The position numbers and the translations under genes were made by a program. Of a stretch of 63,019 nucleotides of DNA, positions 1-63,019 are shown one piece after another. Origin of the DNA: a virus (Duplodnaviria; Caudoviricetes); the IMG/VR virus record IMGVR_UViG_3300039668_000014, positions 1-63,019 of that record. The stretch is one strand, 5' to 3'. Position 1 is the stretch's first letter. The number at the start of each line of letters is the position of its first letter. A model generated the notes under the pieces. That model worked only from the letters and a program-made list of their open reading frames with translations. It did not search any database and was not told where the DNA came from.

Positions 1-83
1 GCTACGGCTACGGCTACGGCGACGGCTCCGGCGACGGCTCCGGCTACGGCGACGGCTCCGGCGACGGCTACGGCTACGGCTCC
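1..83 (+). repeat. GGCTAC/GGCGAC/GGCTCC hexamer coding repeat
   Basis: Tandem hexamers visible directly. Confidence 0.95.
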
Positions 84-434
84 AAAGAGTATTGGCTGGC
101 CACCATCGACAGCTTTGCGTCGAAATGGCCAGAGCATTTTCGCAAGAGACTAACAGAGCTACGCTCGCTAGGGGCAACCATTGCTTTCTGGCGATCCGGT
201 AATGACGGTCAGCCATCAAACGGCGGCAAGAAGATCGAGGCCGCCGCAGCGGGCGTTATTCACACAACGAAAGGGCCGCTCAATCTCTGCAATGCGGGAA
301 CGCTGCACGCCACGTTGGTACCGCCAAAATGGGAAGGCGCGCGGTGGTGGATCGTGGCGCTCACCGGGACAGTGATCGGCGATGAAGAAAAGTATGGCGC
401 GCTCAGTCGGGAAATTCTCGGTGAGTGTTTGTAA
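1..434 (+). CDS. C-terminal part of Gly-Tyr/Gly-Asp/Gly-Ser repeat protein (continues from 62872 across the join)
   Basis: Frame 3 reads YGYGYGDGSGDGSG...SKEYWLATIDSFASKWPEHF...EILGECL*, stop at 432-434; the same repeat is at the window end. Confidence 0.75.
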   Translation, partial: YGYGYGDGSGDGSGYGDGSGDGYGYGSKEYWLATIDSFASKWPEHFRKRLTELRSLGATIAFWRSGNDGQPSNGGKKIEAAAAGVIHTTKGPLNLCNAGTLHATLVPPKWEGARWWIVALTGTVIGDEEKYGALSREILGECL

Positions 435-445
435 GGGGAAATTAA

Positions 446-1573
446 ATGAGGATACTAATCGTCACCAAAGTAAAGGATGGCGGCGGCACCGAACTGCATA
501 TAACAAAGATAGCCGAGAAGTTGCGCGGTCGGGTGGATGTCGATATTGCCTATCTGGAGGACGGGTTCTGGAAGCTCTACCGCACCATCCGCAAGGGCCG
601 ATTCGATGTCGTGCATTTCTTCCTGCCGCGCCCGTACCTGCTTGGCTCGATTGCCTGCGAGTTCGCCCGTCACCGCAATCGCATCATGAGCCGACGGTCA
701 TTGACCGGATGTTACCAGACGCGGGTGATTAGGTTCATCGAACGGCTGCTACATCAGCGCACCCACATTCTGGTAGGCAATTCGCCTGCGGTGGTCGAAC
801 AATTACGAGCGGAAGCGCCCGAGGCCGATATTCGGCTGATCAGAAATGGGGTAGCCGCCCCAACCCCGCAGCCTTCTCCGGCCACCGATGAACTAGAAGA
901 GATCGAGCGCAAGGCCTGGAAGGCCCCGCCTAGCAACCTCGACGAATACGCTAAACCCGCCGAACAGAATGCCTTTCAAAAAGTCGATGGCTTGTTCCAA
1001 ATAATTTGCATTGCCAACGCCTTTGCCTACAAGGGGCTCGATGACTTGCTTGCCGCAATCCGCCTAGTCGGTCCCCAACTGCCAGAACCATGGAATCTGT
1101 GGTTGGTCGGCCGCGGAACCGAGAAATACAACTCATGGCGGGTGACAGGACTTGGCTACCGCACTGACGTCGCTACTTTGCTGGCATCCAGCGATCTGTT
1201 CATTCTGCCTAGCCATGAAGAAGGCAGTTCAAATGCTTTGCTCGAGGCGATGGCTGCGGGAGTGCCTGTAATTGCAACCGATGTGGGTGGTAATAAGGAT
1301 GCCGTAATCCCTGGCCTCACCGGAATGCTGGTGCCCATACGCTCGCCAGTCGCATTGGGGGCGGCTATCGTGGCCATGGCGAGCAATCCTAACATGCGGG
1401 CGAAAATGGCGAACGCCGCCAAGGCGGATATCGCTAGGCGCTTCTCGTGGGAAAGGTGCGTGGATGACTACGAAACTCTCTATCATTCTGCCCTTGAAGG
1501 GGCGCGAGCAGTTCACTCAAAGGTTTCTCCTTCACGCTCCGAGTTCCGTTCGGCTCATTATCGCCGATGGTAG
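446..1573 (+). CDS. GT4-family (GT-B) glycosyltransferase
   Basis: N-terminal GGTE; YKGLDDLL; DLFILPSHEEGSSNALLEAMAAGVPVIATDVGG (EX7E motif). Confidence 0.92.
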   Translation: MRILIVTKVKDGGGTELHITKIAEKLRGRVDVDIAYLEDGFWKLYRTIRKGRFDVVHFFLPRPYLLGSIACEFARHRNRIMSRRSLTGCYQTRVIRFIERLLHQRTHILVGNSPAVVEQLRAEAPEADIRLIRNGVAAPTPQPSPATDELEEIERKAWKAPPSNLDEYAKPAEQNAFQKVDGLFQIICIANAFAYKGLDDLLAAIRLVGPQLPEPWNLWLVGRGTEKYNSWRVTGLGYRTDVATLLASSDLFILPSHEEGSSNALLEAMAAGVPVIATDVGGNKDAVIPGLTGMLVPIRSPVALGAAIVAMASNPNMRAKMANAAKADIARRFSWERCVDDYETLYHSALEGARAVHSKVSPSRSEFRSAHYRRW

Positions 1574-2387
1574 CGAGAAGCCACAGTCGTTCGAGTGGTT
1601 TGGAGAGGACAGCCCCGATTACTTCTATGCTGGTCTGGACGCTACCATAAGCCACTGGTGGTTCAAGATGATATTGGCTTTTGACCGTGTGGAGACGCCC
1701 TATGTCATGGTTGCGGACAACGACGACTTTGTCACTCGGCATATCAGCCGCAGCGTTGATTTTCTCGATGAGCACCAAGACTACATCGCACACAGCGGTC
1801 GATTGCAGGGTTTCTGGATGTGGCCCGACAAAGTCCTTGGACCGCATTACCGTACCTCAAGGCGCTATGCCCCGTTCGACGTGCCGGCCGACTACTGTGG
1901 CATCGACGCCAACCTCAGAGTGCTGGCCGGTTTTCAGAATTCGTGGTCCTATTATGCTGTTTATCGTACAGAGGCCCTTAGAAAGATTTGGACCGAAGTG
2001 CATGCCCTCAACCTCTCTAACCTTCAAGTGCATGAGAAATTCTGCGCAATGCGGGCGCTCAGTCTTGGAAAGATCAAGTGCGATCCAGCTTATACATCCT
2101 ATCTTCGTCAATACGGCACCACCACGGTAGCGGGACACAATACGGACTTTGCGCTGAATCTGTTCACCACGAATTTCAGCCAGGACGCCAATCTGGTTCT
2201 CGACCAGATGGAACTGCATGGTGTCGACCGTGCCGCCCTGCGGTCTCTATGGGCCAAGTGGTTTGACGGCTACCTATACCGCAATTACGGCCCATGGGCA
2301 CAGGCCCGCAAATGGGCCTCGAAGAGATGGCCAAAAGCAAAGGTGAGATATGAGCCGATTCTGCGTACTTGTGGCGTCATCCGATAG
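1464..2387 (+). CDS. GT-A fold glycosyltransferase (TIGR00180-like)
   Basis: LSIILP, IIADGS, TPYVMVADNDDF DxD-like motif. Confidence 0.75.
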   Translation: MTTKLSIILPLKGREQFTQRFLLHAPSSVRLIIADGSEKPQSFEWFGEDSPDYFYAGLDATISHWWFKMILAFDRVETPYVMVADNDDFVTRHISRSVDFLDEHQDYIAHSGRLQGFWMWPDKVLGPHYRTSRRYAPFDVPADYCGIDANLRVLAGFQNSWSYYAVYRTEALRKIWTEVHALNLSNLQVHEKFCAMRALSLGKIKCDPAYTSYLRQYGTTTVAGHNTDFALNLFTTNFSQDANLVLDQMELHGVDRAALRSLWAKWFDGYLYRNYGPWAQARKWASKRWPKAKVRYEPILRTCGVIR

Positions 2388-3165
2388 CCGCCGCGATATC
2401 TTCGATATCTGCTTTGCCAATGCAGACCGCATCTGGGCGGATTGCGATTGGCCGAAATATGTGGGGGTCAACAGCGTAACAGGGCGGCAGAATTTTCAGG
2501 AACTCGTTGCGCCCGTCGCGGACGGTTGGTGCGAGCAGGTTATACGGTACGTTAACCTGCTACCGCCTGATATCAGCTATATCCTACTGATGGTCGAGGA
2601 TTGCCTATTCCTGAAGCCCGTGGACGGCAAGAAGCTCGATCGAGTCGGTGGTGACGTTTCCAATGGTGGACTCGCCTATCTACGATTGGTGCCGGTTACG
2701 CGCAATTGGTTGGGTCGGCTAGTACGAAAAGCCCATTCTGTAAATTCTTCATATCAAGCACCATTCGAACTTATTTCACCGGGAGAGCCTTATTACAGTT
2801 CCACTGAAATGGCGATTTGGGAACGCAGCTATCTTCTGGAGCAGTTGCAAAAGCCTGGCGATGCTTGGTCGTTCGAGCATCATATTTCGCGCCGTGCTCA
2901 TTGGGCGGTTCGGGAACCGGTCTTTGACCAGCACCAGATTGTACACAAGGGCAAATGGCACCGCCGCGCCGCAGTCTTCTTGGCCGAGGCGTGGTTTGGT
3001 TATCCGAGTTATAAGAAGGCAATAGCCATTGAAAACAATGTATTGTCGGTTAGTAAGCGCCCCAAGCAGAGTTGGGGTTCCTTCCTGCGCGGAGAATGGC
3101 AGAACCTGAACTTTGCCCTGTTCGGTTTTGCTTCATTTAGGATCAAGCGATGGCTGTGGAGTTGA
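2350..3165 (+). CDS. putative GT-A glycosyltransferase
   Basis: VLVASSD, YILLMVEDCLF, AIWERSYL, AWSFE; lies within the GT cluster. Confidence 0.55.
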   Translation: MSRFCVLVASSDSRRDIFDICFANADRIWADCDWPKYVGVNSVTGRQNFQELVAPVADGWCEQVIRYVNLLPPDISYILLMVEDCLFLKPVDGKKLDRVGGDVSNGGLAYLRLVPVTRNWLGRLVRKAHSVNSSYQAPFELISPGEPYYSSTEMAIWERSYLLEQLQKPGDAWSFEHHISRRAHWAVREPVFDQHQIVHKGKWHRRAAVFLAEAWFGYPSYKKAIAIENNVLSVSKRPKQSWGSFLRGEWQNLNFALFGFASFRIKRWLWS

Positions 3166-3196
3166 TTCCTTTTAAGGACGATGAAAGAGATTAACG

Positions 3197-3379
3197 ATGG
3201 CGTCTTACACGAGGCAGCAGGTAACCAGCGCCGCACAAACCTTCTATGAAAGCCTTGGCCCGATGGATTATCTGGCACCGGATTCCTACCGCGACCTGTT
3301 CAAGGATGCAAAAACCAAAGCTCTGTTTGTCACATTGGCGGACAAGCTGGGGCACATCAAGGACACTTATTGCAAATGA
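3197..3379 (+). CDS. small hypothetical protein
   Basis: Fills the gap between operon genes; stop overlaps the next start. Confidence 0.5.
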   Translation: MASYTRQQVTSAAQTFYESLGPMDYLAPDSYRDLFKDAKTKALFVTLADKLGHIKDTYCK

Positions 3380-4230
3380 TCAGGGCTGATGTGCTCTATA
3401 TCGGCTATCCGCGTTCTGGCTCGACCTTCCTGCGGGCCTATTTTCGCGGTCACCCGCAGATAAACTCTGACGACCAGCAGATCGCCGAATTGCTCTACCA
3501 GCCAGCCTACAAGCCCGACCTGATCGATAAGCCGCCAGGCAAGGTCTACATCAGCTGCGACGAATCTATCGCCGAAAGCGTCTGCATTACCGGCCGGTCA
3601 GAAGTGTGGAGTCAATATCTGTACCGGCCGGGTTGCTTCAATCTTGTCCGTCATGACTTGATTATCGATCCCAAGGAGGCGGCGCGGCGGATGCGAGCGG
3701 TCCACCCAAATACCAAGATTCTGATTATCATCCGCGAGCAGGTCGACTGGTTCTCAAGCCTCTACAAAGCCACAATTACTTCAATGCCGCCCAACCAGCG
3801 TACTTTCCACGATTACTGGATAACCCCTCAAGGTATCGCCATGCGAGCGGCTGGTTACCATGATCGCGTGATCAAGGCTTGGATGGGGCTTTATGACGAT
3901 GTGCTGGTGCTGCGCCATGAACGGTTGATGGAACCGGCTACGGCATGGCAGTTGTGCCGATGGCTAGGGGTCAAGCATATCCCGTTCGGGCCGCGGCGCG
4001 TCAATGAAAGCCATGCCGGCGTGGCCAAGCTGCATCGTCGGTTGCCGTTTCTTTCCCGCATGCCGCATGGAGTCAAGTCCGCCCTGAAACCACTGGTCAG
4101 ATTCATCCCCGGCAAGCATTGGGTGGCGCTATCGGAAGATGACGCTAAGATGATCCGCGAGCAATACGAGGCATCGAATGAACGAACCAAGGCCCTTCTC
4201 GAAGACCTCACGACCGCCAATCTGGCTTAA
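3376..4230 (+). CDS. PAPS-dependent sulfotransferase
   Basis: 5'-PSB loop IGYPRSGSTFL; 3'-PB motif KILIIIREQVDWFSSLY. Confidence 0.85.
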   Translation: MIRADVLYIGYPRSGSTFLRAYFRGHPQINSDDQQIAELLYQPAYKPDLIDKPPGKVYISCDESIAESVCITGRSEVWSQYLYRPGCFNLVRHDLIIDPKEAARRMRAVHPNTKILIIIREQVDWFSSLYKATITSMPPNQRTFHDYWITPQGIAMRAAGYHDRVIKAWMGLYDDVLVLRHERLMEPATAWQLCRWLGVKHIPFGPRRVNESHAGVAKLHRRLPFLSRMPHGVKSALKPLVRFIPGKHWVALSEDDAKMIREQYEASNERTKALLEDLTTANLA

Positions 4231-4234
4231 AATT

Positions 4235-4450
4235 ATGGCAGGCGTATATCTTTGGCAGCTGGCGTCGAATGGCTATCTCGACGTTGATGGAAAATATTTT
4301 TCTGACCTTGAGCAATGTCGACAATACAGCCGCGAACGGATTATCCGTCTTCATCAAGAGCATGAGGATGTTAAATGGTATTGCCACCAAGTTGAAGAAC
4401 CAAAAACTAAACACCCTATTGAATTGCCTCCAGTTTATAAGAAGCCATGA
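4235..4450 (+). CDS. small hypothetical protein
   Basis: ORF coupled to both neighbours (ATGA overlap at 4447). Confidence 0.5.
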   Translation: MAGVYLWQLASNGYLDVDGKYFSDLEQCRQYSRERIIRLHQEHEDVKWYCHQVEEPKTKHPIELPPVYKKP

Positions 4451-5082
4451 AATTCACGGTCTTCACCCCGACATATAATCGCGCCAATACGCTGCGTCGG
4501 GTCTATGAAAGCCTGCTGGAACAGACATACCGAGACTTTGAGTGGTTGATTATCGACGACGGCTCTACCGACTGCACCTGCAACCTAGTTAGCCATTTCC
4601 AGAAATGCGTCGGTGGGGCGTTTCCTATCCGCTATCATGGGTTACGGCCGAATCGCGGCAAGCACATCGCCCACAATCGGGCACTGAAGGAGGCGCAAGG
4701 TGAGTTCTTTCTGGTGGCTGATAGTGATGATTGGATTGTACCTAACGCTCTTGAACGCATGGACCATCATTGGTCACGCCTACCAGTCAAGACAGATTAC
4801 TGCGGAGTTGCTGGCTTATGCGCTGATCGAAATGGTAATGTTATTGGGACTCGTTATACCGCTGATATGGCCCATTCCACGCTGAGTGACCGCATATATA
4901 TCCACAAAATGAAGGGCGAGCATTGGGGCTTCTGCCGCACCGATATCGCACGGCAATACCCGTTCCCCGAGCATATCAATGGCTTCGTCCCCGAAGCGGT
5001 GGTCTGGCTTGATATCGCCAAGAAGTACAAGGATTACTGCGTCAATGAGGTGTTTAGGATTTACGATAATGCGCAAAGTTAA
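4447..5082 (+). CDS. GT2-family glycosyltransferase
   Basis: FTPTYNRA, IIDDGSTD, NRGKHIAHN, ADSDD. Confidence 0.93.
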   Translation: MKFTVFTPTYNRANTLRRVYESLLEQTYRDFEWLIIDDGSTDCTCNLVSHFQKCVGGAFPIRYHGLRPNRGKHIAHNRALKEAQGEFFLVADSDDWIVPNALERMDHHWSRLPVKTDYCGVAGLCADRNGNVIGTRYTADMAHSTLSDRIYIHKMKGEHWGFCRTDIARQYPFPEHINGFVPEAVVWLDIAKKYKDYCVNEVFRIYDNAQS

Positions 5083-5251
5083 ATTTAAATTTGTTCTGCG
5101 ACCGCGCGAAGAGGTAGTCAACGAATTGCTTGAGCTGGCCGACAAGTACGAGAAAGAGGGTTGTCCGCAGACTGCGGCGTTAGCCCGACAATGCGCGGAA
5201 ATTCGCCGAACGCAGAAGGCGTATCAAGGAGGAAATAGCAATGGCTACTAA
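5069..5251 (+). CDS. small hypothetical protein
   Basis: ORF overlapping the GT2 stop. Confidence 0.45.
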   Translation: MRKVKFKFVLRPREEVVNELLELADKYEKEGCPQTAALARQCAEIRRTQKAYQGGNSNGY

Positions 5252-5679
5252 TTGGCAGCCTTGGTTTGCTTGGTATCCGGTTCGTCTGCTCACAATGGAA
5301 TGGGCGTGGTTGCGGACGGTACGGCGCCGGCCGACGATAGCCGGCGATTGGAGTTATGGCGATTACGATTACGCCAATCCATGATGAGGCGCATTGTCCT
5401 TGATCTGTATACGTTTTGTGGACACGATGTGCATGATTTTTTAATGAAAAAGCATGCAAAATTAAGATGTTTCGAGTAGTCTGTCAATACGGTGCCCTGG
5501 CGCTGATCATGTTGTGGGGTCTGGCTGCCGGGGGCATTGTGATCGATGGAATATGGATGGGCGATCTGTGGGAGATAGCAACCGGAGTTATATTGCTATT
5601 GTGGTGGGTTCGCTTACTTTGGCTTTGACGGGCTATCTCAGTGGCAATACACCATTCGCTAAGGAGAGGTTAGTGCGGC

Positions 5680-6384
5680 ATGTCCGCCTACTACAACGAA
5701 AATGACCCGTATGCCGCCCAATGGCTCCGCAACCTCATCGCCGCCGGCTTCCTCCAAGACGGGGACGTTGACGAGCGCAGCATCGCCGATGTGCCGTGGC
5801 GCGATCTCAGGGGCTACAGCCAATGCCACTTCTTCGCCGGTATCGGAGGCTGGCCGCTTGCCCTCCAACTCGCCGGCTGGCCTGACGGCAGACCTGTTTG
5901 GACGGGTTCTTGCCCATGTCAGCCCTTCTCCCCCGCTGCTCGAGGTCGGCAAGATCGGCGGCAAGACACTGAAAGGAATCTTTGGCCTTATTGGAGACAG
6001 ATCATCTTTGAACTCGCGCCTAGCACGATCTTTGGTGAGCAGATTGCCCAGGCCGGAGATTGGTTCGATGAGGTCTGCACTGACATGGAAACGATGGGTT
6101 ACGCCATCGGGGCGTCGGTTCTTACGTCTTGCGGTGTCGGTAAGGACCATACGCGGCCTAGGCTTTACTTTGTGGGCCACTCCGACCGCGACCGCCAATC
6201 AAGACGCGCCATCCATGATGAAGCATCCCGGTTGCCGGGGGATCGAAGTGTCACCGGAGAAATGGTGCTCAAGAATGGGTTATCCGCTCGCGTGGCTCAA
6301 CTTAGCGCCCTCGGTAACGCCATTGATCCACAGCTCGCCGCCCAATTCATTCGATCAGCAACCGACGCAGTGAGGGGAGATTAA
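5680..6384 (+). CDS. C5 cytosine DNA methyltransferase, large (alpha-like) chain
   Basis: FFAGIGG (motif I), GSCPCQPFS (IV), EQI (VI-like), HTRPRLY (VIII), LGNAI (X); motif IX not seen in this frame. Confidence 0.88.
   Translation: MSAYYNENDPYAAQWLRNLIAAGFLQDGDVDERSIADVPWRDLRGYSQCHFFAGIGGWPLALQLAGWPDGRPVWTGSCPCQPFSPAARGRQDRRQDTERNLWPYWRQIIFELAPSTIFGEQIAQAGDWFDEVCTDMETMGYAIGASVLTSCGVGKDHTRPRLYFVGHSDRDRQSRRAIHDEASRLPGDRSVTGEMVLKNGLSARVAQLSALGNAIDPQLAAQFIRSATDAVRGD
6068..6373 (+). CDS. putative overprinted small (beta-like) methyltransferase chain; start uncertain (frame open from 5702)
   Basis: +1 frame: LTWKRWVTPSGR...WATPTA...SPEKWCSRMGYPLAW, which resembles motif IX. Confidence 0.6.
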   Translation: MRSALTWKRWVTPSGRRFLRLAVSVRTIRGLGFTLWATPTATANQDAPSMMKHPGCRGIEVSPEKWCSRMGYPLAWLNLAPSVTPLIHSSPPNSFDQQPTQ

Positions 6385-6564
6385 CGATGGCGCAACCCGC
6401 ATCGCGCTCTTACCAATGAGCAAAAGCCATGATATGGTGGATTGGTAGTAACTCGCTTGCCGTAGTGATTATAGCAACGGTCATTTGGTTTGCCATCTGC
6501 TTCGTCGCATGGTGGTTAGGGTCACATCCTACCGTCTAGAAGTGGTCTGCATAAGGAGTTAACA

Positions 6565-6933
6565 ATGTTTGTTGAAGAAAAGCCGCTAGTATTACCCCGT
6601 GCTCACCCGATTCAACCACGCACTGCGGAGGATGTGCTGCTTGCGGCGGCGCGGCTCATCGAGGAACGCGGTTGGAGTGCGACGGGTCATAAATATCACA
6701 ATCACGGCCCGGTGTGTCCAATCGAGGCGATCGGTGAGGTGACGAGAGAGCAGCCAATACGAGACGAGGCGTTTCGGCTACTAGGTGATCACATAGGAAG
6801 AGAAGCATACCCCCGTACTAGAGATTATATTTACCAGCGAATAGGGATTGTCCGCTGGAACGAGCGCAGCACGGAGGACGAGGTCATCGCCACAATGCGT
6901 GCGGTCGCGAAGTCCAGCGCGCATTACTCATAG
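6565..6933 (+). CDS. DUF6197-like phage protein
   Basis: AARLIEERGW...CPIEAI...WNE...EVIATMR pattern; AAGGAG RBS. Confidence 0.6.
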   Translation: MFVEEKPLVLPRAHPIQPRTAEDVLLAAARLIEERGWSATGHKYHNHGPVCPIEAIGEVTREQPIRDEAFRLLGDHIGREAYPRTRDYIYQRIGIVRWNERSTEDEVIATMRAVAKSSAHYS

Positions 6934-7217
6934 AAGATACGAAGTCCTAGCGCTCGTGCCAAAGCCCATTCGGCTTGAGCGCCGCTAGAATGTTCCCAGC
7001 CTTTGAGCATGTAAATTGCCGTCGCCTCACGGCAAATATAGCCGCACTCTATTCCTAGCATTTCCCGCAAACTCATGCCGGCAACGTCAAGGTCGGTCGG
7101 CGAATAGACCGTCCAGCCGTCGCGCCGCAATTCGGCGGCGGCACTCCCGAACGCTGCCTTGTAATTTGGGTTGCCGTTAATCGGCCCGGACACATAGATA
7201 TTACCCTTTATTGCCAT
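6924..7217 (-). CDS. DUF4406 / nucleoside deoxyribosyltransferase-like protein
   Basis: IYVSGPI...AIYMLKGWEHSSGAQAEWALARALG. Confidence 0.8.
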   Translation of the reverse strand: MAIKGNIYVSGPINGNPNYKAAFGSAAAELRRDGWTVYSPTDLDVAGMSLREMLGIECGYICREATAIYMLKGWEHSSGAQAEWALARALGLRIFYE

Positions 7218-7327
7218 CCTCGTACCCACAGCACAGCGCTTGCCAATCCCCCTGGTCGTCGTCGTCTTCTTCGTCATCGAATGGATCATCCGCCAGGAAC
7301 GGATAATAGGATCGGCGTAGCCGCTTT

Positions 7328-8392
7328 TTAAGCGAGGTTGACCGCTCTGGGTACTTGCGTAATCGGTCCATGGCCGGGGCTCCATCGGTTGTTACCACGA
7401 CCTTCACGAACATAATACCCACGATTATAATATTTAATCATATCCGGCTTCATGCTGATGATTGCCCCAGTTTCCGGGTCTTGCTGTAGCTGTAGTAGCA
7501 CGCCACCGAGATGGGCTTCGATATGGCGAGTGCGCAGAAACGGCGTCTGATCCTGGCTGCACCCCGTTTGAACGTACCAGCAATTTCGGACATTGCCACA
7601 CTCTAATTTGTGATAGTGGCCGAACAGGGCTACCGCAGGTTTTTCGCCTCCTTCGTAGCTTTCGACAAACTTTTGTGGCTTATAACTCAAGGCATAAGCG
7701 CTGCCACCGCCTGGATGGGCTACCCGCAGAATGGCCGAAACGCCAGTATTGGCGTTGGTCAGCAGGATATCGGCCTCGACATAGCCCAGGCAAGTCCATT
7801 GATGACCAGCCTTGCGCATAACCGCCTCGCAATGGCGGCCAACATTGATGCCCTCACGCTTGATATACCAACCTTCGTGATCCGCCCCGGTTACGGCATA
7901 GGTGGGAACTTTGGTCTTGGGATACTGCTCAGCCAGCAGGTCAAGTTGATTATCCATACCGACCACTTCTAGGTCATAGCGGTTGAATGGCGCTTCGGCG
8001 TCGATCCAATTGCCGGTGTCCAGAATGGCAAACGCGCCGAATTCCTCAGCGCGTCTTGTCAAATCGGTTCTGACGTCCCAGCGGCAGTATTTCGATGCGG
8101 CATGCAGGTCGCCAAACGCGCCAAACCTGTATATATTATTCTTGTCCGATTTGATTTCCCAGATTTGGTCGCCATGACTGCCGATTTGCGGGAGGTGGTC
8201 TACGGCGAATGGGGATTCCTTGTTGGGATGTTCCGGGTCTATGTTGTTGGCGTTGGCCGCCATCATGCGGCGGCGCAGTTGACGGTCGCTTATTCCCAGA
8301 TGCGCCGCCGCTTCCTTCTTGCTGCTGAATCGCCCAACCGCACTAGCGGCAGCGCCCATTTCGGACGCGCCTAGCGGTTTACCACTTGGCAT
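7328..8392 (-). CDS. calcineurin-like metallophosphoesterase with N-terminal HTH
   Basis: GDLH, DTGNWID, GADHEG, FGHYH; AAAHLGISDRQLRR HTH. Confidence 0.75.
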   Translation of the reverse strand: MPSGKPLGASEMGAAASAVGRFSSKKEAAAHLGISDRQLRRRMMAANANNIDPEHPNKESPFAVDHLPQIGSHGDQIWEIKSDKNNIYRFGAFGDLHAASKYCRWDVRTDLTRRAEEFGAFAILDTGNWIDAEAPFNRYDLEVVGMDNQLDLLAEQYPKTKVPTYAVTGADHEGWYIKREGINVGRHCEAVMRKAGHQWTCLGYVEADILLTNANTGVSAILRVAHPGGGSAYALSYKPQKFVESYEGGEKPAVALFGHYHKLECGNVRNCWYVQTGCSQDQTPFLRTRHIEAHLGGVLLQLQQDPETGAIISMKPDMIKYYNRGYYVREGRGNNRWSPGHGPITQVPRAVNLA

Positions 8393-8444
8393 TTGTCCTG
8401 GCCTTTATGTGACAGCTAACGGCTTTTTATTGTTTGTGCTGCAG

Positions 8445-8906
8445 TTACTTTCCTCTTGTTATCAGATAAATAGCAAGGGCTGCAAGTGCGCTAGAACCGG
8501 CGACTATGTAACCCCATGCCTCCTTCAGGCCGCCGCCATGGGCTTGCATGGCCAGAATGGTCGCCTGGAACTCATGTAATCGTTTCTCAAAGAAGTTTAC
8601 CTTTTCCTCTAGGGCCGAATGCTGGGCGTTATATTCGGCCCTAGGCAGCAGCGTGCTGGCTTGGTCGGCCAGCGTAGCGCGGAACTCGTTAACCCCTTCA
8701 AATCGCCGTTCGGTGGCGCTCTCCGCCTTGGTAATGGCCTTCTCGGAGGTCTCCAGGGCTGAACGAACGGCCTCATCCTGCGATGCCGAGCGCTGGGCAT
8801 AGCGCATATCGCGCTCGACCATCAGTTCCTTGAAGGCCGTAAAGGCGGCTTCAAGTTTGACTATTCGGGCAGTCAACTGGCCATTGCTATAGGTCCTTTC
8901 ACTCAT
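8445..8906 (-). CDS. coiled-coil protein with C-terminal TM helix (lysis cassette)
   Basis: Helical body plus AWGYIVAGSSALAALAIYLI. Confidence 0.6.
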   Translation of the reverse strand: MSERTYSNGQLTARIVKLEAAFTAFKELMVERDMRYAQRSASQDEAVRSALETSEKAITKAESATERRFEGVNEFRATLADQASTLLPRAEYNAQHSALEEKVNFFEKRLHEFQATILAMQAHGGGLKEAWGYIVAGSSALAALAIYLITRGK

Positions 8907-9133
8907 CTGGCCTCAACGGTGATGGTATATCGCGACCGGCCAACCGGCTGAATGCTGACGAAAGTCACATGAACAATCTGGCCGTTGACGTTAATGTCGG
9001 TGCTGCTGCCGGGATAGAGGTTCATCGCCCGCTTGACCTGCTCGAGGCTAGGCGCAGCAAAGGCGCTATGCAGCATGGCTGCCACATAAAGAATGACTAT
9101 CAGAGCTAGGGTCCAGGCGATAAACCGCTGCAT
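8903..9133 (-). CDS. small membrane/secreted protein
   Basis: N-terminal hydrophobic segment. Confidence 0.5.
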   Translation of the reverse strand: MQRFIAWTLALIVILYVAAMLHSAFAAPSLEQVKRAMNLYPGSSTDINVNGQIVHVTFVSIQPVGRSRYTITVEAR

Positions 9134-9134
9134 C

Positions 9135-9920
9135 CTACTCCCCGGTCAATTGGTGGTAATCGTCTTGCAACTTGGCCCAGTCGAACCCTTGCGGCGATAT
9201 CCCGCTGGTCTTGAGCCGTTCATGGCTGATGATAACGGCGCCCTGGTCCATGTATGCCTGAATCCAGTCGGGGGTGACTGCCTGGAGCCGCCCCCACGTC
9301 ACGATCAGGTAATTGCCAAGGGAATTGCGCCCGACGCACGGAACATAATGGCCGCCCATGAGGCTGGCACCGGACATGACCGACCAGACTTCCATGCTGT
9401 TGAACTGCTGTTCGGCACTGTCGGGTAACTTGATCCCCACGCCCGCGACACCAAAGAGGAAAACCGCCAAATCGAGCGCATGCAAATCGCCTGGCTTCAA
9501 TTCCGTATAGAAATCAATCTTATGGCGTTGACCGAGCGTATCGGAAATCCCAGTCTTCTGCCGGTAATGCATGCCGTCGAGCAGGTCAGTGCCGATATCG
9601 TCAGTTGTTCCCGTGGCCTCATGATAATCATGGAAGGCCGTTCGGGTGGTGAACATGGGGATATTGCTGTCGGCATCTGCGCGCAGCATCATGCTTTCAT
9701 GGCAGGCGCCGGCCCAGAAGCAGTCGCCTTCCTGGTCGTTCCCGAGCATGCCCCATTGCCGCACTAGCCATGGACGGCCAAAGGCAGTGGGGACAGTCGG
9801 CACGTCGGTAGCCTTCAGGTAGCTACCGAACTGCATTTTGATGGAACCGGGGCGTGGTGCATTTAGCCCCAGTTTGAACATCGCGGGGCGTGGTGCATCG
9901 AGCCCCGTTTTATTCATCAT
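9135..9920 (-). CDS. papain-like (C1-type) cysteine peptidase
   Basis: GNDQEGDCFWA (Cys), GGHYV (His), IVTWG. Confidence 0.7.
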   Translation of the reverse strand: MMNKTGLDAPRPAMFKLGLNAPRPGSIKMQFGSYLKATDVPTVPTAFGRPWLVRQWGMLGNDQEGDCFWAGACHESMMLRADADSNIPMFTTRTAFHDYHEATGTTDDIGTDLLDGMHYRQKTGISDTLGQRHKIDFYTELKPGDLHALDLAVFLFGVAGVGIKLPDSAEQQFNSMEVWSVMSGASLMGGHYVPCVGRNSLGNYLIVTWGRLQAVTPDWIQAYMDQGAVIISHERLKTSGISPQGFDWAKLQDDYHQLTGE

Positions 9921-10324
9921 CGAACGCCATATCCGCTGATTGGGATAACGCGGCCATTGATAACCACATTACCGGCAATGGTGGGTATGCCGGATAGCCT
10001 TGCGGCGTGCAGGCGAGCCGCTACGACGGGGGGGGGCCCGGCCGGTATCATCCCACATATCGCGCTGGCGACCGCCTGTACGCCCGCCGCTCCCGCAGCA
10101 ATGGCCATGGCACCGGAGGGGTAGAACACCGCCGCAATCGCCTCAATCGAATTGGCGGTGGCAATGAAGCCCGGCAGCAGGCCGCAGCCCTTCGCCAGGA
10201 GGGCGTTGACCTTGTCGACGAAATTCGACCATTCCTGCTGAAACTGGGCGATTTGGGTCGAGGTGCAGCCGGCCATGGCTACCGCAGGGATAGCCAAAAC
10301 GAGCAGTTTACGGCGGTTCATCAT
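9917..10324 (-). CDS. lipoprotein
   Basis: RRK plus hydrophobic stretch and lipobox MAGC. Confidence 0.6.
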   Translation of the reverse strand: MMNRRKLLVLAIPAVAMAGCTSTQIAQFQQEWSNFVDKVNALLAKGCGLLPGFIATANSIEAIAAVFYPSGAMAIAAGAAGVQAVASAICGMIPAGPPPVVAARLHAARLSGIPTIAGNVVINGRVIPISGYGVR

Positions 10325-10836
10325 GAGTTGAACTCCTTGATGTTCTCTTCGGAAAGGAATGGGTTGAGCAAAAGAAGCAGGTCCGCTGGCGTTATCCGGT
10401 TCTTTGCCGGAATCAATGTATATGGGAAAAAGTGGCTAGCCTCTAGCGCCCAAGCTATAAATTCTGAACAAAACCAAGCGCCGTGGTCGCGCCAGTCACG
10501 TTTAGGCGCATGCCCCATATCCTCGAGGAAATTATACAAGGCGGAGTTGTCAAACGGCTTGCCAATCTGTTTCCGAGCCAAATCAATAATTGCATCCGCA
10601 CCCCCGGTGTGTAATCGGGCGGTCTTGGGTGGCTTCAAATAAGGCCACATACCTACCGGCCGCATCTGCACGCCGCCGATATCGTTAATCTCACGGTCTG
10701 AACCGGAAACGCCCAGCAACCCCTCACCGGGCACTACCATGTCGACGTGTGAGAACTCGCTGTGGCAAAGACGGCGGATCACGCCGCTAGTGAACGCAGT
10801 CGAGGTTGAGAACTGGATATGCAGTTCAAGCGCCAA
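10321..10836 (-). CDS. permuted papain-like NlpC/P60 (YiiX/YebB-like) hydrolase
   Basis: FSHVD, QIGKPFD, WFCSEFIAWAL. Confidence 0.8.
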   Translation of the reverse strand: MALELHIQFSTSTAFTSGVIRRLCHSEFSHVDMVVPGEGLLGVSGSDREINDIGGVQMRPVGMWPYLKPPKTARLHTGGADAIIDLARKQIGKPFDNSALYNFLEDMGHAPKRDWRDHGAWFCSEFIAWALEASHFFPYTLIPAKNRITPADLLLLLNPFLSEENIKEFNS

Positions 10837-11008
10837 CGACTTTGCCGGTTTTGTTGTTCAATACCGACCAGACTGCAGCAGCAACGGCAGTAACGGCTGT
10901 GATGATTAGCCCTGCGGTCTCACCGCTGATGATGTTCTTGGCCGCGAAATACCCCACGATTGCCGGGACTATTGCGCGGACGATGCCGGTAAATTGGTCA
11001 TAGTTCAT
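10826..11008 (-). CDS. putative holin (Pam3-gp28-like)
   Basis: 60 aa with two TM segments ending VWSVLNNK; in lysis cluster. Confidence 0.65.
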   Translation of the reverse strand: MNYDQFTGIVRAIVPAIVGYFAAKNIISGETAGLIITAVTAVAAAVWSVLNNKTGKVVGA

Positions 11009-11226
11009 GGTACGGTCCTTGCCTTTTCGGCGGCATCGAGTGCATCGTCGACCATCTGGATGATAACCGCCTTGCCCTCGTCGGAATTGACTTTGTCCGC
11101 CACTGCCTGCTGGTACATGAATGGGAGCCGGGGTAAAAGTTGACCAATGTCGCGCCTTACCACCGCTACGGCGGCATGCTGTTCCGCCGGGCTAACGGAT
11201 TTCAGTCTCATTTTAATTCTCCGCAC
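11005..11226 (-). CDS. hypothetical protein
   Basis: Coupled ORF in the operon. Confidence 0.45.
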   Translation of the reverse strand: MRRIKMRLKSVSPAEQHAAVAVVRRDIGQLLPRLPFMYQQAVADKVNSDEGKAVIIQMVDDALDAAEKARTVP

Positions 11227-11473
11227 GGTGCGACGTGATTAGATTCTGCTCGATCTGCTTGATCTTATGAACTCGGTCTGTTTCGGACTTGTATATCTGC
11301 TGTCGCTCTTCGCTCTCGATCTTCATCTTACTTAGCTCGAACGCATGCTCTGCATCCGTCCTGCTTTGATACTTGGCAATGAAGCCAGTCACAATGATAG
11401 TGATACCGCCACCAAGCCCAATCAGCACTGCGGCGGCTGGCACGTCCACACTGCCAACTAACCATGAAAGCAT
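11213..11473 (-). CDS. single-TM membrane protein
   Basis: N-terminal TM with charged tail. Confidence 0.55.
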   Translation of the reverse strand: MLSWLVGSVDVPAAAVLIGLGGGITIIVTGFIAKYQSRTDAEHAFELSKMKIESEERQQIYKSETDRVHKIKQIEQNLITSHRAEN

Positions 11474-11474
11474 T

Positions 11475-12002
11475 TTAGTCTCCCGGTTTAGCGATCACGC
11501 GCTCGATCTCGGCTAAGAACATTGCCTGTGACCGCTCGGTCTCGCCGGGGTGCATGTCATAGCGCGCTGATAAATACAGATTTGTGCGATGGTTGTGCGG
11601 GGCCAGAACCCATTGATAATGACCAAGACCCAAAGTTCCTGGCCATGCTGGGTTGTAGACCTCATGGGCAAACAGAACATTGGCTGGAATGGGGACCTTG
11701 GCACCGTACTCCGATGCCTGAAAGCCCCACATGCCGTGAATGGTTCTGTGCGACGTATAGGCCGCGACGACTGTGGCATTATTTGCCCCGAGTGATGAAC
11801 CCCAAAGCAATAATACCGCGTCTCCAGGGGCCGCATTAAAGTCGGCGACAATCTGGTTAACATCGTAATGGTTATAGGGTGATAATCCGACATCCACACC
11901 GAGCGCCGCCACTTTGGCAGAAAACTCCCGCTCGCCGGGGTCCGTCACCGGACCAAATTGCCCATACATCCCTCGTCCGATAACTGGTCTGGTCATTGGC
12001 AT
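11475..12002 (-). CDS. alpha/beta-hydrolase-like protein
   Basis: LLWGSSLGAN GxSxG nucleophile elbow; late DMHP His. Confidence 0.5.
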   Translation of the reverse strand: MPMTRPVIGRGMYGQFGPVTDPGEREFSAKVAALGVDVGLSPYNHYDVNQIVADFNAAPGDAVLLLWGSSLGANNATVVAAYTSHRTIHGMWGFQASEYGAKVPIPANVLFAHEVYNPAWPGTLGLGHYQWVLAPHNHRTNLYLSARYDMHPGETERSQAMFLAEIERVIAKPGD

Positions 12003-12199
12003 ACCATCGTCTGCGTTGGCGTCGAAGTCCAGATCGTGGTCACAGTCGGAGAAGGAGAAATTGTAGTACCCGGCGGCCATGGCGGCGGCCAGTACGGAAC
12101 AGTAGGCGAAGTCGGCCAATATGGTCCGGCATTATGCCTTCCGCATGTTGGACAATAACCACAATTTGGACAGGGGGATGGGTTAAGTGGATAGTTCAT
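11993..12199 (-). CDS. small Cys/Pro-rich protein
   Basis: CPNCGYCPTCG; ATGA-coupled to lysozyme stop. Confidence 0.45.
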   Translation of the reverse strand: MNYPLNPSPCPNCGYCPTCGRHNAGPYWPTSPTVPYWPPPWPPGTTISPSPTVTTIWTSTPTQTMVCQ

Positions 12200-12663
12200 C
12201 GTTTTTTCCTTCGCTTCGAGCCCAGGGCAGAGATAAAGAACAATCGACTTTCCGCGGCGCGGCGGCGAACCAAGCCAGTCAATACTCGCCCGCCCGCGTG
12301 TACCCACATCATGAAGTCGTCATGCACGTGACCTAGCCGCCGAGCGTTGATGTCACGCAGCAGGCTCGATCTGTGCAGAGCGCCAGTATTGAAATCAAAG
12401 CTTACCAGGGCATCGAACTGATTCTGATTGATGGGATAGCTTACCACACGATTGACCTCGTTTTCCACTGAATGCAGGTCGGCGGAAAGAATATCGTCGG
12501 CCTGCTGTGCCGTTATGCGCTGACCGGGATAGACCCGAGGCGGACCCGCAGCTGTCGTGTGACCATAGCCGATTGTCCAGACCCCAGTGCCGTCATTGTA
12601 GGCGTGCAGGTTTAAGCCTTCCCAGCCTTCAATGAACTTGCGGCCATTGTCCGAGGTTTTCAC
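12196..12663 (-). CDS. endolysin, GH24 lysozyme
   Basis: EGLNLHAYNDGTGVWTIGYGHT, NQNQFDALVSFDFNTG, GLVRRRAAE. Confidence 0.95.
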   Translation of the reverse strand: MKTSDNGRKFIEGWEGLNLHAYNDGTGVWTIGYGHTTAAGPPRVYPGQRITAQQADDILSADLHSVENEVNRVVSYPINQNQFDALVSFDFNTGALHRSSLLRDINARRLGHVHDDFMMWVHAGGRVLTGLVRRRAAESRLFFISALGSKRRKKR

Positions 12664-12965
12664 GACGACGGCAGCACAAAGACGCAATAGCCGACGATAT
12701 TAGTATTGGGGATACCACGATAGGTCATGGGGCTAGTGCAGACATGGCAGGAAGCGTCCAGCGTCGGTTTTATCGCCCGATGTCTAAAGGTTATGCCGTG
12801 CCACTCAATTCCATCTTTGGTTTCTACCAATTCGTCGCAAGGAACCGGACGGCAATCGGAACCACCACAGCATTCGGGTGGGTATGCCATGCCACTTGGG
12901 GCATTGTGGGCATTGACGGCTGTTGACCACAACAGAAGCGGGACAATTAGCCGGGATAGTTGCAC
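12660..12965 (-). CDS. secreted Cys-rich protein
   Basis: Signal peptide plus YPPECCGGSDCRPVPC...CHVC...YCVF. Confidence 0.6.
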   Translation of the reverse strand: MQLSRLIVPLLLWSTAVNAHNAPSGMAYPPECCGGSDCRPVPCDELVETKDGIEWHGITFRHRAIKPTLDASCHVCTSPMTYRGIPNTNIVGYCVFVLPSS

Positions 12966-14554
12966 TGCAGAACCATGTTCGTCGGCGACCCGGCAAAAGC
13001 ACCGCCTTGGCCATTGGTACTCTCAACAGAGGTAAATGTAGTAATCCCTAGCGGGGATGTTGCGTAATTCGTAGCCACCATATTACCGCCATTGGCTTCA
13101 TTTGCTGCGCCGGTAAGTGAAAGGAATCCCTGCGTTCCTCCCGTCGGGGTAATGTTGCCGATGTTGAGCGCAATTCCTGTGCTCAATAGGGTAAGACTGG
13201 TATTAGCGCTGTTTTTCATTACGTTCTGAATAAAGATGCAAGGAACTTGCTGTTCTGGGAGTCCCGTCAACGTCGTAACGGCATTACCGGGGGTCGAATT
13301 ACTTGCGCGCCAACCCACACTGCTGTCGGTATAAGTAACTGTCGGGTCACCGGCCTGGAGTCTCAGCGGTTGACGATTATAGGCGTTCCAGACGCTCCAT
13401 GTGCGGTTTTGGCCCCATGATACATAGTTCGATACTTGTCCCGCGGTCTGATCAATAAAGATTGAGCCGACATAGGTCGCCTGATTAGCGGAAACTGTAT
13501 AAGAATTGGCGCCATTATTGCCGGTAATTTGCACTGCATTGACCCATAATCCACTCACACGCTGCAACTGCGTAGTGCCGGCGCCAGTGCCGCGCGCTCC
13601 AGTTCCGGCTGCCGAACTGGTCCAAGCTGGGCCAGTCACCAAAACCGGTGTACCGCTATTGGAGAATATGAAGACATCGTAAATGGTGTGGCCAAGATTA
13701 CTGGCCGATAGAGCCAAGGTCAGCTGCGATATGGCGAATATCGTATAGCCGGTGCCGTTCCAAATCGGGACCGCATTGCCCACATACGGCGTATAATACA
13801 CGTTCGTTGAAGCAAGCGTGTCGGCGGTGATGATTGGGTTTGATGAATCGCTGCTTAACGTAAGATAGCCCTGCGGCTGCGGGACTGCGGTGGTAACGAC
13901 GCCGCCGCTAGTCGCGGGTGCGCATGGCGTTAATAGCAGAAACGCCGCAGCGCTCGAAGAATAGACCACGCTAACCGGATTGGTGGCGGTAATGCAGCCG
14001 CTGGTCAACGCAATCGGTCCAGTGCCGCTTTGCGCCTTAACGGCGATGGCGCCGCCACCGGAGACACTGAGCGTGGTCGAGGCGGTATTGGTATTGAGTG
14101 CAATGAAATTGATAACGCTGCCGTCGGTGCTATTAAAGCCGGCGTCGGTTACGGTGATGGCGTTTGGCGTGCCGCCCGAGGTGCCAGCCCAGAATACGGC
14201 ATTCTGCGCCGATGTGTCGGTAGTGATGACGTCGTATAGCAACGTACCGGTAGTAACGCCGCCGACCACCGGGCCGGTATAAATCTGCTGCCGATATGAA
14301 CCCGTGCCGTAGATGACGGCGCAGCCGTTGGCATCAAGCTGGATGGGGTTGGTGTTCAGCGTGACTTGGCCGCTGTCCTGCCAAGTATTCTTTGCCGTGG
14401 TCGTGCTCGGGATGAACATATTCACCGAACCGGACGAGACCGGCCCAGTGGCCTGTTGAAAGCAGGTCTCCCCTGGAGGCAAAATTGTGGTTGCGGCTTG
14501 CGCCGGCCACGCCAATAATGCCAGTAAAAGACTAGCCGCGGCGCGTATAAGCAT
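12947..14554 (-). CDS. tail fibre/appendage protein with virion-binding N-domain and apparent signal peptide
   Basis: TTTAKNTWQD...NTNPIQLDANG resembles podovirus fibre head-binding domains; follows the ejection genes; begins LLLALLAWPAQA. Confidence 0.65.
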   Translation of the reverse strand: MLIRAAASLLLALLAWPAQAATTILPPGETCFQQATGPVSSGSVNMFIPSTTTAKNTWQDSGQVTLNTNPIQLDANGCAVIYGTGSYRQQIYTGPVVGGVTTGTLLYDVITTDTSAQNAVFWAGTSGGTPNAITVTDAGFNSTDGSVINFIALNTNTASTTLSVSGGGAIAVKAQSGTGPIALTSGCITATNPVSVVYSSSAAAFLLLTPCAPATSGGVVTTAVPQPQGYLTLSSDSSNPIITADTLASTNVYYTPYVGNAVPIWNGTGYTIFAISQLTLALSASNLGHTIYDVFIFSNSGTPVLVTGPAWTSSAAGTGARGTGAGTTQLQRVSGLWVNAVQITGNNGANSYTVSANQATYVGSIFIDQTAGQVSNYVSWGQNRTWSVWNAYNRQPLRLQAGDPTVTYTDSSVGWRASNSTPGNAVTTLTGLPEQQVPCIFIQNVMKNSANTSLTLLSTGIALNIGNITPTGGTQGFLSLTGAANEANGGNMVATNYATSPLGITTFTSVESTNGQGGAFAGSPTNMVLQCNYPG

Positions 14555-14963
14555 AATTATGCCGTATGTTCTGGTTGAAGTATCGGCCTTTGCTATCGGC
14601 ATCGCAGAATGCCTGATAGCGTTGGTTCGATACGTTGAAGTAGTCATAAGTGCGGCCGGAATTGAATTTGACGGTCATTCGCCCGAGGGCGTTGTTATAA
14701 GCCACATCGGCAATGGCGCTGCTGTTAACATTGTCGCAATGCTGTGAGCCCTTGAGATAGCTGGGCCCCATGGGGAAGTCTTGGGCGACCCGCCGCCGTT
14801 GCATCTCCAGTTTGGCCGACGCTTGGTGCAGGAACCGAGTGAGGGGGTCGGCCCAGACATTGCTCTTGACGCCTGGTTGCTGCGGCTTGAGACCGGCAAC
14901 GGTTTCGAGCCCCTTGACCTTGCGGACGTGGCCGACCTTCTGGACGCGGGGGACGCGAGCCAT
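14532..14963 (-). CDS. KTSC-domain protein
   Basis: VNSSAIADVAYN...VKFNSGRTYDYFNVS...ADSKGRYFNQNIR. Confidence 0.8.
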   Translation of the reverse strand: MARVPRVQKVGHVRKVKGLETVAGLKPQQPGVKSNVWADPLTRFLHQASAKLEMQRRRVAQDFPMGPSYLKGSQHCDNVNSSAIADVAYNNALGRMTVKFNSGRTYDYFNVSNQRYQAFCDADSKGRYFNQNIRHNYAYTRRG

Positions 14964-15841
14964 CAGGGCGTTTCTCTCATGGAACTACCAACCCTATTCA
15001 CAAAGTCCATGAGTTTGGCTCCCGCTTCTGGTCCGACAGCTTGGGAAGCTAGAGCACCCGCAAGACCATAACCGGAACCTATAAGAAGATGCTTCGTCGC
15101 CGAAGGAATCCCTTTGGTTATCAATGATTTTAGTACCTTTGCGGCACCAAGCGCAGCGCCGGGGCCACCAAGAATCCCCGCCATGTTGGCCAAGGTTTCA
15201 CTGCTGGGGCCTACCTCATTCAGAGGCCTTTCCATTGCTGGAGCATTGTACTTTTGCTGCGGCAATTCCTCAAACTCACCGGCCACCCTGGCGTTTGGCG
15301 AACCCAGTGCTGGTTCGCTTTGTGCGGGTTGTGTGGGTTTAGCTGGCTGTTCGAATTGTGACAGGAAATCGGGCTCAGACGCGCCTTTTCCCGCTGGTTT
15401 CTCAAATTGAGACAAGAAATCGCTACCGCTATCGGATTGTGCGGCCCCACCATAGAACTTGGTTTGACCGATTTGCTGCGCTGTCTTGCCCTTGGTCCAT
15501 TTGGGCGGCGGATCCATGCTGGCGGCATGGAAGTTAGTGGCACCACCAGTCGGGTCGGCAATGCTGCCAGATGCTAGGCCATCCACGATATTGCGTGCGT
15601 CGGCATAATCGTCGGCCGCATAGCGATAAAAACCGCCCTTCTTGTTCTGGGTCGCCGCGAACTGCTTAGGCTGGAATACGACACCTTTGACCGAATCCGC
15701 ATACCCCGGCTGGCCAACACGATTCAAAGCAGTGGCAACCACTCCGGCCCGTTCTTGCGGGTCGGAACTCGCCTCGCCAAGCGCAAGCCGCGTCAGCAGG
15801 GCGCGATCATCGTTAGATAGGGTTGAAGTTGACCCATCCAC
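14963..15841 (-). CDS. virion-associated cell wall hydrolase (SleB/Hydrolase_2-like)
   Basis: LALGEA, VALNRV-like ATALNRV, VVFQPKQF, DPTGGATNFHA, PKW. Confidence 0.8.
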   Translation of the reverse strand: MDGSTSTLSNDDRALLTRLALGEASSDPQERAGVVATALNRVGQPGYADSVKGVVFQPKQFAATQNKKGGFYRYAADDYADARNIVDGLASGSIADPTGGATNFHAASMDPPPKWTKGKTAQQIGQTKFYGGAAQSDSGSDFLSQFEKPAGKGASEPDFLSQFEQPAKPTQPAQSEPALGSPNARVAGEFEELPQQKYNAPAMERPLNEVGPSSETLANMAGILGGPGAALGAAKVLKSLITKGIPSATKHLLIGSGYGLAGALASQAVGPEAGAKLMDFVNRVGSSMRETP

Positions 15842-17120
15842 GTTTTTGATAATCCTCTGCGTGCTGATTCAGGGTCTTGCGCTGGGCGTCGGTCATTTGC
15901 TTGCGAAACTCAACCCGCTCATCCTGAGACATCTTTGCGTATTGGAATACTCTGGGGTCAAATTGTTTGATGTCGACGGTCGACCCTGGCTCTTTGCCGT
16001 TAAGCCAAGAGAGATATCGCCCTTCTTGCCCCTGGTTCGCGCTGATCCAATTTTCCCATTCGCTGGCAATACGGCCTTCCGCATCATTGGTCCCTTGTAA
16101 ATAGTGAGTCATGCCAGCGCGTCCCAGCTTCGACAGATCCAATTGCGGGTTGGCACCATAAGCATTGTGCAAAAAGGCATCGCTTGGATGGCTGCTGGTT
16201 GCCATCTGCGATGTAATCATATTGGCAATTTTGTTATAACCTTCGGCACTTGCCAAATCTTTTGCCGCGGGACTGTTCTCATTGCCGAATGCGCGTTGCC
16301 AAAGCTGCTTCAGGCGCTTTTCGATGTCTGCCGTTGGCGCACTGATTTCGGTTGCTTTGCCAAGTTCATCCAGGGTTTGCAGCATTGCGGTGGTCTGGGC
16401 ACGACGCGGCCCTCCCCCTAGCAAGTCCGCCGCCATATCTCCCGAAGTCTTGATTGTGGTGGCAGTTGCACTGGGAACAGTAGACATGGCCCTGCCAGTG
16501 CCAGGGGCCGTAAGAACATCGTTAGTGCCTGGTGCGGCTTGCAACCCGCGTTGCATAAGCGCCTTTTCTGTCGGTGACACCGGCACCGGCTCGCCGCCTC
16601 TACCAGCCACTGTATCCATAGCTGGCGGCTGACCGCCAGTCAGCGTTGATTGCCAACCAACAAGAGCCCTTTGCAGGTTCTTCCGATCAGTTTGCCTATT
16701 CCCGCTTGGCGGCGGCAAGGAACTTAGGAAGTTTGCCGCTTGGTCGGCGGGGACACCACCCTGAACGGCATTCATGACAAGATTGGTAACCTTATCATGA
16801 TTAAGGTCGGCGTCGTCAGCATGGTAAGCAACCATGTCCGCTGTTCGGCGCAATTGTTCCATCTTGGTGCCGGTTACAGCACCGCTGGCGTGCGCGAGTT
16901 GACCGGCTAACTCTGGCGTCATGAAGCCAGGTGCGTCGGGCCGCATAAGCATTTTCGATGCAGCGTTGAGATCGCCACCGCTGGCGCGTATGGCATCGGA
17001 CACGGCAGACTGGGTTTGCAATGCGCGCGACGATTGCACCAAACTCATTAACCCCGGCAAGGTCATGCCGCCAAGGCCTTCGTGCTGATAAATTGAGGTG
17101 TCGGGCGATAGATCAGGCAC
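15813..17120 (-). CDS. putative DNA ejection/internal virion protein
   Basis: Position after gp10-like gene; Ala/Gln-rich helical sequence. Confidence 0.55.
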   Translation of the reverse strand: MPDLSPDTSIYQHEGLGGMTLPGLMSLVQSSRALQTQSAVSDAIRASGGDLNAASKMLMRPDAPGFMTPELAGQLAHASGAVTGTKMEQLRRTADMVAYHADDADLNHDKVTNLVMNAVQGGVPADQAANFLSSLPPPSGNRQTDRKNLQRALVGWQSTLTGGQPPAMDTVAGRGGEPVPVSPTEKALMQRGLQAAPGTNDVLTAPGTGRAMSTVPSATATTIKTSGDMAADLLGGGPRRAQTTAMLQTLDELGKATEISAPTADIEKRLKQLWQRAFGNENSPAAKDLASAEGYNKIANMITSQMATSSHPSDAFLHNAYGANPQLDLSKLGRAGMTHYLQGTNDAEGRIASEWENWISANQGQEGRYLSWLNGKEPGSTVDIKQFDPRVFQYAKMSQDERVEFRKQMTDAQRKTLNQHAEDYQKRGWVNFNPI

Positions 17121-17673
17121 GGATTGGTATTCCTTTAGTCGGTTGCGCCGAACGCTTCGGGGCCGCCTTCAGCCGTTTAACCGCGCCAGAGACCAAGGCG
17201 GAGCGATCCTGATCCGATGGGGCCATTTCTTGCTCTTGCTGTTGTCCAGCGACGGCATGATGCTGCAGCAACATCAGCATTGCCTTATCGTTCTTCTGTA
17301 CATGTTCCTCGATCCATTGTTTCTGTTCCAGCGGATCTGTGGGCAGCGTCTTTAGTTGCCCCATGACATCGGGCAGTGAAGCGTAATCGTCGCTGAGCGC
17401 ATCGGCCATCAATTCGTAGACCTCTGACCGCATGTTCCTGGTGCCGGCTTCCGGGTCCTTCAACATGGCGGCCCAGCGTTGGCGGAAGAAATTCATATGT
17501 TGCAACAGCGCCGCAGTTTCTTGGCGCGACGGTCCTTGCTGCGCACCTTGCTGCCCGCCACCGCCCTGAACAAGACCCTGCAATCCCGACGCCTGGTCAG
17601 TGCCGCTAGTGCCTTGCACCGCGGGTGGCTGCGTGTTGCCGGGTTGGGTGACGAGTGAGTTGAGTGCTGGCAT
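17113..17673 (-). CDS. hypothetical virion protein
   Basis: Coupled ORF in the ejection cluster. Confidence 0.5.
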   Translation of the reverse strand: MPALNSLVTQPGNTQPPAVQGTSGTDQASGLQGLVQGGGGQQGAQQGPSRQETAALLQHMNFFRQRWAAMLKDPEAGTRNMRSEVYELMADALSDDYASLPDVMGQLKTLPTDPLEQKQWIEEHVQKNDKAMLMLLQHHAVAGQQQEQEMAPSDQDRSALVSGAVKRLKAAPKRSAQPTKGIPIRA

Positions 17674-17676
17674 CTT

Positions 17677-18354
17677 CTACTGCTGGGGAAGGAGACTTGT
17701 GCCTGGGGGCAGGCTGGGATTGGCATTTGCAACTTGCTGAGTTTGCTGCCAATCCGACCCGAATCCACCGCCGCGTAGCGCATTGAACAGCAATGCATTA
17801 CTGAGATTATTGCCGACACCTCCCGCAGCGCCAGCCAGAACATTGCCTTGGCCGAGCGCCAGCTGTGCCTGGCTTTGTGCGCCACCCGTAATAGTATTCG
17901 AAATCTGATTCCCCGCATTGCCAGCCGCTTGAGCACCTGTTCCGTAGAGCTGGACTAACGGATTGGTGAGTGTCGAGAATTGCTGTCCGGCCAATTGGCT
18001 CTTAAGAGTACCGCCCGCTACTGCCGTGCTGCCGGAAATCCCAGTCTTGCCCGCCCCCGCAGAAATACCATAATCGGCCATTTGACTGGCAAATTGGGCC
18101 CCCGGCAGCGACTGGAATGCCTGGTTTTGATTTGGCCCTGGCGTCAGCAGGCTCTGTAATGTCGGCTGCAAGCCTTGGCTGAAGTTCACAAATGGCGTTT
18201 CCAGCTTGTTGATGGCGCCAATTGCCTGCTGCTGTCCCTGCAAGACGTTCTGCGAGGCATTCTGTATGGCTTGCGACTGTTGACTGGCGCCGTATATCGC
18301 GGCACCAGCCCCGATAACCGCTGAACCGGCAATTGCGGTAGCTACGAAAGACAT
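17677..18354 (-). CDS. DNA transfer/pilot protein (P22 gp7-like)
   Basis: Gly/Ala/Gln-rich with hydrophobic N-terminus; LPGAQF; synteny. Confidence 0.65.
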   Translation of the reverse strand: MSFVATAIAGSAVIGAGAAIYGASQQSQAIQNASQNVLQGQQQAIGAINKLETPFVNFSQGLQPTLQSLLTPGPNQNQAFQSLPGAQFASQMADYGISAGAGKTGISGSTAVAGGTLKSQLAGQQFSTLTNPLVQLYGTGAQAAGNAGNQISNTITGGAQSQAQLALGQGNVLAGAAGGVGNNLSNALLFNALRGGGFGSDWQQTQQVANANPSLPPGTSLLPQQ

Positions 18355-18815
18355 GGTCGCGCCATATCGGTCAAGAACTCTTGATATTCTTGCTCGGTAT
18401 CACACGACAGATCGCGTTCAATTTCATCGGCATCGGTCTTGAAGGTACCGTGCGCAGTTATGAATATCGAATCCTCCAATGCTCGGCCGACCCGCTTGAT
18501 GCCGGCAGGAGATACCATGACCCTTGGGGCGGCGATCTTGACGATTTCACCATCAACTAGCAGTTCCATCTTACCCTTGCTGAGCAATGCCAGACATGGA
18601 TATTTATGGATCTTGCCGACCACAATCATGTCTTTTGGAATATGCAATTCGCGCATATAGACGCCATAGGCGAAGTGATGCCGCACCGTGAAATCCTTGG
18701 CCGTCAGGTGCGCCGGGTGCTCCATTATCCTTTTTTCAAAGTTGACGACATCGGCGCGAGTAATCGCCTTTGCCGTCAGTGCCCTTTCTAATATCGCTAC
18801 GCTTAATTCATTCAT
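18342..18815 (-). CDS. cupin-like phage protein
   Basis: HHFAYGVYMRELHIP...VGKIHK...SPAGIKR...ITAH. Confidence 0.65.
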   Translation of the reverse strand: MNELSVAILERALTAKAITRADVVNFEKRIMEHPAHLTAKDFTVRHHFAYGVYMRELHIPKDMIVVGKIHKYPCLALLSKGKMELLVDGEIVKIAAPRVMVSPAGIKRVGRALEDSIFITAHGTFKTDADEIERDLSCDTEQEYQEFLTDMARPCLS

Positions 18816-19207
18816 TCATAAGCCTTTACTATGACGTCAAGGATGATAGCGTCGTCGCCGGATTTGTTGATCAATACCGCCTCTTCGCTCGCCAGCCACC
18901 ACACTTCACCAGCATTGAATGGCGGGCATTCATCGCCAATCATGCACAGCAGCTGCCCGGAGAGAACCGAGACATAGCGCTGCTCGGGGGTCGCCACCAA
19001 CACCATCTTGGCGTTGTGCTCGACACGGTGCAAGGAGGCGTCGACCAGCTCTAGACCGTTGTTGACCTGCATAATACCTAGCGCCATTTTCTTGGCATCA
19101 TGGGGCAGCGGCGCTCCTGAAGCAAAGACCGCTTCCTGATTGCGCATGATTTCAGTCATTAACGGCAGATTGAATTGCCCTTGCAGAACTCGCCAGAACG
19201 ATCGCAT
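18812..19207 (-). CDS. degenerate cupin/hydroxylase-like protein
   Basis: AGEVWW...INKSGDDAIILDV; metal ligands not evident. Confidence 0.4.
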   Translation of the reverse strand: MRSFWRVLQGQFNLPLMTEIMRNQEAVFASGAPLPHDAKKMALGIMQVNNGLELVDASLHRVEHNAKMVLVATPEQRYVSVLSGQLLCMIGDECPPFNAGEVWWLASEEAVLINKSGDDAIILDVIVKAYE

Positions 19208-19212
19208 GTCAT

Positions 19213-19665
19213 TTACCCCAATGTTATGGTCTTGTAGAATGTGCCTCCGGTGCCAGACAAAAGGCTCGGCACCCAGAATATCTGCATCGTACCTGCCGCC
19301 AGAACATAAGGCGCATTGACCGCCAATGCATTGATTTGTCCCTTTGACGCCGGGTAGACATTCAAATTGCCGCTGGTCGCATTATGAACCCAATGCAATT
19401 GTCCCGGCTGCAGGCCTTTCATGACAACGCCGCCCGAGCCTTGCGTCACATGATTGAAATCGTCGGTCAGCAATGTTGCGCTGGCTTGGTTTATACCGGC
19501 CGCCGTCACCGCCCCCTTGCTCGAGTTTGGAATGCCGCTGGCGCCGCCAGTGCGCTGGAACAGTGACTGCAGGAAGAACGAACCCTCGTTATTGAGCGAA
19601 CCATCGCCTTTGGTCAATTTAAGCTTGTTGGCAATGAACTGGTGCGGATTGAGCGGTATGACCAT
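19213..19665 (-). CDS. hypothetical virion protein
   Basis: Coupled to the gp10-like stop. Confidence 0.55.
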   Translation of the reverse strand: MVIPLNPHQFIANKLKLTKGDGSLNNEGSFFLQSLFQRTGGASGIPNSSKGAVTAAGINQASATLLTDDFNHVTQGSGGVVMKGLQPGQLHWVHNATSGNLNVYPASKGQINALAVNAPYVLAAGTMQIFWVPSLLSGTGGTFYKTITLG

Positions 19666-21143
19666 TATTCGTAGCCTGGCGCATCCTCTATGTCGGCGAA
19701 TACCCCATTGAGCGCAGTGCGCATTGGCCCTTCCCATTGCAACTCGGGTACGAAGTCGTATCCCATTCCGCAGCGATTGAAAGTCGGCTTAGAATTGAAA
19801 GCGCCAGGAACGCCCAGGGTCTGGATGCTGTGCGTGGTGAAGGTAAAGCCGCGGTCGCGCGATATCCGCAGGAGAACGGATGGCCCGCTGGTGCGGGTTG
19901 GGCCGGTATTGGACCCAGTACCGCATTCCATGTCCGCCATAATGCGCCAGACCGTGAAGGGGTCATAGTTCTGGTTGTTTAGCAAATGCGGGAAGCCGCG
20001 GCGATAGACGATAGCCTGACCGGCGTCGGTATAGGCATTCTCGTCAATCTGGTAGAGTTGGCCGTTGGTCCAGTCGATGGTCAGATTCAGCCCATAAGCA
20101 TAGGCCTTGAACAGGTCCAGCGATCTGTGCTGCACCCCATTGATATCGAAATGGGCCTTTTCGTGCCATTCTTGGCTGATGCCGTCATAGACCCAAGTGC
20201 GGTCGGCGGTCGGGAAATGCCATTCGACAAAGTTGTGGCCGCGAATTTGATATGTCGTGCAGATGCAGTCGGCCACGGTTGGATAGGTCAGCCATTCGTG
20301 CTCGATGGCATGCGTCGATATCTTCTGCGCCTGGTTGGTAATGCCGGCCCCTTGCATGGCCAATCTGGCGCCTTCTGGGCTTTCCGATAGCCAGTAGATA
20401 TTCACATCCTGCCGTGTCACTGCATAGGGCCCAGCAACGCCGTGCTCGACAATGCTGCCTGAAATCAACGTGAACGGGAACGGCGCCAGTCCCGCGTTAT
20501 ACCAGACCTCGCCCTTGTACTTGCCGAATATCCACACTTGCCGCTCGTTGACAATCAGGGTCTGAATCAGGTCGGGCCATGCAGTTTTCTGTCCAACGAA
20601 TAGGTTATTGAATGTGTTGGAATAGAACTGCGTACAGTACCAGACGATGGTATTCGGCTTGTTGAATATCACGAAGCCGTCAAGGAAATCCGTCCGCGTG
20701 CCGCCAAAGAAGTTCGGGTCGGTTATTTGGGTAAACACTTTCGTTGTCAGGTCAATCTGGCCGCCAAAGTTGGTGCCATCGACCAGAAACACGGTAATAC
20801 CGTTATCCGTAACAATGACTGGCGTTGTCGCCGCTGCCGGAAGCATGCCGAGCAGCGTAAAGTTATAGTTGATATCGATGGAATAAACGCCCTGGTTGAT
20901 GACACAGAACAGGTCCCCAGTAGTGGCAGCATAGAGCGCCCGACCCGTTCCGACAGGGGATTGCGGCACTCCATCAATGGGCGGCTTGAGCGCAGTCAGT
21001 CCCGGCCGCGAATAGTGCGTGACCGGGACCGGAGCTTGCGCCCTCTCTGCGTTAACCTCGGGATAGAGGTTAATCGAGCGTTGGGCCCCCGCAATAACGG
21101 AGGCCTGCTGGTACGCCCCGCCAAGCAAAGGTATGCGGACCAT
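19665..21143 (-). CDS. packaged DNA stabilization / tail hub protein (P22 gp10-like)
   Basis: QRSINLYPE, FLDGFVIF, TYQIRGHNF...FPTADRTWVYD, LRISRDRG. Confidence 0.8.
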   Translation of the reverse strand: MVRIPLLGGAYQQASVIAGAQRSINLYPEVNAERAQAPVPVTHYSRPGLTALKPPIDGVPQSPVGTGRALYAATTGDLFCVINQGVYSIDINYNFTLLGMLPAAATTPVIVTDNGITVFLVDGTNFGGQIDLTTKVFTQITDPNFFGGTRTDFLDGFVIFNKPNTIVWYCTQFYSNTFNNLFVGQKTAWPDLIQTLIVNERQVWIFGKYKGEVWYNAGLAPFPFTLISGSIVEHGVAGPYAVTRQDVNIYWLSESPEGARLAMQGAGITNQAQKISTHAIEHEWLTYPTVADCICTTYQIRGHNFVEWHFPTADRTWVYDGISQEWHEKAHFDINGVQHRSLDLFKAYAYGLNLTIDWTNGQLYQIDENAYTDAGQAIVYRRGFPHLLNNQNYDPFTVWRIMADMECGTGSNTGPTRTSGPSVLLRISRDRGFTFTTHSIQTLGVPGAFNSKPTFNRCGMGYDFVPELQWEGPMRTALNGVFADIEDAPGYE

Positions 21144-21146
21144 GCA

Positions 21147-21677
21147 TCATCTGCCGGATTGGCACCACCAATTGCCGCCCTGCGGGACATAGCAGTCCGC
21201 AGATAGGCCGTTGGTCAAAACATAGGTAGCGGTGGCTGGGGTACTGGTGCCGGATGATATCGCTCCCTCGACGTAGTCGATGCCGCCGGGGGTGAACGGA
21301 TTGTTACCGTTGCCGAATAGAAACACGTTCACTCCGGTATTGTTGACAACGAGGATGTTGGCACCCGGCTTGGCCGTCGGCATGTTCAAAGTGCCAGTCA
21401 CTCCTACGGCGGCGGTCAGGAAGTTGAAGCCTGGCTGCAACAGCGTCGAGGTTGTATTCCCGGCCGCTACAGTAAGCGTTGTGAACGAGAAAAAGTTGCT
21501 GAACGTATTATTCTGCAGCCCTTGCACGACGCTATCGAGGTTGGTCGTCGGGTCGCCAAGCGAAGGTCCAGAGACCGACGGCCGCGGTATAACTACGCCA
21601 GCATTGGCATAAAGCGCGCCCACCAAAACCAAGGCGAACACACCACCGAACGCACGAGCAAGACGAAGAGCCTTCAT
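21147..21677 (-). CDS. secreted hypothetical protein
   Basis: Signal peptide ending ALYANA; beta-rich. Confidence 0.6.
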   Translation of the reverse strand: MKALRLARAFGGVFALVLVGALYANAGVVIPRPSVSGPSLGDPTTNLDSVVQGLQNNTFSNFFSFTTLTVAAGNTTSTLLQPGFNFLTAAVGVTGTLNMPTAKPGANILVVNNTGVNVFLFGNGNNPFTPGGIDYVEGAISSGTSTPATATYVLTNGLSADCYVPQGGNWWCQSGR

Positions 21678-21718
21678 GGCTGTCCTCCTGGTTTGGTTGT
21701 AGTCGTTATTAACTACAA

Positions 21719-22501
21719 CTAATAGCTGGTATCGCCAAACACGTTATAATGGCTCGGCCGCCTCAGTATCGACGGCATGACCAACTGCGGAGCCGCAACC
21801 TGAGACATGCGCATGGTTTCGAGACTGTCCTTGGCCAGCGAGTTCAGTTCTGGGTCTGGCCGTAGGCCCTTGCCATAGGCTTGGCGCAGCCTGCGAGCCA
21901 AGTTGTAGACCATCGCGGCGCGGGCGACTGGGGCCAAGTTGGCCAGACTGGTATTCAACGGCAGCAGCAGCGGAAACACGTTCTTGACGATAAGATGCAT
22001 TTCGTAAATCGATGCTTGCGGCCACGGATAGAAATACACGTTTCCGACCGGCGTTTCCGGCTGGTAGTACCAAGCCTTGGGGAAGGCCACCAATTGCTTG
22101 AGTGCAATCTCGGCGTAGCTTTCGGCCGCCGGTATCAATTGCAGCGACTGGTCAACCGGCTGGCCGGACTGCGGCAGAATACGAATATAGGCCTGCTCGA
22201 CCCGGTCGGGCCGTTCCGTCGCGGTTACGATTTGCGCATTGGTGGGGGTAGTAGTGCCGGGAAAATCCAATGGCCCAATGGTGTAAGGCGTGGATTGCCC
22301 AGTAGAAAGCACGCTTACGTCTATCTTATCCCATACCAGCCAAGTCTTGGTATTCCATTGCGCCAGCATGTAGGAAAGTTCATTCTGGGCATCGATGACG
22401 TCATCGCCCGAAGCAACCTGTCCAGGGCCAATAACACCACTGCGACGTAGCCCCGATACGATGACCTCATTAACGGTAAAAGTGCCGTCAATTGCTGACA
22501 T
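21719..22501 (-). CDS. head-tail adaptor (P22 gp4-like)
   Basis: GLRRSGVIGPGQ...LSYMLAQW...YNLARRL; synteny. Confidence 0.7.
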   Translation of the reverse strand: MSAIDGTFTVNEVIVSGLRRSGVIGPGQVASGDDVIDAQNELSYMLAQWNTKTWLVWDKIDVSVLSTGQSTPYTIGPLDFPGTTTPTNAQIVTATERPDRVEQAYIRILPQSGQPVDQSLQLIPAAESYAEIALKQLVAFPKAWYYQPETPVGNVYFYPWPQASIYEMHLIVKNVFPLLLPLNTSLANLAPVARAAMVYNLARRLRQAYGKGLRPDPELNSLAKDSLETMRMSQVAAPQLVMPSILRRPSHYNVFGDTSY

Positions 22502-23018
22502 CGGTTACCGGTTTCTTGTTCTTCGAACCCGGTGGGCGGCCCTTGCGCTTTACTGATGGTTCGTCAATCCATTCCGGCGAATGCACGACTTTAATGCCGC
22601 TGCGGCGATATGACGGTGTGTCCGCAGTTCGTACCGGAATGGCAACGGGCGTCGGCGGCAGGTATGGTTCACTCAAGCCGAGAAACTCCAATATCCGTTG
22701 CTCTTCTGCGGCGTCCTTGACAATCACCGGCTCATTGGCCAGTGGCGCCAAGCCCTCGTCCACCATCTCGATGGTAGCCAATACCGGAATTGGCGAATGC
22801 AGTACCGGCGCCACGCCCTCATAGTATTCCTGTCGGGTATGCTGGTCCACACGCCGGTTCTTCTCCCGCCATTCGACGCGGTCTTCCTTGGTGCAGGGGC
22901 GGGTCAGCATCTTGGGATAGGGATGCCCCGATTTGCCAGGAGGCGCATCGGCGGCCCAGCGCGGGAAATTGCGCTCATCGGTCTGCGGCGTTAACGGAAT
23001 CTGTGGCGGATGTGGCAT
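22488..23018 (-). CDS. hypothetical protein
   Basis: YPKM motif; C-terminal KGRPPGSKNK AT-hook-like segment. Confidence 0.55.
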   Translation of the reverse strand: MPHPPQIPLTPQTDERNFPRWAADAPPGKSGHPYPKMLTRPCTKEDRVEWREKNRRVDQHTRQEYYEGVAPVLHSPIPVLATIEMVDEGLAPLANEPVIVKDAAEEQRILEFLGLSEPYLPPTPVAIPVRTADTPSYRRSGIKVVHSPEWIDEPSVKRKGRPPGSKNKKPVTDVSN

Positions 23019-23266
23019 TATGGTCCTCCTCTACCTGATGGTCCCTTTTTAATCCGGCCAGTCTCCCAAGAATTGGTTGTAGCGCCGGCCACGCTTGTGA
23101 TAGTCACGCCATTGCCTGCATAAGCCGCCTCTTCGGTGGCGTTTGCAAAAGTAACAATAGTGAATTGCTTGGCGTCCCCTTCCGGGTACACCAGCGGCAC
23201 TAGTCGGCCTCCAGCGTCGGTTCCTGTCACCATTTTAGGATAGCTTGTCCCAGCTGGGATGCCCAT
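23018..23266 (-). CDS. hypothetical protein
   Basis: GGAGAG RBS; YPKM and A.EE motifs shared with the next gene. Confidence 0.55.
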   Translation of the reverse strand: MGIPAGTSYPKMVTGTDAGGRLVPLVYPEGDAKQFTIVTFANATEEAAYAGNGVTITSVAGATTNSWETGRIKKGPSGRGGP

Positions 23267-23278
23267 GTTCTCTCCTAT

Positions 23279-23653
23279 CTAGCTACACCAAGGATCAAAC
23301 TTATATTGATCCATGATCTCTTTTGGGGTTGGCCCGCTATCCGGTGTCTTGATACCCCAACACCTGTTCTTTCTATCCGGCCAATATTGCCATTCGCCGT
23401 CGTGGTTTCTTCCGTATCCGCACCACTTGCAGACGTAATAGCGCGGGTGTTCATATTCCTCATTGCGCCGTGGCTTGAAGCAACCGACTGATCTACACAG
23501 CGGATTATCGCAATGCAGATAGTCACGGTTTTCCATCAATCCATCGTGCCGCCGATCTTGGTAGTCATCCCAGGGCTTGGGTCGCCATTGATTGTCCTTT
23601 AGTTCCTGTTCGGTCCAACCTTTGGCTAGCAAGTCTGCCTTCTGATCACTCAT
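23279..23653 (-). CDS. hypothetical Zn-finger-like protein
   Basis: CDNPLC...CKWC. Confidence 0.5.
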   Translation of the reverse strand: MSDQKADLLAKGWTEQELKDNQWRPKPWDDYQDRRHDGLMENRDYLHCDNPLCRSVGCFKPRRNEEYEHPRYYVCKWCGYGRNHDGEWQYWPDRKNRCWGIKTPDSGPTPKEIMDQYKFDPWCS

Positions 23654-23656
23654 ATC

Positions 23657-23707
23657 TTGCTCCCGTTCGTGAGTGGCATACTACACCACATCACGAACGG
23701 AGAGCAA
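23657..23707 (-). promoter_or_regulatory. long hairpin after the coat gene that covers the next RBS
   Basis: TTGCTC-CCGTTCGTGA-GTGG...CCAC-A-TCACGAACGG-A-GAGCAA. Confidence 0.65.
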
Positions 23708-23722
23708 AAAATTAGACTACAT

Positions 23723-24934
23723 CTACACGGTGTCGGGCACGATGCATCCCCATTCTGGTCGAGGAGAGAGACTGCCAAACAGTACGTCAAGTCTTGTGAT
23801 TTCCTGGTCGGTTCCGATTTGGTATTGCGTCAATGATCGCATTGACACGTTGTCATAGCGGTGCCTGGCGCTTTGCTGCAGATTGGCCGGGATTGGCAAA
23901 TCTCCAGTGGTCATCGTAATCATCTGCGGTGCATAGGCGAAATTGCGCCGGAACACCGTCGATGCCAACAGAACCAGCGAGATTGCCGCGCCGCTTGCCG
24001 GCGAGGCAGTAACCGTCTGGTACTGCACCTGATTGCCGCCTGAAGGCGGGATCAGCGACGGATACAGGGTAAGCGATGTCGCGGATGTTGCCGCCGCCAC
24101 CGTCACCACGAACTGCCGCAACATGCCGGTCGATTGCTTGGTCACGCGGTTGACCGCATTGACGCCGGCAATGGTGACGATGTCGCCCGCCAGCAATGTG
24201 CCGGTAATGGCGCTGGTCACCAGCGTCGTTCCGGTCTGGTTGGCACCGCTCACCGTACCCGCACTGAACGTTCCCGTGGTATGTTTTATTACAGTTTGAT
24301 CCATAAACCACGTAAAGCCCAGCGCGCGATACATCACGCCTTCGTAGTATTGCTCGCTGATGGCGGTGCTCGGGTTGAGCAGGCCAGCCAGCGATTGCAC
24401 GACGCGGGCTTCCGTCCACGGATCGTTGATGACCTTCCGGGCCGGCATTGGCGCGGAATTGTCATTGAGCCGTGCTCGGGCCTGTAGGTAAGTGCCCGCA
24501 TTCGGGGTCTGCAGATTGCCCGCCCCATCCAGGTTGCCCTGGATATTGGAGATCGCGCCTTCAGTGTTGGACATGATGGTTGCCGCAACCGAGCCGGCGA
24601 GGTTGTTCATCATCGGCAACAGAATGCGTTCCGCGAAGTCGTCGAGCGACAACAGCAAGTCAGCCTGCGAGAAACTGACATCGACGTGCTGTTGCGTGCT
24701 CATCGTAAGCACGGTCTGCTGTTCCGCGGTGTCCTGCACCGATACGCCGGGGCCGGAAGTCACCACGAAGTCGTTGGGTAGGCGAATGCGAAGCTGAGAT
24801 CCGATTTTGGCGCCTGAGCGTCCAAACTCGTCGTCGAACTGTCTATCGATATTCTTGATAAACGAATTCGAATTTACGAACAGCTCGATCGCCTCGCGAG
24901 TGATCATGCTGATCGTTAGAATTGAATTGGCCAT
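23723..24934 (-). CDS. major capsid protein (P22 coat family)
   Basis: MANSILT..., AKIGSQLRIRLP, GDIVTIAGVNAVN, ITRLDVLFG...RPEW. Confidence 0.92.
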   Translation of the reverse strand: MANSILTISMITREAIELFVNSNSFIKNIDRQFDDEFGRSGAKIGSQLRIRLPNDFVVTSGPGVSVQDTAEQQTVLTMSTQQHVDVSFSQADLLLSLDDFAERILLPMMNNLAGSVAATIMSNTEGAISNIQGNLDGAGNLQTPNAGTYLQARARLNDNSAPMPARKVINDPWTEARVVQSLAGLLNPSTAISEQYYEGVMYRALGFTWFMDQTVIKHTTGTFSAGTVSGANQTGTTLVTSAITGTLLAGDIVTIAGVNAVNRVTKQSTGMLRQFVVTVAAATSATSLTLYPSLIPPSGGNQVQYQTVTASPASGAAISLVLLASTVFRRNFAYAPQMITMTTGDLPIPANLQQSARHRYDNVSMRSLTQYQIGTDQEITRLDVLFGSLSPRPEWGCIVPDTV

Positions 24935-24987
24935 AGCCGTGTGATCCTGTGCTGAGTGAAGCGCCACCTTTCATTGGCGCGGGTTTG

Positions 24988-25088
24988 GCACGAGGTTGCC
25001 CGCTCGGACGGGATGCACGGGATTGAGGCCCGGACCTGCACGGCATTGGGTCAGCCGGATGACAAATTCACGGGATTACCGCCCGGAC
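24988..25088 (-). promoter_or_regulatory. four tandem covarying hairpins in the coat 5' leader
   Basis: + strand CA-CGAG/CTCG-GAC, CA-CGGG/CCCG-GAC, CA-CGGC/GCCG-GAT, CA-CGGG/CCCG-GAC. Confidence 0.65.
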
Positions 25089-25106
25089 GGTCAATCACAC
25101 GGTATG

Positions 25107-25973
25107 CTATACTTTCGGCGCTCCGGAGCCGCCCTTGCCGCCATAGGACCAGGGCCGACCGCGGGAATTGGCTTTCTGCTGCGCCCGCATGCGGAACCAA
25201 GCGTCGTCATGCTCTGGAGTAGCGAATTTGGGGTCGTAAATGTCGATATCGCCTTCCGCCATGGCAGCCGAGCCGCCTTCCTGTAGGCGCTGCACGGGGG
25301 CTGGCGCCTCGGACGGCTTCTTGACTTCCTTCTTCGGTTCCGGCTTCTCCAGCTTCATGCCGATTTGGTAGATAACTGCCCGACGTCGGTTTTCCGACAT
25401 ATCCAGCAGTTCCTGATACTTGTTCGGGTCCTTGCCGAGGGCAATCAGGACTTCGGCCGGATTGTCGGTCGCCATGACGTCGTCCAGAAGCGGTTCGGGA
25501 ATGCCGCCTGCCTTCTGGAAATTGGCCGATGCGGCAGTCCATTCCGGGTTCCTATTCAACTGTTCGGTAGTGCGTTCGACCAGGACCTGCCTACGTGCCG
25601 CTGCCAGCGTGTTGGGGTCAATTCCCGATGGCGGAGCAACCTGCGGACGGGGTGCCTGCGGCGGCGCTCCTTGGGCCTGCGGGGCGGCTTGCTGTGGCGG
25701 TGGTTGTGCCGCCTCGGCCCGCTGGATGGCCTGGGTTTCGCTTTCCTTAATCTTGCGGTGCTGACGGTTGATTTGCTTGTCGCGCCAGTTGACCTCGGAA
25801 CGAACCCTGGCCGCATAGGCCTCTAAGGTTTCCCCGGTCTTAGGGTTTAAATCGTCCGTAGATGGCTCAGGGCTAGTTTTTGCCTCTTCGGGCTGTGTGG
25901 TAGCGGGTTGCTCTTCGGCCTTTCCTTGGCCTTCTGTATCGGTTTGTGGGGTAGTCTGCTCTTGTTCTGCCAT
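25107..25973 (-). CDS. scaffolding protein
   Basis: Directly upstream of coat; acidic/Pro-rich and helical; KKPSEAPAPV. Confidence 0.7.
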   Translation of the reverse strand: MAEQEQTTPQTDTEGQGKAEEQPATTQPEEAKTSPEPSTDDLNPKTGETLEAYAARVRSEVNWRDKQINRQHRKIKESETQAIQRAEAAQPPPQQAAPQAQGAPPQAPRPQVAPPSGIDPNTLAAARRQVLVERTTEQLNRNPEWTAASANFQKAGGIPEPLLDDVMATDNPAEVLIALGKDPNKYQELLDMSENRRRAVIYQIGMKLEKPEPKKEVKKPSEAPAPVQRLQEGGSAAMAEGDIDIYDPKFATPEHDDAWFRMRAQQKANSRGRPWSYGGKGGSGAPKV

Positions 25974-26107
25974 TGTTCACTCCATTGGCATCGGGTTACC
26001 GCCGAGACGGGTTTGCACACTAGAGATTGAGGAGGGCGTCGATCACAACGATAAATACGAGGCTGATTATGGCAATTGATATAATCGACTCAGCTTGCTC
26101 GACCACA

Positions 26108-26557
26108 TCAATGCTGCAAATGCCTGCGCTGGGTAATCTCTGGCGAGTCACCGGGCTTCTGCCGCAGTTCCTTCTCGCGGTCCTCGATAATGGCGTCCAG
26201 AATGCGGTCTTTCATATGCTCGGTAACGTCATTGCGATTGAGCATCTCGACCAGCCGCTGCCGCGCCATATCGTACCAATACAGCCAGCCTGGGGTATCC
26301 TGCTGCAGCGAGCCGTCAGCGATATGATAGATTGAGCCTTCGGGGGTTCTACCAATGCGCCCGTGCCTTCTACCAATAAGGTAGTCCTTGACCGTGGGAA
26401 ATGTCTTGCCGAACACGTCGGGGACGATATCGAGTAACGCCCGCTCGCCCCGCGAGACCTGTACATACTTCTCGCCGCGGCTTTCGGCACCCCTGATGAA
26501 CTCATAGAACTCGCCAGCAAGCTCCTTGGCCAGCGAGCGGATAGTGGCCTCAGTCAT
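26108..26557 (-). CDS. hypothetical protein
   Basis: IRSLAKELAGEFYE... ORF in the late operon. Confidence 0.55.
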   Translation of the reverse strand: MTEATIRSLAKELAGEFYEFIRGAESRGEKYVQVSRGERALLDIVPDVFGKTFPTVKDYLIGRRHGRIGRTPEGSIYHIADGSLQQDTPGWLYWYDMARQRLVEMLNRNDVTEHMKDRILDAIIEDREKELRQKPGDSPEITQRRHLQH

Positions 26558-26929
26558 GCCAATGCCACCAGTAATTTCGATCCCATTGAATCCCCCGTAA
26601 GCGCCATTTCTTCGGCTTTGCCCGCAGGATCGGCTGACCCTGGATATAGCCGGGTTCATTCAATGCCCAATGCTTGTTGTACCAAATCAATCTGGGGAAA
26701 TTAAAACAGAACCCACACACCAGCCGATAGCGACACTGATGCTGCCAATCAGGAATCGTATCCATTCGCCATCGAGGCCAAAGGGCCAATGTAAAGCCAT
26801 GGTGACAATCATAATTGAAATGATATCCGGTCGATAGCGCGAACCATTTGCGCTTGATGAGCATTCAATTCGGACTCCACGCCCGCATAATAAGCCAGAA
26901 CACAAAGATAACGAACAAAATCTCAAACA

Positions 26930-27094
26930 TTACTTGCCGCGCCGCTGTTCGCTCAGTCCGATTGCGATTGCTTGGCGCCTTGATTTGACCACCGGCCCCT
27001 TCTTAGACCCGCTGTGTAACGCGCCATGTTTGTATTCCCGAAGCACCTTGGCGACTTTTGACTTGGCGGGAGTGTGCTTTGTACGGTGGGCCAT
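26930..27094 (-). CDS. DUF6496-like small basic protein (not in the ORF track)
   Basis: MAHRTKHTPAKSKVAKVLREYKHGALHSGSKKGPVVKSRRQAIAIGLSEQRRGK. Confidence 0.7.
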   Translation of the reverse strand: MAHRTKHTPAKSKVAKVLREYKHGALHSGSKKGPVVKSRRQAIAIGLSEQRRGK

Positions 27095-27095
27095 A

Positions 27096-27422
27096 TCAAA
27101 CCTCTACCTTGGGGACGTGCAACAGCCCCTTCTTGTGGAACCGTGCGCCAATCTTGGTATAGGCCTTACGCTTTTCGTCTGCTTGGCCGCGGGCGATGGT
27201 CTTGAGTTTGGCGCGTTTGGCCGAACGTGGTTGCATGCCGGGGTCATGCTTGGCCGCCGCCATATTGGCCGCGCTATAGGCCAAATGCTTACCACTCTTG
27301 CTCTTGTAGGTGTGCTGAGTGCCATAGGCAGGAAAAACCCGCTCCGCCTTGCCACTCATTGTTCTCGCAATCTTCGATTGGGCTGATCTAAAGTTGCCCT
27401 TCTCATCGCGATGTTCGATCAT
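27096..27422 (-). CDS. small basic protein (paralog A)
   Basis: K/R-rich; HRDEKG..SAQSKIAR. Confidence 0.55.
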   Translation of the reverse strand: MIEHRDEKGNFRSAQSKIARTMSGKAERVFPAYGTQHTYKSKSGKHLAYSAANMAAAKHDPGMQPRSAKRAKLKTIARGQADEKRKAYTKIGARFHKKGLLHVPKVEV

Positions 27423-27423
27423 T

Positions 27424-27732
27424 CTAGTATCTTTCCTCATGCGCTTTTTTGTACGCTCGTTGCCCCTTAATGCCCCCGTGATATTCGGTAAGACCCTTTG
27501 TATAATCACGCCGAATCTGGCTTTTCTGGCCACGCTTAATGGCCTTGAGTTTAGCAGACTTATTACTATGAATGTCCCTACTAATGGCTGCACGATGAAA
27601 CACCCGCCCTTCGGCAGCTATTATCTTTCGTTGTTCGCGCCAGGGCTTTGGTAAGTTGGTATTGCCGCGCATCTGACGCGCTGCCTTTGACTGCGCGGGC
27701 GAAATCCGCCCCTTGTCGTCATGGTGTGGCAT
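27424..27732 (-). CDS. small basic protein (paralog B)
   Basis: K/R-rich; HHDDKG..PAQSKAAR. Confidence 0.55.
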   Translation of the reverse strand: MPHHDDKGRISPAQSKAARQMRGNTNLPKPWREQRKIIAAEGRVFHRAAISRDIHSNKSAKLKAIKRGQKSQIRRDYTKGLTEYHGGIKGQRAYKKAHEERY

Positions 27733-30700
27733 TGCTTTTTCCCTTTGGCACCATCTTCTGCACCTTCTTGGTAGTAGTTGTCTTGGAGCCGGTCTTGCCC
27801 TTAGCCTTGGCAGTCGATGTGGTCGTGGTGTCGCCCTGTTCCATGCTGGGCTGATTGGACTTCTCGACATCGAGCGAGGCCCAGTCGTGGTCCATCTGAT
27901 GCTTGGTTTCCAGAAATGCGCGCCGTAGTTCGTTTTCGTTAATACCCATGTTATGCAGCCGTTCCATGGCCTCAGTCACCGCGGTCAACCTATTGTCGTC
28001 CGCGCCCATAGCCTCAAGGTCGCGTAATTCTTCCTTGCCCTTGGACTTGGCGCGGTTCTCGGCCAGCTTGACCATGAGTTCCTGCACCTGCTGGCTGAGA
28101 TTAGCGTTCTCTTGCTGCAGGTTGGCAATCATTGGACCCGTCTTGCTGTCGTCCAACAGCCACGGCATGTTCTGGGCGATGTTGCGCTTTAAGCGTTCAG
28201 CAATCTCGTTGGCGAGTGGGAAATCACCAGCACGGAACCCAAGGTCGCCCATGACCTCCATCAGCTCGGGCCGCGCCTTGATAATCTCTATGAACGCATC
28301 CCATGCCGCTTCGCGCTGGGTCTGATAGGCGGGGCCAACATCGGCCTCAATGGCGAACTTGCCAATCTTCGGATTGAACAAAACCCGTATTTCATCGGCA
28401 TCGGGCGATGCGTCGGTCTGCTTGATATAAGCTTCCTCGCCATCCGGATTGACTTCGATATTACGGATGGTCCCGTCCTTGGCCATGGTCTGGATGACGC
28501 GGGCGGTATCATAGATATGCGGCGCTAAATCCATCAGCAGTACGGCGGTATGGCGTATCGCCAGCATTTCGCTCTGCACAAAGTCGAAATTAACTACTTC
28601 CTCGGTCTGATGGCGCTTCTCGATCGCCATAGGGGTGCGTTCCAAGGAAGGATTGACTTGCTGTGCAACCTGAATGCCGCTCGCCAATTCCATTTCCGAA
28701 GCAGCAATACGTAGTCCCTCCAGAAAACCTTGCGCTGGGGTTGGCCCCTCAGCCCGCGCTGGCGGGGGGATAGGTTGGCCTTCGTCATCAACATGACGGA
28801 AAGCGAGATATGCCGCGTTCTGAGTGTTCGCCTTTGCCCATGCCGTTTCATTGCCCTCAACGGCAGCGGAGGCAACAACCCATGGAGTCTTGGTCTGTAA
28901 AGCAACAACCTCGACCTCCCCAGAACTGTTATGCGTCGGGACCATTGATGGGCCAGCTAGAAATAGGTGGGACGGCGCATCAACCACCAAGCATTTAGTC
29001 GGCACACTCGGCACTTCCGTAATCGAGATAATACGGTGTCGGCAGGTGCGTCGTGCATGGAACTTCTGCGGTAGACGCGCCTGTTTCCGCGCCAAACCAA
29101 ACGGCATGACCTCCTGACGCATTGAGAATGCAAAACGATATGATTCTTGCGTCTGATAGGTTTTGCCATTTGGGAATTTACGTAGAGCGCCAGCAGTCTT
29201 TGTAAAAGACGCCTTAATCCCCAGACTGTGGAGCAACTCCGCAAAATCTTCCGCCAATCTATCGCTTATCGTGACAAAAACGCATTGCCCTTGCTTCGTG
29301 CAGCAGCCGTCGGTATCCATCAACCCCTGCAACAATTGCTCACGTTGATGCTGCGACGAGCGCAAATACTGCGCTGGAATATGCTTGTTGCTTAAGACAT
29401 TAAGCGCCTTAAGAGATTTTCTAATCCCATAAATCGCAAGGGTTTCGGCGCAACCATTTCCCTTCTGGCGGCCGACACGATAGCCGCAATCCTCTAAATT
29501 CTTCTGCATGGCATCGGCGTCAGCAAAACCTGACGTAATCACTGGCTGATAACTATTACCGTCACCAAGCCATGCCCCGAGTACGTAAGGATGCAGCGGT
29601 AACTCAATATTGGAAAGCTGAAGCGGTTTTGTTGCCCATATAAAGTGCCTTTCTGGAACCAACTCCGCCGTGGTAATCGTTTTCTTCGACCAATCCCAAG
29701 TCGCCGCCTTTCGCTTACCGCGTTCCTCTACCGTCCATAAGTGCCCCTCTCCCGCAACGATATCGGAACCATCATCGAATCTAACCTGATAGCATTTGCG
29801 ATTTATAAAGGTTGGGCTGATGCCGACAACTGCGGTTGGCTTGCCCTCATCGCTCAGCACAACATCGCCGACCTGCACCGCCCCCATCGTCGTCCAGCCG
29901 CCAGGAACCGGCAGCGGTGTATCCAAAGATAAATCGTTGTAATTGTACATCCGCTGCGGGTCTTTGAGTGCGCGAACAATGCCAGCCCGATGCAGTCGGC
30001 TTTCGACTTTCTTTTCCCGCCCCGGCATGCGCACAATCGGGATGAAATGCCCCTTGCGCTCCTTGTCCTCGTCAATGATGCGGTCGCCAAGGATCTTGTA
30101 CCATTCCAATTGGCGGTCCTTGACGTCGCGTTCCTTGTAGTCGATGCCCTGCTTTCCCTTGGAATATTCATCCAGAATCTTGCGGGCGAACTTGGGTATT
30201 TCCGACAAGCGCCCAGTCCAGCTAGTGCCGCTTTCATCCTCGATGTAAATCAGTGTCTCTTCCTTGACGACGATGCGGTAATATTCCGCAACACGCACTG
30301 CATCATTGCGAATCCAGTCGTCCTTGTCGTCTATCGACGGTGACCGCGCCGGCATCGGCAGGCCGATATCCGGATGCAGCCGCCTGAATTCCTTGCGGTT
30401 ATATTCCTTGAATATGAAGGCCCACATCGAATCCGAACCGTCGACCTTGTCCAGGCTCAGGTCGCAATCGAGATAGACATTCATCGGGTCGAGTGGTTCG
30501 ATCTTCAGTTCCTGGTCGAAACTCTCATCGTCCACATAATCATGAACGATGTGCCAATAGCCCAGACCGCCGTTTAACTGGTTTTCCTTGGCGGTGCCGA
30601 AGATGGCCTCGAAGTTGGAAATATACTCGATATGGCGGATAAGCTCCTGCCATACCTGCGCGGCGTCATAGCTGACCTTTTCACCCACCGGCTTGATACG

Positions 30701-31000
30701 CGGTTCGGGCCGGTTCTTCTTCGACTCGTTGGCCAGCTTTTCGACAATGACCGAGGTGCGATTGATGGTCAGGCATGGCCTGTTATTCTGGTCGCGATCT
30801 TCCTTGACCGCATCGGGCCATTGCCAGCCATTATCGGCGTCAGCGTAGCGGAATTTGGTATCGTCGATATAAAGCCGCCGCCAGCCGTTCTCCCAATCCT
30901 GGGATCGCTTAAAGCGTTCCTTGGCCTCCAGCAACAGACGCTGTGTCGGGTCGGCCGGCTCGGGCTGGTCCGGTACCGTGGGATAGGCGGAAACCGCCAT
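27719..31000 (-). CDS. portal protein (P22-like) with intein
   Basis: QWP...RPCLTIN, GGLGYW, KDPQRMYNY, GPAYQTQR; follows TerL. Confidence 0.9.
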   Translation of the reverse strand: MAVSAYPTVPDQPEPADPTQRLLLEAKERFKRSQDWENGWRRLYIDDTKFRYADADNGWQWPDAVKEDRDQNNRPCLTINRTSVIVEKLANESKKNRPEPRIKPVGEKVSYDAAQVWQELIRHIEYISNFEAIFGTAKENQLNGGLGYWHIVHDYVDDESFDQELKIEPLDPMNVYLDCDLSLDKVDGSDSMWAFIFKEYNRKEFRRLHPDIGLPMPARSPSIDDKDDWIRNDAVRVAEYYRIVVKEETLIYIEDESGTSWTGRLSEIPKFARKILDEYSKGKQGIDYKERDVKDRQLEWYKILGDRIIDEDKERKGHFIPIVRMPGREKKVESRLHRAGIVRALKDPQRMYNYNDLSLDTPLPVPGGWTTMGAVQVGDVVLSDEGKPTAVVGISPTFINRKCYQVRFDDGSDIVAGEGHLWTVEERGKRKAATWDWSKKTITTAELVPERHFIWATKPLQLSNIELPLHPYVLGAWLGDGNSYQPVITSGFADADAMQKNLEDCGYRVGRQKGNGCAETLAIYGIRKSLKALNVLSNKHIPAQYLRSSQHQREQLLQGLMDTDGCCTKQGQCVFVTISDRLAEDFAELLHSLGIKASFTKTAGALRKFPNGKTYQTQESYRFAFSMRQEVMPFGLARKQARLPQKFHARRTCRHRIISITEVPSVPTKCLVVDAPSHLFLAGPSMVPTHNSSGEVEVVALQTKTPWVVASAAVEGNETAWAKANTQNAAYLAFRHVDDEGQPIPPPARAEGPTPAQGFLEGLRIAASEMELASGIQVAQQVNPSLERTPMAIEKRHQTEEVVNFDFVQSEMLAIRHTAVLLMDLAPHIYDTARVIQTMAKDGTIRNIEVNPDGEEAYIKQTDASPDADEIRVLFNPKIGKFAIEADVGPAYQTQREAAWDAFIEIIKARPELMEVMGDLGFRAGDFPLANEIAERLKRNIAQNMPWLLDDSKTGPMIANLQQENANLSQQVQELMVKLAENRAKSKGKEELRDLEAMGADDNRLTAVTEAMERLHNMGINENELRRAFLETKHQMDHDWASLDVEKSNQPSMEQGDTTTTSTAKAKGKTGSKTTTTKKVQKMVPKGKSNATP
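28928..29935 (-). mobile_element. class 3-type intein with LAGLIDADG endonuclease (336 aa)
   Basis: DLSLDTPLPVPGGWTTMG...GHLW...LGAWLGDG...LQGLMDTDG...TKCLVVD...VPTHN/S. Confidence 0.9.
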
Positions 31001-31133
31001 TACTGCCCGCCATAGCCGTAGAATATCGCGCGATTAACGATTGCCGCCAGCGTGCGCTGCGCCATGGGACCAAGCATCCTATGCACCGTCATGTGCGATA
31101 CCCCGCTCATCAGCCAGCCACGATAGGACCGCC

Positions 31134-32480
31134 TCATGTCATCCAGCCCAGTCCGCGCGGTACGCTGCCCGGTTGTGGGCCTGGCGATGGCATATGCATC
31201 TGTTGCCGCTTGAATCTATCACCGGTCTGTAATCCCATCACATAACAGCGTAGTGCGTCTGCGCCATGGCTTGCCCATGTGTGAAGTGGTTTAAGCGCTC
31301 TGACGGCATTTCCCTTCGGGTCCTTATTCTCTTCATCAACGTCGTATTTGTAATGCGCCAATGCTTGCAGCCCATCAGTGCATTTCTCTTCATTGAAGCA
31401 GAACCGTGGGAACGTCATCCGCACTGCGTTGATATCGTTGACCACATTGGGCGTGCGCTCGACCACAACCACCTGGCCGTCGTTGGGATAGGCATCCTTG
31501 GTCTGCGCTTCTATGCTTTTCTTGGCGGCAACCGTCTCGTGTCGACCATCGTGCGGCAGGTATATCTTGCCGATGCGATAGCGCCTGCCCTGAATTTCCT
31601 CGAGGTAATGCGACCAGTCGTAGCCGACATTGCTGTAATAATCGACGAAACGATGCTCCATGCCCCATTGCTGCACGAACCACAGGCAGCAAGTATCGGC
31701 CCTGCCCAGGTCTACTCCGATATCGACCGCCCTTGACTTATCATGGCGAACATTAGGCGATACCCGCCCGCTCATCATTGCCGCTTCCAATTCCTTGGCG
31801 TAGATGGCGCCCTGCACCACCCGCCTGACCTTGCCTTCCCAGATGGTCAGGTAGTTCTCATAGTCCCGCTTGCGCATCTCATCCATTTGCCTGCGCGAGA
31901 TGTCAGGAAACCATGGGTTGTCGCTGTGATTTATTTCCCTAACGAACGTACCATGCGGCGGATTAAGCACCCAGCGTTTATAGGTTTCGTCGGTGGCAAG
32001 CTCAGGATTGAACTCAACCCATATCTCTGAGCCCTTACCAAAGGGCCCATACGGCGGATCGCGCCGAATAGTGGGTAATAGCGTGTCCCACGAATAGGCG
32101 CTCACCCCGTTGGCCTCAATCACCGCACAGATATCGATGCCTTCCATGGATTTGATGGCGTTGATGTTGTTCTTGATGCCAGCGAACACGAATTGCGTGC
32201 CGTTGCGGCCGATAATGCGATGCGATTGCACTTCGTAGAAGTCAGCCAACCCCAGAGGCACCAATTGCGTGGCAAGAACACGGTGCACCGACTCGGCAAT
32301 GGACTTTTGAATCTCGCGGGCACAAAGTATAAACAGCGGCGTATGAACTTCGCGTGCACCCAGTATCAGCAGCGCGCGGCAGAAGGCCCATGTCTTGGAT
32401 GCGCCGCGGCCGCCATACAGCACCTTATAGGGTGCGGGTTCGAATAGCGGCAGAACCTTGGGCGGGAAAAGGGCTTCCAT
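31134..32480 (-). CDS. terL: terminase large subunit
   Basis: Walker A YGGRGASKT, CAREIQKSI, FNP, GVDLG, SHGADALR. Confidence 0.93.
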   Translation of the reverse strand: MEALFPPKVLPLFEPAPYKVLYGGRGASKTWAFCRALLILGAREVHTPLFILCAREIQKSIAESVHRVLATQLVPLGLADFYEVQSHRIIGRNGTQFVFAGIKNNINAIKSMEGIDICAVIEANGVSAYSWDTLLPTIRRDPPYGPFGKGSEIWVEFNPELATDETYKRWVLNPPHGTFVREINHSDNPWFPDISRRQMDEMRKRDYENYLTIWEGKVRRVVQGAIYAKELEAAMMSGRVSPNVRHDKSRAVDIGVDLGRADTCCLWFVQQWGMEHRFVDYYSNVGYDWSHYLEEIQGRRYRIGKIYLPHDGRHETVAAKKSIEAQTKDAYPNDGQVVVVERTPNVVNDINAVRMTFPRFCFNEEKCTDGLQALAHYKYDVDEENKDPKGNAVRALKPLHTWASHGADALRCYVMGLQTGDRFKRQQMHMPSPGPQPGSVPRGLGWMT

Positions 32481-32977
32481 TATTCCAGCAGGCCGATTTC
32501 AGTATAGGTGCCGAAGGCGTTGAATACGATTCCAATATCGGTGATGGGTACATTGTTCAGCAATACACAGGGTTGACCGGCCAGTTTAGCGGTTTGATTG
32601 ACCACGATCTGCACATTCGGGTGCAGAAATAGATTATCGTCAAGCCCCTTGGTGCTTATCATCGGCCAATAGCCGGGCAGCGTATTGACGCTATCAACCC
32701 CTAAATTGCCCCATATAACGGTTTCCAGCGCGGTTGGATTGGGTTGCTGGAAGTATGAACCTATGACCGTATCGCGTCCCGCAGCCGCAAGACTATCAAA
32801 CTGGAATATGTAATTGACCGTATCGCTGGCCGATACGACCGGTCGCGTGTACAGGACAATCCAGTTTCGGTTGCCGTCGATAACGGCATTGCGAGATCCG
32901 TCTATGAAGCCGGTATTCGGGGTTGCCACGGGTTTAGGTGAAAGCCCCTGGGTTAGTCCCACCCTTCCAGCCGCCAT
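32480..32977 (-). CDS. hypothetical protein, paralog of 34631-35113
   Basis: YIFQF, PGYW, HPNVQI shared. Confidence 0.55.
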   Translation of the reverse strand: MAAGRVGLTQGLSPKPVATPNTGFIDGSRNAVIDGNRNWIVLYTRPVVSASDTVNYIFQFDSLAAAGRDTVIGSYFQQPNPTALETVIWGNLGVDSVNTLPGYWPMISTKGLDDNLFLHPNVQIVVNQTAKLAGQPCVLLNNVPITDIGIVFNAFGTYTEIGLLE

Positions 32978-34634
32978 TGTAAATGTAGAATTTATTGTTG
33001 GTCGAGTCGTAAACCATCGGCACTCTGCCAGTATAGGCAGTAGGAACCCCAGTAGGCGGTCCGGCACAGGCTGGAATATACAGAAAGCCATCGGTCGCAA
33101 TAGTGGCAATCGCGCCATTGCCAACAGCCCAACTACCTTTATTATCTATTCGGCCACGATTAGCCAACGATGTGGTCCCGCTTGGCACGGTATAGAATAC
33201 GATACGACCGGGCATTGAGCCCGCGCCGGGCGCGCCATCAACCTCGTAGTTTATGCCGGAAGATAGTTTGTAAGCAGTTCCGTCGCTGCCCCAGCCGTTC
33301 ATGTTCCCCAACACGTCACCATTTTGGACAATAGTTTGCGTGGTTGGCGCTGCGCCGCGCGTCAGAAATTGCTGAATGCCGGTAGCATTGCCATTAAGAC
33401 TAATCGAGCCAATCGCATTGAAGCTATTGCCGTCGCCAACAATCTCCGACAGATTGCCGTTGCCGGAATTGGGGAAATTGCCGACATTCCACTGTTGGGT
33501 AATGCTCTTATAGAACGTGCCGCCGCCGGCATCGCCAGTCTGGTTAAACCAAGAATTTATGACAGTTAATATACCGCTCATGGCAGAAAGCGGCTGGGTG
33601 AAATTGCAGCCGATGACGGTTATTGGTTGGCCAGCGGCGTTAAGCACTGGGCCAGTGCCAGCGACACCATTGCCGCCAATGCAGTTTATCAAGGTTACCG
33701 GATGGGCGCCGCTTTTTACGAACGTGCCTGTCGCTGCCGGTGTATGCTCGCAACCGGTAAGAACGGGACTGCCAAATGGAGCAGTGAGAAAGTTCAGGCT
33801 TTCAGACCGACACCCAGAGATTTGATAGGCATCGCCCGTCCCATTGTCGATCTGAATGTCCCACGAATTGCTGTTGCCGTTCTCGAAATTAACACCAATG
33901 ATCGTAGGAATAGACCCCTTAAACACCCAAATGCCAATGCCGGTGCAATTGATGATGTTGCCGCCGTAAATCTGATTGCCAAGCGCGTTGAAGTTATTGG
34001 TCTTTATGGCCGCGACTGCGATATTGCCGAAGTCGCAGTCGCGGATCACATTTTCAGAACACTGGAAGCCAGACTGACCAATCCGAAGCCCGATGTCGCC
34101 GCTATTGGCGCCGCTGAAGAAGAGCTTATTGAACGTGACTTCCTGGCTATTGACCGGCTGCGAACCATCCCAATCGTAGTCAATCCCAATGCCATTTGTG
34201 GACATTTTGAGCAAGAGCTGCTCAATCGTTGAAAAAGCAAACCCATTTGTCTTGAATACGGCTAGGCCGGAAGTGGCTTGGGTAATCTGCGATGTGCCTG
34301 GGCCAGCACCGCTAATGACGGCACTCGCCACATTGGTCAAAGTCAGTGCGGCCGTGATCTTGTAGTTGCCGGGTGGGAAATACAGCATCCCCTTGTTGGT
34401 CGGATTAAGCGCATTGGTGTTGGGCGGAAAGACGGTATTGATTGCCGCCTGGATGGCGGCGGTATCGTCGGTGGTGCCGTCGCCCGTGGCACCAAAGTCC
34501 TTAACTGAAAATGGGGTGCTGAGCCCACCGAAGCGATTGGCAAGCGTGTTGGCGACGGTGGTATTGGTCGCTAGTACGGATACGTTATCAAGTAGTACCG
34601 TTGGAATTGGAAAGGTGGTGAATGGAAGCGTCAT
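32934..34634 (-). CDS. tailspike-like beta-helix (pectate lyase superfamily) protein
   Basis: SVKDFGATGDGTTDDTAAIQAAIN...LYFPPGNYKIT. Confidence 0.8.
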   Translation of the reverse strand: MTLPFTTFPIPTVLLDNVSVLATNTTVANTLANRFGGLSTPFSVKDFGATGDGTTDDTAAIQAAINTVFPPNTNALNPTNKGMLYFPPGNYKITAALTLTNVASAVISGAGPGTSQITQATSGLAVFKTNGFAFSTIEQLLLKMSTNGIGIDYDWDGSQPVNSQEVTFNKLFFSGANSGDIGLRIGQSGFQCSENVIRDCDFGNIAVAAIKTNNFNALGNQIYGGNIINCTGIGIWVFKGSIPTIIGVNFENGNSNSWDIQIDNGTGDAYQISGCRSESLNFLTAPFGSPVLTGCEHTPAATGTFVKSGAHPVTLINCIGGNGVAGTGPVLNAAGQPITVIGCNFTQPLSAMSGILTVINSWFNQTGDAGGGTFYKSITQQWNVGNFPNSGNGNLSEIVGDGNSFNAIGSISLNGNATGIQQFLTRGAAPTTQTIVQNGDVLGNMNGWGSDGTAYKLSSGINYEVDGAPGAGSMPGRIVFYTVPSGTTSLANRGRIDNKGSWAVGNGAIATIATDGFLYIPACAGPPTGVPTAYTGRVPMVYDSTNNKFYIYNGGWKGGTNPGAFT

Positions 34635-35113
34635 GTAGGCGGCAATCCTTGGATGAAATTATTGCCATAATTGTCGATGACAATGCCCAGATGTGTCGGA
34701 CATAGATTGCTGCCCAGTAGCGCATTGGTTGTATTGATTTGATTCAAGTCCAAGCAAACCTGAATATTGGGATGAAAGTACATGTTCGAGCGCACCCCGC
34801 CAGTTTCGATGATCATCAGCCAAAATCCGGGTTCTGGGGTGACGCTATTAACCGTCAAGTCGGCGTAAACAAGAAGCTCCTGTCGATTCAAGTATGGAAC
34901 ATTAAATAGCGGTCCGACGACGCTATCCGCCTGCGCCGCGGCTATGTCGGTAAATTGAAAGATGTAAGCAATGCTGTCGTTGGCATTGACGCTCGGCAGC
35001 GTGCCTGAACTGGCGATGAGAAAGACTTGGCCGCCATCGTCAGTAAGAAACGTAGCGCCATCGTCAGCAAGGAGAAAAAGATTGCCAAAGCCGGGGATAA
35101 AGCAGTCAGCCAT
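34631..35113 (-). CDS. hypothetical protein, paralog of 32480-32977
   Basis: YIFQF, PGFW, HPNIQV. Confidence 0.55.
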   Translation of the reverse strand: MADCFIPGFGNLFLLADDGATFLTDDGGQVFLIASSGTLPSVNANDSIAYIFQFTDIAAAQADSVVGPLFNVPYLNRQELLVYADLTVNSVTPEPGFWLMIIETGGVRSNMYFHPNIQVCLDLNQINTTNALLGSNLCPTHLGIVIDNYGNNFIQGLPPT

Positions 35114-35120
35114 GCCGAGG

Positions 35121-35309
35121 TCATGTAGCGCTAAGTCGTTCGGTGTCGCCGTTTAGCTTTTGCTTGTCCAACTCAGTCTTCTGTTTGTCCAATTCGGTCT
35201 TTTGCTTCTCCAACTCTACCCCAATAGCCGCGCGCATATTGATAAGCTTATTGGTCAGTTCCGCGACCATTTCTCGATAAGCCTGAATAACGTGGTCCTT
35301 CTCATCCAT
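35121..35309 (-). CDS. small coiled-coil protein
   Basis: KQKTELD repeats. Confidence 0.5.
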   Translation of the reverse strand: MDEKDHVIQAYREMVAELTNKLINMRAAIGVELEKQKTELDKQKTELDKQKLNGDTERLSAT

Positions 35310-35317
35310 TGTGGCAC

Positions 35318-35602
35318 CTAAATCAGTTGGTAGAACGACAGCTTGAGCGTGCCGCCATTTGGCACGCCAGCATTGGTATTATCCATCAAGGCTTTGATTT
35401 GCTGCACCGCCAGCTTGAAGTTGTCGAAGTTGGCCGCACTCAAGTCGGCCCTACCCGATGCGGTTGCCGTCGCCGCCGTATTAGTCGATAGCGCGGTATC
35501 GGCAGAGATGCGGTCCGCCAGCAATTCAAGGGTTTCGACTGCTGCAACAAACGCATTGGAGCCGTCCACTACGGCCTTGAAGAAGCTTCTGGTGTCGGTC
35601 AT
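35318..35602 (-). CDS. hypothetical protein
   Basis: GAGGA RBS; helical. Confidence 0.55.
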   Translation of the reverse strand: MTDTRSFFKAVVDGSNAFVAAVETLELLADRISADTALSTNTAATATASGRADLSAANFDNFKLAVQQIKALMDNTNAGVPNGGTLKLSFYQLI

Positions 35603-35612
35603 TGTTTATCCT

Positions 35613-37379
35613 CTATTGCCAAGTTATGAGTGCTGCGCCTGCTGGGGTCTTGGGCTGCTTCCAGGTGCCACCGAGATAAAGCCAGAGCTGGCTGTTGGTC
35701 GTATCAACATACATAGGCACGGTTCCAGTGTGTCCTGTCGGTACTCCCGTTGGGGTTCCTGCGCCGGAATCAACATACAGAAACCCGCTCGTTGCGTTGG
35801 TCGCCGTTCCTGCGCCCACTATCAGGTCGGTGTCGATAATAGCATTGCCAGACACTTCTAATTGCTGCGAAGGGGCCTTCACTCCGATGCCAATCTTGGC
35901 GGTGCTGATGGTAGCACCGGTTCCCGTAAGCCCAGTACCGTAGATATAGTTGCCTATGGAGAGCTGGCCGTTCGCAGAGGCGCTTGAAACATCGCAATTA
36001 GAGCCAATTACGATATTCTGAGACCCAGTTATAATGGTTATGCCCGTTCCGGCCGCCGTAGAACTATCGCCGCCAAGAACGGTATTATTCGACCCCGAAG
36101 TGCCCAGAACAAGAGCGCGATTCCCTATGGCAACATTGCCTGCTCCGATGCTTATCGAAAATCCAGCACCCTGACCGATGGCGCTGTTAACATTTCCGCC
36201 ATTTGAATTCGTCAGGGCGCCCGAACCTATGCCAACACTGTCTGAGCCACTAGTCTCTTTATTGAGAGCATTATTCCCGACCCCGCAATTCTCGACGCCG
36301 CTAGTTAAGGCCACAAGCGCACCAAAGCCCATACCAAAATTTGATTTACCGGAAACGGTTAAATTACCGGCTTCGCCAATGAACCAGTTGTCGCCGCTAA
36401 CATTGGGGACAACAAAAAGCCCCGCCAATCCCTGCACGCTTATCGTGCCATTAACATCCAGCGCAGACGCCGGCGCCTTTACCCCAATCCCAATCTTGCC
36501 GGTGCTGATGGTAGAGCCAGTGCCAGTAAGGCCAGTGCCGTAGATATAATTGCCGATGGAGAGTTGGCCGTTAGCGGAGGCAGAGGGGACATCGCAGCCA
36601 GCGCCGATGACGATATTCTGCGATCCGCTTGTTATCGTATTGGCGGTAAATGGCGCCCCGCCCGATCCCCCGCCAATAACTGTATTCATGGTGCCGGACG
36701 AGAGACTGTTGCCGGCAGCCAATCCTATCGCGGTATTTCCAAAACCACCAACAAGACCCGGGATGGCCGCGTGACCAATGCCCGTATTGTAGCTACCGCC
36801 GTTTATACTTTGTCCGGCAGCTACTCCGATAAGAACATTATCTGAATCCGTGATAATAGCTTTACCGGCACTACTGCCAATTGCGATATTATTTGCGCCC
36901 CCAGCGACAAGAACCAAGGCTAGCGCACCAATGCCAATATTAAGATTTCCGCCGGTTAGTGATGCAAGAGCACCGGCACCCATGCCAAAGTTGCCGATGC
37001 CCGTTAATGTAAAATTTCCAGAACCGCCGATAAACCAACTATCTCCACCTGCATTGCCGATCGAATACAGCGCCTCCATAAGTCCGCTAGAGTTGGTGTA
37101 GAGATAGGCATTCCCGGCAGTAACATTTGGTTGTCCCGAGACGATGGTAAAATTCGCCGCCTCGCCAATCGTCCCGGCATTGTCGTAGAGCACGCGGCCG
37201 GTAGTGCCACCGATGATCGGCGTAGTATTGATGGTCAGTCCATAGGCGCCAGTATTGCCTGCGGCAATGGACTTCGATAACCCGCCCCGCTCGACATACA
37301 ACAAGTCTGTCGTGTTAAGCGACGTGATAAGCGTATTGGTCTGGACGAAGTGGGCGAATAACTCAGTCAACAGCGGCAT
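35613..37379 (-). CDS. Gly-rich fibre/adhesin with beta-roll repeats
   Basis: Repeated N-x-A-I-G units; internal duplication of GQLSIGNYIYGTGLTGTG. Confidence 0.7.
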   Translation of the reverse strand: MPLLTELFAHFVQTNTLITSLNTTDLLYVERGGLSKSIAAGNTGAYGLTINTTPIIGGTTGRVLYDNAGTIGEAANFTIVSGQPNVTAGNAYLYTNSSGLMEALYSIGNAGGDSWFIGGSGNFTLTGIGNFGMGAGALASLTGGNLNIGIGALALVLVAGGANNIAIGSSAGKAIITDSDNVLIGVAAGQSINGGSYNTGIGHAAIPGLVGGFGNTAIGLAAGNSLSSGTMNTVIGGGSGGAPFTANTITSGSQNIVIGAGCDVPSASANGQLSIGNYIYGTGLTGTGSTISTGKIGIGVKAPASALDVNGTISVQGLAGLFVVPNVSGDNWFIGEAGNLTVSGKSNFGMGFGALVALTSGVENCGVGNNALNKETSGSDSVGIGSGALTNSNGGNVNSAIGQGAGFSISIGAGNVAIGNRALVLGTSGSNNTVLGGDSSTAAGTGITIITGSQNIVIGSNCDVSSASANGQLSIGNYIYGTGLTGTGATISTAKIGIGVKAPSQQLEVSGNAIIDTDLIVGAGTATNATSGFLYVDSGAGTPTGVPTGHTGTVPMYVDTTNSQLWLYLGGTWKQPKTPAGAALITWQ

Positions 37380-37566
37380 TCGTTCACCAAGAATCGTTAA
37401 TTGCTTTTATCAGCGCATCATATAATTTTTCGAATGATGCGGCTACGACAGTATCTTTCGCCTTGAAGAAATCCATGAAATCACTCCTACCTAATGCCAC
37501 CTGAAGCATATTGGCGTCATACTCAGTCAACGGGACTTGAATTATTTTCATCACATCACCTCAACA

Positions 37567-39390
37567 TCAGTTATATGCAAAGGTGCAGTCCACTGTGAAA
37601 CCGACCGCCGTCGAACTCTTGAATGGACTTTGGGTCAAGGCCACACTGATGCCGTTGAGGAACTGATCGCCGGGCGGAATCGCGGTGGCACCGCCTTGCG
37701 ATACTGGCGTGCCGGTTATGGTTATCCATTCCTTTGCCAAGGTAGTTCCAACCGTTACCGCAGTCGGGGCGGCATCGAAGATTTGCAGATAGGCCGCCAC
37801 TGGTGTTGCGACTGCTGGCGGTCCTATAGGACGCTGGGCGCAAAATACATGAGCCAATTGGTGGATGCCGACAAGTCCAGGCGTGGGGCCAAGGGGAACC
37901 GATGTGCCTGTCACGGCATAGGCCGATGTCGCCACATAGGCATTGACGTTGGGTGGCGACGGCAAGCTAGGATATGTACCTGTCGCCAGCGTGACGTTCT
38001 GCGGCGATACAATACCACCCACGGTCACATTCAGGGGCGTCGGGCCCGCAAGCGCCACGTTAAGCGGCGTAGCCGGCAATGTAACCGCTAACGGTGTCGG
38101 GCCGGCAATAGCCACGTTAAGCGGTGAGGCTGGCAATGTTACTGCCTGCGGGCTGCCGACCGTAACATTTAGCGGCGTGGGGCCGGCTATCGTGACGTTC
38201 TGCGGACTGGTAATACCGCCCACCGTTACGTTGAGCGGGCTAGACGCCAGTGTGACGTTCAGCGGGGTATTGCCAATCGTGACGTTCTGCGGACTTTGCG
38301 ATTGCGTCACGTTAATCGGCGTGCCGGGAATTGCCACCAGCGTCATATTCAGTGGCGTCTGGGCAATCGTCACATTGAGCGGTGTCGCTGGTAGGCTAGT
38401 GACGAAGGCATTCACTCCACCAACAGAACCAATCGGGGCGACTCCATACGCCGAAATAGACGCTAAATTGGCGCCTTGTTGCTGAACCAGGTTCATAGCC
38501 ACCGGGGAATTGGCGATCGTAACGCCTAGCGGACTGCCTACCGTCACATTGAGTGGCGTCGGACCAGCAATACCAACTGAAATAGGACTGGCCGGCAGTG
38601 TGACTTGCAATGGGGTAGGTGGCGTAACCGCCACGCTGTTCACTACGGCAACGCCAGCCGGGGATGCCGTATTCCCAACCGTAACATTTAATGGCGTAGG
38701 GCCCGCGATACCAACACTGACCGGCGAGGCCGGCAGCGTCACATTCTGGGGTGATACGATGCCGCCTACCGTCACGTTGAGCGGCGTGGGTGGCGTAACC
38801 GCTACGTTATTGACAACGGCCACCCCCGCGGGACTAGCGGTATTGGCCACCGTCACATTCTGTGGCGAAGCACCATTGAACGGTGTCACGCCAAGAGGCG
38901 AATTGACTGTGGTACTGAGGCTGCCAGTCACATTCAGTGGACTGGCCGCTATCGTCACATTCTGCGGCGACGTCCCCGGATTGGTGGTGACGGTTCCAGT
39001 CACCGAAATCGGCGTCAGTACGTTGGCCAATATGCCCTTGAGCGCGGCCACTACCGAGCCGGAACTGAATGGGCTGGTCAATGGACTATCGGCCTTGGCG
39101 CCCTGAGTAGAATTCGCCCCATCGCCGATGCCCACGGAAACCGGCGAGCCAGATAACGTCACGCTGGAATTGCTGAGCGTCACGCTGCCAGGGCTTGCCG
39201 TGGTAAATAGCTCGGACCCCGAACTATTCTGCAGCACCATCGCCGTGCAAGAGGCACTGCCGCAGGCGAATAGGTTGATGTTGTATGGGATAGAAAGGTT
39301 GTCTTTGTACTGATATGTGCCAGCCGCCACCAGACCACACATCAGCAGGAAGAACGCAATCGAGTATGCCCATTTAAACCATCGGCTCAT
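37567..39390 (-). CDS. secreted S/T/P/V-rich repeat protein
   Basis: Signal peptide; about 16 copies of P-x-NVT. Confidence 0.7.
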   Translation of the reverse strand: MSRWFKWAYSIAFFLLMCGLVAAGTYQYKDNLSIPYNINLFACGSASCTAMVLQNSSGSELFTTASPGSVTLSNSSVTLSGSPVSVGIGDGANSTQGAKADSPLTSPFSSGSVVAALKGILANVLTPISVTGTVTTNPGTSPQNVTIAASPLNVTGSLSTTVNSPLGVTPFNGASPQNVTVANTASPAGVAVVNNVAVTPPTPLNVTVGGIVSPQNVTLPASPVSVGIAGPTPLNVTVGNTASPAGVAVVNSVAVTPPTPLQVTLPASPISVGIAGPTPLNVTVGSPLGVTIANSPVAMNLVQQQGANLASISAYGVAPIGSVGGVNAFVTSLPATPLNVTIAQTPLNMTLVAIPGTPINVTQSQSPQNVTIGNTPLNVTLASSPLNVTVGGITSPQNVTIAGPTPLNVTVGSPQAVTLPASPLNVAIAGPTPLAVTLPATPLNVALAGPTPLNVTVGGIVSPQNVTLATGTYPSLPSPPNVNAYVATSAYAVTGTSVPLGPTPGLVGIHQLAHVFCAQRPIGPPAVATPVAAYLQIFDAAPTAVTVGTTLAKEWITITGTPVSQGGATAIPPGDQFLNGISVALTQSPFKSSTAVGFTVDCTFAYN

Positions 39391-39599
39391 GGCATACCCA
39401 ATGGTTGTGCGTCAGTGGACGGCGGCGTCGGTGCGGGGAAGGCATTGATGTATTTCGCCCAAGTGCCGCTGGCAAAGGCGATATACATGTTCCCTGAAGC
39501 GTCCCAGACAATCTCGTAGGCAAAGCCGGGGCTCGATGTGTGTGGCGGCACAGTGCTGGTCGGCGTAAACAGCGCATTGCCGCCGATAATCTGTGACAT
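39387..39599 (-). CDS. small paralog 1 of triplet
   Basis: YEIVWDASGNMYIAFASGTWAKY. Confidence 0.6.
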   Translation of the reverse strand: MSQIIGGNALFTPTSTVPPHTSSPGFAYEIVWDASGNMYIAFASGTWAKYINAFPAPTPPSTDAQPLGMP

Positions 39600-39802
39600 C
39601 AGCGCCGCCGTACCGTATCGAAGTCAGGTAGCACCATAAACAGGGGCGTGGTGTATCGCGCCCAAGTATTGGTCTGATAGCAGATATACAGGTTGCCGCT
39701 GCCATCCCAGGCGATTTGGTATGGCGTGCCGGGGCTATTGGAATGCGCCGGAACACTGCCGGCCAGGGTGAATAGGTCGCTGCCACCGACGACTGAGGAC
39801 AT
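39599..39802 (-). CDS. small paralog 2 of triplet
   Basis: YQIAWDGSGNLYICYQTNTWARY. Confidence 0.6.
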   Translation of the reverse strand: MSSVVGGSDLFTLAGSVPAHSNSPGTPYQIAWDGSGNLYICYQTNTWARYTTPLFMVLPDFDTVRRR

Positions 39803-40047
39803 CAGAATGGCGCGGTGTTTGTATACATCGCCCACTGATTGGGCGCGTAGCAGACAAAGAGGTTACCGGCACCGTCAAAGAACACTTCGTAGGGTGTGCC
39901 GGAACTGGTCGCTCCTGGGGGATTATCGTCCACCAGAATGAATGTCGCGGTATCGTCCTGCAGGAACGTAACGCCATCGTCGGCGACAAGACCAATCTGG
40001 TTTGCCTGTAGCCGAAACAGCCCAATGCTGCGAAGGATTGCATTCAT
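39802..40047 (-). CDS. small paralog 3 of triplet
   Basis: YEVFFDGAGNLFVCYAPNQWAMY. Confidence 0.6.
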   Translation of the reverse strand: MNAILRSIGLFRLQANQIGLVADDGVTFLQDDTATFILVDDNPPGATSSGTPYEVFFDGAGNLFVCYAPNQWAMYTNTAPF

Positions 40048-40422
40048 TCACTTGACGGCTACCGAGGGTACCAGCCGAATTAGTTCCAGTGCCGCGTCGT
40101 TATAGTTGTCGCCATGCGAGGCTCGCAGCATGACCAGACCCAGCAGCAAATCCGCACCATGCGGGTCCCAATGCAGCGCCTGGCGCACAAACTCTAGATT
40201 GGAGTAATCGGCATGTAGAATGGTATAATAGGCTGGACCGGAGCGCCTATCCCGACTGAGCGGGAATAGCATCGCCGCCTTGTAGAAGTTGGCCACCCCG
40301 CCCTGCCGCATCCCAATGGCGTAGAAATAGTCCGAGGCGAACGATGTGCTGACGTAGATAAGGACCGCGAGCAAAAAGATGACCCGCACAGATAGCCGCC
40401 AAAGCTGCCGTGACAGGAACAT
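40048..40422 (-). CDS. TM plus TPR-like partner overlapping ligase 1
   Basis: KAAMLFP..RSGPA..QALHWDPH; homologous to 43621-43959. Confidence 0.6.
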   Translation of the reverse strand: MFLSRQLWRLSVRVIFLLAVLIYVSTSFASDYFYAIGMRQGGVANFYKAAMLFPLSRDRRSGPAYYTILHADYSNLEFVRQALHWDPHGADLLLGLVMLRASHGDNYNDAALELIRLVPSVAVK

Positions 40423-41473
40423 AAAGCGGGAAGCCGAAAAGCCCTTCCACGATAAAGACCAGAAGGGCGTAGTGCTCTGGTCTTCGTTCCGAAATGGCCA
40501 GCCGATAAACGAATGCGGCGCAGAGCATTGCGCCAACGATTCCAAGTTCAAAGGTGAGCTGAAGCGCATCGTTATGCGCATTTTCCCAACGTAATTCGAG
40601 CGGACTGGTGTGGTGCTGATACAGCGGAAAGTTCGTTACCCATGACCCTAACCCCTGTCCTGCCAACGTCAAGCCATGTACTGCGTCAACCCACATCTCG
40701 CCGCGGTTGAACAGCGTGTAAAATGCCCCAGTCCATTCGACCGTGAGATATTCGGGATGGATGGCATACATTGCCACTGGCGCGGCCAACAATAGCCCTA
40801 TTGCCGATAGCCTGGAACGACCCCACAGCCACAAAACGCCTGCCACGGCCAGCCCCAATAGGGGCGAGCGGGCACCAAAATACAGCGTCGGCAATACCCC
40901 GGGAACCAACCACCACAATCGATAGCCAATGACCAGGGCCAGGGCCATGCCAGCAGCCTCGCCGGCCATATTGTGATTGAAATACAACCCACCATCGGGG
41001 GTCAGTTGCGGAAACCAGCCCAGAGCATCGAAGTGTTGGGCCACCATGACCGCGGAATTGACCGCCATGCCGATGCCGACCCCAATCGCAACTTTGCGCA
41101 AGTCGGGCATGCCCTTGGCATAGCAATACAGGATGACCAGCAATACGGCATGACAGTATAGGTTAAGCGCTTCATAGCCGACTGGGGCCAGCCAGCCCAT
41201 GACCGCCAGATAAGCCAATAGCGCGATAGCGCCCCAAGACAATTCGAGCCGGAACAGCACATAAGCGCAGACGATTGCCAATAGCGCCCAACGCCCTACC
41301 AAGGCCCCTGACGGTAGGCCTGGCAATACCAGAATGGTCAGGAAGAAGAATACAACACCCACGACCGCGCTACTTCGACGATTGGCCGCCAAACCGATTG
41401 AGAAATTCCTGAAGGCGGCGTAACTCGTCCGCAAGCGGCCCCAATGGGCCAAGCCGCGTAACAACGCTATCAA
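40247..41473 (-). CDS. O-antigen ligase / O-oligosaccharyltransferase-like membrane protein 1 (start uncertain)
   Basis: Many TMs; GLYFNHN, RGEMW, GQGLGSW, NAHNDALQLTFELG (Wzy_C motif), FPL. Confidence 0.85.
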   Translation of the reverse strand: MIALLRGLAHWGRLRTSYAAFRNFSIGLAANRRSSAVVGVVFFFLTILVLPGLPSGALVGRWALLAIVCAYVLFRLELSWGAIALLAYLAVMGWLAPVGYEALNLYCHAVLLVILYCYAKGMPDLRKVAIGVGIGMAVNSAVMVAQHFDALGWFPQLTPDGGLYFNHNMAGEAAGMALALVIGYRLWWLVPGVLPTLYFGARSPLLGLAVAGVLWLWGRSRLSAIGLLLAAPVAMYAIHPEYLTVEWTGAFYTLFNRGEMWVDAVHGLTLAGQGLGSWVTNFPLYQHHTSPLELRWENAHNDALQLTFELGIVGAMLCAAFVYRLAISERRPEHYALLVFIVEGLFGFPLYVPVTAALAAICAGHLFARGPYLRQHIVRLGLFLRHWDAAGRGGQLLQGGDAIPAQSG

Positions 41474-41558
41474 GGCTCACTCGTAGCGCCATTATGCCAT
41501 CCTCAATGCGTTTGAGGCGCTGGTCCTGGCTGATATCCTCGGCAGTGCGGTCGGGCAT
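41370..41558 (-). CDS. small coiled-coil protein
   Basis: GAGGA RBS; QDQRLKRIEDG. Confidence 0.45.
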   Translation of the reverse strand: MPDRTAEDISQDQRLKRIEDGIMALRVSLDSVVTRLGPLGPLADELRRLQEFLNRFGGQSSK

Positions 41559-41571
41559 GGGATATATTCCT

Positions 41572-41922
41572 CTAAGCCTGCTGGGTATAATACGCCGTCC
41601 CGGCAACTGTTACCGCGGAGCCCAAGTTCATGACAAAGTCATTGCCAAGCGTGGTCTGGAACCAAGGTTTGGTGTCGAAGTCCAGTACAATCCCCTCATT
41701 GGTCGAGAAGCTAACTGGGCCGCTGAGCGCGGTACTTGCGCCGTCTTGGAAAGTAATTGTGGTAGCCCCTGCCGCGATGAAGAAAATCTTGTAAATACGG
41801 ATTAGCGTCCCGGCCGTGCCGAATATGACAGTATTGTTGCCGGCACTGGAGATATTGATCGCTACGCTGAGCAGGTCGGCGGCGTCGGCATGGATGTCGA
41901 CCGCGTATTTGGGCCCCGGCAT
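41572..41922 (-). CDS. small beta-sandwich virion-like protein
   Basis: Beta-rich; resembles 42389-42850 (both end in Y-x(0-1)-Y-x-QQ). Confidence 0.55.
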   Translation of the reverse strand: MPGPKYAVDIHADAADLLSVAINISSAGNNTVIFGTAGTLIRIYKIFFIAAGATTITFQDGASTALSGPVSFSTNEGIVLDFDTKPWFQTTLGNDFVMNLGSAVTVAGTAYYTQQA

Positions 41923-42383
41923 TAGCTATTGCCGAAGTCTAGTGCCTGCTTCTTAAGAGCCCGCAGTTCAGATTGGCCGGCATTAACCTCGTTTGTCACA
42001 GCCTGCAATTCGGCCTTCTTGACTCGTATTGCATCATCGCTGGCATAGGCGCGAGCTTCCGCCTCGGCAACTATCCCCTTGGCCTTATTCTCCGCATCCT
42101 TGACTACCTTATCGGCTTCCACTTTGGCGCGCTGCGCCGCATTGAGAATCTGCGAGGTAGCCTTATTGGCGTCTTGATGGCGGGCACTTAGCTGATTCTC
42201 GGACTCGGCCAATTGGTCGCGGGCGGCCTTCAGCTTATCTTGGGTCTTGCTGATTTCCTTGTTCAGGTCGTCATAGGCACTGCGCCCCGCCTGTATCTGC
42301 GTCGTGAGCGCCAGAAGCTCGCCCTTCTTATCCCTTATGTGTTGGGTCGCTTTGGCAATCAGGGCGTCAAGGTCGTCGGCCAT
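41922..42383 (-). CDS. coiled-coil protein
   Basis: Heptad-rich A/K/Q/E sequence. Confidence 0.55.
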   Translation of the reverse strand: MADDLDALIAKATQHIRDKKGELLALTTQIQAGRSAYDDLNKEISKTQDKLKAARDQLAESENQLSARHQDANKATSQILNAAQRAKVEADKVVKDAENKAKGIVAEAEARAYASDDAIRVKKAELQAVTNEVNAGQSELRALKKQALDFGNS

Positions 42384-42388
42384 GGCGG

Positions 42389-42850
42389 CTACCGATTCTG
42401 CTGATAGTAATAGATAATGGCTTGGGTTTGCTGGCTGGCGGTCGTCGTCAGGTTCAGGCCATTGCCGGGCGGTATATAAGCGCCGCGGAAGACCGAGGAG
42501 TTGTCGGAATACGGCACGCCCAGCGTGCTGCTGGTCAGCACGAATTGCGGTGTCAAATGCGGGGTTAGCGCCTGCACGACAACGGCAGGAGTGGGCGCGA
42601 TGGCCACACCACCAACGCCAGTCGAATAGTTCAATGTTACCGTCTGGGCACTGGCGTTCTGGCCAATAATGAACCCGCAAATGTAGATGCCACCCGCAGG
42701 CGGCGGTTTTACCAGCTGCGTCGTACCGAGCTGGTTGGTGTCATAGATGGCTATCGAATTACAATAGGTGGGCGCCCCACCAGTACCGACCTGAGCACTA
42801 GCCGTAGTAGCCCAGATGAGAGCAGCTACTAGCCCTAGTAGGTTGCGCAT
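42389..42850 (-). CDS. secreted beta-sandwich protein
   Basis: Signal peptide LLGLVAALIWATTASA. Confidence 0.6.
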   Translation of the reverse strand: MRNLLGLVAALIWATTASAQVGTGGAPTYCNSIAIYDTNQLGTTQLVKPPPAGGIYICGFIIGQNASAQTVTLNYSTGVGGVAIAPTPAVVVQALTPHLTPQFVLTSSTLGVPYSDNSSVFRGAYIPPGNGLNLTTTASQQTQAIIYYYQQNR

Positions 42851-43144
42851 CTACCACCGCCCCGGCCTGGTGGGCCGTTTGCTAGACGTATAGTCGCGGG
42901 ATGCCCCGGGAACTTGCCGGTCAGCCCTAGGACCATCGCTAAAAATATGCTCTTTGCCAGTACGGCGGCTATAACTCGAGGATGCCCATTCCCGCACATT
43001 GGGCCGCGCAGGCGAGATTGGCACTTCTTCCTCGCCTTGGTATGGCTCCCGCCCACCTGACCCGCCAGGCTCACGAACGCGAGAATGAGCCTCGTCGGAG
43101 CCGTAATGACCAGTTGATGCGGTCTTGGTCAGCTTCTTAGCCAT
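42851..43144 (-). CDS. small disordered protein
   Basis: GAGG RBS; coupled to the next gene. Confidence 0.45.
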   Translation of the reverse strand: MAKKLTKTASTGHYGSDEAHSRVREPGGSGGREPYQGEEEVPISPARPNVREWASSSYSRRTGKEHIFSDGPRADRQVPGASRDYTSSKRPTRPGRW

Positions 43145-43272
43145 TGCGTAACCTCATAAAGGAGCGGCCCTGGCAGCGTTCGCCAGAAAACTGCCAGGAG
43201 CCGCGGGGATGCGGTGATAGTGTGCGGGGGATTCGGCGCTCGGGGAGAACGTCGATTTTTATCACCGCAACC

Positions 43273-43518
43273 TTATGGAAGTTCTGAACCGCCCCATTTG
43301 CGCCGGCCCGGGTCGGCCGAGCCGGACTTATCCATGGCCCCAACCCCAGCGGTTGCGCCAATCTGGGCGCTAACCTTGGTCGTGTGGTTGCCTTTTGAGT
43401 CAGTCCCCGATTCCTGCAGGGACGAGGCCGAACGGCCAGTCTTGACGTCATATGACGGTTCTGACCAATCGCGAAGTGTATCAGGCATGATGATTGTCTC
43501 CTTTGCTACCTGAACCAT
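43273..43518 (-). CDS. small hypothetical protein
   Basis: AAGGAG RBS before the internal MPDT. Confidence 0.4.
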   Translation of the reverse strand: MVQVAKETIIMPDTLRDWSEPSYDVKTGRSASSLQESGTDSKGNHTTKVSAQIGATAGVGAMDKSGSADPGRRKWGGSELP

Positions 43519-43620
43519 AACGTTTCTCGGTCAAGTATTCCTCTGCAGAGATGACGATACCGAGACCTATCGCCAGCACTGCTAACCCCCAGAATATAGT
43601 TATGAACCAACCCGTTGCCG

Positions 43621-43959
43621 TCATTGCCCCATCTGCTTTCGTCTGATTTCCATCTGGCCTCTCCAGGCCTTCAGAAACCGATTATGCGGGTCATACCGCA
43701 GCGCTTGGTCAATAATGGCCTCGCCCTCGCGCCATGTATACCAGACGTTATCGCGAATGACCAATTGCGCAGGCCCCATGCGGTAATAGGAACTATACGG
43801 GAACAGGTCTGCCGCCTTCTGTAACGAGGAAAGGTTTAGATTCTGCGCCCCATCTGTATACGCTCGGTCGGCTATGAAGCTCAGTTCCGCCCACCAGACG
43901 CCGACAACCAACAGCAGCACCCGCCAGGATAGAGGCCACAGCCGCCGTAAAAGGCACAT
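43621..43959 (-). CDS. TM plus TPR-like partner overlapping ligase 2
   Basis: KAADLFP..RMGPA..QALRYDPH. Confidence 0.6.
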   Translation of the reverse strand: MCLLRRLWPLSWRVLLLVVGVWWAELSFIADRAYTDGAQNLNLSSLQKAADLFPYSSYYRMGPAQLVIRDNVWYTWREGEAIIDQALRYDPHNRFLKAWRGQMEIRRKQMGQ

Positions 43960-45013
43960 GTAGCGGGAATCCCACAAGGGCTGTGATACCGATAGCGCTG
44001 AGCGCCAGAAGCTCTGGAAACGGTCCCTGACGATATACAAGCCAGACCAGTCCACCCAGACAAGCAATTCCCGGCAGCCCCAACTCGAAGAGGAACTCGA
44101 GCCCATCGTTATGCGCATGCGCCGTCATAATCCACGTTGGACTGGTCTCGGAACTCAGGGCATCCGAGTGTATCGGGAAATCCACATAGAACTGGCCAAT
44201 CCCATGGCCCAACAATGTCATGCCCTGCCATGCGCCCTGCCATATATCGAAGCGCTGCGGAATGCTGTCCCATGGATGCATGCCCTTGGTAATGGCCAGA
44301 TAAGCGGGAACGAGACACCCGCCTAACAACAGCGCGCCCAGCCCACGCCTTCGTTCTACGCCAATCCATACCGCCAGGCACACAACGAAAGCTATAATCC
44401 CAGCCCGGTTCTGCGACATGAACAAAGCGGGCACTATAAGTGCGGCGAACCAGTATTCTCGCCGTGCCAGCATCAGCACCGCAACCGCGGCACACGACTC
44501 GCCCAGCAGGCTTGGATTGATGAACAACCCCGAGGGATTCTGTGTCCCTACCAAGACTGCGATAACGGGCTGATAGCCCATTTCTTGAATGACGCAGATG
44601 ACCGTTGAGGCCCCTAATCCCGCCGCCAGCCCGCGATAGATCCACTTCGGGTCTTCGACCTCGTGGGCGATGGCAAACAACCCGCCCATCAATGCCAATT
44701 CTAGCCACCCATTAAGCGCGTCGTAAAAGACCTCGGCCCATATCGCAGTAACGGCGGCCCATAACAAGAGGACTATGATGAGCCAATGACTGGGACCGAG
44801 CCGAGGCTTAGTGAAGAATAGGCAAGCCGGTACGGCAATGGCTAGGAATGCCCACCGGCTTGGTTCAGCCGCCCCAGCCATCCCCGGCCAAAACATTGCG
44901 GCCAGGGCAAAGCTGAGAACGAACTGAATTACTGCAACATGAGTTCCCGGTGTCAACGATCGTGGACAATCCGCAATGTCACCGAGCGGCGACATTACTG
45001 CGTTCTGAACCAC
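43793..45013 (-). CDS. O-antigen ligase / O-oligosaccharyltransferase-like membrane protein 2
   Basis: PSGLFINP, QRFDIW, GHGIGQF, HAHNDGLEFLFELG, FPL. Confidence 0.88.
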   Translation of the reverse strand: MVQNAVMSPLGDIADCPRSLTPGTHVAVIQFVLSFALAAMFWPGMAGAAEPSRWAFLAIAVPACLFFTKPRLGPSHWLIIVLLLWAAVTAIWAEVFYDALNGWLELALMGGLFAIAHEVEDPKWIYRGLAAGLGASTVICVIQEMGYQPVIAVLVGTQNPSGLFINPSLLGESCAAVAVLMLARREYWFAALIVPALFMSQNRAGIIAFVVCLAVWIGVERRRGLGALLLGGCLVPAYLAITKGMHPWDSIPQRFDIWQGAWQGMTLLGHGIGQFYVDFPIHSDALSSETSPTWIMTAHAHNDGLEFLFELGLPGIACLGGLVWLVYRQGPFPELLALSAIGITALVGFPLHVPFTAAVASILAGAAVGCRRLVGGTELHSRPSVYRWGAESKPFLVTEGGRPVPV

Positions 45014-45690
45014 CTATTACCGGACAGATTGTAGAGGTAGTCAAATCCGATAGTCGTGGATGATGTCACCGATAGCCCAGTCTGAGCATTCGGTACAACC
45101 GGCGAGAACACCTTGGTAGGCGTATCGACCGATACCGCAACGCCACCGAGCGCGGGCCCCGTCGAAGTGACGTGGATCGTGGTGAGGGTCGCATTAGTCG
45201 CAAACCGAACCAGTTGACCGTCTGTCGGGGTAATCGGCAGGTTCAGCGTATAGTCTGTTACCGTGCCGGTCGCATTCAACACCACGTTGGTAATGCCGTT
45301 CGGGACCGTGGCTGTAACCGCGGCCGAAAGCCCGCCATTGGTGGTCAGCAAGTACGCGCCAGACGCCACCGTGGCCAATGGCAAGAAGCCGGTCTGCACG
45401 CCTGAGCTCGCAGTTCCAGGGCTTGGATATGCTGCCTGGGTACCCTGTGGATTAAGGTCCGAAGGAACAAGCTCGTTGCCAGTCGTGCTTGTCGGGCCAG
45501 CCGGCGCCGTGCTGTTGCACGATACCGTACCGCCACTGGGGACCGATACGCCCGTCGCAGTAGCGCCGGCACAGTATGTCCCGCCGCCTACAACAGGCAA
45601 TCCAAACCACAACCCGCCAGCATATGCCAGGGGGGCAATAACGATGGCCGATAAGGCACCGACCACCGCGATAGTGCGTAGTCTTTGCAT
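44995..45690 (-). CDS. secreted S/T-rich protein
   Basis: Signal peptide ending PLAYA; LNLP..P.DG and terminal W as in 21147-21677. Confidence 0.6.
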   Translation of the reverse strand: MQRLRTIAVVGALSAIVIAPLAYAGGLWFGLPVVGGGTYCAGATATGVSVPSGGTVSCNSTAPAGPTSTTGNELVPSDLNPQGTQAAYPSPGTASSGVQTGFLPLATVASGAYLLTTNGGLSAAVTATVPNGITNVVLNATGTVTDYTLNLPITPTDGQLVRFATNATLTTIHVTSTGPALGGVAVSVDTPTKVFSPVVPNAQTGLSVTSSTTIGFDYLYNLSGNRWFRTQ

Positions 45691-45758
45691 GATAATCTCC
45701 AAAAATGTCAGCTTTGTTACGTCACTGACGGTGGTCGGCTACTCCGCGCCGCGCGGCC

Positions 45759-46196
45759 TTACGCGACAATCTCTAGGCGCTTTTGGTCTTGCGCTTCTTG
45801 TTCAGTCTTTGGCGCTGCAGGCAGTTGCAGCACGGTCGCAGTCTGACCGATCGCCAAAGTTGTCAGCTTGACAATCTGGCCATCCGGTAATTCGAGTGCA
45901 TCGTGATGGGCCGATTGACAGTCCTTGTCGACCTGCCGGAACCGGGCCACGCTATGACCCAGGGACACTCCATCCGCGCTGCTGAAGAAGCCGCCATAAG
46001 AGAACTTGCGAATGGGCTCATCGAAGGCGATTTCGGTGCCAGGCAGCACGCAGACTGCTACGGTATCGTCAATCTCCGCAGTGCACTGGTCGGCAGGGCA
46101 AAATCCCTTCGTACCACGGCCGAAATCTCTCACCGTAAGCTTGTCGGCAACTTGCGCAGGGCGCGATTTCATATGGTTGAGGCTGAAATCACAAAT
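45759..46196 (-). CDS. conserved hypothetical protein, probable ATT start
   Basis: AGGAGG, 5 nt, then ATT TGT GAT TTC AGC; VAVCVLPGTE...HHDALELPDG...VLQLP. Confidence 0.6.
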   Translation of the reverse strand: MCDFSLNHMKSRPAQVADKLTVRDFGRGTKGFCPADQCTAEIDDTVAVCVLPGTEIAFDEPIRKFSYGGFFSSADGVSLGHSVARFRQVDKDCQSAHHDALELPDGQIVKLTTLAIGQTATVLQLPAAPKTEQEAQDQKRLEIVA

Positions 46197-46283
46197 GACA
46201 CCCTCCTATAGCTTTGGCCCCGGTAGCGCATCCGAGGATTATGGATTTACTGCTGCGCCTCAGTCGGCGACTGTATCCGCTCT

Positions 46284-47183
46284 CTATTTGTGAAATAATC
46301 TGCACCACCCCTTTGGTGATATCTCACCCTTGACAATCTCGCAGCGACCCACCGCCTGCCAATGCAGGCAACGATCGCATAATTCGGGTGAATGGCCCTT
46401 GTCGGTATAGTCAACCGTAGACTGGCTTAGCTTGTCGGTTCCTTCCTCGATGCCGACTGTGGGGTCGTCGTCGGGCATCCAGAACTGGCAGCTGCGGTCC
46501 TCGCGAATAGATCCTGAAACAATGCTGCATCCGAAAATTGGCCCTTGATTAAGCACCTTCTTGTCGCGGTTGCGGCATGAATCACAGCGTCTGCCGCCAA
46601 GGCCGTAAGAGGTCTCGTGTTTGGATCGCTTGCGGGCATCGATGACATCGAGCCTCAATAACTGCTCGAGGATGGCCTCGTCTTCCGCGCCAGCCTCATA
46701 ATTGTATACACCACACCAGGCATCCAACGGCGGCTTCTTGATTGGGCGTTTGTAACAGCGCACCAGTGCCGGCCAGATGGCTTTCTCAACCTCGACTGGG
46801 TCGCAATTGAATATCCGGTAGATTTCATGTTCAGCCGCCAGCGCTCGATTATGCGCCGGCCAATAGTTGTCCACCGGGTTATCGCCGGTAATGATGGCAT
46901 TTTCAACCCGCTCGTGCTGTATCCAGCAGTTGATAAGCTGCTCGGGCTCAAGCCCGGTGGCCTTTAACTCGCCATCCATCACTTCTTGGTATAGCGTCCG
47001 GTCGATATAGACCGTGCTGCGGTCAAGGCTCATGCCTCCCGCAGCTGGCCAGTCGTAGGCGAAGCTTATCTCATAGGGCTGGTCGAACAGTAGCGGCGTA
47101 TCGTTGGCACCGAGGGCATGATAGAGGTCGTAAAGCGAGGTATCGCCTAACTCCCAGTCCTCAAGACGATGGCCGATGGACAC
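46284..47183 (-). CDS. protein with two HiPIP-like Cys4 motifs
   Basis: CDSC..C.IVSGSI....SC..W and CDRC..C.IVKGEISPKGWC..F. Confidence 0.6.
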   Translation of the reverse strand: MSIGHRLEDWELGDTSLYDLYHALGANDTPLLFDQPYEISFAYDWPAAGGMSLDRSTVYIDRTLYQEVMDGELKATGLEPEQLINCWIQHERVENAIITGDNPVDNYWPAHNRALAAEHEIYRIFNCDPVEVEKAIWPALVRCYKRPIKKPPLDAWCGVYNYEAGAEDEAILEQLLRLDVIDARKRSKHETSYGLGGRRCDSCRNRDKKVLNQGPIFGCSIVSGSIREDRSCQFWMPDDDPTVGIEEGTDKLSQSTVDYTDKGHSPELCDRCLHWQAVGRCEIVKGEISPKGWCRLFHK

Positions 47184-47184
47184 G

Positions 47185-47589
47185 TCACTTCTTGGGGGCC
47201 GGTGCCTTATCCGGTGCCTTGGCCGATACTGGCGCTGGAACCACTGGCGGCACGTCCGCTGGCATCGATTGGGTGTTGGCAGTTACCGCTATCGCAATAG
47301 CCTGGTCGTTACCGGCTAGCGTTGCCACAAGATTATCAAGCGCCGCCTGCGTAACCGGGTCAGTCGACGGTGGAAACGACTTGATAATTTGCGTCAGGTT
47401 GTTGAGCAGTTTAACCACCGAAGTGGTGGCGTCGGTGTTTGCCGCTACCTCGGCCGTAAGCTTATTCAGGTCGACAGCCATTGTCTTCTCCTTTGTGAGT
47501 ATCTGGTCTAGTAAACTAAGCATCCTCAGCTGGTTCGCGTGCAGCGTATCCAACAGACTGTATATGTCCGACCCCCACCACCAAGTCAT
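47185..47589 (-). CDS. hypothetical helical protein
   Basis: LTAEVAANTD...AIAVTANT. Confidence 0.55.
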   Translation of the reverse strand: MTWWWGSDIYSLLDTLHANQLRMLSLLDQILTKEKTMAVDLNKLTAEVAANTDATTSVVKLLNNLTQIIKSFPPSTDPVTQAALDNLVATLAGNDQAIAIAVTANTQSMPADVPPVVPAPVSAKAPDKAPAPKK

Positions 47590-47877
47590 TTGCGCTCAAA
47601 CCGTGGTTCTACGCTCACGGTTCCTCAAGATAACCGGGAAATCTACCTGGAATGAACCAAAATCGGGGAACACAAGATAGTCATAGCCGCCGCCTAGCAA
47701 GAGGTCGCGTATCTCGACATAGGCCTGTGGGCTCAGTTCCAATACTGGCGTTACTTCCGGCTTGACCCTCATCGTCCCCACACCGTTCGCCACAGAGCGA
47801 CGTTAAATGCCACGCCAGCCATGAAGCATAGGCTGTAAAACGCCAACCAGTCGCCAACTGTAAGCCCTGGCGGGGCC

Positions 47878-48222
47878 TTACGATGGTTCGAAAGTTGAAT
47901 GATAGAAGCGCTTGTCGTCATTGAGCAGCTTCCTGACTTTGGGGATGGGCGGGGGCTTCGGGAACCGCCGCCTTATCGGCTTGTCCCGACGAAAGTCATA
48001 GGCCTTGGGATGAATGCCGTTGGCAAGACATTGGTAATACCACCACACAGTGGCGCCCGAGCAGGGAACCAGTTTGGCAGTGGCATGGATCCCCTTGCCT
48101 TCCTTGTAGCAGGCAGCGATGAAATCAATCTTGTCCTGGGTAAGGGGCTTCGCCATGGTTACGCGAAGCTCCGTACCGAGTTTGGCATTGGGTCGTCCGA
48201 ACTCTTCATCAAATTGAGCCAT
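47878..48222 (-). CDS. HTH protein with coat-like N-terminal peptide
   Basis: GIHATAKLVPCSGATVWWY HTH-like; N-terminal QFDEEFGR..AKLG..LR. Confidence 0.5.
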   Translation of the reverse strand: MAQFDEEFGRPNAKLGTELRVTMAKPLTQDKIDFIAACYKEGKGIHATAKLVPCSGATVWWYYQCLANGIHPKAYDFRRDKPIRRRFPKPPPIPKVRKLLNDDKRFYHSTFEPS

Positions 48223-48413
48223 TTTACCACCAAGGATGACCTTCCGATGGAATGCAAAAAACCAGAGGACTATGCTGCTGGTCAGCAAAATTTTTCTTTA
48301 TTGCCTCTACAGCTGCTTTGCACCCTTCTTCGCTTGGATAAACTATCTTCAGGTCTGGCTTTGAATTCATCACAAGCAGTGTCCACATTATGGCCATTAC
48401 CATGATTCACCTT

Positions 48414-48644
48414 TCACCACAGTCCCCACTTGTCGTTCTTCTCTTGCTCGGTCGGTTCCGCACCACCCTCGGACTTCCACCGCGCATGATAGTCGTCGGC
48501 AATGGCGTTCATGACGCTGATTTGATATTCGGCCTTGGCCGGTTCCATCCGCTTGAACTCTATTAACCTCTTGTAATGACCGCGGCGCATCTTGGCCTCA
48601 CGGTCAGCACACCGCATCTTTTCGTAGGTCGTATACTCAGTCAT
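48414..48644 (-). CDS. small phage protein
   Basis: CADREAKMRR..Y..L....M....A..QI.VM.AI. Confidence 0.6.
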   Translation of the reverse strand: MTEYTTYEKMRCADREAKMRRGHYKRLIEFKRMEPAKAEYQISVMNAIADDYHARWKSEGGAEPTEQEKNDKWGLW

Positions 48645-48954
48645 CCCCAATATGCTGCGGGCGCACAAACCTCACAGTAATTCCCTCATGCTCAGCCCCA
48701 TTGCCCTTGCCATTTAGGCGGTCGCCAGTGATGTTCATGTTGATGCCGCCGTCGCTCGGGACCGCATAAAAATAACGTGCCACAGACTTGGCCATATCAC
48801 ATCGCAAATGCTTGTCTTCCTCTTCATCCCGCATGACGCTCAACATGAACTCAAGCGGGTCGAGGCCGCTTTCCAACAGCCCCGCCATATACTCGGCGGT
48901 ACGCTTATTGGTCGTGCCTTTCTGCCTACCGCCTGTTTTGATGCCCTTAGCCAT
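48637..48954 (-). CDS. terminase small subunit-like protein
   Basis: KTGGRQKGTTNK, PLEFMLSVM, AKSVARYF. Confidence 0.65.
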   Translation of the reverse strand: MAKGIKTGGRQKGTTNKRTAEYMAGLLESGLDPLEFMLSVMRDEEEDKHLRCDMAKSVARYFYAVPSDGGINMNITGDRLNGKGNGAEHEGITVRFVRPQHIGDD

Positions 48955-48991
48955 CTATAGATGCCTCTATCTCAATGTCGGGTGGACGACA

Positions 48992-49225
48992 CTACCTACC
49001 ATGGGGTAGTAACGAGAACCCGCCACTACCTATGAGGCAGCCCAGCAAACCGAATATGATGTATATCACCATGATGGCAATGATCGCCCATAGTACGATC
49101 GCTAGGATCTGAGCAAGCAGCGGGATACCGACCAAGGGCAGCAACAGCTTGATGATCGAGTAGATTGCTATTGCGATGATGACGAATACGCAAAGACGCT
49201 CAAGCCATTCCAGTGAGAAGCACAT
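48992..49225 (-). CDS. two-TM membrane protein
   Basis: Two hydrophobic helices. Confidence 0.55.
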   Translation of the reverse strand: MCFSLEWLERLCVFVIIAIAIYSIIKLLLPLVGIPLLAQILAIVLWAIIAIMVIYIIFGLLGCLIGSGGFSLLPHGR

Positions 49226-49227
49226 GC

Positions 49228-49611
49228 CTACCTCCGAACCCATCCGTGGTTGAATGTTCGTTTCCAGTCCGATTCCCTTGACCCAAGCATTGGCCGCTTG
49301 GATTTCTTTGCCTTAATTCGTTTATTTATAATCCGTTTGGTTTTGGCGATGTTTTTAATATCGTGCTTTGTTTTGGCTTTATGACATTGGCGGCATAGAA
49401 GCTGACAATTGTCGAGTTCGGCCCTGTCGTCGGCGCCGAAGAAGTCGGGGTCAATATGGTCGTAATGGAATTCGGCGAACTCAAGCGGTGCCTGGCAGCG
49501 CCGTGAAATTAAGTTGCCACCGGTCCATAGGAATATCGTGGCCTCACAAAAACCATTCGCCCGCTCCCAGGCTTGCTTCCTAGTGCGGGCGTTGAATTCG
49601 CGGCGGCTCAT
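49228..49611 (-). CDS. HNH endonuclease
   Basis: YDHIDP...NCQLLCRQCHKAKT. Confidence 0.85.
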   Translation of the reverse strand: MSRREFNARTRKQAWERANGFCEATIFLWTGGNLISRRCQAPLEFAEFHYDHIDPDFFGADDRAELDNCQLLCRQCHKAKTKHDIKNIAKTKRIINKRIKAKKSKRPMLGSRESDWKRTFNHGWVRR

Positions 49612-49857
49612 GCTATTTCAATGGCTTGGAAGGTCCTCGGAAGGTAAAAACCCACGCTACCGCCGACACCCTCGCTCGATTTTATCGACGATTCAATCGG
49701 TTCTTCAGCCGTATCTGTCGCCTTATCTACATGCCCTAGTAGCATCTGTCAAGTTCCCTACCATGGAAGGTGGCCGCCCCACCCAAACGGTTCGGCGTTG
49801 GTGAGGCGGCCCCGGCTTTGTCTAGGTGCGGTGGACCTGTACTCCATCGACAAGCCG

Positions 49858-50106
49858 TCATCCTGCCCTGACGGCATGGGCCTTCTTACGAAGCTCAGCA
49901 AGACCGTTGACAAGCGTTTTGCCCAAAATCAAATCAACTTCCTTACTCTTGCCTTGGCGCACCAATAGATTGGTAAATATTCGCCGTGCCCCTTCGGTGC
50001 GATCAATATCACCCCATTCCTTCGCAATTACCTCGTCGATTAACTTAGTATAGCCGGCTGGGAGGGCCACCAACCAGCGCTCTTCGTACATCTTTTTACG
50101 CCCCAT
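49858..50106 (-). CDS. small putative DNA-binding regulator
   Basis: Divergent from the rightward unit; RHH-like pattern. Confidence 0.45.
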   Translation of the reverse strand: MGRKKMYEERWLVALPAGYTKLIDEVIAKEWGDIDRTEGARRIFTNLLVRQGKSKEVDLILGKTLVNGLAELRKKAHAVRAG

Positions 50107-50121
50107 ACCGCATATTCCTTA

Positions 50122-50162
50122 TTGACATCACCTTACCCTATATACAATACATAGAATGTCAA
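50122..50162. promoter_or_regulatory. overlapping opposed promoters / inverted TTGACAT repeat
   Basis: TTGACAT-N27-ATGTCAA with TACAAT between, at a strand switch. Confidence 0.5.
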
Positions 50163-50387
50163 GTGAATGGGGGATGAAATGCGCTTTGCAATAATCTGCG
50201 CCACTTTGGCCGCGCTCTTAATCGAATATTATGACGCACCAAGCTACACACCGACTTACCCTCTCCGCATCATGCTGGCCTCATGCCAAAATTTCTGCGA
50301 GTTCCCATGAACGACCGAGCAATGCTTCTATGCATGATTGGGTCCTTGACTCAGGATCATTCCAAAACCCGATGGACGGAGGACAAA

Positions 50388-50600
50388 ATGCGCTTTGATT
50401 ATATCGGCGAAGACGGCAGTAGGCGAGTTTTCGAGACCAGAAGCGGCCGTAAAATACTGACCTATTACGACCCGCCGCCAACCCCTATCCGCGATCACGA
50501 CTGGCATGCGGTAGATGATAATTATGAACCAGGCTGCCCAATCGGCTACGGCGCCACTGAAGACGCGGCCATTCTAGACCTCTTGGTGCAATATGAGTAA
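50388..50600 (+). CDS. small hypothetical protein
   Basis: GGAGGA RBS; PIGYGATEDAAI. Confidence 0.55.
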   Translation: MRFDYIGEDGSRRVFETRSGRKILTYYDPPPTPIRDHDWHAVDDNYEPGCPIGYGATEDAAILDLLVQYE

Positions 50601-50731
50601 CGCCCTTCGATACACCCTCGCCCTCGGCATCCTTATTATCCTATCCCAAGCACTCACGTGGGCACTGCATATCCCTACCTTCGCCGAGCGCTTCCAGCCC
50701 GCAATCGACCATCCACTAAAGCAAATGAGTT

Positions 50732-51589
50732 ATGCCCGTGACGGATTCTGCTTTCCCCACAAGTGCCGAGTCGTTTAAACCCTTCCTGCGGCTATTACGA
50801 CCTCGGCAATGGATTAAAAACGCCTTCGTGTTGACTGGGTTGCTGTTCGTCAAGCACCGCGACCCAGTCGACTATCTCAATGCCGCATTAGCATTCTGTG
50901 CTTTCTGCTTCGCGGCTAGTGCTGTCTACATTTTCAACGATATCCACGACCTCGAAGCCGACCGCCAGCATCCAATCAAGTCACAGCGCCCATTGGCAGC
51001 TGGATTGGTCGACCGCTTCGATGCCGAGATTATTGCATTTACGCTGAGCGCTTTAGCCCTGCTATTTGCCGAATTCATAGACGGATGGGCCGCTCCCGCC
51101 ATTATACTGGCCTACCTCGCAATCAATGTGGCCTATACTCTGAAGCTTAAATATATCCCGATTCTCGACGCTTTCATAATCGCCTTCGGCTTCATGCTGC
51201 GTATTCTCATTGGCACTTATGCCATCGGGATTGCGGCATCAGACTGGTTATTGCTTACTGGCATGGCGTTGACACTGTTCCTGGCCTTCTGCAAGCGTCA
51301 GGCCGAAGGCCGTTATGAATGCCAGCAATTCATTACCATTACCGCCGGCTGCACCATCCTGACCTATGCGCTCTATACCACTGCCCCAGAAACGGTCGCC
51401 TATCACCATACCCATGCCCTGCTCTATACCACCCCATTCGTGATTTACGGCGTCCTGCGCTATCTCACGCTCGCTGGCGACGATGCCAGCAAGCACATCA
51501 CCACCGACCCATACCTAATAGGAGCTTGTGTCCTATGGCTATGCTCTGTGTTGGCAATCAACGTAGCTACAGCGATGTCTGTAGGCTAG
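50732..51589 (+). CDS. UbiA-family polyprenyl-phosphate phosphoribosyltransferase (DPPR synthase-like)
   Basis: LRPRQWIKN, YIFNDIHDLEADRQHPIKSQRP, AYTLKLK, GFMLR, KRQAE. Confidence 0.88.
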   Translation: MPVTDSAFPTSAESFKPFLRLLRPRQWIKNAFVLTGLLFVKHRDPVDYLNAALAFCAFCFAASAVYIFNDIHDLEADRQHPIKSQRPLAAGLVDRFDAEIIAFTLSALALLFAEFIDGWAAPAIILAYLAINVAYTLKLKYIPILDAFIIAFGFMLRILIGTYAIGIAASDWLLLTGMALTLFLAFCKRQAEGRYECQQFITITAGCTILTYALYTTAPETVAYHHTHALLYTTPFVIYGVLRYLTLAGDDASKHITTDPYLIGACVLWLCSVLAINVATAMSVG

Positions 51590-52377
51590 ACGGCGGCGAT
51601 ATCGTTCGATCCGGTAAGCATATCCATTTTTTCAATAAGAATAATGGCGTACTATCTTGCGAGGCTGGGCTTTCCATCAATGAACTACTACCGCTTATCA
51701 CCGCACACGGTTGGATGTTCCCGGTGGTTCCGGGCACGTCTCACGCTACTATAGGCGGCTGCATTGCCAATGATGTACATGGCAAAAACCAGCAAACCAT
51801 GGGTTCGTTTGGCCATCATATCATCTATATGAAGATGGCAAACTATGGCCCATTAATGGACCCTTGTTTCCCATTATTCCAAGCGACAGTCGGCGGACTC
51901 GGCCTAACCGGCAAGATAGACTGTGTGACATTGCAGCTTTACCGACCATCGCATTTCTTTATGCCATACTATTTTCCGCTCGATTATATTCCCTACTATT
52001 GGCCGCTTTATAAGCGATTAGGCTTTTGGCAATTTCATTGTGTGGTGCCGCCTAATGCGGTTAAGAAAGTCTTTCTCGGTCTCAGTCAGCCACCGTTCCT
52101 TATTGTGCGCAAAACCTTCGGCGATATAAGCTCGGTAGGCATGCTCTCTTTCTGCCGACCAGGGATAGGTCTCTCGTTTGACTTTGTGCATAAGAATGCT
52201 GTCCTGGCCAGAAAGCTCGAAAACATAGTCATAGAGGCTGGAGGGGCATGCTACCCTGCCAAGTACTCTATGTCGACCGACATGTTTCATCATTCATTTC
52301 CCCGCTGGCGAGAGTTTGCCAAATACGTTGACCCCGGCTTTTCCTCTAACTTCTGGCGTCGGGTGAGTTCTGAATAG
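51535..52377 (+). CDS. compact DprE1-like FAD-dependent oxidoreductase
   Basis: GNQRSYSD, VVPGTSHATIGGCIANDVHGKN, ATVGGLGLTG, YPAK, FSSNFWRR. Confidence 0.8.
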   Translation: MAMLCVGNQRSYSDVCRLDGGDIVRSGKHIHFFNKNNGVLSCEAGLSINELLPLITAHGWMFPVVPGTSHATIGGCIANDVHGKNQQTMGSFGHHIIYMKMANYGPLMDPCFPLFQATVGGLGLTGKIDCVTLQLYRPSHFFMPYYFPLDYIPYYWPLYKRLGFWQFHCVVPPNAVKKVFLGLSQPPFLIVRKTFGDISSVGMLSFCRPGIGLSFDFVHKNAVLARKLENIVIEAGGACYPAKYSMSTDMFHHSFPRWREFAKYVDPGFSSNFWRRVSSE

Positions 52378-53601
52378 CAGTTCGCGATAGCCGCCAGAAC
52401 AAATATCAAAGACCAAGCTTTCCTCGGGGAGCTCAAGATATTGGACCGGCAGACCCATATTGGTGAGATAGCTGAGATCGAATCGCAGGATATAGTTTCC
52501 GTCCTGGCGAACCACATCGCGCGACCACGCCATGCGCTTGGAATCGTCGCAGCGTATATTGCTGGTCAGGAAATAATCGGCATTATCCTTTAAGTATTCA
52601 GCAACCCGACCAGGTCGCAAATAATTATCCAGATAAGCCCAAGAATTAACAAGCCCATCACCACTAAGGAATCTGCGTCCAGTGGTAATCGCCAGTTTGC
52701 CACTAAGGTCCTCCATGAAGATGCGGTCGGTCGGCTTGGTGGCCGCTTTAATTGGCGCGACAAATCCCTCAAAGGTCCAGTGGGTATCACCTATCATTCT
52801 CCCTGCCATTATCACGGTCGTCAGCAATAACGGGGCCAGATACCAACCGCCCATGGCCCGGTCCTTGAGAATATACAGGCTGAGCATCAACAGGCAGGCG
52901 ATAAATCCGGAGACCAGCACGTCGTTCCCTCGCTTCCTCCAATACAGACATGCACCTAGCACAGTAATCTGCAATGTCGGAAAGTAATACTCGTTCACTA
53001 AGCGGATATTGTCCCATATCGCACTCCAGTCATTCCATCCATAACCAGCCTTCAGGGCGCCACTGACCGCAAGAAAATGTCCATCGACGTACCAATTTAA
53101 CAAGCTTACCATCAACGCTGCGCATATTCCGCCAATAAGAGGGCGGGGCATCCGTAGGAATATCGAAACTATTGCCACCAATATTAACAGGTCTATTCGG
53201 CACATCACTAGGGCAAAGCCTGTTATTGCCGCTGGCATCAAGTAGAACGCAGCCAGCATCGCCATCACTAAGTGGCTTTCCATCAACCATTGGCCTCGAC
53301 TCCCCAGCAACAGCACCAGAAACACGGCGGCAAGCGCGCCGTTTCGACCACCGATAGACAGGCTTGTGAGCCAGGCAGCAATGAATAGGCAAATAAAGTA
53401 TAGGGCGGCCGCGGGCTCAAAGTCGCCTCCCCACAACCGAAGCCATCCGGCCAGGAGCAAGACCCATCCCCAGTGCATGCCGGTAGTCGGGTGAACGCCA
53501 TCGAACGTGGCACCTTGCCCTTGCGCGATGTTCTTCGCGATTTGGAGATAGAAGGCACCATCCTCTCCTGTATGGGCAACGATGTAGTCATGCAGCCACA
53601 C
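52294..53601 (-). CDS. GT-C-like multi-TM glycosyltransferase
   Basis: EDGAFYLQIAKNIAQGQGATFDG..TTG.H; MES; RID; DGLVN. Confidence 0.65.
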   Translation of the reverse strand: MWLHDYIVAHTGEDGAFYLQIAKNIAQGQGATFDGVHPTTGMHWGWVLLLAGWLRLWGGDFEPAAALYFICLFIAAWLTSLSIGGRNGALAAVFLVLLLGSRGQWLMESHLVMAMLAAFYLMPAAITGFALVMCRIDLLILVAIVSIFLRMPRPLIGGICAALMVSLLNWYVDGHFLAVSGALKAGYGWNDWSAIWDNIRLVNEYYFPTLQITVLGACLYWRKRGNDVLVSGFIACLLMLSLYILKDRAMGGWYLAPLLLTTVIMAGRMIGDTHWTFEGFVAPIKAATKPTDRIFMEDLSGKLAITTGRRFLSGDGLVNSWAYLDNYLRPGRVAEYLKDNADYFLTSNIRCDDSKRMAWSRDVVRQDGNYILRFDLSYLTNMGLPVQYLELPEESLVFDICSGGYRELLFRTHPTPEVRGKAGVNVFGKLSPAGK

Positions 53602-54101
53602 TAGGCCACTGCAGCGAATGGTGCCGTGGATAGCTTCATGAACGGCACGACTAACTTATTAGACCGACCGAATAATGTGATGAATACCTCGGCCCGTTTA
53701 TGGTCTAATGGTTCGCCGAATAACGCCTCAACGCCGGTTCCCTTAATCTTCACCCTCTCGCCTTTCTTGAACCTGCAGACGAACTCTGGCGGCAATTGAA
53801 TAACGCCATGCCGTTCGCGTGCCTTGAGATCCTCGATAACCGCGCCGGAAAGCGACTGCGGCGCCTCGCCAACACACAGCAACGAGCGCATCCCTATCGT
53901 ATGCTTCACACACAGCCATGCCTGCGTCAGGTCGAGTTGGATAAAGATATAGGACGGCAGAAACGGCCTCAGTCTCGGGAATCTGCACCATTCGTTGACG
54001 TACATTGGCAAATAAGTCTCAAAGTGTTGCCGCCTTAAATGCCGCTCTGCAATTGTTTCCTGCCCTTGCTTGGTCTTGCCGACAAACCATTGTTTAGCCA
54101 T
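53601..54101 (-). CDS. NusG/RfaH-like antiterminator
   Basis: WFVGKTKQGQE, PFLPSYIFI, TIGM, FKKGERVKI, LFGR. Confidence 0.85.
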   Translation of the reverse strand: MAKQWFVGKTKQGQETIAERHLRRQHFETYLPMYVNEWCRFPRLRPFLPSYIFIQLDLTQAWLCVKHTIGMRSLLCVGEAPQSLSGAVIEDLKARERHGVIQLPPEFVCRFKKGERVKIKGTGVEALFGEPLDHKRAEVFITLFGRSNKLVVPFMKLSTAPFAAVA

Positions 54102-54275
54102 TCAACCCCCATGCGTTGCATTACACCTCCAGCTCATAATAGGCCGATTCAACCTCGGCATAAGCCTCAACCCATTCCTCACTACCCAAGCGGGCATCCA
54201 GCAACTTACCAACAGCAACCTCGAGCCTTTGATACAACTCAAGCGCTTCAGTGCTAACTGTGGTTAGTGGTGTGT

Positions 54276-55073
54276 TCACGCCCGCCTCAAATAACCATTC
54301 GCGTTGGCCGTGACATTGCGGCCGTAATGGTCGCAGTATTTCCCGTCGACCTCATAACACCCCGGATGATCGGCGAGAAACTGTGCGATTGCAAGTGCAG
54401 GGCCGCCCTCACGCTTGCCCTCCCAATCCATGCCCGCCTCAGTCAGGAACCCATCCTCGACCACGAGATAGTCGCCCTTCTCCATGAACTGGTGAATATA
54501 ATCCAAGCAGCGCTTGGTCTTCGATGCATTATGGCTGGCGTCGTTGATGAAGAACCATGGGTGCGGCAGGTCCTCAAATACATCATGCAGCGGCTGAAGG
54601 TATTCTTCGTCACCCTGCAGGAAGCGCACATTGGCACCGCAGAAATATGGCCGCTTCGGCGGTTCCAAATCAATAGACACCACCAGTCCCGGCAGCTTCC
54701 ATAGCGTCATCATGTCACCGAACCAACCCGCAGTGCCGCCATCGCGCGAACCAATCTCGATAACCGATCTTGGTTTAAGTTCCCACAACAGCTTCATATA
54801 CAGCGCCAAGTCTATCGGGTGCTTTATCATCCGCACCCCGCGATATGTATATTTAATGGCGCCGTTGATTAGCGAGACATGCAGTTTGGGCGGAATATCG
54901 GTGCGCCATGTGCGGCCGTGTATGGGCGGAATACGGCGTTCTATACCGCCGCGGAGCCATGCCCGATACGGCTTCATCGTCCACCATGCCATACTGCGGT
55001 AAATGGAGATGAGCCTGTCCTTCTGCCGTCTGTTCAGCGATTGTGCAGCCAATGCCCTTACACCCTGCGCCAT
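54276..55073 (-). CDS. CmcI-family (rhamnosyl O-methyltransferase-like) methyltransferase
   Basis: YRGVRMIKHPIDL, IEIGSRDGG, DASH, GDYLVVEDG, NGYLRR. Confidence 0.85.
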   Translation of the reverse strand: MAQGVRALAAQSLNRRQKDRLISIYRSMAWWTMKPYRAWLRGGIERRIPPIHGRTWRTDIPPKLHVSLINGAIKYTYRGVRMIKHPIDLALYMKLLWELKPRSVIEIGSRDGGTAGWFGDMMTLWKLPGLVVSIDLEPPKRPYFCGANVRFLQGDEEYLQPLHDVFEDLPHPWFFINDASHNASKTKRCLDYIHQFMEKGDYLVVEDGFLTEAGMDWEGKREGGPALAIAQFLADHPGCYEVDGKYCDHYGRNVTANANGYLRRA

Positions 55074-55258
55074 GCCCGCAACCTCTTCGCCTTCGCCTGG
55101 TAATCGATATCATCGAAATGCCGCGCGATAGCACGGTAGGCAGCAATGTCCTCGACCAGGTCACCAAAGGCCTCGGTCAGGCCCATAACGCCGAGTTCTA
55201 CCATGTCATGGCGCGCAGATGCCCGTGCCAGAAACGTCAAGCGTGGATCAGGCCTCAT
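55058..55258 (-). CDS. small hypothetical protein
   Basis: Coupled ORF. Confidence 0.45.
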   Translation of the reverse strand: MRPDPRLTFLARASARHDMVELGVMGLTEAFGDLVEDIAAYRAIARHFDDIDYQAKAKRLRAWRRV

Positions 55259-55266
55259 AGTTCAGT

Positions 55267-55479
55267 TTAATTCCCTATCAATGCGGGCGGTGGCGGCATG
55301 TCGTCTATCAGTTCTACACCAGCCAGCGTACCGTCATCGGCGATGTCGATTATTGCTTTAACCTCGCGCTGTTTGGTATATGGTCCCGGCGTGCGACCGC
55401 CGACCGCAAAATAGTAGAGTGGACCCGCCACAGGCTCGCTTTCGTCGCAAGTAAAGTATGCCTCTCGTCTCCATTGCAT
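55267..55479 (-). CDS. DUF2283-like small protein
   Basis: IIDIADDGTLAGVELID. Confidence 0.5.
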   Translation of the reverse strand: MQWRREAYFTCDESEPVAGPLYYFAVGGRTPGPYTKQREVKAIIDIADDGTLAGVELIDDMPPPPALIGN

Positions 55480-55507
55480 CGGTTAATCCTTCATCAATCG
55501 TAGGCGG

Positions 55508-56008
55508 TCACAATTTAACACTCCAGTCTTCCTCGGACATCAATACTGAAGTTGCAGCAACAGCATTGTTATTATCCCGCACATGAGGCCGAGTAGCCAT
55601 GCCATCCAGTCGAAACTCTTCCTCCCGCTTTCGCTTTCGATAGGCGGCGTTCTGCTGTCGTATCCACCATAATAGTCCAGACGAGGCGGGGGCAGCATTC
55701 TCCACGGCCTCACCATTGGGCCATCGACCGAAGATTTCAAGGAACTTGTTGGCGCACCATCCACGGGGTTTTTTATAACCGCGGTACTCCGCGTAGCGCC
55801 TGAGACCAGCGTAAGTTTTATGCCTGGCTTCGTAGGAACTAACCCCATCACCATCCGCCCATGTTAGCCCGCCGCCATGCTTGCGGCTACGGATGATTCT
55901 AATCTTTTTTGCCCCACAATTACTACAGGAATATAATATCCCCTTCTTCAGCGGCTTGACCTCGCGCTGCCGACCGCAGCAGAAGCATAACAATAATGCC
56001 ATTTTCAT
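55508..56008 (-). CDS. Zn-finger protein resembling the C-terminal domain of phage helicases
   Basis: CFCC..CSNC; YAEYRGYK..GW....F..IFGRWP. Confidence 0.5.
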   Translation of the reverse strand: MKMALLLCFCCGRQREVKPLKKGILYSCSNCGAKKIRIIRSRKHGGGLTWADGDGVSSYEARHKTYAGLRRYAEYRGYKKPRGWCANKFLEIFGRWPNGEAVENAAPASSGLLWWIRQQNAAYRKRKREEEFRLDGMATRPHVRDNNNAVAATSVLMSEEDWSVKL

Positions 56009-56508
56009 TAACCAGCCGGTAGAGAAAAGTTCTTCAATGGTACTTCAGCCGCTACATCTTCAATCGGCACAACGCGGCCTGCCGTTTTATTTTTCTCTTT
56101 CATTTGAAACCGCGCAAACCCCTCCAATCGCTCCCAAAACCATTTTTGCAGGCAAGGAAAGTCTATCCACCAACAATCAAGCTGACCTTGTTCTGTTTCA
56201 AAGCAGTAAAGCAGCCTATCGCTTCTACTATAACACATCCAACCGGGGCTTTCGTGATCAAGCACGGTGCAACTATCGGTCTCTAGCGTAAATGCCTCAT
56301 ATTTGTATCCGGGCCAACGAACGACCTTTTCCTCAACATTTACGACGTGCCTGTTATCATGCCGTATCAATATCGTATCGATTCCTAACCCTTGGAACTC
56401 TCGCAGCGTGTCTACGCAAGTTACATTCGCAAAACTCTCGTACCAAGGTAAAATATAACGTTCTCGTTTTTCGCGTTGAAACATGTCATCCGCAGCGAAC
56501 TCGTTCAT
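56008..56508 (-). CDS. hypothetical protein, possible PD-(D/E)xK fold
   Basis: QGLGID...VEEK...LET...PGW. Confidence 0.45.
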   Translation of the reverse strand: MNEFAADDMFQREKRERYILPWYESFANVTCVDTLREFQGLGIDTILIRHDNRHVVNVEEKVVRWPGYKYEAFTLETDSCTVLDHESPGWMCYSRSDRLLYCFETEQGQLDCWWIDFPCLQKWFWERLEGFARFQMKEKNKTAGRVVPIEDVAAEVPLKNFSLPAG

Positions 56509-57437
56509 TCGGCCGCCTCACTCATTTCGCTAAATAAATTAGTAAAATCGGCCCTTCCTTCGCGTTGGAATATCTCACCATAGAGCTCGTATGATGCTTT
56601 GCGCACAATGTCATAGAAGATCGGGGGCTTTGCGCTATGCTCGGTGACGGGGGCTTCGAAATGCGTGGCAATGCTGTCCGACCGAGTACGCAATTCGCCG
56701 CGGACTCCGAATAGGACGTGCTCGGTTGAATTGCGGAAATACGACCCAAGGCCCCAACGTGGCTTAACCCAGGTCAGAACCGTTTTATGTTGGAAACCCC
56801 AGCGCGCCATAAGCTCAACGGCGCGCGTCATAAAATTATTGGTTGTCCACAAATACAGATGACAATTATCTTCAGCCCATTGGGCCACATCGAGCGCCAA
56901 TAGCTGCGCGTGGGTCATCGTGGCATAACCCGGCGACGCGCGGCCAGCGATCGATAGCCATTCGTAGTCCCAGGGCGGATCGATCACGAGAGTGCGGAAT
57001 CGGCCCATGCGTGGAACGAGCGCACGTACCCGCATCTCATCGCGCGCCTTGGAAATAAGACGGTTTTCTTTGGCCACATCCTTCCGCTGCATTTCGGGAC
57101 GAATAGTTCCATCGTCTATCTTAGCTTGGAAAACATCGTCCGGCAGACGGGTGAGTTCGGCTAACGTACCCCAATGGGGCGGCAAAATTCCAACATGTTG
57201 GAGTTTTACCAAGCGTTCATCCGCGGCAATTCGCATTAAGGCGGCAGACGTGCTTTTTTTGAAAGGCAATTCTGTTTCAATCAATTTCATCCATTCGCCA
57301 TGCCCTAGCTCTTCTTTCGCGGCGATAAGCAGGCGGCCACATTCGATGATGCCCTCAAAACTTGATTGCCACGCAGTTCGAATCCGATCTGCCCATAATG
57401 ATGCGGCTATAGGCATGGTCTTCAACGCGTTCTCCAT
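56505..57437 (-). CDS. MT-A70 family adenine methyltransferase with DUF3102-like N-domain
   Basis: IDPPW, HLYLWTTN, WGF, TWVK, EHSAKP; GRLLIAAK..LGHGEW. Confidence 0.88.
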   Translation of the reverse strand: MENALKTMPIAASLWADRIRTAWQSSFEGIIECGRLLIAAKEELGHGEWMKLIETELPFKKSTSAALMRIAADERLVKLQHVGILPPHWGTLAELTRLPDDVFQAKIDDGTIRPEMQRKDVAKENRLISKARDEMRVRALVPRMGRFRTLVIDPPWDYEWLSIAGRASPGYATMTHAQLLALDVAQWAEDNCHLYLWTTNNFMTRAVELMARWGFQHKTVLTWVKPRWGLGSYFRNSTEHVLFGVRGELRTRSDSIATHFEAPVTEHSAKPPIFYDIVRKASYELYGEIFQREGRADFTNLFSEMSEAAE

Positions 57438-57612
57438 ATACCCCTCCCCTCCCCTCCCGCTCCCGCGGTGGAAGGTTTAAAACCACCAGGCTTGCTCCAC
57501 TTTACTTCGCTTAGAAGCTGCTAAGAGGTTGTCCGAGGGTTGAGTAACCGTTTACTCTTTGCCCGACGTCTTGCTCCTAACTAGCCGCTAGTTCCTTTGG
57601 CGTTTCGAAAAT

Positions 57613-58116
57613 TCAAATTGTCGGTTTGTAGCCCTCCCTGATTAAAGCCTGGGCCAGCTTGTCGTGGCGCATGCCACGCAAGGCTGCTTGATGGCGTTGG
57701 GTCTTGGTTACTGCAGGATAGCTCTTGGCCGCCGCGGCCGCTCTTCGCTTGAGCAGCGACTTCATGCCACTTTCACCGTGGAATTTCGTGGCGCCAAGCG
57801 CCTTGTTGGAAACTTGCCGCCCGCGGGGGTGTGGAACCTTGTAGTACGAGCAATAGCGGGTCAGGCCGTAAAGCACTGAGGTCCTGTCGGCGTCCAGAGC
57901 CTTGGCTATAACCGATGTGGTGGCAGTGGTCTCGGAACAGGCGCGGTAATAGAACTCGAATCGGGCGGCGGATATAATGCCGTGGCGGCGCCAGCAACGT
58001 ATATCCTCGAGGGATATATCATATTTCTTGATTATTTCCCGTAATATAGTCCATAATGCGGGAACGCTATTGCTTTTTGGGGAATTAGAATGTAAATACT
58101 CTTTACATATTTCCAT
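57613..58116 (-). CDS. DnaA C-terminal-like HTH protein
   Basis: AARFEFYY...IAKALDADRTSVLYG. Confidence 0.6.
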   Translation of the reverse strand: MEICKEYLHSNSPKSNSVPALWTILREIIKKYDISLEDIRCWRRHGIISAARFEFYYRACSETTATTSVIAKALDADRTSVLYGLTRYCSYYKVPHPRGRQVSNKALGATKFHGESGMKSLLKRRAAAAAKSYPAVTKTQRHQAALRGMRHDKLAQALIREGYKPTI

Positions 58117-58271
58117 GGCGTGCCCTAACACGTTGTGGACCGCTCTCAAGGTGAGAGCAGGGCGCCGAGGGAACCCAGCCCTTCGGCGCCTTCTAATTTG
58201 GCACGAGTCAATGGCGTTTGCAAGCACTAGGGCTAGTAGTATCCCGCAAAGTGGTATACTATGTCTAGTAC

Positions 58272-58415
58272 ATGACCCAACGGGCCATATTCACCATTCG
58301 GCTCGAAGCGCCGCCAGGTGCCACCGACATCCACGCCCTCCGCGCAATCCTGAAAACCCTATTAAGGCGATTTGGCTTCCGCTGCCTTGATGCGCGGGAA
58401 GAGCCGGCAGAATAA
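58272..58415 (+). CDS. small hypothetical protein (47 aa, not in the ORF track)
   Basis: MTQRAIFTIRLEAPPG...LRAILKTLLRRFGFRC. Confidence 0.5.
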   Translation: MTQRAIFTIRLEAPPGATDIHALRAILKTLLRRFGFRCLDAREEPAE

Positions 58416-58488
58416 ATAATGGCTCCGTAGCGCATGTTTGCTATTGACAAGGCCATTATCCCTGTTATTCGTAATATTAGATAAGCGC

Positions 58489-58578
58489 GGCGTGGCTGGG
58501 CTAGGCCCGGCAGGGTAGGGCGCGGCGCGGCTGGGCAGGGCAAGGCCAGGCAGGGCGTGGCTAGGCAAGGCAAGGCAA
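58489..58578 (+). repeat. GGY-NN pentamer array 1 (18 units; putative guide RNA)
   Basis: NN = GT TG TA CC AG AG GC GC TG AG AA CA AG GT TA AA AA AA. Confidence 0.9.
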
Positions 58579-58620
58579 GCGATGAAGAAGCGGCGGCATA
58601 AGATTAAACGAGTTCGACGC

Positions 58621-58745
58621 GGCTCGGCCGGGCGCGGTGCGGCCGGGCGGGGCCGGGCGGGGCCTAGCAAGGCTGGGCCGGGCGGGGCTTGGCACGGCTG
58701 GGCAAGGCAGGGCACGGCCCGGCACGGCGGGGCTAGGCAAGGCAA
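58621..58745 (+). repeat. GGY-NN pentamer array 2 (25 units; putative guide RNA)
   Basis: NN = TC CG GC GC CG GG CG GG CT AA TG CG GG TT AC TG AA AG AC CC AC GG TA AA AA; one AGC variant. Confidence 0.9.
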
Positions 58746-58765
58746 GCAACTTTTAACCATGGGAG

Positions 58766-59371
58766 ATGACTATGCTGGACGTGCTGACAAGCAAGGCACT
58801 CGATATCGTAACGAGAAAGGTCGTTCTGGTCGGGCTCACCGACATCATGATGGACAGATATCCGGGGGACAACAACACCAAGCTGGAGCCGCACCAGAAG
58901 CTCTATTTAGAACCGGGCAATTCCAGAATTATTGGAATTCCGGCGCTGAATATTATGTCGTTTCTTTCGGCGCACAACACAAATTCTGCACCGAAGCGCC
59001 TACGCGACAAGCGAAAATATAAAGACCTAGCCAACGCAATGCTGTCGTTTGTGTCAATACGGGAGCAATTTATTCCATTAGTGCGTGCTGGCAAGCCTAT
59101 CGTCTTTGGCAAGTTCGATGCCGACAAGGACGAGAAAAGCGGTTGCTATGTCCACCGCAGCGTGGCGCGGCTGGACAAGGGAATACCCAACCCGAAGGTA
59201 AGGCCGGTTATTCCATTGGAATGGGTGCTGAACTTCACTGTGGATATCTTTCCAAATCGGGAAATCAAGGAACAGGATATTATTAACCTATTCGATGAGG
59301 GCGGCCGGGCGATCGGTCTCGGGACTTTCCGGGGGGTCTTCGGAAAATTCAGAATCGAGGAATGGGCTTAG
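58766..59371 (+). CDS. stand-alone RAMP/Cas7-like protein
   Basis: N-terminal strand LVGLTDIMM, GIPALNI, RPVI..W.L.F, C-terminal Gly-rich loop GGRAIGLGTFRGVFGKF. Confidence 0.65.
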   Translation: MTMLDVLTSKALDIVTRKVVLVGLTDIMMDRYPGDNNTKLEPHQKLYLEPGNSRIIGIPALNIMSFLSAHNTNSAPKRLRDKRKYKDLANAMLSFVSIREQFIPLVRAGKPIVFGKFDADKDEKSGCYVHRSVARLDKGIPNPKVRPVIPLEWVLNFTVDIFPNREIKEQDIINLFDEGGRAIGLGTFRGVFGKFRIEEWA

Positions 59372-59379
59372 CGGAGCGA

Positions 59380-59459
59380 GGCGCGGCTGGGCATGGCGTG
59401 GCGGGGCGAGGCTGTGCCGGGCAAGGCCGGGCATGGCTCGGCGAGGCAAGGCAAGGCTA
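59380..59459 (+). repeat. GGY-NN pentamer array 3 (16 units; putative guide RNA)
   Basis: NN = GC TG AT GT GG GA TG CG AA CG AT TC GA AA AA TA; one TGC variant; degenerate in-phase units from 59365. Confidence 0.9.
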
Positions 59460-59465
59460 GCAAGT

Positions 59466-59675
59466 ATGACTGTTCGCACCATTCGAGTGGTCCCGCATCA
59501 AGAAGGCTATCGCCTTTATACCGAGAATGGCGAGATCGATGAGGTTGTGGAAGCCAATGCCTTTTTACGGGAAGCAGTGGGTTCCCGCTTACTTGGCTGC
59601 TACTTTCGTGCCGAGCGCAGTGTCGATGGCTGGACTTTCAAATCGCGATGGCGCGGCCGACCTTTATATTGGTGA
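59466..59675 (+). CDS. small hypothetical protein
   Basis: MTVRTIRVVPHQEGYRLY... directly after array 3. Confidence 0.5.
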   Translation: MTVRTIRVVPHQEGYRLYTENGEIDEVVEANAFLREAVGSRLLGCYFRAERSVDGWTFKSRWRGRPLYW

Positions 59676-59697
59676 ACTTAACCATGGGAGAAAGCAG

Positions 59698-60438
59698 ATG
59701 AGTCAGTCCGACCAAACCGACCAGATTTGGGCAGCATTAGCAGCAGCCCAAGGCGCGATGAAAAACGCCGCATTCGATGCCGTAAATCCACATTTCAAGA
59801 ACCGCTATGCCACGCTAGCATCGGTGATAGACACCGCGCGAGAGGGATTATCCAAGGCCGGCATTGCCGTCACCCACACCAATGATGTCGATGGCGAGCA
59901 GGAATATCTCGTTACCACGCTCGGCCATAAGAGCGGGCAGTGGATTCAAAGCCGCCGCCGCGTGCCTGCTGGACTGAAGGCGCAGGAATATGGCGCTTGG
60001 CTGACCTACAATCGGCGCTATGCACTATGCGCCTTGATTGGCATATCGGCCGACGAGGACGATGACGGCAATGTCGCCCAAGCGGCCAGCAATGGCAAGC
60101 AGACTGTAAAAGAGAAATACGGCACGACCCCCCAAGACATATACGAGGACGAGATTCAATATGATGTCGATGGCAATCCCATCGACAATATCCCTTATGG
60201 TAATCCCGCGCTGCAGCAAGTCAGAGGCACAACATCCAAGAAGGAATACGAGACCTTGCAATCAGAAATGAACACCATCACCAGCATAAAGGCCTTAAGG
60301 GAATGGGCAAATCTGACACCGGTCAAGGATCGGGTGCAAACTCTGACAAACGAGCACCAAGAATACATTCGCCGCTTGTACTCAAGCCGCATGAGGGAAC
60401 TCGGCCGGTTAGGCGAAGCAGCCCTCAAAACAGCCTAA
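59698..60438 (+). CDS. erf: ERF-family ssDNA annealing protein
   Basis: NPHFKNRYATL, HKSGQW, GAWLTYNRRYAL, DEDDDGN. Confidence 0.88.
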   Translation: MSQSDQTDQIWAALAAAQGAMKNAAFDAVNPHFKNRYATLASVIDTAREGLSKAGIAVTHTNDVDGEQEYLVTTLGHKSGQWIQSRRRVPAGLKAQEYGAWLTYNRRYALCALIGISADEDDDGNVAQAASNGKQTVKEKYGTTPQDIYEDEIQYDVDGNPIDNIPYGNPALQQVRGTTSKKEYETLQSEMNTITSIKALREWANLTPVKDRVQTLTNEHQEYIRRLYSSRMRELGRLGEAALKTA

Positions 60439-60731
60439 TGTGGCAAAGACTGACGGACTGGGCCGAGCAAGACGAGCGCTATACCCTAGACGGCGAAAGG
60501 CTCGGCCCACACGATATGAAAGAACTCCTGATGGCGGCCTTCAAGCAAGAGGTTCGGCTAACCCCAAGCCTGGACGGTACTCGGATTATCCACCTGAGCC
60601 GCCACACTTCGGGGTTGACTAAGGACGGGATGAACCAGTTCCTTGAGTTCATCGCCGCCGAGGGGACAAAACGGGGTATAATCTTTAAGGATACCCCGCC
60701 AAGCCCGTGGGCGAATTTTAATGGTTGGTAG
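60438..60731 (+). CDS. NinB-like recombination protein
   Basis: MWQRLTD.AEQ, PSLDG, TSGLTK..M..FLEFI.A.G. Confidence 0.7.
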   Translation: MWQRLTDWAEQDERYTLDGERLGPHDMKELLMAAFKQEVRLTPSLDGTRIIHLSRHTSGLTKDGMNQFLEFIAAEGTKRGIIFKDTPPSPWANFNGW

Positions 60732-60738
60732 GTACTAG

Positions 60739-61371
60739 ATGGCCTGGACTTTTCTCCTTATCAGGCACGGCATGACGGCGTTTAATCACGACGACCCGGT
60801 GCGCGACCGTATCCGCGGCTGGGGCAATATGGAACTTTCGGAACTCGGCCAGAAGGAGGCCGTAAGGCTGGCCGATATTGTCAGGAAGCACGCCCCCGTG
60901 GGAATGCTATTTACCAGCGATTTGCCGCGCGCGAGGCAAACGGCACACGTCATAGCCGCGCGTAATAACCTGCCCATGCGGGTAATGATGGATTTCCGGC
61001 CGTGGAATACGGGAGATTTCGTTGGCAAGAGTGCGTCCGAGGTCGTTCCAATATTGACTCGTTATGCCCAGCAGAAGCCCAGCGAGCCGGTGCCTGGTGG
61101 CGAGTCCTTCGATACCTTCCGCTTCAGATTCTTCAGTGGCTTGCTTAAGATACTGCGGGAAGATGAATATGTCGGCATTGTCACGCATCACCGTAATGAA
61201 CGGTTATTAAAGGCCTGGATAAAGGCGGGCAGCCCGCTCGACGGCTCGATTGACGAGGATGAATTCTGCCGCAAGGGTAGCCCGACCGGCCACCATGAAG
61301 TCATAACGTTTTCTGAAAGTCGGTTGGCTAAGGTCGTGGAAATGCGCTCTGGGAGTTGGGAGGAAAAATGA
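60739..61371 (+). CDS. histidine phosphatase family protein
   Basis: LIRHG, SDLPRARQTA, PGGES, VTH. Confidence 0.9.
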   Translation: MAWTFLLIRHGMTAFNHDDPVRDRIRGWGNMELSELGQKEAVRLADIVRKHAPVGMLFTSDLPRARQTAHVIAARNNLPMRVMMDFRPWNTGDFVGKSASEVVPILTRYAQQKPSEPVPGGESFDTFRFRFFSGLLKILREDEYVGIVTHHRNERLLKAWIKAGSPLDGSIDEDEFCRKGSPTGHHEVITFSESRLAKVVEMRSGSWEEK

Positions 61372-61527
61372 AAATCGCCGTGGTAATTTTGGCGCTATTG
61401 GCCCACCACCACCAGCATAAAGATGGGTGTCGGGCCACGAGGCCAGATCAACCGCCCTTCGTGGCCTATTGCAATGGACGTCGCTATTGGTGCGTTCCGC
61501 GTGCGTGGAGTTGCGCGCCAGTAGCTA

Positions 61528-61818
61528 ATGAGCAGAAGTGAGCGGAACATGCACACCGATATGACGCTGGTCTACGGCGCTAAGATCAAGAAATTAGAAG
61601 CCGAGGTCGCCAGATTGCGCGATGAAAACCAGCAATTGCTGGAACAGATAGCACTTCGCCAGCCGAGTGTTATTGAACGCGATATGCAATTAGTCATGCA
61701 AAGCAACAATAAGCTGCGGGCGGCGCTTGAGGAAATAATTCGCAAGTTTGATTATGAGGTAGCGCACGAATTGATTGAGATAGCCCGTAAGGCGCTCGCT
61801 GAGCAGGAGGGGAAATGA
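61528..61818 (+). CDS. coiled-coil hypothetical protein
   Basis: KLRAALEEI...IARKAL. Confidence 0.55.
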   Translation: MSRSERNMHTDMTLVYGAKIKKLEAEVARLRDENQQLLEQIALRQPSVIERDMQLVMQSNNKLRAALEEIIRKFDYEVAHELIEIARKALAEQEGK

Positions 61819-62009
61819 AAATCGAGTGTGAAGTTTTATCGGTTGAAACAACCGGCGATGGCCTAAAGATTGGCTTACAGGGCAAGCCGCCGTCTGCTGC
61901 TGAATGGCGCGATCTTGAACGTCAAGAAATTATAATTCCGGTAGCCAACGGGTCGGCCAAAACATTCTACGTCGGGCGCAGAGTGGTGATAACTGTCCGC
62001 CCTCGCTAA
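61815..62009 (+). CDS. small hypothetical protein
   Basis: AGGAGG RBS. Confidence 0.6.
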   Translation: MKIECEVLSVETTGDGLKIGLQGKPPSAAEWRDLERQEIIIPVANGSAKTFYVGRRVVITVRPR

Positions 62010-62024
62010 TAAGCAGGAGGGGAA

Positions 62025-62321
62025 ATGACAACCAAATCATTACTGACAGATCAGGAGCATCGCACCCTGATACAACAGTTAGCAGCAGAGAACGCCAAGC
62101 TGCGGGCGGCGCGACATGTCGGTCAGAAGAGGTTAATGATGACTTCAATCGAACAACGAGAACAGTGCGCCCTAATCGCCGAGTCATTAGCAAAGGGGCA
62201 GGCGGTTGAAATCGACGGCAAACAAATGTTGCTTGGCAGCATGGCGTTTAACCCATGCGATGCGCAGAAACTTACCGCCATTGCGATAGCAGCGGTTATT
62301 CGCTCGCTAAGGGGAGATTAG
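62025..62321 (+). CDS. small hypothetical protein
   Basis: AGGAGG RBS; EREQCA-like motif. Confidence 0.55.
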   Translation: MTTKSLLTDQEHRTLIQQLAAENAKLRAARHVGQKRLMMTSIEQREQCALIAESLAKGQAVEIDGKQMLLGSMAFNPCDAQKLTAIAIAAVIRSLRGD

Positions 62322-62323
62322 TT

Positions 62324-62515
62324 ATGGCACAGCCCATTGAAATTCCCCGCATTGATGTGCTGCCGGTTCTGGATGACCGGAAAATGGTTCTGTTGTTTGA
62401 CTTGTGGGTAGCCGGGAAATGGGTGGGTTCGCGCCGCACCGTCGAGCAATGCAAGGATTGGCTTTCCTATTTGTGCGGGGCGCCGATTGAGGCTTGTCCC
62501 GGCACAGCTTGGTAA
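62324..62515 (+). CDS. small hypothetical protein
   Basis: GGAG RBS; WVGSRRT. Confidence 0.5.
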   Translation: MAQPIEIPRIDVLPVLDDRKMVLLFDLWVAGKWVGSRRTVEQCKDWLSYLCGAPIEACPGTAW

Positions 62516-62575
62516 TGAAGGATTAACGACATGGAATCGCGCGCCTCGGCGGCTTTCAGGGGCTGGAGAAGTGAA

Positions 62576-62881
62576 ATGATAAATCATCCAAACCGGAGCA
62601 AGAAGAACAGCGAGCGAGCCGTCGTGGTTACGACAAGCCACCGGGGCGTGTTCTTCGGATATGCCCACGACGTTGACGGGGCGATCATCAAGCTCCGTGC
62701 GGCACGAAACTGCATCTATTGGTCGTCAACCATCAAGGGCTTTATGGGGCTTGCCGCCACCGGCCCGAATAAGGATTGCAAGGTCGGTCCCGCCACCGAC
62801 ATTTCGCTCCGTGATATTACGAGCGTGATGGAGTGCTCCCCGCAGGCTATCCAAGCCTGGGAGGATGCGCCATGGAAGTAA
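62576..62881 (+). CDS. DUF6948-like protein
   Basis: VVVTTSHRGVFFG...LRAARNCIYW...GLAATGP; precedes the GYG-repeat gene. Confidence 0.65.
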   Translation: MINHPNRSKKNSERAVVVTTSHRGVFFGYAHDVDGAIIKLRAARNCIYWSSTIKGFMGLAATGPNKDCKVGPATDISLRDITSVMECSPQAIQAWEDAPWK

Positions 62882-63019
62882 CGGTATTGCGAGGCGAGCC
62901 AAGTAAGCTCTCCGGCTACGGCGACGGCTCCGGCGACGGCTACGGCGACGGCTACGGCGACGGCTCCGGCGACGGCTCCGGCTACGGCGACGGCTACGGC
63001 TACGGCGACGGCTCCGGCT
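62872..63019 (+). CDS. N-terminal part of Gly-Tyr/Gly-Asp repeat protein (runs off the end)
   Basis: MEVTVLRGEPSKLSGYGDGSGDGYGDG... Confidence 0.75.
   Translation, partial: MEVTVLRGEPSKLSGYGDGSGDGYGDGYGDGSGDGSGYGDGYGYGDGSG

What the first reader, a model, noticed from the sequence alone, without database searches (positions are those of the whole stretch)
58484..59462. Lone RAMP/Cas7-like gene flanked by three GGY-NN pentamer arrays: candidate RNA-guided system with a gapped code
Seen: three arrays (18, 25 and 16 units) in strict 5-nt phase. GGC (rarely GGT/AGC/TGC) is constant and the following dinucleotide varies without periodicity, so each array spells a different message. All three end in a conserved run of GGCAA/GGCTA units followed by GC, like a shared handle. 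Arrays 1 and 2 precede, and array 3 directly follows, a 201-aa gene with a RAMP-like layout and C-terminal Gly-rich loop (GLGTFRGVFGKF). No cas1/cas3 or CRISPR repeat-spacer array is present. A 5-nt period cannot be a codon repeat, and simple slippage would homogenise the NN. Inference: each array is a small RNA on which the protein polymerises one subunit per pentamer, binding GGC and displaying NN, so the NN string specifies a (possibly gapped) nucleic-acid target such as a rival phage or host gene. From memory this resembles recently reported phage GGY/NN-repeat (VIPR-type) systems; I cannot verify that here.
Basis: partly seen in the sequence, partly recalled or inferred. Interest (0 to 1): 0.95.

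Follow-up and report, generated by a model that had tools for sequence, protein, structure and literature searches.

The report
Phage VIPR guide-RNA system, known kind
This phage carries a small Cas7-like protein gene flanked by three five-base-repeat guide-RNA arrays, a further example of the VIPR RNA-guided DNA-silencing systems first described in 2026, and what its guides aim at is still unknown.

Summary
Three same-strand GGC-NN pentamer arrays of 18, 25 and 16 units flank a 199/201-aa gene and are the only such arrays in the 63-kb phage record. VIPR is described in 2026 bioRxiv preprints.

- **Homology:** a 56-sequence family profile hits only 'SUSP1 Vipr protein' (PDB 36pp) in the PDB at a significant level, E 1.4e-9. 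hhalign gives 97% probability.
- **Fold:** the AlphaFold model (pLDDT 95.8) matches Csm3/Cmr4/Cas7 RAMPs, Z up to 12.3.
- **Linkage:** 84 of 86 homologous loci carry same-strand arrays beside the gene. Their NN strings differ and their ends are A-rich.

Differences from the SUSP1 reference are GGC instead of GGT units, no structured 3' tail, no conserved accessory gene, and Thr at the G-loop Asp position. I found no natural target, no self-target and no RNA data. The VIPR type could not be assigned because figures and supplements were unavailable. This scan has noted VIPR loci many times on other DNA.

Verdict: a new member of a known kind, of low to moderate interest.

The parts
58484..58580 (+). 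vrRNA array 1. It has 18 GGY-NN units (58489-58578), one degenerate 5' unit (AGCGC) and a terminal GC. It ends GGCTA GGCAA GGCAA GGCAA GC.
   Evidence: terminal A-rich units are clade-wide
58616..58747 (+). vrRNA array 2. It has 25 units (58621-58745), a degenerate 5' unit (GACGC) and a terminal GC. It ends 13 nt before the vipr ribosome-binding site. An internal AGC unit (unit 10, ...GGCCT AGCAA...) might mark a boundary between two guides; this is unproven.
58772..59371 (+). vipr gene, encoding a 199-aa RAMP protein (201 aa if read from the ATG at 58766). The G-loop is residues 184-195 (GLGTFRGVFGKF). The thumb Arg is R146. Numbering follows the 201-aa frame.
59370..59461 (+). vrRNA array 3. 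It has 16 units (59380-59459), two degenerate 5' units that overlap the vipr stop codon, and a terminal GC. It ends 4 nt before the ATG of the next ORF (59466).

Best explanation
This is a VIPR (Viral Interference Programmable Repeat) system on a complete or near-complete P22-like tailed-phage genome.

Shown here:
- The gene at 58772-59371 encodes a Vipr protein, a minimal single-RRM RAMP related to Cas7/Csm3.
- The three flanking GGC-NN arrays have the anatomy of its guide RNAs (vrRNAs).

Inferred from the SUSP1 experiments, not tested here:
- The arrays are transcribed with the surrounding early operon and cut out.
- One Vipr protomer binds each pentamer and sequesters GGC between its thumb and G-loop.
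- The protomers expose the NN dinucleotides, which pair with double-stranded DNA in an NN-x-NN-x register that skips one target base per unit.
- The resulting filament blocks transcription of the bound gene.
- The likely targets are competing mobile elements such as other phages, prophages or satellites in the same, unknown host.

The last 3-4 units (GGCTA/GGCAA) plus GC probably serve as the constant 3' handle, in place of the structured tail of SUSP1-type vrRNAs.
For: 1. Sequence homology. phmmer of the protein against all PDB chains returns one hit at E<=10, 'SUSP1 Vipr protein' 36pp_D (E 0.11). A profile of 56 diverse homologs (A1) raises this to E 1.4e-9; the next hits are at 0.85. The same profile finds one place in the SUSP1 genome (E 8.8e-12), inside CDS AVU07_agp039. 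hhalign gives probability 97.2% and E 3.9e-11.

2. Fold. The AF2 model has pLDDT 95.8 and pTM 0.89. Foldseek gives 56 PDB matches at E<=0.001, and every listed row is a CRISPR effector complex. In the VIA-align wide search 48 of the 50 rows shown are CRISPR-Cas entries. The top row is 9g9a_D at Z 12.3. Rows titled Csm3, Cmr4, Cmr6 and Cas6 follow.

3. RNA-contact residues. SUSP1 R138 (thumb) and R179 (G-loop) align with R146 and R189. R189 is invariant and R146 nearly invariant in the family. W178 aligns with F188.

4. Array-gene linkage. 84 of 86 homologous loci (75 viral, 11 genomic) have at least one same-strand GGY-NN array within 500 nt of the gene; the exceptions are L029 and L065. The only isolated-phage homolog, Burkholderia phage vB_E436, also has one. 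The scanner recovers the published one-upstream, three-downstream vrRNA layout of SUSP1 as a positive control.

5. Guide-like variability. In 135 distinct arrays GGC/GGT make up 2372 of 2604 units, while all 16 NN dinucleotides occur. No 8-unit stretch of the window's guides matches any relative's array better than 12 of 16 positions.

6. Context. The record is a phage, with terminase, portal, P22-type coat and tail fibre genes. It has no Cas1 and no CRISPR array.

7. No self-target. The best matches are 21/36, 28/50 and 21/32, the same as under the wrong skip rules. The preprint likewise reports no self-targeting.

8. Weak, indirect support. NN composition across the clade correlates best with codon positions 1-2 of window genes in the sense orientation (r 0.62, against 0.00 and 0.10 for the other phases).
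Against: - No natural target was found. Seven exact seed scans of viral contigs (8-9 units) and one of metagenome contigs gave 0 to 29 hits each, and none extended convincingly. The best was 29/36, in a upp gene of two contigs, with the skipped base not at the wobble position.
- Guides of two relatives found nothing in 201 and 121 genomes of their host genus and family.
- The 1-nt skip rule is therefore untested for this clade (one search was uninformative).
- Sequence similarity to SUSP1 Vipr is detectable only over the C-terminal 56-65 residues.
- The G-loop Asp (D177), which reads G1 and whose Ala mutant is dead in SUSP1, is Thr here.
- No structured 3' tail is predicted; fold z-scores are +0.4 to +1.7.
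- No Rfam family matches.
- No conserved accessory (vap) gene is present.
Confidence: 0.85

Rival explanations
1. It is a VIPR-derived system that works by different rules from SUSP1. Possibilities include a different number of skipped bases, RNA rather than DNA targets, very long footprints, or a role within the phage's own recombination/replication module rather than silencing of rivals.
For: - No 1-nt-skip target was found.
- The G1-reading Asp is replaced by Thr.
- There is no pseudoknot-type tail and no vap gene.
- Arrays are longer than the 9-16 units reported for the SUSP1 clade: 16-25 units here and up to 89 in relatives.
- The locus is usually embedded among exonuclease, Erf-type annealing and SSB-like genes.
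Against: - The protein has the same length and RAMP architecture as SUSP1 Vipr, and the thumb Arg and G-loop Arg are conserved.
- According to the preprint's text, all seven described VIPR types use GGY/NN or related units.
- My target search used exact seeds only, so it had low sensitivity.
- No self-target appears under any of the four skip rules.
Confidence: 0.1
2. It is a decaying or orphaned locus. The protein is a Vipr homolog, but the arrays are relics that are no longer expressed or matched to any target.
For: No target was found. A few units are degenerate: AGC, TGC and GGT.
Against: - The gene is intact and its model is confident.
- 56 of the 59 units are GGC or GGT.
- The conserved terminal units are intact in all three arrays.
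- Relatives keep the same arrangement.
Confidence: 0.03
3. The arrays are slippage-generated microsatellites or G-rich structural DNA that are unrelated to the neighbouring gene.
For: They are G-rich tandem repeats, which in general can arise by slippage.
Against: - Slippage would homogenise the NN positions. Here all 16 dinucleotides occur while GGY stays fixed.
- Arrays sit on the gene's strand in 84 of 86 loci despite unrelated NN strings.
- No other such array occurs in the remaining 62 kb of the window.
Confidence: 0.01

Closest known systems
Type II VIPR of Escherichia phage SUSP1 (Vipr = NC_028808 AVU07_agp039, PDB 36pp; bioRxiv 10.64898/2026.04.26.720920 and .720927)
   Same: - Phage-borne, ~200-aa single-RRM RAMP with a G-loop and thumb.
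- Profile-level homology.
- GGY-NN pentamer arrays on the gene's strand, both upstream and downstream.
- No cas1 and no CRISPR array.
- No self-targets.
   Different: - Units are GGC here, against mostly GGT in SUSP1.
- Arrays have 16-25 units, against 6-15 called in SUSP1.
- SUSP1 arrays are each followed by a ~40-nt tail reported to form a pseudoknot. Here arrays end in A-rich units plus GC and abut the next start codon, with no predicted structure.
- There is no vap1 homolog.
- D177 is Thr and W178 is Phe.
- Sequence similarity is confined to the C-terminal third.
VIPR systems in general (seven types, 667 representative loci; also 99 period-5 clusters in bioRxiv 10.64898/2026.10.21.760802)
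   Same: It meets the published working definition: a Vipr homolog plus YNNGG repeats of at least 4 units, mostly in viruses or proviruses.
   Different: I could not assign a type. Classification rests on figures and supplementary data that I could not see. The absence of a conserved accessory gene fits the 'stand-alone gene' loci mentioned in the methods, but that is not a type call.
Burkholderia phage vB_E436 hypothetical protein XRX04321.1 (PQ789831.1) and prophage copies in Paraburkholderia and Candidimonas genomes
   Same: These are the closest named relatives: 66.5% identity for the phage and 59-67% for the genomes. Each has 11-17-unit arrays ending in GGCGA/GGCAA units next to the gene.
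   Different: They have different NN strings and a single upstream array in vB_E436. The gene is annotated only as hypothetical, so these are unrecognised VIPR loci in the records.
Class 1 CRISPR backbone RAMPs (Csm3, Cmr4, Cas7)
   Same: They are the best structural matches (Z 9-12), with the same RRM, G-loop and thumb layout.
   Different: There is no CRISPR array, no cas1 and no other cas genes in the record. The guide is a 5-nt-periodic repeat rather than a spacer with a repeat handle. The locus is not a member of any CRISPR-Cas type.

Membership tests
VIPR system | Protein homologous to characterised Vipr | tested here: met
   Profile against PDB: 36pp_D 'SUSP1 Vipr protein', E 1.4e-9, next hit 0.85. 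hhalign 97.2%. One match in the SUSP1 genome, inside agp039. The alignment covers only the C-terminal 56-65 residues.
VIPR system | RAMP fold with RRM core, glycine-rich loop and thumb | tested here: met
   Model pLDDT 95.8. 48 of the 50 VIA rows shown are CRISPR-Cas entries, top Z 12.3. Foldseek rows are all CRISPR complexes. The G-loop is GLGTFRGVFG. The beta-hairpin at 128-149 carries R146, which aligns with the SUSP1 thumb R138.
VIPR system | Tandem GGY/NN (YNNGG) pentamers, at least 4 units, beside vipr on its strand | tested here: met
   18, 25 and 16 units. The same holds in 84 of 86 homolog loci.
VIPR system | GGY conserved while NN is hypervariable among relatives | tested here: met
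   GGC/GGT make up 2372 of 2604 units, and all 16 NN dinucleotides occur. No guide is shared with relatives: the best 8-unit match is 12/16.
VIPR system | Invariant 3' tail after the repeat tract (structured, with a pseudoknot in the SUSP1 clade) | tested here: inconclusive
   A conserved end exists: the last three units are AA, GA or TA in most arrays, and 92 of 142 arrays end in a run of at least 3 such units. No separate structured tail is present, with fold z-scores +0.4 to +1.7. Arrays 2 and 3 abut the next gene.
VIPR system | Accessory vap gene (typical, not universal) | tested here: not met
   The downstream 69-aa ORF has no tblastn hit in 86 loci and no similarity to SUSP1 vap1. The commonest non-vipr neighbour family, an exonuclease, occurs in only 15 of 88 loci and on either side of the gene.
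VIPR system | GGY-contacting residues (SUSP1 H17, R138, D177, W178, R179) | tested here: inconclusive
   R138 aligns with R146 and R179 with R189 (conserved). W178 aligns with F188. D177 aligns with T187, which is Thr in the family consensus. H17 was not aligned.
VIPR system | vrRNAs expressed and bound by Vipr | not testable with these tools
   No sequencing run was listed for the locus.
VIPR system | Natural targets at >=80% NN match under the 1-nt skip rule, and no self-target | tested here: inconclusive
   No self-target was found. No convincing external target was found with exact 8-9-unit seeds. A mismatch-tolerant search of whole collections was not possible.
VIPR system | Viral or proviral location without a CRISPR array or cas1 | tested here: met
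   Phage structural genes are present. The record is classed as a virus, 100% complete by CheckV as reported by the tool. There is no Cas1 and no repeat-spacer family.
CRISPR-Cas class 1 (Cas7/Csm3 family) | Association with a CRISPR repeat-spacer array and other cas genes | tested here: not met
   The similarity is in fold only.

The most novel reading that the evidence does not exclude
This large, mostly metagenomic clade (1866 proteins at E<=1e-3) may be a VIPR subtype that the seven-type scheme does not describe. Its distinguishing features would be:
- no accessory gene;
- GGC-specific units, with Thr replacing the G1-reading Asp;
- no structured tail, the filament end instead being set by built-in constant A-rich units (GGCRA x3-4 plus GC);
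- arrays co-transcribed inside the phage recombination operon (Erf, exonuclease, SSB) and butted against start and stop codons;
- uninterrupted tracts of up to 89 units in relatives.

If so, vrRNA 3'-end definition and processing would work differently from SUSP1.
Probability: 0.15. Interest if true: 0.45.

Novelty: new member of a known kind. Interest (0 to 1): 0.25.

Why it matters
The locus adds one well-delimited natural VIPR system, with three or four guides, from an uncultured P22-like phage. It shows that the clade is abundant in metagenomes yet annotated only as 'hypothetical protein', including in Burkholderia phage vB_E436 and in Paraburkholderia and Candidimonas prophages. The contrasts with SUSP1 (GGC units, no pseudoknot tail, no vap, Thr for Asp in the G-loop) are useful natural variation for anyone defining the minimal requirements of VIPR guides. 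It does not open a new question, because the system class, its code and its structure are already in print.

Tried and rejected
**Target hunting**
- Full guides and all 10-unit sub-guides against the 86 relatives' loci (630 kb) under skips 0-2 gave nothing above noise. The best full-guide scores were 23/36, 30/50 and 22/32.
- All 145 distinct arrays of the clade against all loci plus the window, under skips 0-3, gave no clear excess for any rule. The few 18-19/20 hits under skip 1 came mostly from one low-complexity array.
- Viral-contig seed scans. Array 1 units 1-9 gave 0 hits. The 8-unit seeds gave 8, 5, 10, 10, 3 and 15 hits. None extended beyond the seed.
- A metagenome seed scan (array 1, units 6-14) gave 29 hits. 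The best was 29/36 in two contigs, inside a uracil phosphoribosyltransferase-like ORF with the skipped base at codon position 1. I judged it chance.
- Array 2 units 1-10 were never seeded in a collection.
- A Paraburkholderia prophage guide found nothing in 3 host genomes or in 201 genomes of the genus. The vB_E436 guide found nothing in 121 genomes of the family. These genomes are samples, so the result is 'not found in those searched'.

**Other checks that gave nothing**
- Pfam found no family above threshold for the protein. PHROGs gave only phrog_4652, of unknown function, at E 2.6e-6.
- Rfam found no match in 57400-60000.
- The promoter/terminator scan found nothing placed to serve the arrays. 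A -10-like TAATAT at 58472-58477 is my own reading and is unsupported.
- No sequencing run, RNA or DNA, was listed for the locus.
- NCBI-sourced close homologs carry no names, so the host remains unknown.
- I checked for an exact terminal overlap of the record and found none.
- I considered and dropped a homo-oligomer prediction (complex prediction). SUSP1 filaments form on RNA, and a pass would not have changed the verdict.

**Limits from unavailable material**
The figures, tables S1-S3 and data S1-S4 of the VIPR preprints were not available. I therefore cannot say which type this is, or whether members of this clade are among the 667 representative loci.

Full report
**What is in the sequence**

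Reading 58200-59700 and cutting it in 5-nt phase shows three tracts of GGC-NN units on the + strand. A scanner that scores GGY in every phase on both strands finds exactly these three arrays in the whole 63,019-base window:
- 58489-58578, 18 units;
- 58621-58745, 25 units;
- 59380-59459, 16 units.

Twenty shuffles of the window never scored above 5, against 14.5-23.5 for the real arrays. Four of the 59 units depart from GGC: two GGT, one AGC and one TGC. Each array ends in GGCTA/GGCAA units followed by GC, and each is preceded by one or two degenerate units.

Arrays 1 and 2 lie upstream of the ORF 58766-59371, and array 3 lies immediately downstream of it. The GGGAG ribosome-binding site favours the ATG at 58772, giving 199 aa, the length on record. 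Array 2 ends 13 nt before that ribosome-binding site. Array 3 starts on the stop codon and ends 4 nt before the next ATG.

**What the protein is**

- Pfam gives nothing above threshold. PHROGs gives only an unknown-function family.
- The only PDB chain found by phmmer at E<=10 is 'SUSP1 Vipr protein' (36pp_D, 202 aa), at E 0.11.
- The family is large: 1866 proteins at E<=1e-3 in the word-indexed search and 255 representatives at 50% identity.
- A profile of 56 diverse full-length members (A1) hits the same PDB chain at E 1.4e-9, with the next hits at 0.85.
- The profile finds a single place in the SUSP1 genome, inside CDS AVU07_agp039. hhalign gives 97.2% probability.
- The alignment covers the thumb-to-G-loop third of the protein. 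SUSP1 R138 and R179 align with R146 and R189, W178 with F188, and D177 with T187. The roles of these residues come from section 5 of the cryo-EM preprint.
- The AlphaFold model is confident, with pLDDT 95.8.
- Its best structural matches are backbone RAMPs of type III, IV, I and VII CRISPR effectors. Foldseek gives 56 matches at E<=0.001, all listed rows being CRISPR complexes. In the VIA-align search 48 of 50 rows are CRISPR-Cas entries, with top Z 12.3 and named Csm3, Cmr4, Cmr6 and Cas6 rows.

**Are arrays and gene linked?**

I fetched 75 viral and 11 genomic loci that encode relatives at 52-84% identity. In 84 of the 86, at least one GGY-NN array lies on the gene's strand within 500 nt. 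The exceptions are L029 and L065, and in L065 the gene is cut by the contig end.

Across 135 distinct arrays near the gene, lengths run from 7 to 89 units with a median of 16. GGC or GGT makes up 2372 of 2604 units, and all 16 NN dinucleotides occur. The last three units are strongly biased to AA, GA or TA. 92 of 142 arrays end in a run of three or more such units. None of the window's guides is shared with a relative.

The same scanner run on the SUSP1 locus recovers one array upstream of vipr and three downstream of the next gene. This is the layout reported from small-RNA sequencing, so it serves as a positive control.

**Context**

The window is the whole virus record. The tool reports it as 100% complete by CheckV and linear. 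It encodes terminase, portal, head-closure, P22-type coat and tail-fibre proteins. It has no tRNA, no Cas1 and no CRISPR-like repeats.

The VIPR locus sits in an early-type module:
- upstream on the other strand, a DnaA-C-like HTH protein and an ORF carrying a DPPW motif, which I read as a DNA methyltransferase (my reading, not tested);
- downstream, a 69-aa ORF and an Erf-family annealing protein.

The 69-aa ORF is not conserved next to vipr in any of the 86 loci and is unlike SUSP1 vap1. Clustering all neighbouring ORFs shows no accessory gene shared by more than 15 of 88 loci. The commonest neighbours are an exonuclease, Erf-type proteins and what I read as an SSB. This clade therefore looks like a stand-alone vipr plus arrays.

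**How it most likely works**

The mechanism is taken from the literature, not tested here. I read these parts of the preprints:
- 10.64898/2026.04.26.720920: Results and methods sections 18, 20, 26 and 27;
- 10.64898/2026.04.26.720927: sections 5 and 6;
- 10.64898/2026.10.15.759431: abstract and section 17;
- 10.64898/2026.10.21.760802: passages only.

In SUSP1, one Vipr protomer binds each pentamer. GGY is flipped out and held by the thumb and G-loop. NN pairs with double-stranded DNA while every third target base is skipped. Binding represses transcription. Natural targets are competing satellites, prophages and other VIPR loci. By homology I expect the same here, with the GGCRA...GC end acting as the constant handle.

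**What I could not show**

- No self-target exists under any skip rule, which matches the preprint's control.
- I found no external target. Local searches of relatives' loci gave noise. Exact 8-9-unit seed scans of the viral and metagenome collections gave only hits that did not extend. Guides from two relatives with named hosts found nothing in samples of the host genus and family. These searches need perfect seeds or cover few genomes, so they are weak negatives.
- No sequencing run was listed for the locus, so expression is untested.
- Clade-wide NN composition correlates best with codon positions 1-2 in the sense orientation (r 0.62). This hints at coding-sequence targets but is confounded by a general purine bias.

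**Differences from the reference system**

- Units are GGC rather than GGT.
- Arrays have 16-25 units, against the 9-16 reported for the SUSP1 clade.
- There is no ~40-nt structured tail: the downstream stretches fold no better than shuffles.
- There is no vap gene.
- Thr replaces the G1-reading Asp.

Whether these features define one of the seven published types cannot be told without the figures and supplements.

**Verdict**

The class, its code and its structure have been in print since April 2026. A later survey reports 99 period-5 array clusters. This scan has already noted VIPR-type loci 774 times in at least 504 genomes. I rate it a new member of a known kind, with interest 0.25.

Noticed in passing
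window 1-81 and 62913-63019: Both ends of the record carry the same 6/12-nt coding repeat (GGCTAC/GGCGAC/GGCTCC, reading G-Y-G-D-G-S). There is no exact terminal overlap of 11-200 nt. The assembly probably broke inside a repeat-rich gene of a circular or circularly permuted genome.
   Followed up: partly
window 58755-58768 and 59680-59693: The motif TTAACCATGGGAGA, which includes the ribosome-binding site, occurs before both the vipr start and the likely Erf start at 59698. This suggests a shared translation-initiation or processing signal in this operon.
   Followed up: no
window 59466-59675 (+): A 69-aa ORF sits directly after array 3. It has no Pfam or PHROG match and no counterpart beside vipr in 86 relatives. 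It overlaps the long reading of the Erf ORF, whose Erf domain starts at residue 57-69 of that frame.
   Followed up: partly
L003 3944-4388, L006 1294-1573 and 2286-2630: Relatives carry uninterrupted GGY-NN tracts of 89, 56 and 69 units with few internal handle-like runs. They may be staggered multi-guide arrays of the kind named in the preprint's fig. S18 legend.
   Followed up: no
L035, L036, L037, L064 (3877-3946) and L087 = Burkholderia phage vB_E436 (3877-3946): L035 and vB_E436 carry nearly the same 14-unit guide, differing only in two of the last four units. L036, L037 and L064 have a 14-unit array at the same offset, but I did not read their units. In vB_E436 the vipr gene and a directly following 451-aa gene are annotated as hypothetical. 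No target was found in 121 genomes of the family.
   Followed up: partly
window 27719-31000 (-): The 1092-aa ORF matches a portal PHROG over residues 18-355. It matches terminase-large-subunit and primase PHROGs over about residues 353-696.
   Followed up: no
clade-wide arrays (L001-L086): The NN positions are purine-rich (G 1406, A 1318, C 828, T 816). CT, TA and CC are the rarest dinucleotides. This could reflect avoidance of pairing with the GG scaffold, or the composition of targets.
   Followed up: partly
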